DNA of 64,000 bases from Phyllosticta citribraziliensis. Lineage: Eukaryota. The stretch covers positions 930,001 to 994,000 of the forward strand of contig NW_027117342.1 of the NCBI RefSeq assembly GCF_038025025.1, read 5' to 3'. Shown here one piece after another: positions 1 through 64,000 of the stretch (the stretch's first letter is position 1; the number at the start of each line of letters is the position of its first letter). A program made the position numbers and the translations under genes. Below the pieces are notes generated by a model. That model ran no database searches. It saw only the letters and a program-made list of their open reading frames with translations, and was not told where the DNA came from.

Positions 1-4
1 TTCA

Positions 5-925
5 ATGATGGACACTGCCGTTGGTCTTACCGACGCCGACCAGGTGCTCGACCTCAAAAACATTCGTTCCACGCTCATGTACAGGACCCCGCTGTCGTGG
101 CTTGCCATGCGATACTGATCTGTGGCGCAGCCGCTTGGAAGACACCATCACCGTCTACCTCATTGAGCGCGTACAGTATCCTCTGAACCGTTCAGTATAC
201 GTCCCTGGCGCAATCCAAGTCCCCGACGAAAAGCTCAGCTTTTTGGATTGGCTCCTTTGCGAACAAGAGCGCCTCCACTCACGCCTCCGCCGCTACCAAG
301 CGCCCGACGAGTACCCATTCTTCCCAAACGCGGTGCGCACTCCGGTGCTTCAGCCCTTGGACTATCCGCCTGTCCTTCATCCCAACAATGTCAATGTGAA
401 CGACAAGCTCAAAGACATCTACATCAACCGCATCCTTCCTACGGCGTGCGCGAAGCCCGGCGACTCGGAACGCGAGAATACATCCCACTATGGCTCGACA
501 GCCGTGAACGATATCGCTTGCCTGCAAGCGTTGTCGCGCAGAATCCACTACGGCAAGTTTGTCGCAGAATCAAAGTTCAGGAAGGAGACGGAGCGCTTTG
601 TCAAGCTCATCAAAGCGGAGGATCGCCAGGGAATCGATGAGGCCATCACGGACGCGGCAGTGGAGCTTAAGGTGCTCGAGAGGCTGAGGAAGAAGGCTAC
701 AAATTACGGGGCAGACCCGGAGAATCCGACGGCCACACCACCCAAGATCAACGTGGAAGCGGTGGTGAGCATGTACAAGGTATTCCGACCTACTGCCTGG
801 CTTTGTGAAGCCATGACTACCACCAGGTGGGCTAATTCGATACACAGGACTATGTTATTCCCCTCACCAAGGAGGTCGAAGTGGAGTATTTGATGCAACG
901 CCTTGCTGGTACCGAGTGGGAGTAA
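5..925 (+). CDS. ARO7: Chorismate mutase (eukaryotic AroQ type); exons 5-78, 131-779, 848-925
   Basis: Spliced translation MMDTAVGLTDADQVLDLKNIRSTLIRLEDTI...DIACLQALSRRIHYGKFVAESKF...MYKDYVIPLTKEVEVEYLMQRL; GT..AG introns 79-130 and 780-847 with CTGAT/CTAAT branch sites; TAA at 923-925. Confidence 0.96.
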
Positions 926-1481
926 CCCCACTCTTGGTCATCCTTGGGATAGAAAAAGATTCAGGACGGTGATAGAGAGATTGAAGTTGCTGGATAAAGC
1001 ATGAGACGGCTGCGTCATTCGCAGACTTGGCGTATACTGGTATTCGTGGTTGTTGTATTCGAACAACGGAAGCTGGACCCTGTGTCACGCGGTCAGTTTG
1101 TTTCGAAACTTTAGCCTGGAGTTCGTGTTGACTGCGCCTGTAACTGTATAGAATGCAGCATGAGCAGTCTTCGTGTCTAGATTGAGGCAGATCTTCTCCT
1201 TGCCGTAAATGAGGCCGTGACTCTCTCCATGTCGTTCAGAATGTTCATGTTGTAGCCCAAGGGGTTCTAGAAGAAACGAAGGTAATGCACTGTGGCGGTG
1301 CACATGCGTCATCGCGCGCTCCGCCGTTCAACGCCTCAACCCTGACCGATGCCTGTCCGGGTGCCTGTCGCTCAGGTTATTCCTCGAAGCGCGGCCTCAT
1401 AAGCATCCTTTCCCTCTGCTCGCACATCCCTCCAACTCTGAGATCCGCGACACCGTTCTTCTCAAGTGACATCTCCACATC

Positions 1482-2102
1482 ATGTGTGGCACCGACATAT
1501 TCCTCGCCGTCCTTGCGGTCCTGTTCCCGCCACTCCCCGGTAAGTCCATCGGCAAGCCCCCGCATCGTCCGCACGCAGGCATCTTGCATTCACCAGCGTG
1601 GCAGGGGCCGTTCTCTACACCACTACCGTGCGCAAGGCAGTGGAAAGACGATGCTAACACTGGTACAGTCTGGGTCAAGCGCGGCGTGTGCAGCGCCGAC
1701 TCACTCATCAACATCGCCCTCTGCTGCCTAGGCGTCCTCCCCGGCCTCCTCCACGCCTGGTACATCATCTGGGCGTACCCAGACCCGGACTACGAGTACG
1801 AGCGCGTCGACTCTGAAGCCCCAGGCCATGTCACCTACTACTACGTCGCCCACGGCCCAACGCCCCAGAACACGCTGAGGGGCCAGCCCAAGCCGCAGTC
1901 CCAGCCGCGATACGGTGCCACGGGAGCCGGCATGCCCGCCAGCAACCAGCAACAGTTCCCGGGACAGCAGACTGGCACAACGAACAGCTTTACGCCTCAG
2001 CAGGGAGGCCATGGGGGTGCTGATGCGGCAGGCGGCTCCAACCAGGCGCCGCCACCGTCATACCAGGAAGCTGTGAGGGGAGACCACAAGGTGCAGACCT
2101 AA
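1482..2102 (+). CDS. PMP3/Sna (RCI2-like) small membrane protein with Q/P/G-rich tail; exons 1482-1539, 1669-2102
   Basis: MCGTDIFLAVLAVLFPPLP|VWVKRGVCSADSLINIALCCLGVLPGLLHAWYII matches the PMP3 pattern once intron 1540-1668 (GTAAGT..GCTAAC..CAG) is removed; C-terminal PPPSY is a PPxY motif as in Sna3-like proteins. Confidence 0.9.
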   Translation: MCGTDIFLAVLAVLFPPLPGKSIGKPPHRPHAGILHSPAWQGPFSTPLPCARQWKDDANTGTVWVKRGVCSADSLINIALCCLGVLPGLLHAWYIIWAYPDPDYEYERVDSEAPGHVTYYYVAHGPTPQNTLRGQPKPQSQPRYGATGAGMPASNQQQFPGQQTGTTNSFTPQQGGHGGADAAGGSNQAPPPSYQEAVRGDHKVQT

Positions 2103-2440
2103 ACCATGTGGCAGCAGTCATGGTGAGGCGCGAAAAGCCCGTGAGGTTTTGGGATGGCGTTTCAATTGGTTGCTTTCATCTCTTGTGCGGCTGGCATTGT
2201 CTGACTTGGGTGGTCTTTGAATGACTAGGACTCGTTTCTCTGTTGCAAGATTCCACATGTGCAAGCACGATTAGTTTGAATTAATGATGTATCCAGGTTT
2301 TATAGTACTGACTTAGAAGCCGCTGTTTGTGCGTCTTTCATTTCTGCCAAATCCAGAGCATCCCTGATAAACCAGCGTCAGTCTCATTCCACGCCTCCAG
2401 CGCCTTTGCCAAATAGCATAAGAGAAGCAGTCTTCCTCAA

Positions 2441-3031
2441 CTAAGACTTCGACGGCCTTTCGTAGACCGTGACCTCTGTAGGCATTCCAGGCTCCAGTTC
2501 GATGTTTCGGAGCACTTTCAAGGTCTCTTCCCACTTAGTCCTGAACAACACCGAGTTGATCCTGCACATTCTGATTTCACCAACCGCTTTGCCATCCTTC
2601 TTCAGGTCCGCAATCTGCTGCAGCAAGTCGATCATAGAGGTCCTAGTATGCTTGAGAATCGTTGCAGGCGGGTCCTTCCTTGCACCGAAGCCCTCACTCG
2701 TGAAGAGACAGCCAATGTAGTGCTTCTTGTTCCCTTTTTCGGGGGCCTTGGGGTCTTCATCCATAGGTGGAATCAGCTGCGCCGAGCCAACCTGGGCCAT
2801 GCCGTCTGGACCACGATCGCAGAACTGTTCGTGATTCCTGTTCGCGTTGGGATAGCCGAGTCTGAATGCCTCGGCGATGCCTTTGCCCCAGTTTCCGTAA
2901 CAGTTGCATGCGTGGATGAGAACCGAGTTGGGCGGAGCTGCGAACATGTCGGCAGTGACCTCTTTGACGACCAGTTTCTGTCTTTTGCTGGGGGTGCCGT
3001 CACTGGCCTTTGCAGCATTGCTCGCGGACAT
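2441..3031 (-). CDS. POA1: Macrodomain protein, Poa1-like ADP-ribose-1''-phosphate phosphatase
   Basis: SVLIHACNCYGNWGKGIAEAF, IGCLFTSEGFG and MCRINSVLFRTKW motifs; start placed at MSASNAAK (ATG 3031), upstream in-frame starts cannot be excluded. Confidence 0.85.
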   Translation of the reverse strand: MSASNAAKASDGTPSKRQKLVVKEVTADMFAAPPNSVLIHACNCYGNWGKGIAEAFRLGYPNANRNHEQFCDRGPDGMAQVGSAQLIPPMDEDPKAPEKGNKKHYIGCLFTSEGFGARKDPPATILKHTRTSMIDLLQQIADLKKDGKAVGEIRMCRINSVLFRTKWEETLKVLRNIELEPGMPTEVTVYERPSKS

Positions 3032-3436
3032 TTCGGGCGTAGCGCGGTGATGGTCGTGGATGGCTGAGACTTGAAGCTGACGTCGTGGGCGGGCAAAGTT
3101 AGTGATGATTTGGGATGCGACAGCACGGCGATGGACGGGAAACGATCTTGAGCCCCAGAAAGTCAAAGTGAACAATGACATGGGGTGCGGTGACGACAAA
3201 GGACGGGGTGGAAGGTTGTCGAGGCTCAAGGGACGGGAGCATTCGGGGCCGCTCGCGGCCGGCGGCGACCAATCACACGGCGAGGATTCAAATCACTTTC
3301 CCGGGCCGGAGGGCAGTCGGTTTTCATCGTCAACTGGACCTGACCTACCAGCCCAGCTCTCCTACCTACCCAGTGTGCCACCCCATCGACCTCCCACGCC
3401 CGCTGCCTCCCATCGGCCACATCTCTCCTCTCAACC

Positions 3437-4393
3437 ATGCCGGCCCTCAGCACGACCGCTAGCGCCCTGGCCCGCTCGGCCACCCGCGCCCAATTGCCTG
3501 CGCTCCGCGCCGCGTCTGCAACCGCCCTCGCCGTGCAAAACCGTTCCGTCACCTCCGCATCCGCATCCTTCGAGAGCCCGTTCAAGGGCGGCTCTGCCTC
3601 CAAGACGACCGACATCCCCGTTGCGAAATGGAAGAAGTACCGCAACAGCGGCGGTGAGACCGGTCAAAAGGTCTTCCAATACTTCATGGTCGGCACCATG
3701 GGCGCCATCTCCGCCATGGGTGCAAAGAACACTGTTCAAGGTGGGTAGATTGGCCCGTCGGAAAGGATTGAGGTGCAGCAAACAAAGTTCTGGACAAGCC
3801 TGGCGATTTGCGAGCGATTGGAGCGGCGGCTTACAAGGCTTGAATGCAGACTTTCTCATGAACATGTCGGCCTCTGCCGATGTTTTGGCCCAGGCCAAGG
3901 TCGAGCTCGACCTGTCTGCCATCCCCGAGGGCAAGAACGTAAGTGGCGATTGGCAAGTCGCAATGGGTAATTTTCTGATTGGCCTCCAGGTCATCATCAA
4001 GTGGAGAGGCAAGCCCGTCTTCATCCGCCACCGCACCTCCGACGAGATCAAGGAGGCCGAGGACGCCAAGTGGGAAGGTCTGCGCGACCCCCAGCCCGAC
4101 GCCGACCGTGTGAAGAAGCCGGAATGGTTGATTATGCTTGGTAAGCGCATCGCAGCGCCAGGAGCCGCAAGGCGCGGCCGGGCATGTTGAAGCTAACAAT
4201 TTTGCGCCTAGGCGTCTGCACCCACCTGGGTTGTGTCCCCATCGGCGAGGCTGGTGAATTCGGCGGTTGGTTCTGCCCCTGCCACGGTTCTCACTACGAC
4301 ATCTCGGGCCGCATTCGCAAGGGCCCTGCGCCGCTCAACCTCGAGGTCCCCGAGTACGAATTCCCCGAGGAGGGCAAGGTCATCATTGGTTAA
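3437..4393 (+). CDS. RIP1: Cytochrome bc1 Rieske iron-sulfur subunit; exons 3437-3740, 3850-3938, 3990-4140, 4212-4393
   Basis: Mitochondrial presequence-like N-terminus, [22 protein letters not shown] and Rieske boxes CTHLGC / CPCHGSHY; three GT..AG introns restore the frame. Confidence 0.98.
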
Positions 4394-5096
4394 GCGTCAA
4401 GACGTGGAGAGATTTTCGACTTTTGCAATGACAGCACCATAGATGGAGTGGGGGGTTCTGTGTTGATAAAGCTGGTTTGGGGAAAAGAGTGCTGATGCGG
4501 CTCCCACATAGCCCCCCTTGAGCTACCGTTACTCTTCTCATTGGCAACGCTCGGCAAGGGAAGAAGAGGGTGGTGCTTGTATAATCTCATTCTCCTTTTT
4601 GTTCAGCGTGCCGTTGATTCCCTGGTGACGATCGGATGGAAGGAATTTAAGAAATAGACTTGGTTTCGTTTGCTTTCAAAACATTGAAAACATTGCCAAA
4701 AGGCGCACTTTGTGACTTGGATTGATATCAAATACCTACGTTGGCGACTGAATCGTCGTCCAAATCGGCGAGTCTTTCTGTCCTGTAACCAATCACACGG
4801 CGCTGAGAAACTAGCCCACGATCGACGACCCAAGCAAAACGCGACTCGCTCGGCAAAAGCGCTCCGCCAACGACCCGCCGTCCGCCCAACCAACACGCAG
4901 ACCGACCCGAGCGACCAAACAGGCAGACAACGCCGACGTCCCGAACAAAACCCATTCATCGACCGAGACCTAGGAATCACTGCCGCTACCACAGCCACCC
5001 ACAGCAACCGCAGCTTGACTCTTTGCAACGGGACCTACCGAATTGCCTGGTAGTCTACCTTGCCACGGGGTCGGGACCAGCAGGCAGATCTTCACC

Positions 5097-6454
5097 ATGG
5101 TCTACTACTTTAGCAGCAACGTCGTGTCGCCGGCGGCTTTTATCTACGTCGGCAAGGACAAGGTTGAAAGTGCGTTTTTCTTTTCCTCTTTGACTCTGTT
5201 TTGGTGCTGCTCTTTTTCTTGTTGGCCGAGGCTGCGGTGGCAGAGCAGACCCTAGTGATGGGTCTTTTTCTTTCTCTTTTTCACTTTCTTTTCTCCATCC
5301 TCCCTTCCTCTGCTTCTCGTTTTGTGGAATTGTCTTTTTGGTCGAGAGTACGCTGCAATATTAATTGCTCAAAGAGGAATTCGGGGGACAGAACTACTTT
5401 GGATGGGACGGCCTGATGCTGACGCTCCTGCGCCTTCTGCACAGACGAGGACTTGATCAAGTATGGATGGGAAGAGGATGTGTGGTGAGTTCATCTTCCC
5501 GTCGTCGCGATGTCAGACTCGCAGGACACGCATCGATGCCAGTAATTCTTCATTTAATCCATGTCTAACTACTACGGAAGGGTATGTACCGCACCGAACG
5601 TGCCTGAGCATCAAGCCGGCCAGCTCGCCAAAGTGGCTCGCCATGTCCACTGGGACTGGCAAGGGGAGGGGCCAAACGTGCCGTGATCCAAGCAAAATGA
5701 GCAGTAATTGATGTTTGGGGAATCGCAGTTCCACGTCGACAACCTCTCCTCGGCGCATATCTACCTGCGGCTGCCTGAAGGCTCGACCTGGGAAGACATT
5801 CCGGCCGACCTGCTGCAGGACTGCGCGCAACTGACCAAGGCGAACAGCATCGAAGGTACACGAATTCCCCTCCTCTTCCCCTCTCGCGTTCTCCCTCCCT
5901 CACTGCCAGACCCCAGTCTAACCTCCACCCCTCTCCGCACAACACAGGCAACAAAAAAGACAACATCACCATCATCTACACGCCCTGGTCGAACCTCAAA
6001 AAGGACGGCAGCATGGCCGTCGGCCAGGTCGGCTTCAAGGACAACAAGAAGGTCAAGCGCGTCTACGTCGCCGCGCGCGAGAACCCCATCGTCAACCGCC
6101 TCAACAAGACCAAGGTTGAGAAGTATCCTGATTTGCAGATGGAGCGCGAGGACAGGTTGAGGGAGCTGCGGAAGAAGGATCGCGCGGCTGTGCAGGAGAG
6201 GGTCAGTGTAGTCCCGTTTTTCCCCTGCTTTCCATTCTGCCGACTTTTGCTTTGCTGGAAAGGTGTCTGTCTGTCTTGATAGGACCCGTTACTGACGGAC
6301 CCAATAGAAGAAGGAAGAGGCGCGCATTGCAAAGGAGAGGAAGGAGATGGCGTGGCGGCGGGACCACGCGTATGACGACGTGCACACCGACGACGCCGTC
6401 TTTGCGGCGAGTAATCAGGACCGCGAGGAGGACTTCTTGGACGACTTCATGTAG
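5097..6454 (+). CDS. JLP2: Jlp2/CCDC25 NFACT-R domain protein; exons 5097-5169, 5445-5484, 5581 (1 nt), 5729-5855, 5948-6201, 6308-6454
   Basis: Spliced translation [53 protein letters not shown]...[42 protein letters not shown]...DDFM*, the typical CCDC25/Jlp2 pattern; the frame requires a 1-nt exon (see findings). Confidence 0.92.
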
Positions 6455-7222
6455 AGTGAGGCAAGGCGTGATGGGGCGAGACTTGTTGCTGCCATTACTG
6501 GGACGGCTCATGTTTTCTCGGACCAGTGAGGATGGAAGAAAGATCTTTGGGCCTCGGCCTCGTTCAAGAATACATCTCTGAAGTTGTTTCTATGCATAAG
6601 ATGGAACGCGTTTTGACGTGTCATTTCTGATTCGCGATTTGTCGGGAAAGTTGTGGTGCTGTATGACAGGCCTTCTTTTTCCAACGGATGTCTACAAAAT
6701 GCAAGTCTCTCTATAGGAATCAGCCACCGCAAGAGCGTACAAGGCTTCAGTAGAGTCCGTGCCCTGCTCCTCAGGAGCAAAGGAGCTGAACTGCGTCTCA
6801 CAGGCCGCCGTCTAGACATGCTTGAACATGCTTGCGATTGTGCCTCAGCATAAGCGTCAACTGAAAGACGGTATTGCTCGTCAGTCTGTGGGACTGAGTC
6901 GCGGACAAGATTGTCGCATGTGCCTGTTTTCCTGGCACACGCTTTACCAGGGCATGCTTTGATTTACAGGTGTGGGAGCTGACAGCCGCGAGATCCGCAG
7001 TGTGCCCTTAAGGCCTGGTGCTGGGCGTGACCCTTGAGGAGATGCTCACTACCCAAGACACTCCCAGGATCCGAGAGGAAGAACCAGGTGAGTGTTGGCC
7101 AAAAGATGGTTCAGTCCTCAACCATCATCAGTAGCCAGCACTGGCGTTTGCCATGTCGTGAGGCATTCTCGATTTGCCTTTCCTACAGGACTGGAAGAAG
7201 CTTGTGTGGGCTTTGTTTTCCT

Positions 7223-7728
7223 TCACCTGATGTATTGGTACTGCTGCTGGAACGAAGCGTCGAAGAGCTTTGGCTGGTCAGGCAGGCACATGTTCATGCT
7301 TTCGTTAAGCATTCGGACTGAGTGGTGGAAGGGCTCATACGCGGTCCTCGCGACCTGGTACCAATGTGGCTCACTAGGCGAAGATGCTGTCAGCGAGATG
7401 CTTGTCGATGGTGCCGTAAGACTTACTTGAGAGCAGTCGGGTCCGTGGCATGCTTAGAACGCCTGTAAGAGTTCTCCTTGTTCCAAATCCGGACCAAATT
7501 CTTGACAATTTGGTGCTCCAGCCCTCTCTCGTGAGCTGCACCGCGAAGGAACTCGACCGTGTTGTCAATCTTTTCCTGGTCGAAAGAGGCGGCCGCGTTC
7601 TTGCGGAAGAAGTGTCTGAGGGTGTCGCGAACGACGAATCGGGCGGGCTGCGAGTATTGCACAGCACGCAACCCCCAGGTGTACAGGCGGCGGTATTCGC
7701 GGAGGGCTTTTGAGGTTTCTGGTGGCAT
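7223..7728 (-). CDS. DUF1763-like small (probably mitochondrial) protein; exons 7728-7427, 7373-7223
   Basis: YRRLYTWGLRAVQYSQPARFVVRDTLRHFF...NTVEFLRGAAHERGLEHQIVKNL; intron 7426-7374 (GTAAGT..GCTGAC..TAG) joins to an exon with RMLNESMNMCL. Family recalled from memory. Confidence 0.75.
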
Positions 7729-7845
7729 TGACCTGGGCGTTTTCCAGAGGATATCTGGATGTCGTTGTGGTTGTCCGGAAACAAGGACGGAGGACCACGT
7801 CGGGGTTGTGGGAGTGGAGCTGAGGGCAGCAAAGGATCTGTGCGA

Positions 7846-7869
7846 GCCGCCGCCGCCGCCGCCGCCGCC
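7846..7869. repeat. (GCC)8 microsatellite between divergent DUF1763-like and DUF2293-like genes
   Basis: Direct reading of gcc x8. Confidence 0.95.
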
Positions 7870-8138
7870 GCGGCGTCGGCAGCCCACCGCAGGGCATGCG
7901 CGTGCCCATCACTTCGCAGGGCTGGCTCGGGCGCAACCTCCTTCATCACCACCTCTTCAACTCTTGCCGCTGCTCTCGCCTTTGCGTGTCAACGACTCAC
8001 GGAAGCCGCTGACCAGCGCTTGCAGCGAGAACAGCTCGTAGCTTCAACGCGACAGGCTTCAGAGAGAACGCCTGGCCTTGCCTGTCGACCACGACTAACA
8101 TCTTCATCACGGCATGATAAGCAGCTGACACCTTCACC

Positions 8139-10400
8139 ATGGGGAGAGAACGTTCGGTGAGGGCCTCGAGCTCTTCCAGAGTCGTCGGTCACAAAAGAAA
8201 AAAGCCCTACACGGTCATCCTCGAATCCGTCACGCAAAAGAGAAGGAAACTCCGTATTGCCGTCCGTCATCCCAAGTTTTCCTCTTCTCATTTCTCACCC
8301 TAGGGATTTTTGACGTTTTCGTCCAGGACTCATTCGAGGAAAATGCTCCTAATGGCTACACGTTCGTGCCTATCGGCAATGTCGAACTCACGGAGCAATG
8401 CAAGGAGTTCTGCCGCAAGAAGGGCCTGAAAGCCTACAACGTCTCAGTGGGGATTCCTCGGAACCTTTTTCTACGAAAAAGCTAACCATGACATTTCCAA
8501 GACGCATCCAAGCAGCGAAGCAAGAGCAAATCCCGGCAAGGTGTCATATCACCTGAACCGGGTTGGATTTCATTTTCCAAGCGTAGTTGTTGACCAAGCC
8601 ATGGAGTGGATCGGCATTCCACTCAACGGGCGCAGCCGCGCCGGGATTGCTAACAACATTGGCAGACGCCTGAAGACATACGGCTCTCAGCCAGAAAAGG
8701 TTGCCGTTCGGAGTGCAATGAAAGACTTGTTCCCCAAGATGCCGCCGGAGTCTCTCGCAGTTATCCTGGAGCATGCTTTTCAGCAGGTACTACCACTGGA
8801 CATGGCTTCATTTCAGATATGCTGATTGGCTTACTATCATAGGGCGCGAACCGGGTAGGTACTGCCACGAACTTGTCCATTGAAAGGCGTGTGCAAATGG
8901 CTGTGCTTGCCCACGTGAGGCATAAGCATACGAACTATGACCGTCTTCTCAAGGAAGTTGGCTACATCGAAGCTCGCAAGACTGTCGAAAAGCCCTGCAT
9001 CGAGAAGATTCTCGAATGGAGAGGAGAAGGCCAAGAAGAGGACGACGAGATGGAGGATGACTTTCGCGAGGTCATTGTCCTCGATGACGATGACGACGAT
9101 GACAGCGATGTCGACAATTCCGGGTCTGGACATTCCAGTCCAAGCCTTGAGCTCGTCGCCAATGAGGCGACTGCTGATGATCTTGGACCGCGTGATCCTG
9201 TCCATGCCAGAACAAACCGGACAGAACCACGCGCGACAATGGCATCGCGTCACATGGAGCCAGCTAGAGTTCCAATGCTCCCAATTGGACATCGTCCTCA
9301 AGGAATGCAGGCCAGGCCTCTGTACGAACGAACTCCTGCCGAGTCACAAATGAGCTTCAGAGGTTTCGATGAACGGAACCACGTTCGGTACTCTTCGTTT
9401 GCCCAGCACCAGAGTTTCGAGGAGATTGATCGCTCACTTTTAGCAGACTTGTCCCCATCGAGCCTCCACAGGCAACGGTAAGGCTCGCACAGCACGAGGT
9501 GAGTGATGGTCGTCTTGAATGACCAATCTGAAAACTTACCGGGAGCAGGACGCACGTTGGCCTTATGGTCGCCCGGTCGCTCGAGCCGACCACGATTTTC
9601 AAAGGTATGATCACATGCCGCGTCGTCACCACAGCCATGAAGCGCATCTTGTTCGACCCGGAACAAGTCCCATGCATCGCCATCCGGAAGTTGTGCAAAC
9701 GCGTCCAGAGAGGCAGCAGCTGCCAAGCCCTCGGGACATTGCCGTGCCCTCGATTGAAAATAAGCCAACTCCATACGTTTCGCATCAAGAGCGTTCATTC
9801 ATGCAAGCTTCCAAGAGACTTTCGGATGCCGACGTTATCGACTTGACGGGCACTCCACCCAGGGAGCAGCCTCGCGCTAGACCAGAGATGTATGACGGTC
9901 CTTTGCATGGTCAAGTTTCTCGCTATCCCAACCCCGGTCGAGGAGGATTTCGCGATGAACTCCCTCCCGCCATGTCGCATGAGAGAGAAATGCTTCGTCG
10001 CCGGGATGTCGAAATCAGCCAGCAAGGCCCTCGCTATCCCCAGCCCCAGCACACTCGCAATGATGACTATCAGACACATGCAAGGCTTCTTGGTCAGGGT
10101 GAAAGTACCGCTCAAGTTTACTCCCCGATGAGAGAGCCAGCACTGCGTCATGTCGTTGAACGAGATCGCGCAAACCGCTATGCTGAGCCAGTCTCTCGAG
10201 GTGTTGAGTATCGCGAGCTGCAGTACTTTCATCCAAATCAGCACGGTCCATCGCAGCGCACTCATGCTTTGATTTCAGTCGGGACAGACCGTGGTTGGGA
10301 CGAAGCCCAGTACAGAAGTTTGAGTGATCATGACGCGAGAACCCCCCAACTGAGGTTTGGTCGAACCGCACAGCCGCCCTCGTTCCACAACGCTTTTTGA
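8139..10400 (+). CDS. DUF2293-domain protein with long R/P/Q-rich disordered C-terminus; approximate exons 8139-8261, 8327-8446, 8502-8786, 8843-9387, 9444-9498, 9549-10400
   Basis: KPYTVILESVTQKRRKL, PNGYTFVPIGN, RVGFHFPS, MKDLFPKMP, RVGTATNLSIERRVQMAVLAHVRHKHTNYDRLL (DUF2293 pattern); introns with plausible donors, branch sites and acceptors keep one frame; some donors are weak (GTCCGT, GTGGGG). Confidence 0.8.
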
Positions 10401-12010
10401 AGTTGCTGCCCTTTACAGTGGAGTTGTTTGAACAGCACAACTTGAACGACCTGGTAAACTCGCATCCTTTGCATGAGTGGAAGACCAATTTGCACGTAAG
10501 GGTCCCATGAGTCCTCCGTATACAGGATCAACGTCAACGTCTTGCTAATCGTACGTGAAGAACGAACTACAGCCTGGAAAGGAAGACCGCCTTCGCGGTC
10601 GCTCTGAAATCAGCATCAGCGCTTCGATTCACCCTGCGAAACACTTGTATAGTACATCACAGCCGGAAAGACCAGAAATACATACGGACGGCGCAGGAGT
10701 CAGTCCGGGAGTATGGGATCACAGGATATGAAGACAAAGGACATGAGAACGTCGAGAATGTTGCCGCTCAAAAGAAGCTGCAACTGGGGCATGAATACCG
10801 AACCGCTCGAGAACATGGATTAAGCCCCTGGATCAGATGGGCAACGTCAAGCCCAGAGGCCTTTCATACAGGCTCGAAATCAAGCATGAATGTTTCTTTC
10901 ATTTTCTTTTCTCGGGATCGGAGGGGCATGCATGGCTACGGCGTTGGCCATTGATACAATTCTTGCTTTGCGTGTCAACAGAGAGTTCGATATTCCTGTC
11001 ATGTTCGCTACCACCAGCATTCTGCTGGCGATGGACTTTTCTAAAGCTCTCCTTCTCCCGAAAAAATCACCTTCAAGCCAACGCAAAGGCAGGCCCTGCA
11101 AGATTGACCTTCTCGGAGACCATAAAAGACAGTGTGGCGAGTAACTTGCTCGCAGCCGGACGCGGCTCAGTCTGGAAAGGACATTCCCTTCCTTCCGCCA
11201 GAAACAAAAGACATCCTCTATGATATGGCCGGTCGTCAACAGTCCGGACCAAACGGACCAAAGTCCACAAAAGAGAAAAGGCCAAACAGAAATAAAATAA
11301 ACTTTCGGCAAATAAGCGTCGAATCCTTCTCGAACACTCGCACCACCAGATGCGCTTTTGGGAAGTGGTTTTGCCATAAATGCACCGCAGTGTTTGTAAT
11401 CAGACCAAAAGAAAATTGCAAGTGTACCATCCGGCGGATGCTGGCACACCTACACAGAAAGATGGATGATTTGACCGGTATATATACTGATGCTTAGAGT
11501 CGCTGTGGTCAATGACGTTAGTGGTGCACTTGCTCTGCTACGTGCTCCAAGACGTCCCTGTGTTTGATCTCGTTCGCCAATTGGTCTCTCGCCGAAGTCT
11601 TTTGTCAAGAGCTGTCAATCAACCAAAGGGGGAGTTGTTCACCATAGAGAATCTTAAAACTATATCACTTGCACTTTTGAATTTACATTTGGTCTGTGTG
11701 AGGACGACACACGCGTTATATATATCTCTCCCCAGGCGCCTATCCCCAGAAAGGACTATCTCAATTCACGGAAATTATTTTTGGTGGATCTGTCTTTGCC
11801 TTGGTTCTTCTAGCTCGCTCTTGTTTGTTTTTATAGGCTGTGATTGCATGATTGTAGAGCACTTTCGCAGGAGCAGTCTTAGGATAAATCAGAATGCGGA
11901 TGGAGCTTGGAATCACAAATTCAAGTCCAAAGAACTGCAATATGGTGTCTCAAGCGTTTGTAAAGTCCTCTAAAAACCACGCAAGGATTGTGTTGCGGCT
12001 GCACAGAATA

Positions 12011-12040
<30 letters not shown>
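12011..12040. repeat. G30 homopolymer
   Basis: 30 consecutive G in intergenic DNA. Confidence 0.95.
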
Positions 12041-12041
<1 letters not shown>

Positions 12042-15000
12042 TTTTTGCAAGGGATATTCGTTCATCAAGCAATCGTGCAAGGAGCAGTCGTGTTGATAGG
12101 CAATATAATTTAGAATTTTTGGCTCTGGTCTCTAAAGGCTATTCCCAATAGAAAGCTCACGTGATGTACATGATTGAAAAGCAAGATTCTCCGGTAGCGG
12201 AGACCAGAAGACTCGAGTTCATTATTTCGAACAAGTTCTTAGCTAAAGAATAGGAGTCAAGTTGATGTGATCAATTAGCTGTGGTCCACTTTGGTCTGGC
12301 ACAGTAAATTATGAAGAGTGTTTAGTCCGCTTCGGCAAGACTCGTCTGGGGTATGGTAGAGAAGTCGACTGAACTCATTCCCGAAGCAAGGTTCCAACAC
12401 GATCTCCATACGCGTCCCCAAAGCTCACGTACATGGAAAAGAGGCGCAAAATCAGTACTACTCCTATGCAGATGGGTTCCGATGTCTCAGTCAAACCGGC
12501 CAAACTCTCCGACCCGCACAGTTTCAACATTTTCGTCTGCTCCAGTCAAGACACTGAACCGCGGAAGGTCAGCCTTTAGGAAACAGCACATGCATGGCCT
12601 ACACAGCACGAGAAAGCAACCGCCCAGTGGTCGAGTTTGTGGCAAAATCACGCATGTGCTGCACTAGAGGTCTTGCGATGGACATCCTGGCACCCATGGC
12701 TTGTAACCTTTCGCGCGTACGCAGTGTCCTCCCCGCTGGCGATGCGTAAACCATGGAGTTCGGTGGCCACGTCGAGCCCGAAGACGACGGGAAGCGCATC
12801 TGCCAACTATCCGAGAGCGCACGCATGTTTGGTTTGTAATCGTAATGCAGACGCGACAGGGCAGCAATGAGAACATTCGTCGGCCAGTCGCGCTCTGCAA
12901 GTTTCACGACAAAACTTTCCGTTCCGGTTCTTGAGACAGCGAACTTCGAGGTGACGAAGCAGAACCCGCGGAGTGCCGATCTATTGGCGCGGAGACTCCG
13001 AGTCGTTTGCAATCCGGCACAAGTGATTGACAGATGACGGTGCTGTGATTTCGTAAGGCATGCCACATAAATTTGTTGCTCTGTAGGCATGCAGTGAGTG
13101 CCTAGCTGCCTGAGCTGTCCGTACTCTCCGAGGAGCGATGTTTCCGGCCCAGACGCCAGCCTCCTAGCTGCAGGAATTTTGGAAGAGGCGAAAAACGTCA
13201 AGGTTAGTCGCAGTCGACCCGACGCTGCCCTACAAACGACTGCAGTCAGTGTTAGCCTCACCAGCGGCTCTACATGCGCGTCATTCGCTGCAGCAGCGTC
13301 TACCCCTGCCCTTCGACGCTCATACCCGATATGACCGAGCCACTTGCTCCCATGTACCCTGCCAAGCAACAGCCAAGCAAAGCCAAGCTGAAGTGCTTAA
13401 TCCAACTTCAGCGGCGTTGCCTGCCATTGCCAGCCACAACCCGCGGATGCACCCGCGGACCATGGATCATGGACCCGTTTGGCCCAGCCGGCCGCTGTGG
13501 TTGACAAACATCCGCTCAGCCACTCGAGCCATCATCCATGATCCATGTTCGGGGGCAGTAACAACGTCTGTGAAAGCAACAACGGATCGTTGGACGACCC
13601 GGACTCTCGAGATGACAAACGCACGTTGAGCTCTTGACCATAACCTTGCGCCCCAGTCCGTGGATGTGCCGCGGATATGGTCCGCGGCTCCCGGTCCTAT
13701 CCGCAGGCTTAGGCCAGTACTGCAATGGCTAAGCATCAATTGGCAGGATATTGTCATTGAAGTGTGTTCAGAATGCCAGCGCACACATGCCCCCAAGCCT
13801 CTGAAAAGCGTCTTGATCGAGTAGGCAGAAGCGAGAGATACGTGTGAAGTTGATCAGCGCGGCGCTGGTCAATAGTCGATGACAACAGATATCTTTGGGC
13901 TGTGTCTCTCCGGGCGGCCCATCCACGACGACCATCCCATGCTTTGCGGCTCCGGATGCCACACTGAAATCGCCGGGTTGATCAGAGGCAAGCATGATGT
14001 CACATCCACTCCAGCTTGCGTCACGCTTCGCTTCTTCGAACTGGTGCCAAGAGCTGCATTCTAGCCATTGGACCGCGCTGCCGCGTCGCTCGGGGCCGGC
14101 AAATGCTGTTTTATTTATTCGAATGCCGAAGTAACGGACCCACGGAACACAGGCATGACAAGGCGAAGAGCCAAGTGATGCGCATCCGCAAGTTGTGTCG
14201 ACAGGCGCTTTGTGAGCATGAACAAGGAAAACCCAGGCTTTGATTTGGGATCAGGCAAGGATCCGTGGCGCTTTTGGTGCAAGGAATTCGGCATCCAGAA
14301 GACAGCAGGAGCGAAAATTTGCGCATTGCTCTTTACACAAGAGAATGCGCACGAGAAGCATCATGCTTGAAGAGACTCTCTGCATGACCACTGGGTTCTT
14401 TGTCAGTCACATTAAGATATCGCGAATGGTCGAATACCTTGTGTTGAATGGTGACTTGAGCGACTGGTCACGAGTGGCTTGAACCCGATGATGAGCTTCA
14501 GGATCTCCTCGTATTCATCCCTTCAGCCACAGGCAAAGCTGACAGCTCTAGCAACGGGAGTTTCAGCATGGTGGATTTTCCTCCTTTTGTTTCTTGGGCG
14601 CTGGCTAGAAGAGTTTCGATTGCGGAGTGAACCTTGGTCATGAGCAAGGTATCTTGAGCATCTCGGCCGGGAACGAATCTGGGAGTTAAGAGTTTGTGCC
14701 GTCCCGAGCACATGTTAATATGAAATACCGTCATGATTTCCACGGGTTCAGAGGATAGTATCAAGAGTGAAATATCTAGGTTTGTCGAAACACAGTTTGT
14801 CGCCTAGGAACCAATCTCTTGACGGCAATGTTGCCGAACCGGTTTTGGTGAATATCATCCGTAGGAACACGCTGCCGTCGGTCGGGCACCAGGTGTTCGG
14901 GAGTAGATCTAGATCTCGAGGGTTGGCGTATGTTCGAAATCGGCAACGAGCTGGGAATCACAAAACACCGAGTCAAGCATCCAGATGGAAATGGTTAGCA

Positions 15001-17919
15001 ACTTGCTCTTGACGACCTAGTAGCAGGACTAAATGGGACGGTCGTATATGAGCCGAGCGGAGGGGCCGTTCCAAGTTTAGTGACATGTTGGAAAAAAAAG
15101 ACCAAAAGATGTCATGCATTAGGGCTGCGCCTGAGGACTCCTTAGCGGGCTCTCCGATTGGCCCAGACTTTAGAGTGGTGCAAGATGGTCTCCAGCGGTG
15201 GCAGCGGAAAATCTGCCCTCGAGAAACACAGAGGAGCAACAAGACCATTACACCCTCACGTCAGCGAGCGGATGCAACGAATTTGGCCTTGTTGTCCTTT
15301 CCTTGCAATGATCGAACCACCAGTGAGCATTGCTATTGATGAAGGGGGCTGTACAATTACTGACACTGAGTGGGGGCCTGTAGTACGGACGGCCATCATG
15401 CAGTACAGAAGATTTTTACCTGCAAGGACAGCCGTCGTTTCGCCAAGAGTAGGAGGCGGGGCTACCTGATTGCGGGAATCCTTTGTTCCTGGGCTCATTC
15501 GTGAATAGGAATACCTCCAAGAACTCATGGCGGACAGAGACCCAAGCCTGCAATTTGCTTTGCGAGCTATTTTACGAGCCTCCGTCCGGTAAGACAGAGG
15601 AAACAACAGGACTGCTCGTGATTCTAGGCAAGTAGATCGCCAGGTCGTAGGAAAAATCAGTTACGATGCCGCGTTGGGATGGTGCTGAAAGGTAAAAGCC
15701 GTCGGATATACTCGTGCACTCTGATCTTTCGTAAATCCTATCCATGCCGCTCGTGACAGGAGCTTGATTAAGCAGGACTTTGGCTTCTCAAGAGGCAACT
15801 GATGATGGAACGTGTCGAGACGGTCGATTTTATGAACTGCTGGTCGATAATTTTGTGCTATGGTGTTTTGACGTCGTCAGTCAGAATTGATCTGAGTGAT
15901 CATGGCTGCGGTATAGACAGGGATCAAGGAAATGGCACGTTGACTGTGACAGGGAAGATCTCTGCGGTTCCCGTCTCACTGAGCCCCTCACGTTGTGGAG
16001 TAACCTGCTGGGATGAAATGTCAGTGGCCAAGAGTGGCTCAGGATTGACAGCGCCTTTGCAGTCGCAACCAAGGGGGACGGTTGCAAAATGATAGGTCTT
16101 GGCAAACGCATCCACCCAGATTTGGTAAATGAAGGCGAGTGCGGTTCTTTGCAAATGTCAAGGACCGAGCTCCAGCTTTGAAACCGACGAAAAATGCAGA
16201 GTCCACATCGGATTTCACCGGAGGCGTAGTTGCCAGGGAAAACCGCCGCGTTTCCAGCGCTTGAAGAACGCCACGGGCGTGAGTAATTGCCCGACGCTGA
16301 ATGTACAGCGTACGGTTGGGACAAGTGACAACAGATGCTGAGCCGACAACGAACGTTTATCAGACAATTGCCACGAGATGTCGGGTCGAGAAGCCAATCA
16401 ATTGGACCATTTGATGATGACAAGAGAGACTGTTATCGAGTGAGATGGATGAAATTGACATGGGCAAGCGAGCCGCTAAAAATGGCACGTAAAATGGACC
16501 TCCGGAGCAGTTGGCGACACCCAGTTGGTTCGTGGCGACGGCATTACTTGCAGCAAGCATGGTAGGCTTCAACCCTGGTGCCGGCTACTCGGCCGATCTG
16601 AAAATGGAAAGGTGCCGAGACCTTGGTGCTTGGGGCTGACTTTTGGAGAGCTTGAGACAGAATTGAGAGAGAATATCAACGATATCGGGTGTGAGACTGG
16701 TCAGGGGCCCCCTTTCGGTAGGGCGGAAGGCTAGCAGACGGAGGTTTTGGAGCGGCGCCATTGAAAGGGGGGCAAGGCGAAGGACGCAGGAAGGGCCGGT
16801 TAAGGCGGCGATGACATCCCAAGAAATCGGCCGAGAGCAGCGAAGAAGCAGCCGGCGCGGCTGTCAAGGGTAGCGTGCAAAAACGGCGTGGGCGCGTGGA
16901 TGGGGACCTGGATGTCGAGTGAGAGGTGAGTGAGGTTGGCGGAAGCGCAAGCCTCCGGACCGCCCGCGTCGGCTCTCCGCAACGCGCTAGCCGCTTCGGG
17001 ACTACGCCCCAGCCGACCCAACAACGTCACGGCATCCAAGCACTGCACCGTCGACTACCACAACATCCTCCTCGAGTCGCTCTGGTCATCTCCATCCTGG
17101 TTGCCACCCCCATGATGAAGCCACCACGAACCGGATGCTGCAGCTCCCCCGGTCTGCTGCCTTGCGTCACTCCCACCAAGGGCCCTCTTGGCCGGCGTGC
17201 CCGGCGCCCTGCTGCGGTTCTCCCGGCCACGCCCTCTGCCCTACTGTGTTTGCCCTGGACGACTGACGTTCGCAAATCCCCCTGTTGAAACAATTTTCTG
17301 TGCACCGTCAGGCCTGACTGCCTGCTTCCTGCCGCGCGCTGGTCTGGTGAGAATTTGATGGGACCCGCTTCCCCACCCAATCGATACTAGGTGACGATCC
17401 TCTTGCCATGATGCCTTCGATGTCTTCTGGCCTCGCCGGACTTTGCCTTCGGCGCGCGGGGCGGAGCACTTGCTCCAAGTTGTCATCACCAGCATGCCGG
17501 CGCTTACCTCTCCTGGTTCGCTCGCGTTGCTCGCCACGGAGCGTCTGCCCCAAATTGGTGAGGTGAGACCTTGACCAGACGGGTGCACAAAATTGGACCT
17601 GCGCCACACGTGTGGTCAGAAGGACTGATGGAGTGATGGCGGGAATGTCCCGTATATTTGGGAGACCCCGAAAGTCCGGACCGGACCGTGCACTTGGTTT
17701 CGATATATCTGCTTGCTTTCTAGCGGTTTTTTCGTCTCAAGTGGTATATACCCTGACCCTGCTGTCCTTCCTGCTACTGCAAGAGGGTATTCCTGATTCC
17801 AAACTCCCTGTGTATCTGTTTAGATACCTGTCCTTGTTTCCTCCCCTCCAGTTCATAAAGTCCTCCCCTTGCGAGGCTCCACGCCCGCTGAGGCTCAGCG
17901 CCTGCTTCCAACTTTCAAA

Positions 17920-19889
17920 ATGGCCGCCCTCACTCTTCTCACGATAATTGCTCTTGTAACATTAGGGTATTTCATCAAGAAGGCCCTCTCTCCTGCTCCG
18001 CCCAAGATACCCAAAGGACTGAAGCAACTCCCTGGCCCCAAAGGTATTTTGTACCATGCTTTGAGGTTAAAAGCAGCTGCTAATGTACCCTGTATAGGCT
18101 ACCCCATCCTGGGTTCGGTGCCAGATGTGCCTCAACAGAACAGCCACATCAAGTTTGCCGAATGGGGAAAGGAATACGGCCCCATTTACCAATGTGATCT
18201 CGCTGGTAGCAACCACGTCTGGATCTCTTCGGATGCTGTCGCCAGGGACCTTCTTTCCAAGAAGGGAGCCATCTATTCGGATCGTCCGCACATCCCCGCC
18301 CTTCTTCACGACAACAGGACCAGCGCTGAATACCTCCCCCTGATGAGCAAGAATCGTACGTATCGATCGAGGCAATATCTGATGTTTCGCTGATTTCTTT
18401 TAGCCCACTGGACCCGTCAGCGCAAGGTTGCTACGCACATCATGCGTGAATCGCAGAACAGCCAATTCTATCGTTATCCCGAGCTTGAATCCATCCGTCT
18501 TCTCAAGGAACTCATCGACGAGCCGCTCAAGTATAATCACGCTTTGGAATCCTTCGTGTCCCGTGTCACGTGCCGTCTGGCTTGGGGTCACAGTGAAGCT
18601 AGCGATGAGCTTAAGCAACGCGCCCGCGAGCTCCTCATTTCCGTGTCTCCTACTGGTCATCTTGGAAACAAGCTTCCCTTCATCATGAGCTTGCCCGACT
18701 GGCTCTCGCCCGCCAAGGCTTGGGAAAAGAAGCGTCAACGCACCGAACGTCGCTGGTTCGAGCTCATGCAGTCCCAGGTTGAAAAGGACATGGCCGAGAA
18801 GCGTGCTTCTCCTTCGTGGATGCGCACCCTGAAAGAGACCTGGGACAAGTGGGGATTCACTTACGATTTGGAGGCCGCTTTCTGCGTCGGTATGCACGGA
18901 ATCGCCGGTGCCTTGACCATTGCCGCTCCCATGCAGAGCTTCTGTCTCGCCATGTGCCATTACCCTCAGTATCTGCCCATTCTCCAAGAAGAGTTGGACC
19001 GCGTCTGCGGAGATCGTCTGCCTACGGCTGAAGATAGGCCCAATCTTCCGGTTCTTCGTGCCTTCATTCGCGAGACTCTCCGTTGGCGCCCGCCCGTTCC
19101 CACTGGCATCCCCCACTTCCTCATCCAAGATGACGAATACAACGGCTATCACATCCCCGCCGGCAGCGTCATGCATCCTCTTGAGTGGTAAGTCCTCGCC
19201 TTGAATTTGCACGCGGAATGGCGGTTAACCATGGTTACAGGGCCATTGCTCGTGATCCTGAACTTTTCCCTGACCCAGATGCGTTCAACCCTCTCCGCTG
19301 GCTCGAGCCTGAGTATCCCACGTATCGCGAGCCCTTGACCGAGTTCCCGAACATCACCAACATTACGCAATTCGGCTACGGTCGTCGCTTGTGCCAGGGC
19401 CAGGCAGTTGCCGACGAAGATCTTCTGATCGGAATCGGCGCTGTCGCTTGGTTGTTCGACATGAAGAAGGTCGGCGTCGAGGCGCCTTCAAGCGGAATCT
19501 ACTCGAACAAGGAGGCCACGATTAGCGAGGAAGAGATCAGGACGCCTAGCCAACACGACAGTGTCATGGACTCTGATGACGAGAAGCCTGAGAGTAAGAC
19601 TAAGCTGGCCCCTGGCCTCCTCCAAGAAAAGTTGGAAGAGCAGCAGCGCCTTCAGAAGGAACAAATCAAGGCAGAGAAGAAGAAAGTGGACCCGACGTTG
19701 GACTACAGTCACCTGCTCATCGCCAAGCCCCTTCCCTTCAAGTTCGACCTCACGATACGTGGCAACATGAGCCATCGAGCCCAATTAGTAGAAAAGCTTT
19801 TCCAGGAGAAGAGGGAGGAGGGCGAGTTCACTGACGGCAAGAACTACTGGGGCGACAACTCGGGCAAATTTGGCTGGGTCAAGGTCTAA
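17920..19889 (+). CDS. Cytochrome P450 monooxygenase; exons 17920-18043, 18098-18355, 18404-19187, 19241-19889
   Basis: N-terminal TM anchor, LPGPKGYPILG hinge, IYSDRP, I-helix AGALTI, ExxR (ETLR), heme motif FGYGRRLCQG; three canonical introns. Confidence 0.96.
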
Positions 19890-21791
19890 AACCCAGACAG
19901 ACGTTGTCGTTTCAACCTTCAATTTTGTTCTTCTTGGATGATATCCAGATTGCATTGCGCCTTGGAATCGGGTTGGATGGGAAGGCTCTTCGCCAGCCAC
20001 CCCTCGAATGTACAGAGCAGAGCATGGGCGTTGCCGGTTGCGAGGGATTTGCGTCTGTTCCTAGGGGATATCCAGGTCTGTTTTTTCATTTGGCTACTAT
20101 TACCCCTTACCTCTCGGGAGATTTCATTAGAACGATTAAACGGTCATCCGTGTGGAGAACATTCTATTCATCACGCTCCCTTGACTGTGGAAGCTAGTAT
20201 AATCCATGTACTTAATCCACCACAACCTTCCTTTCTCCACATCTAGTTTCACAAGAGACAATATCGACTCGATGCTGGGATTTCTCCGACGCTCTGGTTC
20301 ATGATTACACGGCGGGACGGGTGCGGCAACAGAGCACAACAAGGTACGATCTCTTGTACGAGGCAGTACTGCGAGAAATATTGTTCCTCGTAAAGGGACT
20401 CACGCTTATGGTTTCAAAGAAAGATGCATGATCTTGAAGTTTTCGTCACTCGCGCCGTCTGCAACGTACCGCCTACCGATGCACCAACTCCACGATATTT
20501 GCCCCATCCCATAGAACATGCAGATCGACTCTGCAAGGCCTTCACCTCGGAAGTGCCCTCGATCAAATTCTGCGTTCAAGCCGGAAATCGAAGCGCGCCA
20601 TTCGCAAAACAAATTCATCTTACGATCAGATCCGCACATGGGATTCGACCTAAGCAAGTGCTTGACATCATGAGTGATACATCCAGTAAGACCACTCTCA
20701 GTCGTCGAAATTGCTCTTACTCACTCGCCACGTTGGCGAATTCAAGCGCTTAAAGCTTCGAACTCCACCGGGGCAATTTCAAGGAATTAATCTATCACTT
20801 TTGATGCGCGCCCCCAGTGCCCAGCCGAATTGCAGCAAATGAAAACAAAGCTCGGGAGGAAGATTTGCGATTATCGCAGCCTTGTCAAACACAACGCGGT
20901 GGGCAGCTAGACGAGCCCGCAGGAGATCAGCGCGCGCCTCTTGCATGCCGACGCAAGCCATTCAGTATTCTGCGGCTTCGCGTAACACACCGGCACAACC
21001 AATAGAGAGCGAAGCCGCCTCATGACATGGCCATGAAAAATGGGCTTGCATTTGCTGACCATCATCATCGCGCCCGCTTGCCTGCTATAAGATACCTCCT
21101 GCTGCCCAGCATGCCATGACGTCCAGCCGTCTTTGCCTTCGGATTTAGAAGTCGTTGCGTTCATCGGCATTGCTTGTGTTTCGTTCACTCGTCGAGCCCG
21201 TGCCACCTGAAGGCTATGCATGGCTCAGCTGTCGGCACGTCATGACGCAAGCAAGCGCGAATGTCTCTCTTAGACGGGCGCGCACATCTTGTCTCACGGG
21301 GCAGTGTGCCAGCCTGCCTGCTTGATGCCCACGCGCCCGCTGCTCGTCGGCAGCGAGGGTGTCTCCTCCCACCATCTGTGTTCTCGGTATCAGTTCAGCT
21401 CCTTGCTAATGGAACTAATGTGGTGAACCTTGCTGTCAGACTGGTAAGCTGGGCCTCTGAGTAACCGGTGACAATCGGAACCCGACGGGTGTCAGGCCAG
21501 TAATAACTGTGGAGCTACGTGTTACCAAATGAGGAGCTTCCAGAGTGGACGTCTGGAGCTGAGTATGGTGCTGGTGGTGTAAGCAGTTGCCTAAGTGGAA
21601 GACGAAGATGTTTGAATTTAATCCGTACGACCATCAGCGGAGGCATCTTGCGAGCTCTCGTTTCTGAATCAACACATCTCAACGAAGCGATTTTGGGAGT
21701 CGGAAGGATTCGTGTTTGTTGGTCGTCTATATTTGGAGGGGCTTCCCGACCCGAAAAGATGACGCTCTGTCTGCTCCGTCAAAAATCCACG

Positions 21792-23075
21792 TCACTTCTC
21801 GTTTGATCGTCTAGCTTCGTCCTGTTGTGGAGGAGCTCTTGTGGCATTCAGCTCCTTCCTCATGGCCTCCATCCTACACATCCAATCGTCAATGCGCTGG
21901 CGGTCGGGGTTCTTCCAGAGCTCCTCCTGCACCGTCAAGCTCTCACCAAGCCCCACGTCCTCAAGGAAATCTAGTGTACCTCTGTCACTTGTAACCTGTG
22001 AGAAGGAGCGCGAGCTTGGTTCGGTCTTGTCCATCCACGCCTCGATGTCCTGTCGGTCGACCGCCCTGATCCAGAGCGTCTCTTGCGCTACCGAATAGCC
22101 GTCATCGGGATCATCAATGAATCGCGATCTCTGGTCTTCTCCAGGTAAGAGACCACCGTGTTGCTTCCATTCAAGCTTGGCCGCGTCGAGCTCCGCGTGC
22201 GCATCGATTAGTTGTCTGGTAAGCTGTTGTCCACGAACTAGGGTTTGGAGGTCATGTTCAGTCGAAGTCGTCGACGGCGCTGGGACTTCAGTTTCCACGT
22301 CGTATCTGTGCTTCTTGAATAATTGCTCGATCATCCGTGCCTTTGTCTGACTTGCTGTCATCTGGTGGACAAGTCTTGACATCATTGCGTCGTGTTCTTG
22401 AATGCTGGCTTCTGGTGGATAGATGAAGCGAAGCGACTTCTGGGACTCGCGACCGACAAGAATGCTCTGCTCCTTTGGAGATTGCGAGGTGACTCTGGTC
22501 GCTTCTGTCTGCTCCCCAAAATCACTCGTGGAAGACCTCTCCGAGTCACATCGCTCATCTGCCCCTGGCAGCAACTTGTTGCGAACAAACACTTCCTCCA
22601 AGGTGTCGTCGACTAGTCTCTGGTATCTGGCTTGCCGTTGAGCCGTAGAAATGATGAATCGATCCAAGCTGTTGATGTCGTCCAGATACCCCTGACGCTG
22701 TTCGACCATGCCAGCAAGGTCTTCCTGCAGCTCCCCAAAGTCTGCATTTGGGTAGTTGCCTGGGTCAGACAGTACCATTTCATGCTCCTCAATGTACGCG
22801 TTGAGGTCTTCCAACTCCTGCTGCAGCCATGTCTTCCGCCTTTCCATCTCTTGCTCCAGTTTCTGCACCTTCCTCCGCACAAGAAGTGCTTTTCGAATGT
22901 TTCCAGAAAGGGCCTTGGTCATCAAAAGTGCTGGCTGCGCGTGGTTGAGTTCATTTTGGACCAGCACTATGTCAGATGTTCTATCGTAGAGGTATGGTGT
23001 GCCTTCAGGATGAAGTGTTTGATTGGAACTCATCTTCCACAAAGAAGGTTGTTCCTTGTCCGCATTCAGGGGCAT
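21792..23075 (-). CDS. Hypothetical coiled-coil protein (427 aa, single exon)
   Basis: Long ATG-initiated ORF with E/Q/L-rich helical segments and a GQQLTRQLI...DQRSRFIDDPDDGY motif; no function recognised. Confidence 0.75.
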   Translation of the reverse strand: MPLNADKEQPSLWKMSSNQTLHPEGTPYLYDRTSDIVLVQNELNHAQPALLMTKALSGNIRKALLVRRKVQKLEQEMERRKTWLQQELEDLNAYIEEHEMVLSDPGNYPNADFGELQEDLAGMVEQRQGYLDDINSLDRFIISTAQRQARYQRLVDDTLEEVFVRNKLLPGADERCDSERSSTSDFGEQTEATRVTSQSPKEQSILVGRESQKSLRFIYPPEASIQEHDAMMSRLVHQMTASQTKARMIEQLFKKHRYDVETEVPAPSTTSTEHDLQTLVRGQQLTRQLIDAHAELDAAKLEWKQHGGLLPGEDQRSRFIDDPDDGYSVAQETLWIRAVDRQDIEAWMDKTEPSSRSFSQVTSDRGTLDFLEDVGLGESLTVQEELWKNPDRQRIDDWMCRMEAMRKELNATRAPPQQDEARRSNEK

Positions 23076-24499
23076 TTTTGGATTTCCCTGGCTACTGCTA
23101 CAAAGGTTATTTCCTGGTTTGTACCTGCATCGAATGGTATCTTACTCTGTAATTAGTTCAACAAAGATTTGAACTGTGCACGAGAACTCGGGTTGGTGGA
23201 GATGTTGGAATCAGGGACACTGAGGGAATGGGCTTGCCATGAGGAGCAGCGTGTCGCTTCTTGGCGCATCTCAAGTGTACAAATCACCTTGGGTTAATGC
23301 TGAACTGATTCTGTTTTAATTCTTTGTCTCAGTCTGCAAATTCCTTTTCTTTGTGTAGACAACGCCTTATCCGCAGACCGCAACCGCGCCCCCAAAAGCA
23401 AAGCACTCCCTTCCAAAGCACTATCTCCAAATAAGTTCCTTTTCGCCTCCATTCTCTCTACAGCAGCTTTCATCTGCAGGTTCCTGCACATACACCTTTG
23501 CTCATATGACCCAAGTAGCTTCACAACTCATGTCCTGATGCCACTGAAAGCTGCCGCCTCCTGTCTCAGCGCATGAACCGAAATCGTCGCTCAGATTCTC
23601 CACGCATCTTGTTTTTCAGCTAAGATTGCGTGTGATCGGCACCACTGATCCAAATCTAGCAGACTCTCGAAGAATAGTGGCCGGATGATTTCTTGGAAAA
23701 TGCCATGGGACTACATCTGCCATGATACATTCCCTCGGACGTCCTGATAGACCCAAATCCATATGCTGCCTCCCCGTTCAATTCAACGACAAAGAAGGGT
23801 GGTTTTGCTTTGAAGCTGTCAATAAAAAAGCGAGCTCACAAAATTGAAAGGTGGTTTGAGAGCTTTGAGCGGACAAAGAGCCGCATTTGGATGAAAGAAC
23901 TCACACTTAGTAGGCCTACGTAAGGTCATTGTTGAATTGTGATGATTCACAACAGTCCCTTGGGGTATCTCGAGAATGAATTTGTCACTCTGTCTCGACC
24001 CTTCATGAGAGCTTCTTCCGGACTCGGCCGTGAAGGAAGGCGCCCAAAACTTTTTGATGTGCCCTTTTGGACATCTGCCCCAGATCCCCCTTTCTAACTT
24101 TATTCACAGCCGTCACGCCCACAAATACGCAACTAGACGATCAAAGTTGCAATCTCAAGAGCTCTGAATAGATCCTCGAAAGGAGGAGTCGGATGTCGAA
24201 GAGAAATTGGGGCAGTCGTCAGCCTAGAGAGACACAAAGAAAGCACATGCGGCCTGCCAAAAAGGTTGTCGACTTTGTTGTCAACGATCTCCTGGATAAA
24301 GAGCTTGACATTTTGAAAGGCCAGAGCGTCTTGTCACTCTTTGACACTTTGAACATGGTTTTTGGACAATGGTAACTTGTGGAAGGATAAGTTCCAGACG
24401 AATTCCACCCTGATCTGCTACTCATACTCCCTCAAACAATCAAACTCGCTCAAAAATACTTACAAAGTCAGCAAAAATACCTTTTCAAGAGAATTCAGA

Positions 24500-24794
24500 A
24501 TGTTCTCGCACAACATGTACAGCGTAACTGGGGACGAAATGGACATCGAACCGTCTTCCGCCGACTCGTCACCGGGCGATACAACAACCACAAAATCGGG
24601 AAGGCAAATTAATCCACCCAAGCGCTATGCAGATGAGACATTTCCCACAAAGGGGTCGCCTGAGCAGCCCACAAGCACCCCGAAGGTTTCGCCCAAGCGT
24701 TCAGCTGAGGAAGAGCTGGAGAGCCCGGACTCGGGAAAGAAATCGAAACTCAACACAGGAGAAGGCCAAAGCCGAACGCCGTTTGCACAACACC

Positions 24795-24825
<31 letters not shown>

Positions 24826-25567
24826 GCCGCGTTATCAATTTAGAGAGAGAGGTGGGCCCTCTGGAAACAACGGAGGAAAGAATAGCTACGGTTTCGTAGG
24901 CGTACCAGGCAGGGGTTCAAACGAAGGGTCGTGGCGGCCTGACAGCAACAAGGACGAGACGAATAAAGGCAACGAGAAGCCTATGACTGCCCAGACCAGC
25001 CAAGCAGCGCGCCAGCAGAGACCAGAGATCAAAGGTGGAATGATTATCCATGGACGTCACTACTCGAAGTATTTGCGTCAACACAGACCAGCACCGAGCG
25101 TAGAGGAGCAGAAACACATTACACAGATTACCGATGGATCAGGGGAAGAAGTGTACTGCAAGAAACGATACCACATCGTGCTCCGGACGCAGAGTAATCA
25201 CATCATCACGGTACCCCTCTACAGCAAGAAGGCAGGGCTCATGACCCAGGATCCCGTACTACTGCACGAGTATCTTCAAGTCGTTAAGAAAGGCTATAAT
25301 GGTACCGTACGGAACCCGACACATAATAACGAGGTGGTGCTCCGAGTGCAAAGTATTTATGGACACTGGGTAAGCAGCTTTCTAGAAAACGGTCACCCGG
25401 TGTCCTGGGCCCACTTTCTGGAACCTCACTCAGTCCATAAGAAGGAGGATTTGCAAGTGGTCGGGGAACTTGAACCGGACAGCTATAACCAGCTGATGAA
25501 TCTTTTCTCGACTTATTTCAGCGCGAACCCGCTTCCGGTGCAGGCTCAGACGTTCGGCAACCCGTGA
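24500..25567 (+). CDS. Hypothetical protein: disordered N-terminus with polyQ, C-terminal DUF6590/PemK-like domain (tentative)
   Basis: Open frame from ATG 24500 (MFSHNMYSV) to TGA 25567; globular-looking C-terminal region KKRYHIVL..IITVPLYS..SWAHFLEPHSV..VVGEL. Start uncertain. Confidence 0.7.
24794..24826 (+). repeat. (CAA)10 CAG coding microsatellite (polyQ)
   Basis: Direct reading; encodes Q11. Confidence 0.95.
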
Positions 25568-25855
25568 AGCACCTCCATGACGGGTTGAAGGTAAGGTGCG
25601 GATGGCCGTTGGACGCAGGACGTCAGGCAAGTCGAATTTTTGAAACTTTTAGCTAGTCCATCTTTCTCAATTAAAAGCTTGTCTTCTCCAATCTTTCTTC
25701 CACGCTGAGACCATTGCGCGCGAACCAAGTGTGAGTAGTGAACAGTTGTATCCCGACAGGCTTCGTTGATGATCATGATACGCGTACCATATCTATGCAT
25801 ATTGACCTGGTGCAGAAGCGTAAGCGCAACGTGGGTATCCAACTCAACAACATTC

Positions 25856-27340
25856 TTAAACAAGCACCCTTCGAAGCGCTTCCGTCCCGCCCAAAATCCT
25901 CCGGCCCGTGACCGCATCTCGTCCCTTCCCATCCTCCCATTTGCCCTCTCTACTACCTTCTTCCTCCGCCCATCCCGGACCAACGCCATCGTCCACCTCG
26001 GTTCCGTCGTCACCAACAAACAGCCGGTTGCCCTCCATGAAGGCGGCCTGGCGCTCGTGGGCGCCGTCGACCCAGCGGTGGATGCAGACGTAGCAGTACA
26101 CGAAGCCAGAGGGGCTAGCGGTGGGGTTCTCCACAGGGGACAGGCAGATGGGGCAGAGTGAGGTGTTTGCCGGGGCCGGGACGGTCAGGATGGGCAGGAA
26201 TGTCGTGGCGCTGATTGGCGGAGAGGGTTTGGCTGGGGCCGCCGACTTGTCTTTGAGGGCGGACTTGGTGGGAGAAGTCTTTGACGGGGACGGTTGCCGT
26301 TGCGCCTGCTCTTGTGGCTTGGGTTTCGGTAGTCCGGTGATGACCGGTGGTGGTAGTTCCAGCTCTGCTGCTGTCTGTCGTGACAGCTGCCGGGCGAAGT
26401 CCGACGCGTGCCACCATTCGAGGAATTTGAGGGCGAAGATGGAGGTCGGCAGGAGAATGCGCAACGAGCTGAGCGCGCGATTCGACACAGTCTGTGCGAG
26501 CACGCGAGGGTGGAAGATGCTGTTCTGCTGACCCGGCCGTCCTGGCCTCGATGGCGCAGCTTTTGGCTGTGTTGCAAGCTCGATTGCCCGATGATCGGCG
26601 GCATTCAGACGTCGTATCCGCGACCCAATGAGCCACAAGAACGGGCTGTGGTATTTTGAACCGTCGAACAGGTATGCCAGGTTCCAGGCCAGCAGCGCAA
26701 AGTAGTATGCCGCGCTCACGCTGGGATACACTTTCCGCAAGAACCACTTGTAGTAAAACATTATCCGCTCTTTGAAGCTCGCCCCGGGTTGCAGGATTTC
26801 CCGGTCTTGTGTAAACGAAGGCCCGCCTTGGAGCACATTCGCGTGTGCGGCGTGAATATCCCAGCCTTCGTCCAGCTTCCTCTTCAGCCACGGCAGGCCG
26901 ACCATGACGGCCAAGTTTCGCCAGACATCGGAGTCGCGAAGCTTCAAGGTTTCGCGGACGGCATCGGCAGCTCCAATCTGGGCGCGCGGGACCTCGCCGC
27001 CCTTGACGCGCAGCACGCGTTCGCGTTTAAGGCCGTAGAAGTTCTCGGTGAAGCCGCCGCCATACGTTCGCAGGAAGTGGCGCTCGACCAGGAAGGAAAC
27101 CAACGCGTATACTTCATCGAAAGAATTGAGGATCGGTAGAAGGTAGCGGGGGTGTCGGTGGGTCGCGATGGCGAGCAGGTAGCGGAGAGATGGAGGAAGA
27201 AGTGCCGCAAGCTGTTGCTCAGATAAGAGCTCTAGATAGCCGTTAGCATACACACAATGTGCTGTGAGAAGGACGGGCGAACCGAACAGCGATGGCTTCA
27301 GTTCGTCGAAGCCATCCTGGGCGCTTGACTGGTATTCCAT
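25856..27340 (-). CDS. PEX12: Peroxin 12 (RING-type peroxisomal import factor); exons 27340-27283, 27231-25856
   Basis: KPSLF|ELLSEQQL..PSLRYLL, FTENFYGLKR, IFALKFLEWW and degenerate RING CPIC..NPTASPSGFVYCYVCI; 51-nt intron 27282-27232 (GTTCGC..GCTAAC..TAG). Confidence 0.95.
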   Translation of the reverse strand: MEYQSSAQDGFDELKPSLFGSPVLLTAHCVYANGYLELLSEQQLAALLPPSLRYLLAIATHRHPRYLLPILNSFDEVYALVSFLVERHFLRTYGGGFTENFYGLKRERVLRVKGGEVPRAQIGAADAVRETLKLRDSDVWRNLAVMVGLPWLKRKLDEGWDIHAAHANVLQGGPSFTQDREILQPGASFKERIMFYYKWFLRKVYPSVSAAYYFALLAWNLAYLFDGSKYHSPFLWLIGSRIRRLNAADHRAIELATQPKAAPSRPGRPGQQNSIFHPRVLAQTVSNRALSSLRILLPTSIFALKFLEWWHASDFARQLSRQTAAELELPPPVITGLPKPKPQEQAQRQPSPSKTSPTKSALKDKSAAPAKPSPPISATTFLPILTVPAPANTSLCPICLSPVENPTASPSGFVYCYVCIHRWVDGAHERQAAFMEGNRLFVGDDGTEVDDGVGPGWAEEEGSREGKWEDGKGRDAVTGRRILGGTEALRRVLV

Positions 27341-27644
27341 GGCAGCTGCTGCTCATAGCTGCTGTGTTGTGCGACAAACCAGTGCGGTGACAAACGCAGT
27401 ATTCGGAGGTTGGGTTGCGAAAGCCGAGGCTCGACTACTGTCATTCGGCGAATGACGTGTGACGAGAGAGTCAAAAGTCGTGGCCGCAGCACCTGTCACC
27501 ACACGGCGCGTTTAATGGAGGTCTTGACATGAATTTTGAAAAATTTCCCTTTCCTATTGCAAAAGACTGAATAATCGCTCAGAGTGCTACCATTCCTGAA
27601 GTTCTCAAATTTCCACCTTTCCCGAATTTCGTTTCTCAAAGCAT

Positions 27645-28876
27645 CTAAGCAATCTTGATGGCGAGCTTGCCAAAGTGCTTCTGCTCCCACATGTACTGGT
27701 AAGCCTCCTTGGTCTGCTCCAGGGTGAAGACCTTCTCGTCAACAATGGGGTGGAGGTTGCGCGTCTCGATGGCGCGGTTCATATCCTCAAACTGCGCGCG
27801 GCTGCCAACCAACAGGCCACGGACCGTAGCGATGTTGCCGAGGATCTCCAAGAAGCCGGGCTGCTTCTCGCCGGGACCAGCGAGGAAGCCGATGATACTG
27901 ACGAGACCGTCGATGCGGACGGACGCAAGAGACTGCTCCGCGGTGAGCGGGCCGCCGACTTCAATGACGTGGTCAACACCGCGGCCACCCGTCAGCTTCT
28001 TTGCCGTCTCGCCCCACTTCGGGTCCTCCTTGTAGTTGATGACATGGTCGGCACCGAGGGCCTTGAGCTTGTCGGCCTTGGCCTTGGAAGAGGTGGTTGC
28101 AATGACGCGAGCGCCAGCTGCCTTTGCGAACTACATCAAGCAAGTCAGCCTTTTCCCACAAAATTGAGTCGTCAAGTATTTCAAAGCTGAGCGTACCTGG
28201 ACAGCAAACATCGAGACACCACCAGTGCCTTGAGTAATAACCCAGTCACCGGTCTTGAGCTGCTTAGTCTCGACGCCGTAGAGAGCGTTCCATGCCGTCA
28301 GAGCGGCACAAGGCAGCGTCGCAGCTTCGAGGTAGCTCAGGTTTTGAGGAATGAGTACGAGTCCCTCCTGGTCAAAGGTACCATACTCGCGAAGGGCGCC
28401 ATCGATGACACCACCGAGACCGCTCTGCACGGATCTGTTGTCAAGCGATCCAGCCATGTGCTGCTGGTTGAAAAGCGTAGCGACCTTGTCGCCAACCTTG
28501 AAGCGGTCCACGCGGGGACCCACGGCGACAACCTCACCAGCACCATCTGAAGCTGGAACGACGCCGGTCCTCTGGGCGAACGGGTACATGCCCTGGAGTC
28601 TCGAATTAGAAGCCGAATTTGCAGTGGTGGAAAAGCTGCTTACCCTTGGGATGATCAGGTCGCGGTAGTTGAGGGAAGCAGCGTGGACTTTTTTCAAGCA
28701 GCAAAGTCAGTCATGCTTCGGAGCAAAATTTCTGAGATTTGGCACTCACGCTTGACCAAAACATCCTTGTCTCCAACCTTGGGAACAGGGGCGCTGTTGT
28801 TAAGCTCGAGGGCGTTGAAGTCCTTGGAGCCCTCGAGGTTGACCCTCCATTCCTTGTGAGTAGCAGGGGGAGACAT
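27645..28876 (-). CDS. MDR-superfamily NAD(P)H oxidoreductase (quinone-reductase-like 'zinc-binding ADH' family); exons 28876-28750, 28687-28644, 28592-28197, 28130-27645
   Basis: HAASLNYRD, PASDGAGEVVAVG, EAATLPCAALTAWNAL, QGTGGVS nucleotide-binding loop, HFGKLAI; three canonical introns. Confidence 0.93.
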
Positions 28877-30201
28877 TCTTTTGGTGCGGGGTTAAGCTTG
28901 AGGAGCAGAAGTAGATGGTAGTTGAATGTGTGGGCTGGAGGGATATCCGGAATGAATTGGACGCAAGAGATGTTTTCAGCGGACGACAGCAGTCTCTTTA
29001 TAGGTGATGAGATCAGTTTCAGAATTCAATTGAGGTTATGGGAAAGGAGAAAGATTAATCAGCTCGTCTGGTGGTAGCTCTTGCGATGAGGCCATGAGCG
29101 ACGTGACGTAACATCCGCGGGGTTGGAAGGCGGGACCAGCGGATGCACCGTGTCCACCTTGACACTCAGATCTTCACCACCATCTTCGACACGCTTCTCA
29201 ACTTCAGTCTTGCCGTAGTCAAACTCGACTCGTAGCAAGTTTGGATTATTGATTACACTTTGGTTGGACTTTCGCGTTTACTGATCTCTCGCGCATTCCA
29301 GGCAGCAGAAACGACGTTTCTTGATCAAGAAAAATTGTACAGATTGGTATCAAGTTCGACTGCGACAAAAGGAGCTATGACAGCGATGAGCTGAAGCTGT
29401 CATCATTCCGACCCAATCAGGCAATTCTACGGCTGATGAGCAAAGACATTCGGCGTAATGGACCGCGAACGTCATGGCATATTCGACCACCATGGTACAA
29501 GCGCTGAAGTAGTGCCTAAGGAAAAAAGTCGGATGATGCGTGCCAATCCCTCCCTCCACTCGGGTAGTCCAACGGCCGATTAAGTCAGCAGCTTCCTTAT
29601 TCTGATGTCGTGTTCACTAATCGCATTGTTGCACGTATAAAGGCACCATTTGTCCTATCTGCATTACCACATGCGGCAACGTATCCGCTGTACTGCGGAT
29701 GACAAATACCCGTTGCTTATGCATTTCGGGAAACAAGGGGCCATATGGGGCAATAGTAGCGAGACTCTCTTTAGAGCTTCAACGCTCTGGTTAGATTGAT
29801 CTAGACAAGCTCCGGGGCTGGCCAGCTTTGGATCCGTTCTCTGGTCCAGCTGCGTCCCATCGCATAGCTTCTACAATTCTAACCTGCGGACATGGCATTT
29901 TTGAATTCCCGAACGTCCGGGGCAGTTCGCTGCCGACTAAAACAGGAACGACGTGGGCTGGTATCGGGTCCATCGTGAAAAGATTGCCTCTTGGGTGAGC
30001 TACTGTCGTGTCTCTGTCGGAGCCCTAAGCCCCTATCCACATCTTTTTCCATCCCCTTTTCCCCATTAGCCTCCGCTGTACATGGGAAGTACACCCAACA
30101 GTTCACCTACGCCCAAAAGCCACCACATGGTATGCCAGGAGTTACAAATCTTGTCTTTGAAGTACACAGTGACGTTCAAGAGCCGAACACGGGTGTGCCC
30201 A

Positions 30202-32681
30202 TCACAGATCCGAAATCTCGATACCCGCCGACGAATCACTCAGACTAGGCGGGCGATCCTCCGCAGCGCGTCCCCACTCGCTTTCCTTGTCGCCGAGCGT
30301 CAGGACCAACTCGCCACCGTCCAGTAAGAACTCGTGACCAATCCAGTTCTTGGTGTACGGCTGGCCGTTCAACGTCGCGTTTTGGATGTAGATGTTTTTG
30401 TAATCAGTGTCGAAGTTGATGGAGCGAATAGTGGCGGTATTATTGGTCAGGGGGCTGGTGACGCTGGCGGATGGGAAGTACGGCGGGATGATGAGGTAGA
30501 CGTTTTGGCCCGGGTTGGGGAAGAGACCGAGCATGTTGAAGGCAGTGAAGGATCCCATGGCGCCACTCTGCGAGGTGTTAGCTGGTGAAGTGGCAATGAA
30601 TCAAGCAATAGACCCACGTCGTCATTTCCAGGAAGCCCACTCTGGGATGTGTTGAAGCGCGATGGAATGTAAAAGTGGGAACGATTGGCAGAAAGGCCTG
30701 GACGTCCTGCGTAATGGTATTCAAACACACTCAAGAAGACTGGCTCGTTGCCTATCTCAACCAGAGGCGAGTTATGAAAGTAATCCAGACGTTCGGCAAA
30801 CGCTTGATCTCCACCGAGAAGTTTTATCAACCTCGAGGTATCGTGAGGGACAAAGCTGAGGATACCTGTCAGTTTTCCATGACTAGAGTTGATTGCCCCC
30901 AAAAGCGCTTACAAGAGGTACTCCCACACGCTTGACTCGAACGTCTCCGAGGGGTTCGACGTCAATGAGCAGAAATTGGCAACAGGACTGCAAGCCACTG
31001 GGTCTTGGAAGCCCCAAGTTCCATTCAGGTACTTGGGCTGGAAGAAGCCGACAAAGCCCGTGTCCGTCCCATTGATGAAAGAAGTCTGGTCGGCCTTGAA
31101 TAAGTTCTGCCAATTGTCCGACCGCGAGAAGTATGTCTCGTAACCGTCTTTTCCCAGCGCGCGTCCAAGGTGCCCGATGCAAAAGTCGTTGTAAGAGTAC
31201 TCAAAAGTTCGAGATATGCTTCTCGAGTTGGTGCCAAATCCGAGATAATCGTAATCCAGCGCAGGGATGTAGTTTAGTCGCTTCCAGCTCTGCAGTCCAC
31301 CCCGTCCTTCTTTGGACCACTCTAGTGGCTCGTTTTCTGCATCATTGAGCATGGCTTTGTAGGCAAGGTCCCAGTCGATTCCAGTCATGTTCTTCACGTA
31401 TGCGTCCGTAAGGACGACATCTGCATTGGAGCCTCCTTGAGTCCAACCCTTGCTCAGACTCATCCGACAGTCGGGCAACCAGCCTTCATTCTGATAGGTG
31501 TAGAGCAGACTTCTGGCCATACTTGGGATGATCATTGGGTCGATGACGCTGAGAAAGGGGAGCTGTGATCTGAATTGGTCCCACAGGCAATAAAAGGAGT
31601 CCCAGTACTCCGGGCTTTCCCACCGAGGATTCTCGCCGGTGTAGTTCTGAGGGGAAATCATAGTCCGGTAGATGGAGCTCCAGAAATTTTTCTGTAGATC
31701 TTGGCTGACGTTACCTACAGTCAGGGATATCGGACTCAACTTTGCCCTCCACGTGTCCTCAGCTTCGCTTCTCAGACGCGGAAAGTCGTTGATCAAGTCG
31801 GGAATCTCCGATTCGGCGTTTTGGCAGGCTCTGTCAGCACTGATGAAGCTCATGCCTTGTCTCACGGCAATCTTGCCATCCACCGGCCGGTCGAATCGGA
31901 CAAAGCCACCGGCCGAGAGATAGAACAGGTTGAAACCTCTTGTCACGAAGAGATCCTTGGGTTCCGTGCCAGACCTGTTGTTGACGTACATGCCGCTGTC
32001 GTAGACATTTCCACCGGCAAAATCTGCGCAAAAATGCAACTGGTACGTTCCAGCTCCAAAACTGGGCAAGAAGGTACCGTTGCCTTTGATCCTCCCAGTG
32101 GATGGATCGATACTGATGCTGGCGTTTTGGCGGCTACTCCACTGGTCGTCGAGGTCAAGGACAATTTGAGGATTGAGCGCTGATCCATTGCTAGCAGTAG
32201 CTTCTGGGAACGTAAAGTGATACAACGCCGTGTGTTCAGCGACAACCATTTCAGCGGTGATGTTGGTTTGCAACTGCAAAGCGAAATAGCCCGGTCTCGC
32301 AACGACAGACTCGGGCTTGTACGGTGTAGCGCGAGCCGATTTGGGATACTTGCAGTCGTCGATGTCGTTTTCGGGACAATACTGGGGGAACAATGGAAAA
32401 TTGGCCAAAGATGGATTGCCTCCTGTCCCAGAGTCGTGCATGCTGCTGAATCCAATCACATTACTGCCATCGGTAGAGAAACCGCCCGTGTTCTGGCCGT
32501 CGACATCCGCAACGGCCTTGGCCATCGAGTAGGGAAGTGTTGCGCCACTGAATACGTTGCCGCCATTGTTGGATCCAATCAACGGGTCGATAAAGTCGAG
32601 GACATCAAAGCTGGTGTTTTGCGCAAAAGCCATGTCTCTGAGGGCAAGAAGGACCAATAGCGATGAAAGCATGCTTGGCAT
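30202..32681 (-). CDS. Secreted glycoside hydrolase family 92 alpha-1,2-mannosidase; exons 32681-30913, 30855-30618, 30567-30202
   Basis: Signal peptide, FIDPLIGS..GGNVFSGATLPYSM, SMHDSGTGG, LWDQFRS, GWLPDCR, TQGGSNAD, SRTFEYSYNDF, GNEP, GLPGNDD|SGAMGS. Confidence 0.95.
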
Positions 32682-33448
32682 GTCGCAAGCTCTGGATCTT
32701 TTCAGGGTATGTATTGCAGAGGGCAAATTAAGACACGGGATCCGAAAGGGCCTGAAATAGAAGAACTCCGTCCCTGAGATCAATTTGTCTCTAGGTTGGA
32801 AATGCTCAAAAAAGCGAACATGTCATGAACGGTCGATGTAGCTGCTCCGAACCCTAGGGAGACTGCAAAAGAGGCGAGGAGAATGGCAAGCCAAAAGTTT
32901 GCGCCAAATCCTTGGAGCGATCTAAATAGGCCTGCAGCGGGAGCAGGGCAGCGGTCCGCATATGGTTGTTGGAGGGACGGAACCATGCTGTGTCTTGTCG
33001 CCTTCCCGTTTTGCAGTAGTTTGGCTGCGGGGAAGGCCACCACTCGAATGGCATCCATGCAGCCTATACTGTACCACAAGGTTCTCAACTGGACGACGAC
33101 GACGAGATCTGGGCGACAAGGACGAGATGTTGTGGTTACCGTCGTGGGACAAAGCGTTGGAGGTTGATCTGCGTCTTGCACAACCCAACCAACCCCTGTA
33201 CCACGGCTTCAGCGACAATTTCTTCTTCAAACCCGCGATTCTAGAAGGAATAATTTACTAAGCCACGGCACTAACAAAGCCCGAAGTTGCGAAGAGACTG
33301 ACAAACTCGCTGTCTCACTGGCATGCCGAAGGAAGTTGGTATGATTGGAATTTGTCCGCTGGGGTTCTTCTGAACTCTTTGAATTTTACACTTATCCATA
33401 TCGACGTCGTTTCTCATCCATCTTATTCGCGGTCCTTTGTGACGGCTT

Positions 33449-35032
33449 TCATTTCGCACCCAGATTGATGATGGCCATTACAATCGCTCCAGTGAGCACC
33501 GCACCAGCTGCGGCGCCTTGGAGAGCAGCAGTCGTCACGTCGATCTTGCGGACGGAAACGATCTTTTCGCTGAAAAGTTCATGTACCCGATGCTTGCAGT
33601 CTTCCACGAATATCTCCACCCTCTCGGGCAAAGACTCCGGGGAAGCGCGCGTGCGAGGAATGGAAGAGCCTCCTGAAGGAATCGCCTCAGGGATCGGCAC
33701 GGTAGTCTCAGGCCCAGATGGATCTACAGAGACTGTAAATGTTCCACGCTCTGGATCTTGGACTGGTTCCAAATGCTTAGGTTCCAATGGCTTCGGCTCT
33801 GTATCCTCAATCCTAACTCCAGTAGGCTCGACAACGCTGTCAATGTCTTTTTCCACCGTGGGATTCGCAGGGTTCGAGGTAACAGCCGCATTACTGGCGT
33901 GGCCAGAGGTCGGTTCCGTTGCTGCCGTCGAAGCTGGTACTGCGGCAACTGGGACGGGACTCGTCATGGTCCTTTCATCCAGAGCAGTCTTAATCTCCCG
34001 GACGAGCCTTCTTCTACGCCAGGGCTCGATCACTACGAGCTGACTGAGTAGCAGCAGTATGTTGACACCCATCAAGCCAAAGGTAACCCAGGTACTGTTG
34101 CGGCGAATCGTGTCGCTCCAAATCTGCTCCTCGTGGTATTGAGCACGCTCGCGCTTCTCGAGGTGCGCCCGAGCTTCCTCCAGAGCGCGGTCTGCCGATT
34201 GGACTGATTCCTTTGCATTGCGGACTGCTTGCTCGTTCAAATGTTCAGACCGAATGAGTGACATGTACCTTTCCAGGTCGCTAGCTGACCACGAATGTTT
34301 TCGTTCCAAAAGTCCGACGACTTCCTTTTGGGATGCCGTTTGCTGGGCCAGGGCCGTTTCTAGTTGGCTTTTGGCCGCGTCGACCTGCGCACGGCGCGCC
34401 TTTACCAGACGCTCTGGGTGGAAGTCAGCCCCTTGCTATTCACCTTGGCTTGTTGGAGCAAGCTAACCTTGCTGCTGGATCTCGCGCCTCAAGGCCTCAA
34501 TTCCCGAGTAGTCTGTGCCGGTGAAGCTGTTGACCTTTTGTCCCACAAGGATAAGCTTGGGGAGCATCTCGTCCATCCATGCTGATAGCCTCTTGTAAAT
34601 TTCCCATCGTAAACCTTGCCGATGCGAAGGTAGTTGTTCGTCTGGAACCTTTTGCACAGGTTCAGGCTCTGGTGTGGGCGGGGCTTTGGAGCTCTCCTCT
34701 GTTGACGAGGAGACTGCGGACGGTTCGCGGGGTACAGGCTCAGCAGCTTCCGGTCGTGCCTCTTCAGTCGGTGATTTCCGGGTCTCAGGATCAGGTTGAG
34801 ATAATGCCGGCTTGTCTTGTAGTGCTCTTGGAGTGGAAGATATTCTCCTGAGTTGCTGTGACACATTCGACGGCCTGTTTGTTTTGGAAGGGCGGGAGAT
34901 GGTGCGGAACTGAGACTGGAAACATGGTTTCGATTTTCGAGGAATTGAGGCGGCGCTGGGGCGGGCGGCGCAAAAGGTCAGCGCTGTGCAGTCGGAGAGC
35001 GTGCGAGCGGCATGTTGGAAAACCGGTCGCAT
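33449..35032 (-). CDS. SHE9: She9/Mdm33 mitochondrial inner-membrane protein; exons 35032-34468, 34413-33449
   Basis: TGTDYSGIEALR, SQKEVVGLLERKHSWSASDLERYMSLIRSEH, QYHEEQIWSDTIRRNSTWVTFGLMGVN, EPWRRRRLV; intron 34467-34414 (GTTAGC..GCTGAC..CAG). Confidence 0.95.
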
Positions 35033-35392
35033 GTCTTCATCCAGGCGGCGGTGGACGCGTCGAGAGATTGGGGACGGGAGTTTGACGTGCGAATGGCGGG
35101 ACGGAGCTCCTCCAAGCAACAGCCCTGGGCTGGTCGGCGCCCGCAGTCGGACAAAAGAGGTCAGAATATTGATGACCGGCGTCTCCACCAACGGCGCCCG
35201 CACGCCCTGGCCATGACATAATTCGACCCCACGTTGACATCGGCCAAGAATGAGTAAGCAAAGTGTGAGATGGATTGTCTGAGTCGGCTAGTAGGCCGCT
35301 ACGAACTAGTTTGTAGGTGCACCAAGGCGCTAATCCAGGCGCTAATCCCACCTGCCATAATCCCTCCTGCCGCTGTAACACCTGTGCAGCAC

Positions 35393-35930
35393 TCAGTAAA
35401 TGCCCACTTCGTGCGAACAGAAAAGCTGGCTGACAATTACCTAGAGCTTATCATCCATGTCTTTAAATACACAATTCTTTATATAGTTCTTAACTTTATC
35501 TATATAGGCGACCGTAATAGTCAATGCCTTTATAAACTAGTTATTAGCAGCATTATAGTATCCTTTAGTAAAGGGGTAATAGCTATAGATATAGTTAATA
35601 TTATTATAGAGCTTAGTAATAAATCCCTTACTTATGCCTCTCTACTCATTTTTAATACTTTTAATTATAGCTACTATATACTACTACTTCTTCCTAATAG
35701 TAGTAATCTTCTCCTTAAAATTTAATACTTATTAGAATTAAATCTCCTTTATTATAAGAGGGTCCTATACCTAAACTGCCTTATTAGACTCTTCTAAAGT
35801 ATAAGTCTATATAGAGATGCTATACTTTTTAAGGAAGGCTAATAGGTCTAGTTTCTTCTATTTTTTATATTAGTATAGTAAGGATCTAAATAGCCTTTAG
35901 ATATAATAATTATATATCTTTCCTAAGTCT
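35393..35930 (-). pseudogene. RIP-damaged gene relic at the block edge, unknown family
   Basis: Minus frame ...FKEKITTIRKK**YIVAII...KNCVFKDMDDKL*VIVSQLFCSHEVIY-like end with TGA at 35393-35395; internal stops are TAG, as expected from RIP of CAG/TGG. 5' limit approximate. Confidence 0.4.
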
Positions 35931-38900
35931 ATTATATAGAAATCTTAGTTGGTCGACCAGATAAGCAGGTTAGATTAGGGGGCAGTTATAGTATAGTAGA
36001 GAGGCTAGGGAGTAGAGGAGTTATAGGTATAAGATTATATAAATAGTAGGGGTAGGTTTAGTACCTTAGCTTATACTTACTTCCTATTCTATACTAGTAC
36101 CCTTACTAGATAACGTTTATATACTAGTAGTAGTAGATAGGTACTATATATTACTCTCCCTAGTATATTATGCCTCTCTTTAATGCCGCTATATGCACTA
36201 TTAGCTAGCACTTTATTTATATACTTCTTAACTCTACTGCTTACTTCTTATTCTTAGACTTTAACGCGCTTAGTCTACTTATAAGCTATAGTAGTTTCTT
36301 AATTAGCTTAGTCTATCCTATAGATAGATCTACTACTAAGTAATTTAGAAGATTATATAGCATCCTTAATAATACTACCTGCTAGATAGAAGTACGCCTA
36401 TAGTCTACTAATACTGCCTATAAGTATATAACTTAGGCAAACTATAAGTTATAGCATATTAGTATCCTTTTACTACTACCTTTCTTAATAAATTAGTTTT
36501 AGTGCATCCTTATTCTAACTTTTAGGTATTAGAGCTAATAATGTCTACTAGAGGAGCTTATACTACTATTCTATCTATATATACCTTACTACTTATACTA
36601 ATAAATAGAGTTACCTATAGCATGCTACCTTCTAACTTCTTAAGCTTTATTATACTAAGATGGTAGAGGATGCATCAGCTATAGTAGTAAGAAAGAAAGC
36701 TTAAGTAAAAGAGATATTTAACTTCTTAGAAAGGAAAATAATCCTAAAGTAAGGATACTAGCTTAGAATATTAGCACTTACTATTAGAGCTAATAAGCTT
36801 CTTTACATCCTATAGTAATAGCAAGCCTAACTTAAGCCACTCTATAATAATCTAGTTAATAAAGTTATAATAATTATTAATCACCTCTACTACTATACAA
36901 TTTAGCCTAGAGATAAGATAGCTAATATAGTTATTAATACTCTAATAGAAGCTCTATATAAGGCCATATTAAATAAGTAAGGTTATAATAAACTATAGGG
37001 GTTTAAATGCTTCTACTATACTATCTTATACTATATATTATAGAAGTATAGAGAAGCCCTATAAACTCTCTTATAAAGGGTTTATATATCTACTATAGAC
37101 TTTAAATACTCAGATATTATTAGCCTTAAACTACTAGAAATCTTTAATAATAACTATAATCTACTCTAAGAGGGGATTAATTATAAGGAGCGCGCATAGT
37201 ACTAGTTTAATATTTTAGCTAAGCTTATAGCTATCTAGCTCTAGTATTAGGAACGCATTAAAGAGTCGTAGATAATATATATAGTAGAGATAGATATATA
37301 TAAGGTTAAAGTATAGTTAAGTAAGGGTCTAAAGATATAGTCTCTAGAGGAAGAGTAGATTTATAAAAGACTTAAGTCTATAAGGGTGCTCTACTTAATA
37401 TAAGCTTAGGAGGATATAGATAGTCTTATTATTATATAGTTAATAATATATATCTAATAGCTTATAGACTTCTAGAACGCAGGCCCTAATATTAACTTTA
37501 ATAACCTTAAAAAGATAGTAACCCTATAGAAGGAAAGACTATTATACTAAAGGCTTAATAATATATCTAATAAAGTCTTTACTAAGGGAAGTAGCAGCCT
37601 AGGACAGGTTTCTTAATTATATAGATAGCTTCTAATTTAATGCTATTCTAAGATCCTTCTTATAGGCAGTTTTAGTATTAGTAAAGATAGAGTAGATTAT
37701 ATAAGTAGGTTAGTAGTTCTACGTTCCTATTAAGTCCTTACCAGCTAAGTATTATAACATTCGCTATTTAAGCTGTTTAAATCCATTCTATTAAGGACCG
37801 GCTAGGGTTATATAGTAATATAGTAATATAGTATAGGTATTAATATAGCTTTAAGATATAGCATAGTACTACTACTTTTAAATAGTAGGCAGCCTATATA
37901 TAGTATTCTATAGTAGAGCCAGCCTAGTAATAGGCCAGCCTATATAACTACCAACCTATTTTAGGTAAGGTAGCTGCGCCTTTAATACCTACATCCTAGA
38001 TAGAACATCGTGCCCTAATATTATCTTACTTAATACCTATAGTGTTCCTTATATCTATAACTTACTATACGTATTTACTGCTATATTAGCTTTATAACTT
38101 AAAGAAGACCCTTAGGTTGCCTTTATTATATATAGCCTTATTACTAACTTTATAAGGAGGTAACTACTACTTTAATACTAGACTCTAAAACTTACCCTCT
38201 ACTTATAAACCCTCTTAGCCCGCCGTAAAACCTCTAACTAATATAATACTAGAGCTTTACTACCTTAACATCCTTAGCTTAAGATTAGAGTAATTTTCTA
38301 CGCCCTAAAAATACTCTCTTATAATATATAGAGCCTACTTAGAACCTGGCTATTATAAGCTTAGTTCTTAGACCAAGACTTAGTTCTATTATGCTAGGTA
38401 TATACGCGTTATAGGAGTTAAATGCGATACTAATACTATCTATATAGGAGTAAAGTCTAGATAGATCTATAAAACTTTAACTAATATAGATGCCTTATCC
38501 CTTACTAATAAAGGCCTAGACTATTTAACTAGCTAAATAAAGCCATCCTCTATAGTTATAAGATAGAGTTTTTTATATATATAATAACTTTTAAGCTAAG
38601 GCTGATCCACCCTCTACCTAGTATAATTATTATACTAAAGGGCATATATAAAGGGCGTCTATATAGAGCTCTAGGAGATTAGTATTTAACCTGTAGCTAT
38701 ATCTATTATTATATCTATATAGATATTTATATAACTATTACTAATACTATATAGCTAACTAAGGTATCCCTATAGATCTACTATTACCTCTACTACCTTA
38801 GGTAGTAGTATAATATCTTAATAGATAGGTCTACTATAACTAAAGTACCTAAGGACTAGTTAGTATATTATAAACTATACTAATTATAAAAGATAATAGG

Positions 38901-39586
38901 ATACTTACTCTAGTATTACTAGCCCTAGCTACCCCTTAGCTATATATTCTATAGAAGGCAGGCTAAACCTCCCTAAAGCCTATATAACTTTCTTAGTAAT
39001 GTGTTTAAGGAAGCTGATAACAGCTATAGATATAGTATTAGGAATAAATACTAGATGAGATTTATATATAATCTAGACTAGGATTTTAAAGAAGTTAAGG
39101 AGTAGTATAAGAGGGTATAGAATAAGGCGATGCTCTATAAGGACCCTGCTTAAGAGGTAGTAATTAAGGAGTAGTAACGCCGCTATAAAGTAGAATACTA
39201 GTTAATAGAGATTCCTGCAGGCTTTAATAGCTTTAGACGCATATAGGAGGTATACTAATATGGGATTATAATAGGTTTAAGGGCTATAGGGTAGAGTGAC
39301 TAATTTTACTTTATACTACCTTATTAGATTTTAGAATACATTTAAAATTTTATTTCTTAGATTAACTAAGCAGCATTCTACTAGCTTTTTAAAAGTATAG
39401 TATATAAAGGTAGCAGACCTTTAATTCTAAACTATTTTACCTATACTCTACTCTTATCTACCTTACTCTACTCTACCCCACGCCAATCTATAGCATATAT
39501 ATATTAACCTAGCTTGTCTAATAAACCCTAAATTCCTTATTTTACCTCTATTAGCTCTAGTACTATAAGAAGTAATATCCTACAGC

Positions 39587-40009
39587 TATCACGATAGGCA
39601 TACACGCGCCTATATAAGTACTAGGGCCAGTATAGACGAACCTAGTATTATATAGTTATAGGAAGTATAAGCCTCACCTCAGGTAGTAGCCTACTATAGC
39701 TTAGGCTAAAACCTATAGGCTAGTACTAGCTACTATAGCCTAGTACTAGCTACTATAGCCTTAGGAAGATACTATATAACAGCCTATTAATACCTTACCT
39801 TTATAACTTACCTAATAATGACTAAGGACCCTTATATAAAGGATAAGAGGTAGAATAGTATAAAGGAAGGACTAGGAAATATATAGGTAGTAAGTATCTT
39901 TTATATTTTATTCTTTTAACTTATTAGATTTAATTAAGATATATATATATTCTCTAGTAGTTTGCCTTTAGCCCTTACCTATATAATAAGAAATCTATAA
40001 GTTGTAATA
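39587..40009 (+). repeat. 5' LTR (423 bp)
   Basis: Colinear without indels with 47368-47790; starts TATCACGA and ends TTGTAATA (inferred ancestral TGTCACGA...TCGTGACA); internal 20-bp tandem duplication CTAGTACTAGCTACTATAGC. Confidence 0.95.
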
Positions 40010-40338
40010 GATATAAAAGATTATTTTAAGTTTTAGCTCTATCCTACTTCTTTACCTATAAAGGTATTATAATATTTAACCTAAGTGATGTTATATATAG
40101 CTATAGTCTTATATAAGACTGCTTATTACTTTTCTCTAGTAAACCTAAGTTATCTTTATTAGGCGCATCGGTGTTATCTAAGGACTAAGGAGTATTAAGT
40201 ATATATTAACTATAGAAGTCTTTAGTTAAGGCTATAGGGTAGTATATAAATATTTAGGAGGTATCCTATCTATAACCTGCTTAAGGAACATTCTAAGTAG
40301 AAGACTATAAAGATAGTATAGCTAAGAATAAAGCTAAT

Positions 40339-41770
40339 ATGTCTAGTACTACTAAAGGTATTAGTACTGGTTAATTAACTTAATAAGATTCGCGCGAAGA
40401 GACTAAAGATTCGCGTAATACTAGACTTTTATTAAATAATAATAAGAGAGGACCTACCCCTATTCTCCTATATAATTTCTACTTAGTCCTAGTAGTAGAG
40501 GTGAAAGAATATACCTAAGACCTAGGGTTAACTTATACGATTTAAGCTCTAGTTATAGAGGCGTTTATAAAGGTACCGCGCTTAGATATTAATTAATTTA
40601 AATCTAAGATTGTATCTTTAAATAAGTCTTAAGTGTAGTAGTAACTAAACCGCGCGTGAAGGTAGAACTGGGCTCTTAAGTAAATACTCTTAAACTATAC
40701 TAATAGGCTAAGGGAAGCCTTAAGGGAAGGATATATTAGGCCCTCTCTATTAGGCTAGAACCTAAGACCTATTACTCTCTCTTAAGATCCTCCTACCTAT
40801 ATAAGGGAAACTACTACTAAAACCTCTACTTTATCTTTAAGTAGTAAGAAATACTAAAGTAGTAAGGTTCCTAATCCTCCTCTTCTTACTAATAGAGAAG
40901 ACCCCTTATATAAATACTAGACCCTTCTTATATAAAATAAAATTAAATAAAACTATAATTACTTTACTAAAGATATAGTAGAGGAGACTAAATAGAATAT
41001 TATAGGTTATATTATTTCCTATATTAGTAGAGAAGTCTTATATTACTTAACTCCTTTCCTTACTTCTTATATAAAGGCTAATAAAGTTACTCTAGATAAG
41101 GATATCTTTAAATTCCTAGATAACCTCCTCTAGAGTCTATATAAATATAAGAATATAAAGAAGTAGTTATACTCTCTTATATACTATATTTCTATAGACC
41201 TTTAGAAGTTTTAATTAAACTTTATATAATTAGCCTTAGATGTAGATCTTCCCTAGGAATAGTAGAAAGAGGACTTTTATAATATAATAGATCCTCTCCT
41301 TTAAACCTATATAGTTACTATAGAGTAAGATAAGGATATTAACTTTTATAAGTACCTCTAATAAGCCTACCCTATTACTTAAAGTCTTAGTAACTACTAT
41401 TCTAACTATAGAAAACTAACACTTATATTATATAAGGAAAGAGTAAAGAAGAGATAATAAGAATAAGTAAAGATAACTACCTTAGGTAGTATAAGTGCTT
41501 TATCTTCTAGTTATACCTAGGCGCGATCTATATCTAGGGCTCCCTTATATAATATAACCTGTAAAGGTAAAGTAGAAGTCTATATAGAGATTAGACTATA
41601 TAATTACTGCGGCTAGTTTAGCTATTTATAGAGGTAATGCCTATAACTAGAGATGAAGGTAATAGAGTTAGTAGAAGAAGAAAGTACTAAAGATATCTAT
41701 ATAAATAAAGGAGATTAGTCTTTATTAGAAAATAATAAGACCTAGGTAAAGTCTCCTGCCTTAGGTCTAA
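40339..41770 (+). pseudogene. gag relic of the gypsy element
   Basis: ATG at ~40339 and zinc-knuckle relic tat-aat-tac-tgc-ggc-tag-ttt-agc-tat-tta-tag-agg-taa-tgc (C-N-Y-C-G-Q-F-G-H-L-W-R-Q-C after de-RIP); limits approximate. Confidence 0.65.
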
Positions 41771-41799
41771 ACTTAGAGTAATATATATTAAAGGTTCTT

Positions 41800-44700
41800 A
41801 TATAAATCTTAGTTACTTTATTAGAGGTGTACCCTTTACTATATAAACCTTAATTATATCTAATAGCTGCGCCTTAGAAATTTGTGCCCTAGCTAATACT
41901 AGTACTAGTAGTATAAGTTTTATTTACTCTAAGCTACTACTAACTCTCTAGTCTATAGGTGCTATAAAAAAGAGAATAATAGGTAAAGGGCTTAATATTA
42001 CTAGGTTTAACTAATATATAAATAAGAAAGTTAATTTTTACTTTTATCTTTAACTCTATTTCTAAGATTAAATGGTTTCTACTTATGCTTTTATTTGTAA
42101 TATTAGCTGTAATAACATAATTCTTAGGTAATAGTTTTTTAACTAGTATAATATCCTCCTAGACTGTAAATAATATAAACTAGTCTAGAGATAGCTACTA
42201 GTTAACTAGTCCTTTTAGCATCTTCTATACCTACTAAAAATCTCTATATGAAGTAAAGAACTGCAGAAAAAATACTAAGTAGATATAGACTATAGAGATA
42301 AAAAATTTAATAAATGCCTCCTTCCCTTAGTATAGGTTATTAAGGGAATTAAATTCTAAACTTAAGATGTATTTAAGCTTTCTATTTATAAAATATAAGT
42401 TACGCTAATAGAGATCTATACTATTAACCTTATATAAGTTTAAGCGGCTCTTAAAGATAAGGAAACTAAGGAATTACTAGCTTCTAAGCTACTAGCTGCT
42501 TATAAGGAATTTTAAGATATATTTTCTAAAATAGAGTCTAATAAGCTACTACTATATTATATAGGGGTTAATTATAAAATATCTCTTATATATAATAGTC
42601 TACTAGAGCTTCTACCTAGTCCTCTCTATAGAATATCTCTAGAGTAGCTTAAGGCTATAAAAGAGTATATTATTAAGAACCTTTAGAAAGGCTTTATTAC
42701 TAAGAGCTTTACCGCCTATACTTCTCCTATTCTTATAGTGAAAAAGCCTAGTAGGGGATAGAGATTTTATATAGACTACTAATAGCTTAATAAATAAACT
42801 ACTAAGGATTTACACCCCCTCCCTCTTATTATAGAGTTACTTTAGCGCGTTAGAAAGGGCAAGATTTATACTAAGCTTAATATTTAATAAGCTTTCTACT
42901 ATATCTATCTTACTAAGGATTCTAAAGATAAAACCACTTTCTATATAAGATATAGGTTATTTAAATACTGTGTCTTACCTTTTAGATTAAGTAATAGACT
43001 AGTAGCCTTTTAATATTTTATTAACCAGGTTCTCTTTAAGTATTTAGACGATTTTATTATGGCTTTTATAGATAATATACTTATTATCTCTAAAAACCCT
43101 ATAGAGTACAAGGAACAAGTAAAAAAAGTACTAGTAAGACTATAAAAAGTAGGACTATAGGTAGATTTAAAGAAGAGCGAGTTTTTAGTTACTCATATAA
43201 AGTTTTTTAGATATATTATTTCTATAGAAGGCATTTAAATGGACCTAGATAAGGTAGAACCTATATAAAACTAGCTAATACTAAAAACCCTTAAAGCTCT
43301 TTAATCCTTCCTAGGTTTTTATAATTTCTACTAATGATTTCTCCCTAACTATAGATAAATTAGCTGACTATTAGAGAAACTATACTCTAAGGTAAAATAG
43401 TAATAACTAGGACCCCTAGAAGAAGAGGTAATTTAGTAACTTAAGAAGCTAATATGTAGTAATATACTTCTAGCTAACTATAACCCTACTCTTAATACTT
43501 ATATAGAGACTGATATAAGTGATAGAGTTACTATAGGTGTTTTAATACAGCTCTAATAACCTTTATATAATTAGAAACTAGTAGCCTTCTACTCTAAGAT
43601 AATAGCAGACGCAGAACTTTATTATAGAATTTTAGATAAAGAACTGCTGGCTATTAAGAATAGACTAGAAGAATAGAGACTAATACTTATTAGCCTTAAA
43701 AAACCTTTTCTTATAATTATAGACTATTAGGTATTAGAGTACTACTCTACTAAACGACAACTTAATTAATAATAAGCTAGATAGTCTAAGTTTTTTATAG
43801 AATTCTATATATAATTCTCCTATTAACTAGGAAAGGAAAATATTATTACTAATTACCTTACTTAAAAATAAGAAGACCTAAAGACTTAAAAAGAAAAAGT
43901 AAGGGCTATATAAGAGATATGCCTTATCCTACTAGAGACTATTATCCCTCTTTCTATTTTAGAATAAGAACTTCCTCCTCTAGTGTTATTTTTAGATGAA
44001 CTCCTCTATATAAACTAGGAAGATTCTAAATTAGAACTCTAGAGATAGAAAGCCCTCTTAAAAGACCTTAAATAAAGAAATAGTTAGGAACTAAAAGATG
44101 GTCTTTTACTATAATATAGTACCCTCTTTATACTAGATTATGATAACCTCTATATAAGAATGCTTAATACTTTATATACTACCTATATAACTGCCTATCC
44201 TAGTATTATAAAGATGTAAAAACTCCTTAAGTAATATTACTACTAGCTAGCTATAAATTGTATAATTAATATTTATAGGCAAGGATGCCATATTTACTAC
44301 TAAATAAAAGAGTTTTATAATAAAGACCTAGGCCTTCTATAACCCCTAGAGATTCCTACTTAACCCTAGTAATACTTAGCTATAGATTTTAAAGAGATGC
44401 CTAAAGACTAAAAGGGCTATAATATAATCCTAGTTATTATAGACTAGTTAAGTTAAAGAACCTTTAGTTTACCTTATATAAAAAAGATTAATACTAAAGG
44501 AGTCTCTAGGCTCTTTTATAAATATATCTACTATATTTATAGAAACCCTAAGTCTATTCTATCTAACTAAGGCCCTTAGTTCATCTTAGTGTTTATAAAT
44601 AAACTATATAAGCTGACTAGTATAGAGCAGCATTTTAACTTATCCTACTACTCTTAAACTAATAGTATTATAGAGATTGTTAATTAGTATCTTATATAAA

Positions 44701-45560
44701 GATTAAGACCTTTTATTAATTACTTTTAGAATGATTAGTCTAATCTTCTACTATTAATAGACCTCGCACAAGTAATACTTCCCTATAAAGCTACTAGACT
44801 TTTACCTTTTAAGATTAAGTTAGGATATTCCCCTTAAATATACTATAACTAATAATAAAGAACTAAGACCCCCTAGTAACTAGAGAAGATGGCTTGTATA
44901 GTAGTATAAATACTATAAAAGAGAAGATAAGAAGCTTTTAAATTTATAAAGAATCTTATTCTTAAATCCTAAGAGTATATATACTAATAAGCTAATAAAT
45001 ACTGTCGCGCGCTAGACTTTATAGTTAGAGATTATATCTATATTAAGAAAACAGGATAGTCTACTAATTAGCTAAACCTTAAATTAGACTTTCCTAATAC
45101 TAGACCTTTTAAGATTATAGGAATAGAAGGATCCTCCTACATTCTTAATCTTTCCTTATATATAAAGATAGTTAACCTTTTCTATACTAATAGGCTATAT
45201 AAGGCTAAAATAGAATAGCTTCCTAGTTAGGAATATACTAAACCTAAACCTAAGATTATTTAAGACGAGCCTAAGTAGGAAGTAGACTATATTTAAGCTA
45301 GTTAAGTCTTATATAAGAAGCTTTAATACTAAGTTAAATAGACTAGATATAACTAAGATGACTAGTAGTATAATATAAGTTCTTTTAGTAGCGCGCTGTA
45401 GAAAATTAAAGAATTCTACTTATTATACCCTATTATAGTAGGACTACTAAAAAATCTAGAAAAATAGAAGGCTGCCTTCCTCTAAGAAGAACTATAGATT
45501 AAAATAGAAAGTAATAATAAAATAAGTCACTTAGGCCTATAGTAAATATTATAAAGATAT
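41800..45560 (+). pseudogene. pol relic: protease, reverse transcriptase, RNase H, integrase, chromodomain
   Basis: De-RIPped motifs: F(C)IDY(R)(Q)LN ~42765, FID(D)ILI ~43065, IETD(A)SD ~43503, DKELLAI ~43635, P(W)(Q)(H)LA(M)DF ~44363, S(D)(R)GP(Q)F ~44560, GPFKI ~45100, chromodomain (W)EVD(H)I..Y(R)VK(W)T(G)Y ~45270-45430. Confidence 0.9.
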
Positions 45561-45569
45561 AGAAAGTAG

Positions 45570-47300
45570 ACTAATTAGTTTACTATCTACCCTTATATAA
45601 ATACTATTAATCTTAACTTCTACTCTCTAGTCTCTTCTTTTTACTACTTATTCCCTACTATCCTCTTTTTTAATTTCTACCCTTTACTTCTTTCCTTTTC
45701 CCTTCTTCTTATTATAATAGTTATTATATAAGACTATCTCCTCTAGATCCTCTAGCTTATTAGGTAGGATATCCTACTTAGCTAAAGCCTAATTAGTTTA
45801 ATCCTCTAATCTAGCTTAGTAGTATAAGTTCTAGAACTCCTCTATACGAATTTTATCTTTACGCCTCTTATAATAAGCAGGCAGCTTGGCACCCTTTAAG
45901 TTACTTATAGTATAGTTAAGGTTACCTATACCTTAAAGGCAGTTAGTGCAGCGGCCCTATAAGAAACTAGGCAGGTAGTAACAACTAATAAACGCGCGAG
46001 TATTAGTATTATTATAATACTTAGTGTAGCTGATAGGGTTATTAATTCTAGTATACTAGATAAGAAAAGCATCGCACAAGCTAGCTTAAGTTTTAACTAA
46101 TAAGTAGTTAAATTACTAAGTAGAAACTATAATATATAAGTAAGGTATGCTATTACCTAAGGCTAAGATGCGCTTAGCGCGCTCTTATACTTTAGAACTA
46201 CTAAGGTGCGCCTATATAGTTAGTTAGATAAGAATCCCTTATATTAGTAAGATAAACTTACTTATGCGACACTCTCTATATTCTTATAAGGGATGTAAAG
46301 TGTCAACTTAAAGTCCTACTTAATAGGCGCCTTATTAGAGCTAACTGGTGACGCTGTAACGCGAATCTTACTATTACTACTATTATATAAAGTAGCAGGT
46401 AGTAAGTACTTAGCTGCTAGAACCTAATAAGCCGCAGGATTATAATAATAGCATATATAAGTAGGCTCTTTACCTTCTTCCTCTAAAACAGGCTGTATAA
46501 TAGCAAACTGGCGGCGACACGGTGTAATAGGCTGGTTAGTAGCAGGCTATACAGCTATAGATGATAAACCTTACGCGATAACTAATAATACTAATTAAGT
46601 AGAACCTAATACTATAGTATACTATAGGTAAAGTAATAAGCCTATAGCTATTCCTAGCTAAATAAGTAAAGCCTAGCCTAACTAAGTCTTTATATAAGTA
46701 TCCTCCTCTATAATTATATTAGTTAGTAAGACGGGACGACGAAGTAGTAAAACCTAGATATATAATACTACTTAATAGCCTAGATAATAATTAGTAATAG
46801 TTAGAGATAGAATTAAAGTTTACTTACCTTAGGACTCTATATAATAGTCCTTATAGATACTGCTAGCTAAAATAGCTCTCTAAGTAAGTAGTAACTGCAA
46901 TAGATTATAAATAACACTATATAATAATAACTTAATACCGCGACTCTTACGCGATAGTAATGAGTCCTAATAGACCAGACTATAATAAGCAGCAGATATA
47001 TTAAGTATACGGTAGCTAGGAATATCTACTTTACTATTAGTAGGGTATAAATTATTTAAATTATTAGAACCTTTATATGCAATAGTTAGTTTACTAGATT
47101 ATAGCTAAATTAGACTAGGATAACAACATACTTTAATAGGGAGCTTTAGATATAGCTAAGTAAGATAGTAACCTTCTACAGGTCGCGTGGTAAAAGAGAT
47201 AGTAATAGAAAGAGATAGTATAGTAGTAGACCTAGACTAATAATTATACTACGCGCATAGAACGCTTAAATTACTAAATTACTACTATTATACATTATAA
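45570..47300 (-). pseudogene. Extra antisense ORF relic within the gypsy element, DUF3716-like Cys-rich domain
   Basis: Minus frame across ~46085-45880 reads SLCDAFLI*YTRINNPISYTKYYNNTNTRAFISCYYLPSFL*GRCTNCL*GIGNLNYT, followed downstream by a K/E-rich tail; outer limits approximate. Confidence 0.55.
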
Positions 47301-47367
47301 GTCTATACCTATACGAGCGCCTATAGCTGCTAATTCCTACAATTTTAGCTTCTCTTTAGGGGGGGCA

Positions 47368-47790
47368 TATTATAATAGGTATATATATACCTATATAAGC
47401 ACTAGGGCCAGCATAGATAAACCTAGTATTATATAGTTATAGGAAGCACGAGCCTCACCTTAGGTAGCAGCCTGCTATAGCTTAGGCTAAAACCTGCAGG
47501 CTGGTACTAGCTACTACAGCCTGGTACTAGCTACTATAGCCTTAGGAAGATACCACGTAATAGCCTATTAATACCTTACCTTTATAACTTACCTAATAAT
47601 GACTAAGGACCCTTATATAAAGGATAAGAGGTAGAATAGTATAAAGGAAGGACTAGGAAATATATAGGTAGTAAGTATCTTTTATATTTTATTCTTTTAA
47701 CTTATTAGATTTAATTAAGATATATATATATTCTCTAGTAGTTTGCCTTTAGCCCTTACCTATATAATAAGAAATCTACAAGTCGTAATA
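47368..47790 (+). repeat. 3' LTR (423 bp)
   Basis: Direct repeat of 39587-40009, preceded by the G-rich PPT at 47358-47365. Confidence 0.95.
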
Positions 47791-48934
47791 ATAGCATAGT
47801 TAATTACTATTAACACCTAGTGCTATATTAATAGTATAAACTATTATAGCTCTTAACTATTTATAGGTAAGCTATACTCTACACCTCAGCCTTTAGATTA
47901 TATATACTGCTAATATCACGCTAGTACCTTACTATAGCAAATAATAATCTTAACTCATAATAAGTTTCCTAATAAGATGGTTATTATATAATAATCTTAC
48001 TAATATCTTTACTACCTTTTAAAGTTTGCCTTATAATAGCTGAGGCAGCAGTTAAATTAGAAGATAACTAGGGATCTTAGGGTTACTAGCTACTAGATAA
48101 AGTATATAGTGCCTTCCTATTACTATATATTTTAAAGTAATAGTAGGAGGCCATGCTATTTACTATAGAGATAAAGATAAACATTCTAATCTATATTATA
48201 CCTAAGGTTATTAATATCAGCTAGATCCGCGTTATTTAACTAGATATACTAAATATCTATAAAGGCATAACTAGAAGCCTCCTCTTAAAGGCTAAGAAGA
48301 TTTTAGTTAGTATTTATTTCTAGGGAAACAGGTTTAGCTTTAGAAATAGTAAAGCAATTACTAAATATATATAGGTAATCTAATACCTAGTATAAAATAG
48401 AGATATTAAGCGAGATATTTATTTCTAATTCTCCTAAATCTCTAACATCCTTATTTTAGCCTTAGAGTTTAAGTATACTATTAAGTGCTACCTATCCTTA
48501 TAGAGGAACTTATATTTAAGTCTTCCTATTTACTTTAAAATACACACCTATTATAATGTCAGCCACAACTTAACGTGTTAGACTATTAGCCTTAGATTAG
48601 ATAAGAAAGCCTACAGCACCTAAATCTATTTAGCTAACTAGATGTTCTACTAGGTAGTTAAGATAAGGAACCAGATTAGGGGATATAGCTTAAAGTATAT
48701 ACTACTTATCCTTATTAACTAATTTATGCTTAATTTCTTTAACTATCTAGTCTAGAATGTATATAAATAGATTATAGGACGCTAAAAGAAAAGTAACCCT
48801 AGCTATAGCTCTAGGTAAATACATCTATAAAACTGATAGTTAATTATATAATATAGAAAGGACTAATAGAAGGCAAAATCCCTTACTTTTAAAGTTAGCT
48901 TAGAGCTACCTGCTATTAGGTAGAGCGCTGCTTT

Positions 48935-49078
48935 ATAGGAAGATAAAGTAGAGGAAGTAATTTTAGAATTAGAGAGAGTTCTAGTTCTAGTTAAAAGTTA
49001 TACTTTATAGGAAGATAGAGAGGGTAAGATAATCTTAGAATTAGATAGAGTTTTAGTTCTAGTTAAAATTTATACTCT
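48935..49078. repeat. Two diverged 72-bp tandem units
   Basis: TTAGAATTAGA(G/T)AGAGTT(C/T)TAGTTCTAGTTAAAA(G/T)TTATACT recurs at 48963 and 49035. Confidence 0.8.
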
Positions 49079-49416
49079 AGATTTTTTTACTTAGCTAAAG
49101 TATTGCATTTTTAGAAGTAGAGGCCTTAAAGGCATAGATAATAGTATATATAGATGGCGTAAAGAGGTAAAGGGCGTGTACCCCTTATATTAAATACTTA
49201 TTAAAACTTTTAGATATACCTCTTTATTAACTAACCGCTGTAGTAGATACAATTCCTAGTATTTAGACTATTCTTATATAATAAAGGGCTCAGATTTAGG
49301 CGTCTAGGTAGATGCTATATATAGATAGTTTAATCTATCTTACTAAGCCTATAATAGGGATCTAGGTATAAAAATAGACTCCTCCTAGTTACTATAATCT
49401 TTCCTATATCTTAACG

Positions 49417-49795
49417 CCACCTCTAGACTCTTACCTTACTACTACTATCTAGATTATCTACTATAACCCTTTCTACGTCTCTATATACCACCTCTAGTAA
49501 CTCACCTTACTACTACTATCTAGATCATCTACTATAACCCTTTCTACGTCTCTATATACCACCTCTAGCAACTTACCTTACTACTACTATCTAAATTATC
49601 TACTATAACCCTTTCTATATCTCTATATACCACCTCTAGTAACTTACCTTACTACTACTATCTAGATTATCTACTATAACCCTTTCTATATCTCTATATA
49701 CCACCTCTAGCAACTTACCTTACTACTACTATCTAAATTATCTACTATAACCCTTTCTATATCTCTATATACTACCTCTAGTAACTCCCTTTACT
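49417..49795. repeat. 71-bp minisatellite, 5 full copies plus a partial sixth
   Basis: C(C/T)ACCTCTAG recurs at 49417, 49488, 49559, 49630, 49701, 49772; copies differ mostly by C/T and G/A changes. Confidence 0.95.
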
Positions 49796-49889
49796 TTCTA
49801 CTATCTTAAGCGCCACTATAGCTATAGTATGCCGTGGCTATTAATATCTCTCTATACACTATATCTACTAACTAGATAGGATAGGTAGC

Positions 49890-50970
49890 TACATCATCTA
49901 TAATATCTATAGAGATTAAGACTGGCAAGAAGCGTGGCCTTAGTAAATGCTAGGTAGGTATTTAAATTATTATAAAGGGGAAACTACTAATACAATCTAT
50001 ATAGAGTATAGGATCTTATAAGCGACAAGCTATAGTAGATACTAGAGTAGTAAAAATAAAGTGCCTAGCTAATAAAGTAGATAAAATATATAAGAAGTAT
50101 TGCCTCCTTAAGACTAAGATTAAGGCGAACTGTATTTAAGGAAATACTATTAATAGTTATAGGTCTACTTTTATAGTCCTACTTAAGATAGGACTTGTAT
50201 TATTACTTATAATAGTCTCTAGCTAGCTAGCTAGGGGGGTGGTTAATGCTATCTTTAGCCAGCCTAGTTATAACGTAAAATAGGAGCTTAGTTAAGTCTA
50301 TACTATTCTAGAAAATACTTTAGATGCTATTTAGATAATTAATATTAACTAAGACTCCCCTATAAGTATTAATCTACTAGACTGGATTATTACTAGCCTA
50401 AAGACTAAAGTTAGTTAGCTTAAGTAAAGTATTAAGCTACTTAGCTAATTCCTTCCTAAGCAGCCAACTATTAAGGACCTCTAGGTAAAGAGAGTAATAG
50501 CTAGATAATACCTTAAGGACTTATAATCCTCTAGCTAATCTTAATAGCTTAACTATAACTTCCTAGAGCTTAATTAGATCTATAATCTATTAGGATAATA
50601 TATTTAAATTTATTAAGGTTTTATTAACCTTAAGGAAGAGAACTAGGAGTATTCTAAAGATATTAATAGTATTTTAATAAGTCTAAAGTTAATATAGGAG
50701 GGAGATAATAATAAGCTATATATCTTATCTTAAGATCTTACTTAATGCGCCCTAAGACTCCTTAGAGCAGCTGATAAGATTATAAGGAATACTATTAGAG
50801 ATAACGCCTACTAGATTAGTAATAATAATGACTAATATAATAGTAAGAGTAATAGTAATAATGCTAAGCTCTTAGAATAATGCTATTATAGTAAGCATCT
50901 ATTAGGGTAAAATAGTAATAACTAACTTAGCTCTACCCTAGATAAGAATAAAAATAAGATAAAAGAAGAC
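49890..50970 (+). pseudogene. RIP-damaged, intron-containing gene relic of unknown family
   Basis: Frame IEIKTGKKRGLSKC, intron-like GTAGGT..CTAAT..TAG at ~49954-50004, then a long frame interrupted only by TAA/TAG. Confidence 0.4.

Positions 50971-64000: not shown

Follow-up and report, generated by a model that had tools for sequence, protein, structure and literature searches.

Evidence for a one-nucleotide exon between two complete introns in a CCDC25/Jlp2-like gene of Phyllosticta citribraziliensis and in related fungal loci

Main finding

In the CCDC25/Jlp2-like gene of Phyllosticta citribraziliensis, the nucleotide G5581 was found to be, very probably, a genuine and constitutively included exon of one nucleotide, placed between two complete U2-type introns named here 2a and 2b. 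All positions are those of the window, i.e. the whole analysed stretch of 64,000 nucleotides. The characters looked for in a one-nucleotide exon were found together: the extra base was not contiguous with either neighbouring exon, an internal AG/N/GT was present between plausible introns (a slash marks an exon-intron boundary), the genomic sequence was found to be correct as judged from contigs and from recurrence, and intermediates using the inner splice sites were recovered. An AGGGT with both halves of at least 40 nt occurred in 0.17 of the shuffles of the window's 244-nt gap; the internal signal is thus not improbable in the window alone, and it is the RNA joints and the conservation that carry the case.

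Gene structure and predicted protein

The gene was found to contain five introns, and its features are as follows.

5097-6454, plus strand: CCDC25/Jlp2-like gene with five introns (sequence, translation and RNA contigs)
5097-5169, plus strand: exon 1, with ATG at 5097-5099 (translation; RNA joint from 5169 to 5445 in X2 and X5)
5170-5444, plus strand: intron 1, GTGCGT..CAG, 275 nt (GT..AG joint skipping 275 nt in X2 and X5)
5445-5484, plus strand: exon 2, ending in GAT GTG TG, the last two letters being bases 1-2 of the Trp codon (RNA contigs end the exon at 5484)
5485-5580, plus strand: intron 2a, GTGAGT..AAG, 96 nt (GT..AG joint, cut +1, skipping 96 nt in X2 and X6 with 2b still in place)
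5581, plus strand: very probable one-nucleotide exon G, third base of Trp-38 (TGG) (mature joint skipping 243 of 244 nt; conserved AG/G/GT)
5582-5728, plus strand: intron 2b, GTATGT..CAG, 147 nt (kept in X2 record 6 and X6 record 14; gone from the mature X2 and X5 contigs)
5729-5855, plus strand: exon 3, opening with TTC CAC GTC GAC (F-H-V-D) and carrying His-40 (Pfam NFACT-R_1; RNA joints)
5856-5947, plus strand: intron 3, GTACAC..CAG, 92 nt (GT..AG joint, cut +2, skipping 92 nt in X2 and X5)
5948-6201, plus strand: exon 4 (translation, Pfam and RNA contigs)
6202-6307, plus strand: intron 4, GTCAGT..TAG, 106 nt (GT..AG joint, cut +1, skipping 106 nt in X2, X5 and X6)
6308-6454, plus strand: exon 5, with stop TAG at 6452-6454 (open reading frame list, model translation and RNA contigs)

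The gap between exon 2 and exon 3 comprises 244 nt (5485-5728). By motif scan, intron 2a was found to contain a branch-like CTAAC at 5565-5569, 12 nt before its 3' end, followed by the acceptor AAG at 5578-5580, the single G and the donor GTATGT at 5582-5587. The same scan gave intron 2b a weak branch-like site (TTGAT, 17 nt from the 3' end) and no pyrimidine tract, followed by the acceptor CAG at 5726-5728. An earlier note on this DNA had placed the exon 2 boundary at 5484/5485 and had named the CTAAC, the AAG, G5581, the GTATGT and the CAG/TTC boundary, and every one of these placements was exact.

The model with G5581 encodes 213 amino acids, reading ...EEDVWFHVD... across the junction, and differs from the annotated Phyllosticta citribraziliensis protein P0001 at 0 of 213 positions. 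The Pfam domain NFACT-R_1 (PF05670) was found in it over the whole profile (positions 1-112 of 112) with 118.6 bits, the gathering cut-off being 29.8; the score was 108.1 bits for the 211-aa form without V-W and 85.7 bits for the 205-aa form annotated in relatives. Exons 3 and 4 each match the domain alone (E=6.6e-10 for exon 3 alone), and the gene product is predicted from its sequence to be a CCDC25/Jlp2 protein.

The stretch F-H40-V-D42 was present, and its H-x-D spacing fits H44/D46 of the yeast protein, as judged by motif. G5581 completes Trp-38, two codons ahead of His-40. Yeast Jlp2 is described as a release factor for peptidyl-tRNA that depends on H44; D46 is likewise placed in the cavity, and H41 of CCDC25 is given as the residue orthologous to H44 (bioRxiv 10.1101/2025.09.04.673968).

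Possible splice solutions of the gap

All canonical GT..AG solutions of the region were enumerated. Direct joining of 5484 to 5729 was found to give a frameshift followed by a TGA at 5832-5834 after 72 codons, as the earlier note had said it would. Two single GT..AG introns keep the frame, both from the donor at 5480 (GTGTGG), and this donor with the acceptor at 5728 gives an in-frame product of 211 aa which has lost V-W. There were 30 in-frame two-intron solutions whose inner exon is no longer than 12 nt, and only 5485-5580, G, 5582-5728 yields the product found in RNA. From the sequence alone, the retained G may be 5485, 5581 or 5728.

RNA evidence for G5581

Four of 23 public runs (X1, X2, X5 and X6) were compared with the window over 5000-6550. 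The runs are assembled contigs and not reads, their kinds ('RNA?' or 'DNA?') are guesses, and abundance, the order of steps and rare isoforms lie beyond the reach of such material. X2 and X5 contain spliced RNA, because the canonical GT..AG joints of introns 1, 3 and 4 were present, and the same was found for X6 because of the canonical GT..AG joint of intron 4.

The mature joint from 5484 to 5728, skipping 243 of the 244 nt, was found in one contig of X2 and in a 1992-nt contig of X5, the latter also containing the canonical joints of introns 1, 3 and 4. The joint was reported with the ends GT..CA, two letters fitting on either side, and no placement of it gives GT..AG. Across the junction the mRNA reads ...TGG/TTC..., with exactly one G between ...GTGTG and TTCCAC; one G thus stays in the mRNA, because the contigs skip 243 and not 244 nt. 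The core claim of the earlier note, that two abutting canonical introns surround a single base which completes the Trp codon TGG, is borne out by these mature contigs.

An intermediate from which 5485-5580 was removed and in which 5582-5728 was kept was found in two runs of two studies (X2 and X6). After the 96-nt joint, the contigs were found to be colinear with the window over 5580-5757 (X2 record 6) and over 5580-5702 (X6 record 14). A path in which 2a is removed first exists.

The X1 contig was colinear with the window over 5257-5719, with no base inserted at 5485 or at 5581, and the X2 contigs agreed with the window at both outer junctions. No joint from the donor at 5480 (5479 to 5729) was found in the contigs of X1, X2, X5 and X6, nor was any 244-nt skip, with the G skipped, found in these contigs, from which rare forms drop out. 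Use of the donor at 5480 and an extra G at an outer junction, each of which had been set beforehand as an outcome that would speak against the one-base exon, both failed to appear in the contigs. No intermediate lacking only 5582-5728 was found in the contigs of the four runs, where rare forms drop out, and in X5, the deepest run, no intermediate contig was found, rare forms likewise dropping from contigs. In X2 the intermediate contig had a depth of 30.9 and the mature pieces had depths of 49.8 and 118.4, values which are unfit for ranking or for ratios.

Conservation in metagenome loci

Metagenome contigs were scanned with an alignment led by the exon-4 peptide, giving 574 pattern matches and 223 confirmed relatives. 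The best 80 of the 223 relatives were kept, of which 73 were scorable, i.e. both flanking codon blocks were located, and 7 were incomplete. The layout TG/GT...AG/G/GT...AG/TTY was found in 27 of the 73 scorable loci among the best 80 of 223. Each of these 27 two-intron loci was found to contain exactly one AGGGT, with upstream halves of 47-90 nt and downstream halves of 48-163 nt, and direct joining was out of frame in all of them.

No intron was present at the W/F boundary (GTNTGGTTYCAY) in 41 of the 73 scorable loci. Other intron-like inserts were found in 40 of these 41, which are genomic loci because such inserts are present; the remaining one (L011), intron-less throughout, may be a cDNA. 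A single phase-0 intron of 59-61 nt, TGG/GTAYG...AG/TTC, was found in five of the 73 loci, which are Aureobasidium-like. The form with the upstream intron only, a phase-2 single intron, was found in 0 of the 73 scorable loci.

The 27 distinct two-intron sequences compared below comprise 26 from the loci and the window itself; the loci are interrelated, and the counts are not independent events. The nucleotides AG, G and GT and the G at position +5 of the second donor were found to be conserved in 27 of 27. An A at +3 of the second donor was present in 24 of the 27 sequences, and C or T at -3 of the acceptor before the G in 22 of the 27. Both halves were found to be of normal fungal intron size, most with branch-like sites, and the remaining intron sequence was diverged. 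In shuffled gaps, such an AGGGT was found in a mean of 0.025 of the trials per sequence over the 27 distinct sequences.

The donors were found to differ at position +4, where the first donor contained A in 19 sequences and T in 3 whereas the second donor contained A in 3 and T in 18 (Fisher p = 2e-6, relatedness uncorrected). This difference could possibly reflect a poorer fit of U1 to the second donor, a site that overlaps with the first intron's 3' splice site.

Public protein models

Three protein searches gave 1316, 1091 and 828 matches, and the best 120 of each were pooled into 278 distinct proteins; the exon-2 motif was present in 214 of these, which cover the junction. The readings of the junction in these 214 listed proteins were as follows.

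x-W-F-H, correct: 142 of 214 listed proteins
V-W dropped (donor-5480 type): 41 of 214 listed proteins
Continuing V-C..., by frameshift read or by a rescuing acceptor inside exon 3: 18 of 214 listed proteins
Other errors at the junction: 13 of 214 listed proteins

About one third of the listed public models of this conserved factor (72 of 214) were therefore found to be wrong exactly at the junction, in agreement with the claim of the earlier note that gene finders miss such exons. Among the names carried by the mis-modelled proteins are Phyllosticta, Diplodia, Lasiodiplodia (Botryosphaeriaceae being among the groups), Chaetomiaceae, Verticillium, Pestalotiopsis, Pyricularia, Sporothrix, Ophiostoma, Coniochaeta, Pseudogymnoascus and Thermochaetoides. 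The database model of the Thermochaetoides protein P0109, to be compared with the locus L043 below, skips the motif, and some wrong models were found to be without the F-H-V-D stretch holding the histidine reported to be catalytic in yeast Jlp2. A V/I/L-W pair was present in 142 of 142 correctly modelled listed proteins and at 41 of 41 intron-less loci. The genomes behind the 72 wrong models may, by this indirect sign, share the one-base deficit, and the errors illustrate what an overlooked exon of this kind costs in practice. For annotation a rule is suggested: wherever an over-long intron has ends that are out of phase, an AG/G/GT should be sought inside it, by which wrong models are repaired.

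Distribution and history of the introns

The loci were placed by their likeness to named proteins in 127 anchored columns, by a weak tree and by two further protein searches, and the breadth is approximate. The two-intron loci L014, L018, L020, L037 and L041 were found to be nearest to Chaetomiaceae (92-94%), L043 was identical to Thermochaetoides thermophila P0109 on the 127 columns, and L028, L032, L058-L060 and L079 were nearest to other Sordariales. The two-intron loci L066, L070, L073 and L075 were nearest to Pleosporales-like proteins (80-87%), L045 (84%) and L068 (about 75% to Mollisia and Hyaloscypha) to Helotiales-like proteins, and L080 to Candelina (80%). The nearest named relatives of the two-intron loci were found within Sordariomycetes, Dothideomycetes and Leotiomycetes. 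The five single-intron loci were 98% like Aureobasidium proteins, and the intron-less loci matched Cladosporium (99-100%), Didymellaceae, other Pleosporales and Cadophora (99%).

In the gene tree of 107 rows and 127 columns, 43 of the 89 inner branches were unresolved; the states were clustered with at least 8 changes, and the tree neither dates nor roots the gain. If the spread of the two-intron loci is set against the accepted phylogeny of the classes Dothideomycetes, Sordariomycetes and Leotiomycetes, the simplest reading is that the two-intron state is older than the split between Dothideomycetes and Sordariomycetes plus Leotiomycetes, and that it was lost wholly or partly several times.

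The Aureobasidium-like structure TGG/GT..AG/TTC is the one expected from precise loss of the upstream intron, and it shares its intron layout with the upstream-spliced RNA intermediate. It fits the idea that the upstream intron was lost when a partly spliced transcript was reverse-transcribed, which would be one route to such a state; a like argument has been made for stwintrons (PMC5587772).

Alternative explanations

It was considered that the one-base exon might be real and also a regulated switch, in which skipping of the G or retention of 2b would lead to premature stops tuning the output of Jlp2. The 2b-retained form does have its own contig in X2 and X6 and contains an in-frame stop two codons before the putative catalytic histidine, and intron 2b of the window has the weak branch-like site and the lack of a pyrimidine tract given above. 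However, the contigs, from which rare forms drop out, contained no 244-nt skip and their depths are not comparable, and retention of weak introns is common and need not regulate; a switch of this kind is unlikely.

A single non-canonical intron removed in one step (5485-5727 with the ends GT..CA, or 5486-5728 with the ends TG..AG) would make the internal AG/G/GT irrelevant or a cryptic dead-end site. The aligner does give the mature joint as a single 243-nt skip with the ends GT..CA, and the deepest run, X5, is without an intermediate contig. The intermediate using the AG at 5579-5580 was nevertheless found in two runs of two studies, and the AG/G/GT with its strong second donor was kept in 27 of 27 distinct sequences despite the divergence of the introns. 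Both halves are also of normal fungal intron size, most of them with branch-like sites, and the other introns of the gene are all GT..AG in the RNA contigs. One-step removal was therefore judged to be very unlikely.

It is highly improbable that the functional mRNA arises by splicing from the donor GTGTGG at 5480 to the acceptor at 5728, giving the 211-aa protein without V-W that is annotated in several Phyllosticta and in many Sordariales. This donor gives the only in-frame single canonical intron which keeps F-H-V-D, and 41 of the 214 listed proteins are of this form; yet the 211-aa proteins are predictions, the joint from 5479 to 5729 was absent from the contigs of the four runs, and the 243-nt skip was present in X2 and X5. 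The V/I/L-W pair in all 142 correct proteins and in the 41 intron-less loci, and a Pfam score 10 bits lower when V-W is missing, also stand against it.

An assembly error, by which the true genome would be one G longer at an outer junction (e.g. TGG/GTGAGT; TGGGTGAGT at 5483-5491) and a plain single intron would be enough, is hardly credible: exon 2 does end in a GG run and the X1 contigs contain 1-nt deletions elsewhere (5335, 5878 and 6022), but the contigs of X1 (5257-5719) and X2 match the window at 5480-5490, 5575-5590 and 5720-5730, an extra G would make the net skip 244 and not 243, and the same one-base deficit was found in 27 independently assembled loci and has left its mark in 72 of the 214 listed protein models.

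Proposed mechanism and significance

For the one-nucleotide exon G5581, the following course of splicing is proposed. Introns 2a and 2b, each with its own donor, branch-like site and acceptor, would be removed as ordinary introns by the intron-definition machinery with which filamentous fungi recognise short introns. Removal of 2a would join ...GTG TG to G5581 and create TGG/GTATGT, an ordinary exon-donor junction, and removal of 2b would then join TGG to TTC CAC. The course would resemble recursive splicing at an AG/GT ratchet point, offset by one base, with one G staying in the mRNA.

It is improbable that both reactions can run together, since the 3' splice site of 2a falls within the U1 site of 2b (about -3 to +6) in part. 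The order of the steps may be obligatory; a reverse order, with 2b removed first, may also be possible, and the 2a-first intermediate could in principle be a side product. The statement of the earlier note that splicing must be sequential is upheld as far as an upstream-first intermediate exists, and its 'must' goes beyond the evidence of the contigs.

The gene provides a natural and deeply conserved substrate which bars any exon-definition complex, and a clean system for the question of how the spliceosome handles a one-base exon when one intron's U1 site and the other intron's 3' splice site overlap. The three structures found (both introns, the downstream intron only, and none) make a testable case of intron loss through a partly spliced transcript, and they indicate that an exon of a single base can persist for very long periods. 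A further reading, to which little credence is given, is that the G exon may be the oldest and most widespread single-nucleotide exon known and was kept for the use of its two-step removal, with a slow 2b step acting on the amount of Jlp2. If that were true, the slow second step would be a built-in checkpoint setting the level of this ribosome-rescue factor.

Comparison with known systems

One-base exons are already known; as far as our searches show, there is no earlier report of this gene as a case, of an intermediate spliced upstream first, of so broad a conservation or of the derived structures. The literature search, which covered sources outside subscription journals, gave among the papers listed none tying CCDC25, JLP2, DUF814 or NFACT-R to a one-base exon.

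Zero-nucleotide recursive splicing in Drosophila (bioRxiv 10.1101/006163, PMC8605326) is described with a juxtaposed acceptor and donor and with the upstream part removed first, exposing the second 5' splice site, and in this it resembles the structure found here. The ratchet points of Drosophila contain AG/GT, retain no base and lie in very long introns (bioRxiv 10.1101/006163, PMC8605326), whereas one base is kept here between short self-sufficient introns. A zero-nucleotide recursive splice site was ruled out for the present gene, in which AG/G/GT is present and one G is retained.

The stwintrons of Pezizomycotina (Fekete et al. 2017, PMC5587772; Kavalecz et al. 2019, PMC6616335) are likewise complex intervening sequences, described in the same fungi and spliced consecutively, and related species were found there to show gene structures of the kind left when one component intron is lost from the DNA (PMC5587772, PMC6616335). 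In stwintrons as defined in these papers, however, the inner intron interrupts the donor, the branch site or the acceptor of the outer one, and no base lying between the two is retained in the mRNA (PMC5587772, PMC6616335). Here neither intron interrupts the signals of the other and the base in between is kept in the mRNA, by which the stwintron reading was ruled out. The term twin intron, which the earlier note mentions, does not apply in its strict sense since both introns are complete in the DNA.

In Arabidopsis thaliana, substituting the base in reporter constructs gave the proof of a 1-nt exon (A) in APC11 (Guo & Liu 2015, PMC4674806). It was described as a constitutive exon of one nucleotide between AG and GT, essential for the frame, in a gene that had been mis-annotated (PMC4674806), and is similar in all of this to G5581; it differs in being found in a plant gene, in its base A and in its long flanking intron, the exon lying 333 nt into a 422-nt gap (PMC4674806). 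In Coprinopsis cinerea, a long-read re-annotation gave 13 exons of 1 nt in 13 genes (PMC12230235), and these are similar in that 1-nt exons recur in a fungus and break gene models when missed, being given there, in the text accessible, as counts (PMC12230235).

A close case is the single-G exon of CYP621A in Fusarium, with AGGGT, which its authors presented in 2026 as the first example from a fungus and the second overall (Nelson & Syed, PMC12940212). Unlike the gene described here, CYP621A is a P450, and its G stands in the middle position of a Gly codon (PMC12940212). In the accessible text the exon is reported only within Fusarium and Nectria, with 20-24 orthologues, and this text describes no splicing intermediate or derived structures (PMC12940212). 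In both cases a nuclear fungal gene was found to contain a G between two GT..AG introns with the same AG/G/GT, followed by the placement of that G inside a conserved motif, its confirmation in RNA (from reads in the case of CYP621A) and its absence from automatic gene models (PMC12940212).

Donor sites and sequence of the window

The donors of the two introns surrounding the one-base exon (G5581) of the CCDC25/Jlp2-like gene were found to differ systematically at position +4 among 27 distinct two-intron sequences, the window included (first versus second donor, Fisher p = 2e-6, with kinship among the sequences ignored).

Donor sites of the two introns (window coordinates, + strand) and counts of the +4 nucleotide
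5485-5490, first donor: GTAAG/GTGAG in most sequences; 19 A, 3 T
5582-5587, second donor: GTATG/GTACG in most sequences; 3 A, 18 T

Compared with the window, one base was found to be missing at each of positions 5335, 5878 and 6022 in the low-depth contigs of the public sequencing run X1; the contigs of runs X2 and X5 matched the window at these positions wherever they covered them, and the gaps are probably errors of run X1 rather than of the window. Intron 1 (5170-5444) was found to be 275 nt, which is long for this gene, and to contain extended T-rich runs. It was kept in one X2 contig (5265-5468).

Public protein models

Among the matches listed, 214 public protein models spanned the exon 2/3 junction, and 72 were found to be wrong at this point: 41 lacked V-W, 18 continued as V-C... 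and 13 had other errors at the junction. The F-H-V-D stretch was wholly absent from the 205-aa 'EEDVCAHIY' models of Diplodia, Lasiodiplodia, Coniochaeta, Humicola and Xylaria, and model P0161, from P. destructans, was found to follow the shifted frame. The source name 'phage protein D' was attached to P0205, a fragment of this fungal protein from a metagenome (139 aa), and is evidently wrong.

Related loci

Metagenome locus L043, which matched the Thermochaetoides thermophila protein CTHT_0002520 (P0109), was found to contain the one-base exon, with flanking halves of 48 and 106 nt. In the database model of this protein (199 aa), ...EEDVW is followed directly by LQEGQSW, so that F-H-V-D...L-S-S-A-H is missing.

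The upstream-intron-only form was found in 0 of the 73 scorable metagenome loci (from the best 80 of 223 relatives). The Aureobasidium-like contig L011 contained the full 639-nt coding sequence without introns, in which its nearest relatives (L002-L004) differ, and may stem from cDNA, as a metatranscriptome contig, or represent a processed copy. The Aureobasidium-like loci L002, L003, L004, L009 and L012 were found to contain a single phase-0 intron of 59-61 nt (TGG|GTAYG..AG|TTC), and their intron layout is that of the upstream-spliced intermediate in the window's RNA.

Follow-up and report, generated by a model that had tools for sequence, protein, structure and literature searches.

What occupies the long interval between pol and the 3′ LTR of a heavily mutated retrotransposon in the fungus Phyllosticta citribraziliensis, and why would the element carry it? 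The question was raised by a sequence-only reading of the window – the whole stretch of 64,000 nucleotides analysed here (contig NW_027117342.1, positions 930,001 to 994,000 of the forward strand) – which proposed that the interval encodes, antisense to gag-pol, an accessory metal-binding and possibly DNA-binding or anti-silencing protein with a DUF3716-like cysteine cluster.

The element and its extra segment

Gene-rich DNA, of about 55% GC, gives way at about 35,500 of the window to a block that is AT-rich and marked by RIP, and within it an 8.2-kb RIP-mutated element spans 39587–47790. Its LTRs (39587–40009 and 47368–47790, both on the plus strand) are 94.8% identical over 401 nt and are bounded by a 5-bp target-site duplication (39582–39586, plus strand, and 47791–47795), with one transition between the two copies. 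The pol region (42447–45518, plus strand) comprises reverse transcriptase (RT), RNase H, integrase and a chromodomain at about 45275–45430, and holds 93 stops in the window copy; a polypurine tract (PPT), a G-run, lies on the same strand at 47358–47365. RT and RNase H of this copy give Pfam matches (frame 40002), while integrase and chromodomain are covered by a one-frame match to Pol relative P0006 (residues 284–1304) that ends at 45518; the chromodomain stretch, scanned alone, gave no Pfam match. With its LTRs, target-site duplication, PPT and an RT–RNase H–integrase order closed by a C-terminal chromodomain, the element is a Ty3/gypsy chromovirus. The spacing of about 1.8 kb first reported between chromodomain and PPT is borne out by these positions.

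With 40 of 58 candidates scored, at least 40 family members at 90–95% identity to the window copy are present in the genome, and a sister subfamily in the same genome stands at 76–88% identity. Among the full-length pol matches listed, each contains at least 73 stops. The antisense gene is dead in every copy examined; its two exons carry 9–13 and 8–13 stops per copy in all 34 gap-free copies.

At the two spots tested, the RIP-marked DNA on either side of the element (35500–39586 and 47800–64000) proved single-copy; it lacks a gypsy pol match and contains tandem repeats of 71 and 72 nt at 48931–49866. These flanks are possibly one large old element that the chromovirus copy entered. In the flanks of the copies L033–L069, 43 of 64 pieces are without any CpG, as against about 7 per kb retained in the element copies: most insertions went into AT-rich DNA that was older and already fully depleted. 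At L173:3510–10000, adjoining a sister-subfamily copy of the chromovirus, lies another gypsy family, less strongly marked by RIP (43–56% GC), in which pol and LTR are only about 130 nt apart.

In all 37 copies fetched, the accessory segment is colinear with pol and the 3′ LTR. Because these copies had been picked by the segment itself, the search was also run in reverse, from pol ends: the segment is present beside 39 of 40 pol-end matches in the genome (36 paired with a segment match, three more found through other searches and one not shown), and a nested insertion, which had been envisaged should other copies lack the segment, can therefore be dismissed. The segment is also without internal terminal repeats. 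Its position beside 39 of 40 pol ends, together with the third-position bias described below, upholds the proposal that the gene is an integral part of the element, antisense to gag-pol. In L067 and L069, an LTR of the same family is inserted in the accessory gene at the same point (equivalent to 46605 of the window), and both have an additional LTR just past the 3′ LTR.

Exons, introns and constraint

Frames were called from TGA-bearing columns and transversions in place of all-copy stop counts: with RIP close to saturation, the pol frame itself has 38 all-copy stop columns, and such counts did not tell frames apart. The single continuous frame that the sequence-only reading had drawn across the 1.8 kb breaks up on this analysis. 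Upstream of 46262, the motif frame (minus strand, codons starting at 46499−3n) contains TGA-bearing stop columns without any sense codon, and two predicted introns interrupt the gene. Intron B (46261–46212 on the minus strand; 50 nt, phase 0) has a GTAAGT donor and a YAG acceptor in 38 of 38 sequences, with a branch-like CTAAC, and joins exactly the motif frame and another minus-strand frame, in which coding continues over 46262–46779. Intron A (46827–46780, minus strand; 48 or 51 nt) shows a GT donor in 26 of 36 sequences and a YAG acceptor in all 36. The splice signals of both are kept in most of 10 more distant sister copies, and the introns are the parts most diverged from one sister copy (12.8 and 15.6 transversions per 100). 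From sequence features such as these, the antisense gene is predicted to be split by two GT–AG introns. Two contig sets presumed to be RNA-derived yielded 19 records with no joint at either intron, an uninformative sample. A third intron, considered because of a donor-like column at 47131, was rejected when no matching acceptor was found 41–75 nt downstream.

The last exon (45684–46211, minus strand) would encode the six-Cys cluster, an acidic stretch and a basic, Lys-rich end, and it has no indel relative to the sister copy. Frameshifts against that copy cluster at 45686–45653, just past the Lys-rich stretch, which is why the stop is placed there, probably at 45686–45684; most likely, about 170 nt separate the end of the antisense coding frame, near 45686, from the pol match. 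The minus-strand motif is found where the sequence-only reading had put it, as is the K/E-rich tail, and the tail does point towards pol as described, but it does not reach the pol end. The middle exon (46262–46779, minus strand) contains one all-copy stop column in 178 codons and has no Pfam match; its indels against the sister copy total multiples of three. Upstream of intron A lies a candidate first exon or 5′ leader (46828–47098, minus strand), whose coding status is unsupported – 10 of 27 transversions against the sister copy fall at third positions (p 0.41), indels shift the frame and Pfam gives no match – and the start codon was not located. Next to it, the stretch from 47099 to about 47360 is the least diverged from the sister copy (1.9 transversions per 100), and for that reason the non-coding DNA at 47099–47357 is a candidate antisense promoter.

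Selection was judged from transversions only, since RIP does not produce them. Third positions take 17 of 26 transversions against one sister copy in the middle exon (p 0.0008) and 22 of 44 in the last exon (p 0.016), with 37 of 49 in the pol control. Second-position rates amount to 0.24–0.93 times the four-fold-site rates in the exons and to 0–0.05 times in pol (one misaligned pol ratio, 1.92, was set aside). Pairwise tests are significant in 2 of 10 comparisons, which share ancestry and are not independent; within the young family, the third-position bias is weak (5 of 7 and 7 of 14 in the exons). Judged by these substitution patterns, the two long exons are coding and were constrained while the family diverged, more weakly than pol.

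The six-cysteine cluster and its relatives

The cluster encoded at 45912–46028 (minus strand) has the form C-x2-C-x11-C-x10-C-x2-C-x8-C, the last spacer being eight residues long and not seven, as had been read. Across 38 sequences (stops read as X), the six columns hold Cys or Tyr only: Cys occurs at 46028, 46019, 45983, 45950, 45941 and 45914 in 12, 10, 7, 27, 25 and 6 of the 38, respectively, with Tyr elsewhere. The window copy does have its three intact Cys, at 45983, 45950 and 45941, and the three that had been deduced from TAY codons – at 46028, 46019 and 45914 – are indeed Cys in other copies, at the frequencies just given. Intact Cys number four at most in any one copy; the sister copies keep all mapped Cys/Tyr columns.

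Pfam scans of 30 copies, all of them RIP-mutated, matched DUF3716 (PF12511) in four, at 13–19 bits (E 0.0013–0.099), and no other family; the remaining 26, the window copy included, had no Pfam match, and none of the 30 reaches the cut-off of 22 bits. Two intact host DUF3716 genes lie in non-RIP DNA of the genome (L031 on G000 C11 and L032 on G000 C12), the former being nearer to the element cluster. One of the host proteins scores 35.6 bits, above the cut-off, and as a query finds three element copies (E 0.001–0.011); in the opposite direction, a profile of the element copies scores a host protein at 17.4 bits versus 2.1 for the best of 500 shuffles. A profile–profile comparison gave E 0.0003 with a probability of only 38%. 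The six Cys of the element cluster correspond to the same six that are invariant in the two host proteins. The similarity between element and host is limited to about 55 residues at 28%, the other exons being without a match. Wider searches added little: an alignment of 24 copies found nothing among longer proteins, a profile search of 1.84 billion proteins (representatives) returned two matches only, both repeat-driven, and the host DUF3716 domain, compared with longer proteins, found itself only. The antisense product is likely to belong to DUF3716, an assignment that sits below the formal cut-off. The DUF3716 likeness suggested at the outset is therefore upheld as far as the exclusive matches of four copies and the reciprocal host matches go, but all element scores fall under the cut-off and the window copy is unmatched.

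A Zn(II)2Cys6 cluster of the Gal4 type, which is spaced C-x2-C-x6-C, was also considered. The second spacer here is x11, and neither the copies nor the host proteins match Zn_clus; by sequence, the cluster is not of the Gal4 type. The host DUF3716 domain has no solved-structure match, its structural model is of low confidence (pLDDT 45.5) and a structure Atlas row labelled ‘Zn(2)-C6’ reached TM 0.43, under the threshold. Two further loci near contig ends, L153 (C5:17289) and L154 (C13:1340782), match the beginning half of the DUF3716 cluster with the same score; the frame matched in L153 lacks the later Cys. They are possibly duplicated subtelomeric remnants.

The arrangement has precedents. 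Boty of Botrytis carries an antisense extra gene, brtn, between pol and the 3′ LTR, according to the passages on it in several papers (PMC7264820, PMC4227169, PMC8365987, PMC5987419, 10.1101/2021.04.13.439636). Both elements are fungal, chromodomain-bearing gypsy elements with an antisense gene at this position, and they are likened by layout alone: the present gene has a DUF3716-like cluster, in dead copies only, and the citing passages on BRTN name no domain. The two traits of the brtn-type layout are both found here: most copies have the gene, antisense, between pol and the 3′ LTR, and it is conserved as a coding unit. In plants, the aORF-3R of Grande, RIRE2, Retand and PvRetro13 are antisense extra ORFs with the same position and orientation as the present gene, likewise kept in most copies; gene23 of Grande has been shown to have its own promoter and a nuclear location (PMC7264820). 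The plant aORFs belong to other protein families, without relatives outside transposons (PMC7264820), whereas the present gene has host relatives.

Transposon-borne DUF3716 genes are themselves on record. REP9 of Zymoseptoria tritici, a class II, IS3EU-like element, carries REP9-1 and REP9-2, which, as in the present family, have been pseudogenised by RIP, in their case in sister species; unlike the chromovirus, REP9 is a DNA transposon: it ends in terminal inverted repeats, holds two DUF3716 genes and has active copies (PMC8232023). The literature found on DUF3716/PF12511, including the accessible part of PMC5225507, describes none on LTR elements, which is weak evidence of absence as most subscription papers lay outside the search.

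Among gypsy relatives, such a gene is the exception. Intact relatives of Pol led to 82 loci, many from a few metagenomes; 57 have a mapped pol end and 35 of these a 3′ LTR. At most 217 nt follow pol in 29 of the 35, and DUF3716 had no match in any of the 82 loci. One intact relative on a metagenome contig has an antisense gene behind pol (L096:4438–5355, minus strand) with three GT donor-like sites and a cluster of the form C-x2-C-x9-C-x9-C-x2-C-x6-C, followed by a second gag (tandem copies); this cluster has no Pfam match, no profile match to DUF3716 and only Atlas matches under 0.9. Another intact relative, with identical LTR ends, has a 563-residue, K/E-rich sense ORF of no clear Pfam family between pol and the 3′ LTR (L077:6825–8513, plus strand). 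Extra genes are patchy in the clade and not required for transposition, and the antisense gene is dispensable for the clade.

Candidate functions of the product

A second feature of the element bears on function. The word CGCGCG, intact in at least two copies at 17 columns, forms 15 separate sites per 8.2 kb: seven in the 1.8-kb accessory region (45993, 46073, 46263, 46572, 46918, 47074/47076 and 47184, spanning 45993–47189), six in gag-pol and one in each LTR. This count is a lower bound, because RIP only removes C and G. Host genes, used as a control, hold 15 in 35 kb, giving P 4e-6 for 15 or more in the element, with the word chosen after looking and the LTR site counted twice. Elsewhere, 18 Pol relatives contain six in 105 kb, a gene-less gypsy of the same genome none in 6.5 kb despite 238 CpG, a 1.1-kb control repeat with 13 copies none, and the RIP-mutated flanks five in 58 kb. 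CpG survival under RIP is 0.41 within CGCGCG versus 0.11 for isolated CpG, so that a shuffle test and a ranking among CG-NN-CG words are inflated; conservation of the sites in sister copies is indistinguishable from background. What is new here is this excess in an element carrying an antisense DUF3716-like gene. Otherwise the locus surprises less, being a dead copy that follows a layout on record from Boty since 2011.

With a probability of roughly 55%, we take the segment to be a true accessory gene whose product most likely bound DNA and regulated, in trans, the element family that encoded it; its candidate targets are the CGCGCG sites. A promoter of its own, within the 3′ LTR or adjacent to the PPT, would drive an antisense transcript towards pol. 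The introns would outlast retrotransposition on the established principle that antisense introns persist: the genomic RNA that is packaged is the opposite strand and would be unspliced there. The product, of at least about 348 residues, would be a nuclear protein with a basic tail in which, we infer, the six conserved Cys bind metal, probably zinc. It may have governed the expression of its own family or its escape from silencing; RIP evidently destroyed the family anyway.

DNA binding is a best guess by analogy with a host protein. Fusarium graminearum PSC58 is a DUF3716 protein with the Neurospora ortholog NCU05718, both encoded by chromosomal genes and of the same domain family as the element's cluster, and NCU05718 binds double-stranded TTAGGG directly, the binding part not being mapped to DUF3716 (PMC10776026, PMC4650311). 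A DNA binder that an element encodes and selection maintains would, most simply, target the element itself. An anti-silencing role is hypothetical, and the CGCGCG excess is the only observation of this analysis relevant to it. No function has been known for the antisense extra genes of LTR retrotransposons (PMC7264820); with a named domain, a DNA-binding host relative and a candidate word, that function becomes assayable on intact homologs.

The segment could instead be a host DUF3716 gene captured in reverse, with its introns and promoter, and carried as a passenger under weak selection for some effect on the host. A source is at hand in the two intact DUF3716 genes of the genome, one of them clearly related in its Cys cluster, and the relaxation of selection relative to pol would suit a passenger; a transposon-borne DUF3716 gene alters host sporulation in Zymoseptoria, as stated in the available portion of PMC8232023. 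Yet the confinement of host similarity to the Cys-cluster region, with the other exons unmatched, argues against a recent capture from either host gene, and capture would leave the CGCGCG excess through gag-pol and LTR unexplained. We regard this origin as rather unlikely.

It is similarly doubtful, and a little more so, that the gene served the cycle of the element in some other way, be it nuclear import, targeting or negative control, or was kept mainly for its antisense transcript, with CGCGCG unrelated. Roles of this kind have been proposed for the antisense extra ORFs of plants (PMC7264820). The gene and pol would be transcribed convergently, the basic tail would fit nuclear localisation, and the copies lie mostly in old AT-rich DNA, as the 43 of 64 flank pieces without CpG attest. 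A role for the RNA alone sits poorly with codon-level selection and six invariant Cys/Tyr columns, which favour a protein, and the chromodomain already offers the element a targeting route.

That Cys and Tyr merely line up by chance in non-coding DNA mutated by RIP, or that the segment is an unrelated nested insertion, is highly improbable and largely refuted: the window copy taken alone has no Pfam match and the search of 1.84 billion proteins gave only repeat-driven hits, but the segment is present at 39 of 40 pol ends and lacks internal terminal repeats, its splice sites are in phase, its indels keep the frame, its transversions favour third positions, and its homology with a DUF3716 protein that passes the cut-off is reciprocal, all of which speaks for a gene.

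The regulator reading can be extended, speculatively. DUF3716 might be a transposon-borne, sequence-specific DNA binder, and fungal elements of several classes might recognise themselves through CG-NN-CG palindromes and so counter silencing, a generalisation that we consider improbable. Equally tentative is the more specific proposal that the present gene, spliced and antisense within its LTR retrotransposon, was a fungal analogue of VANC, with CGCGCG as its word here. VANC proteins are the anti-silencing proteins of Arabidopsis VANDAL elements, and the likeness is functional only: in both cases the element that encodes the protein is enriched in a short word. Host, element class and protein are unrelated, and the VANC motifs have an orientation, are not palindromic and lie mainly outside coding sequence (PMC5735166). 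CGCGCG, in contrast, is palindromic, with several sites inside coding frames. A CGTACG array was not found in the element family (one or two columns), nor does L096, the intact relative with an antisense six-Cys gene, have a CGCGCG array. Were self-recognition true, fungal retrotransposons would possess a protein-based counter-measure to heterochromatin silencing.

Strong word excesses also occur in two of the Pol relatives, on contigs that end at or just past pol: L117 contains CGTACGAA 8 times (0.1 expected) and L092 contains CCGTAA 34 times (3.8 expected).
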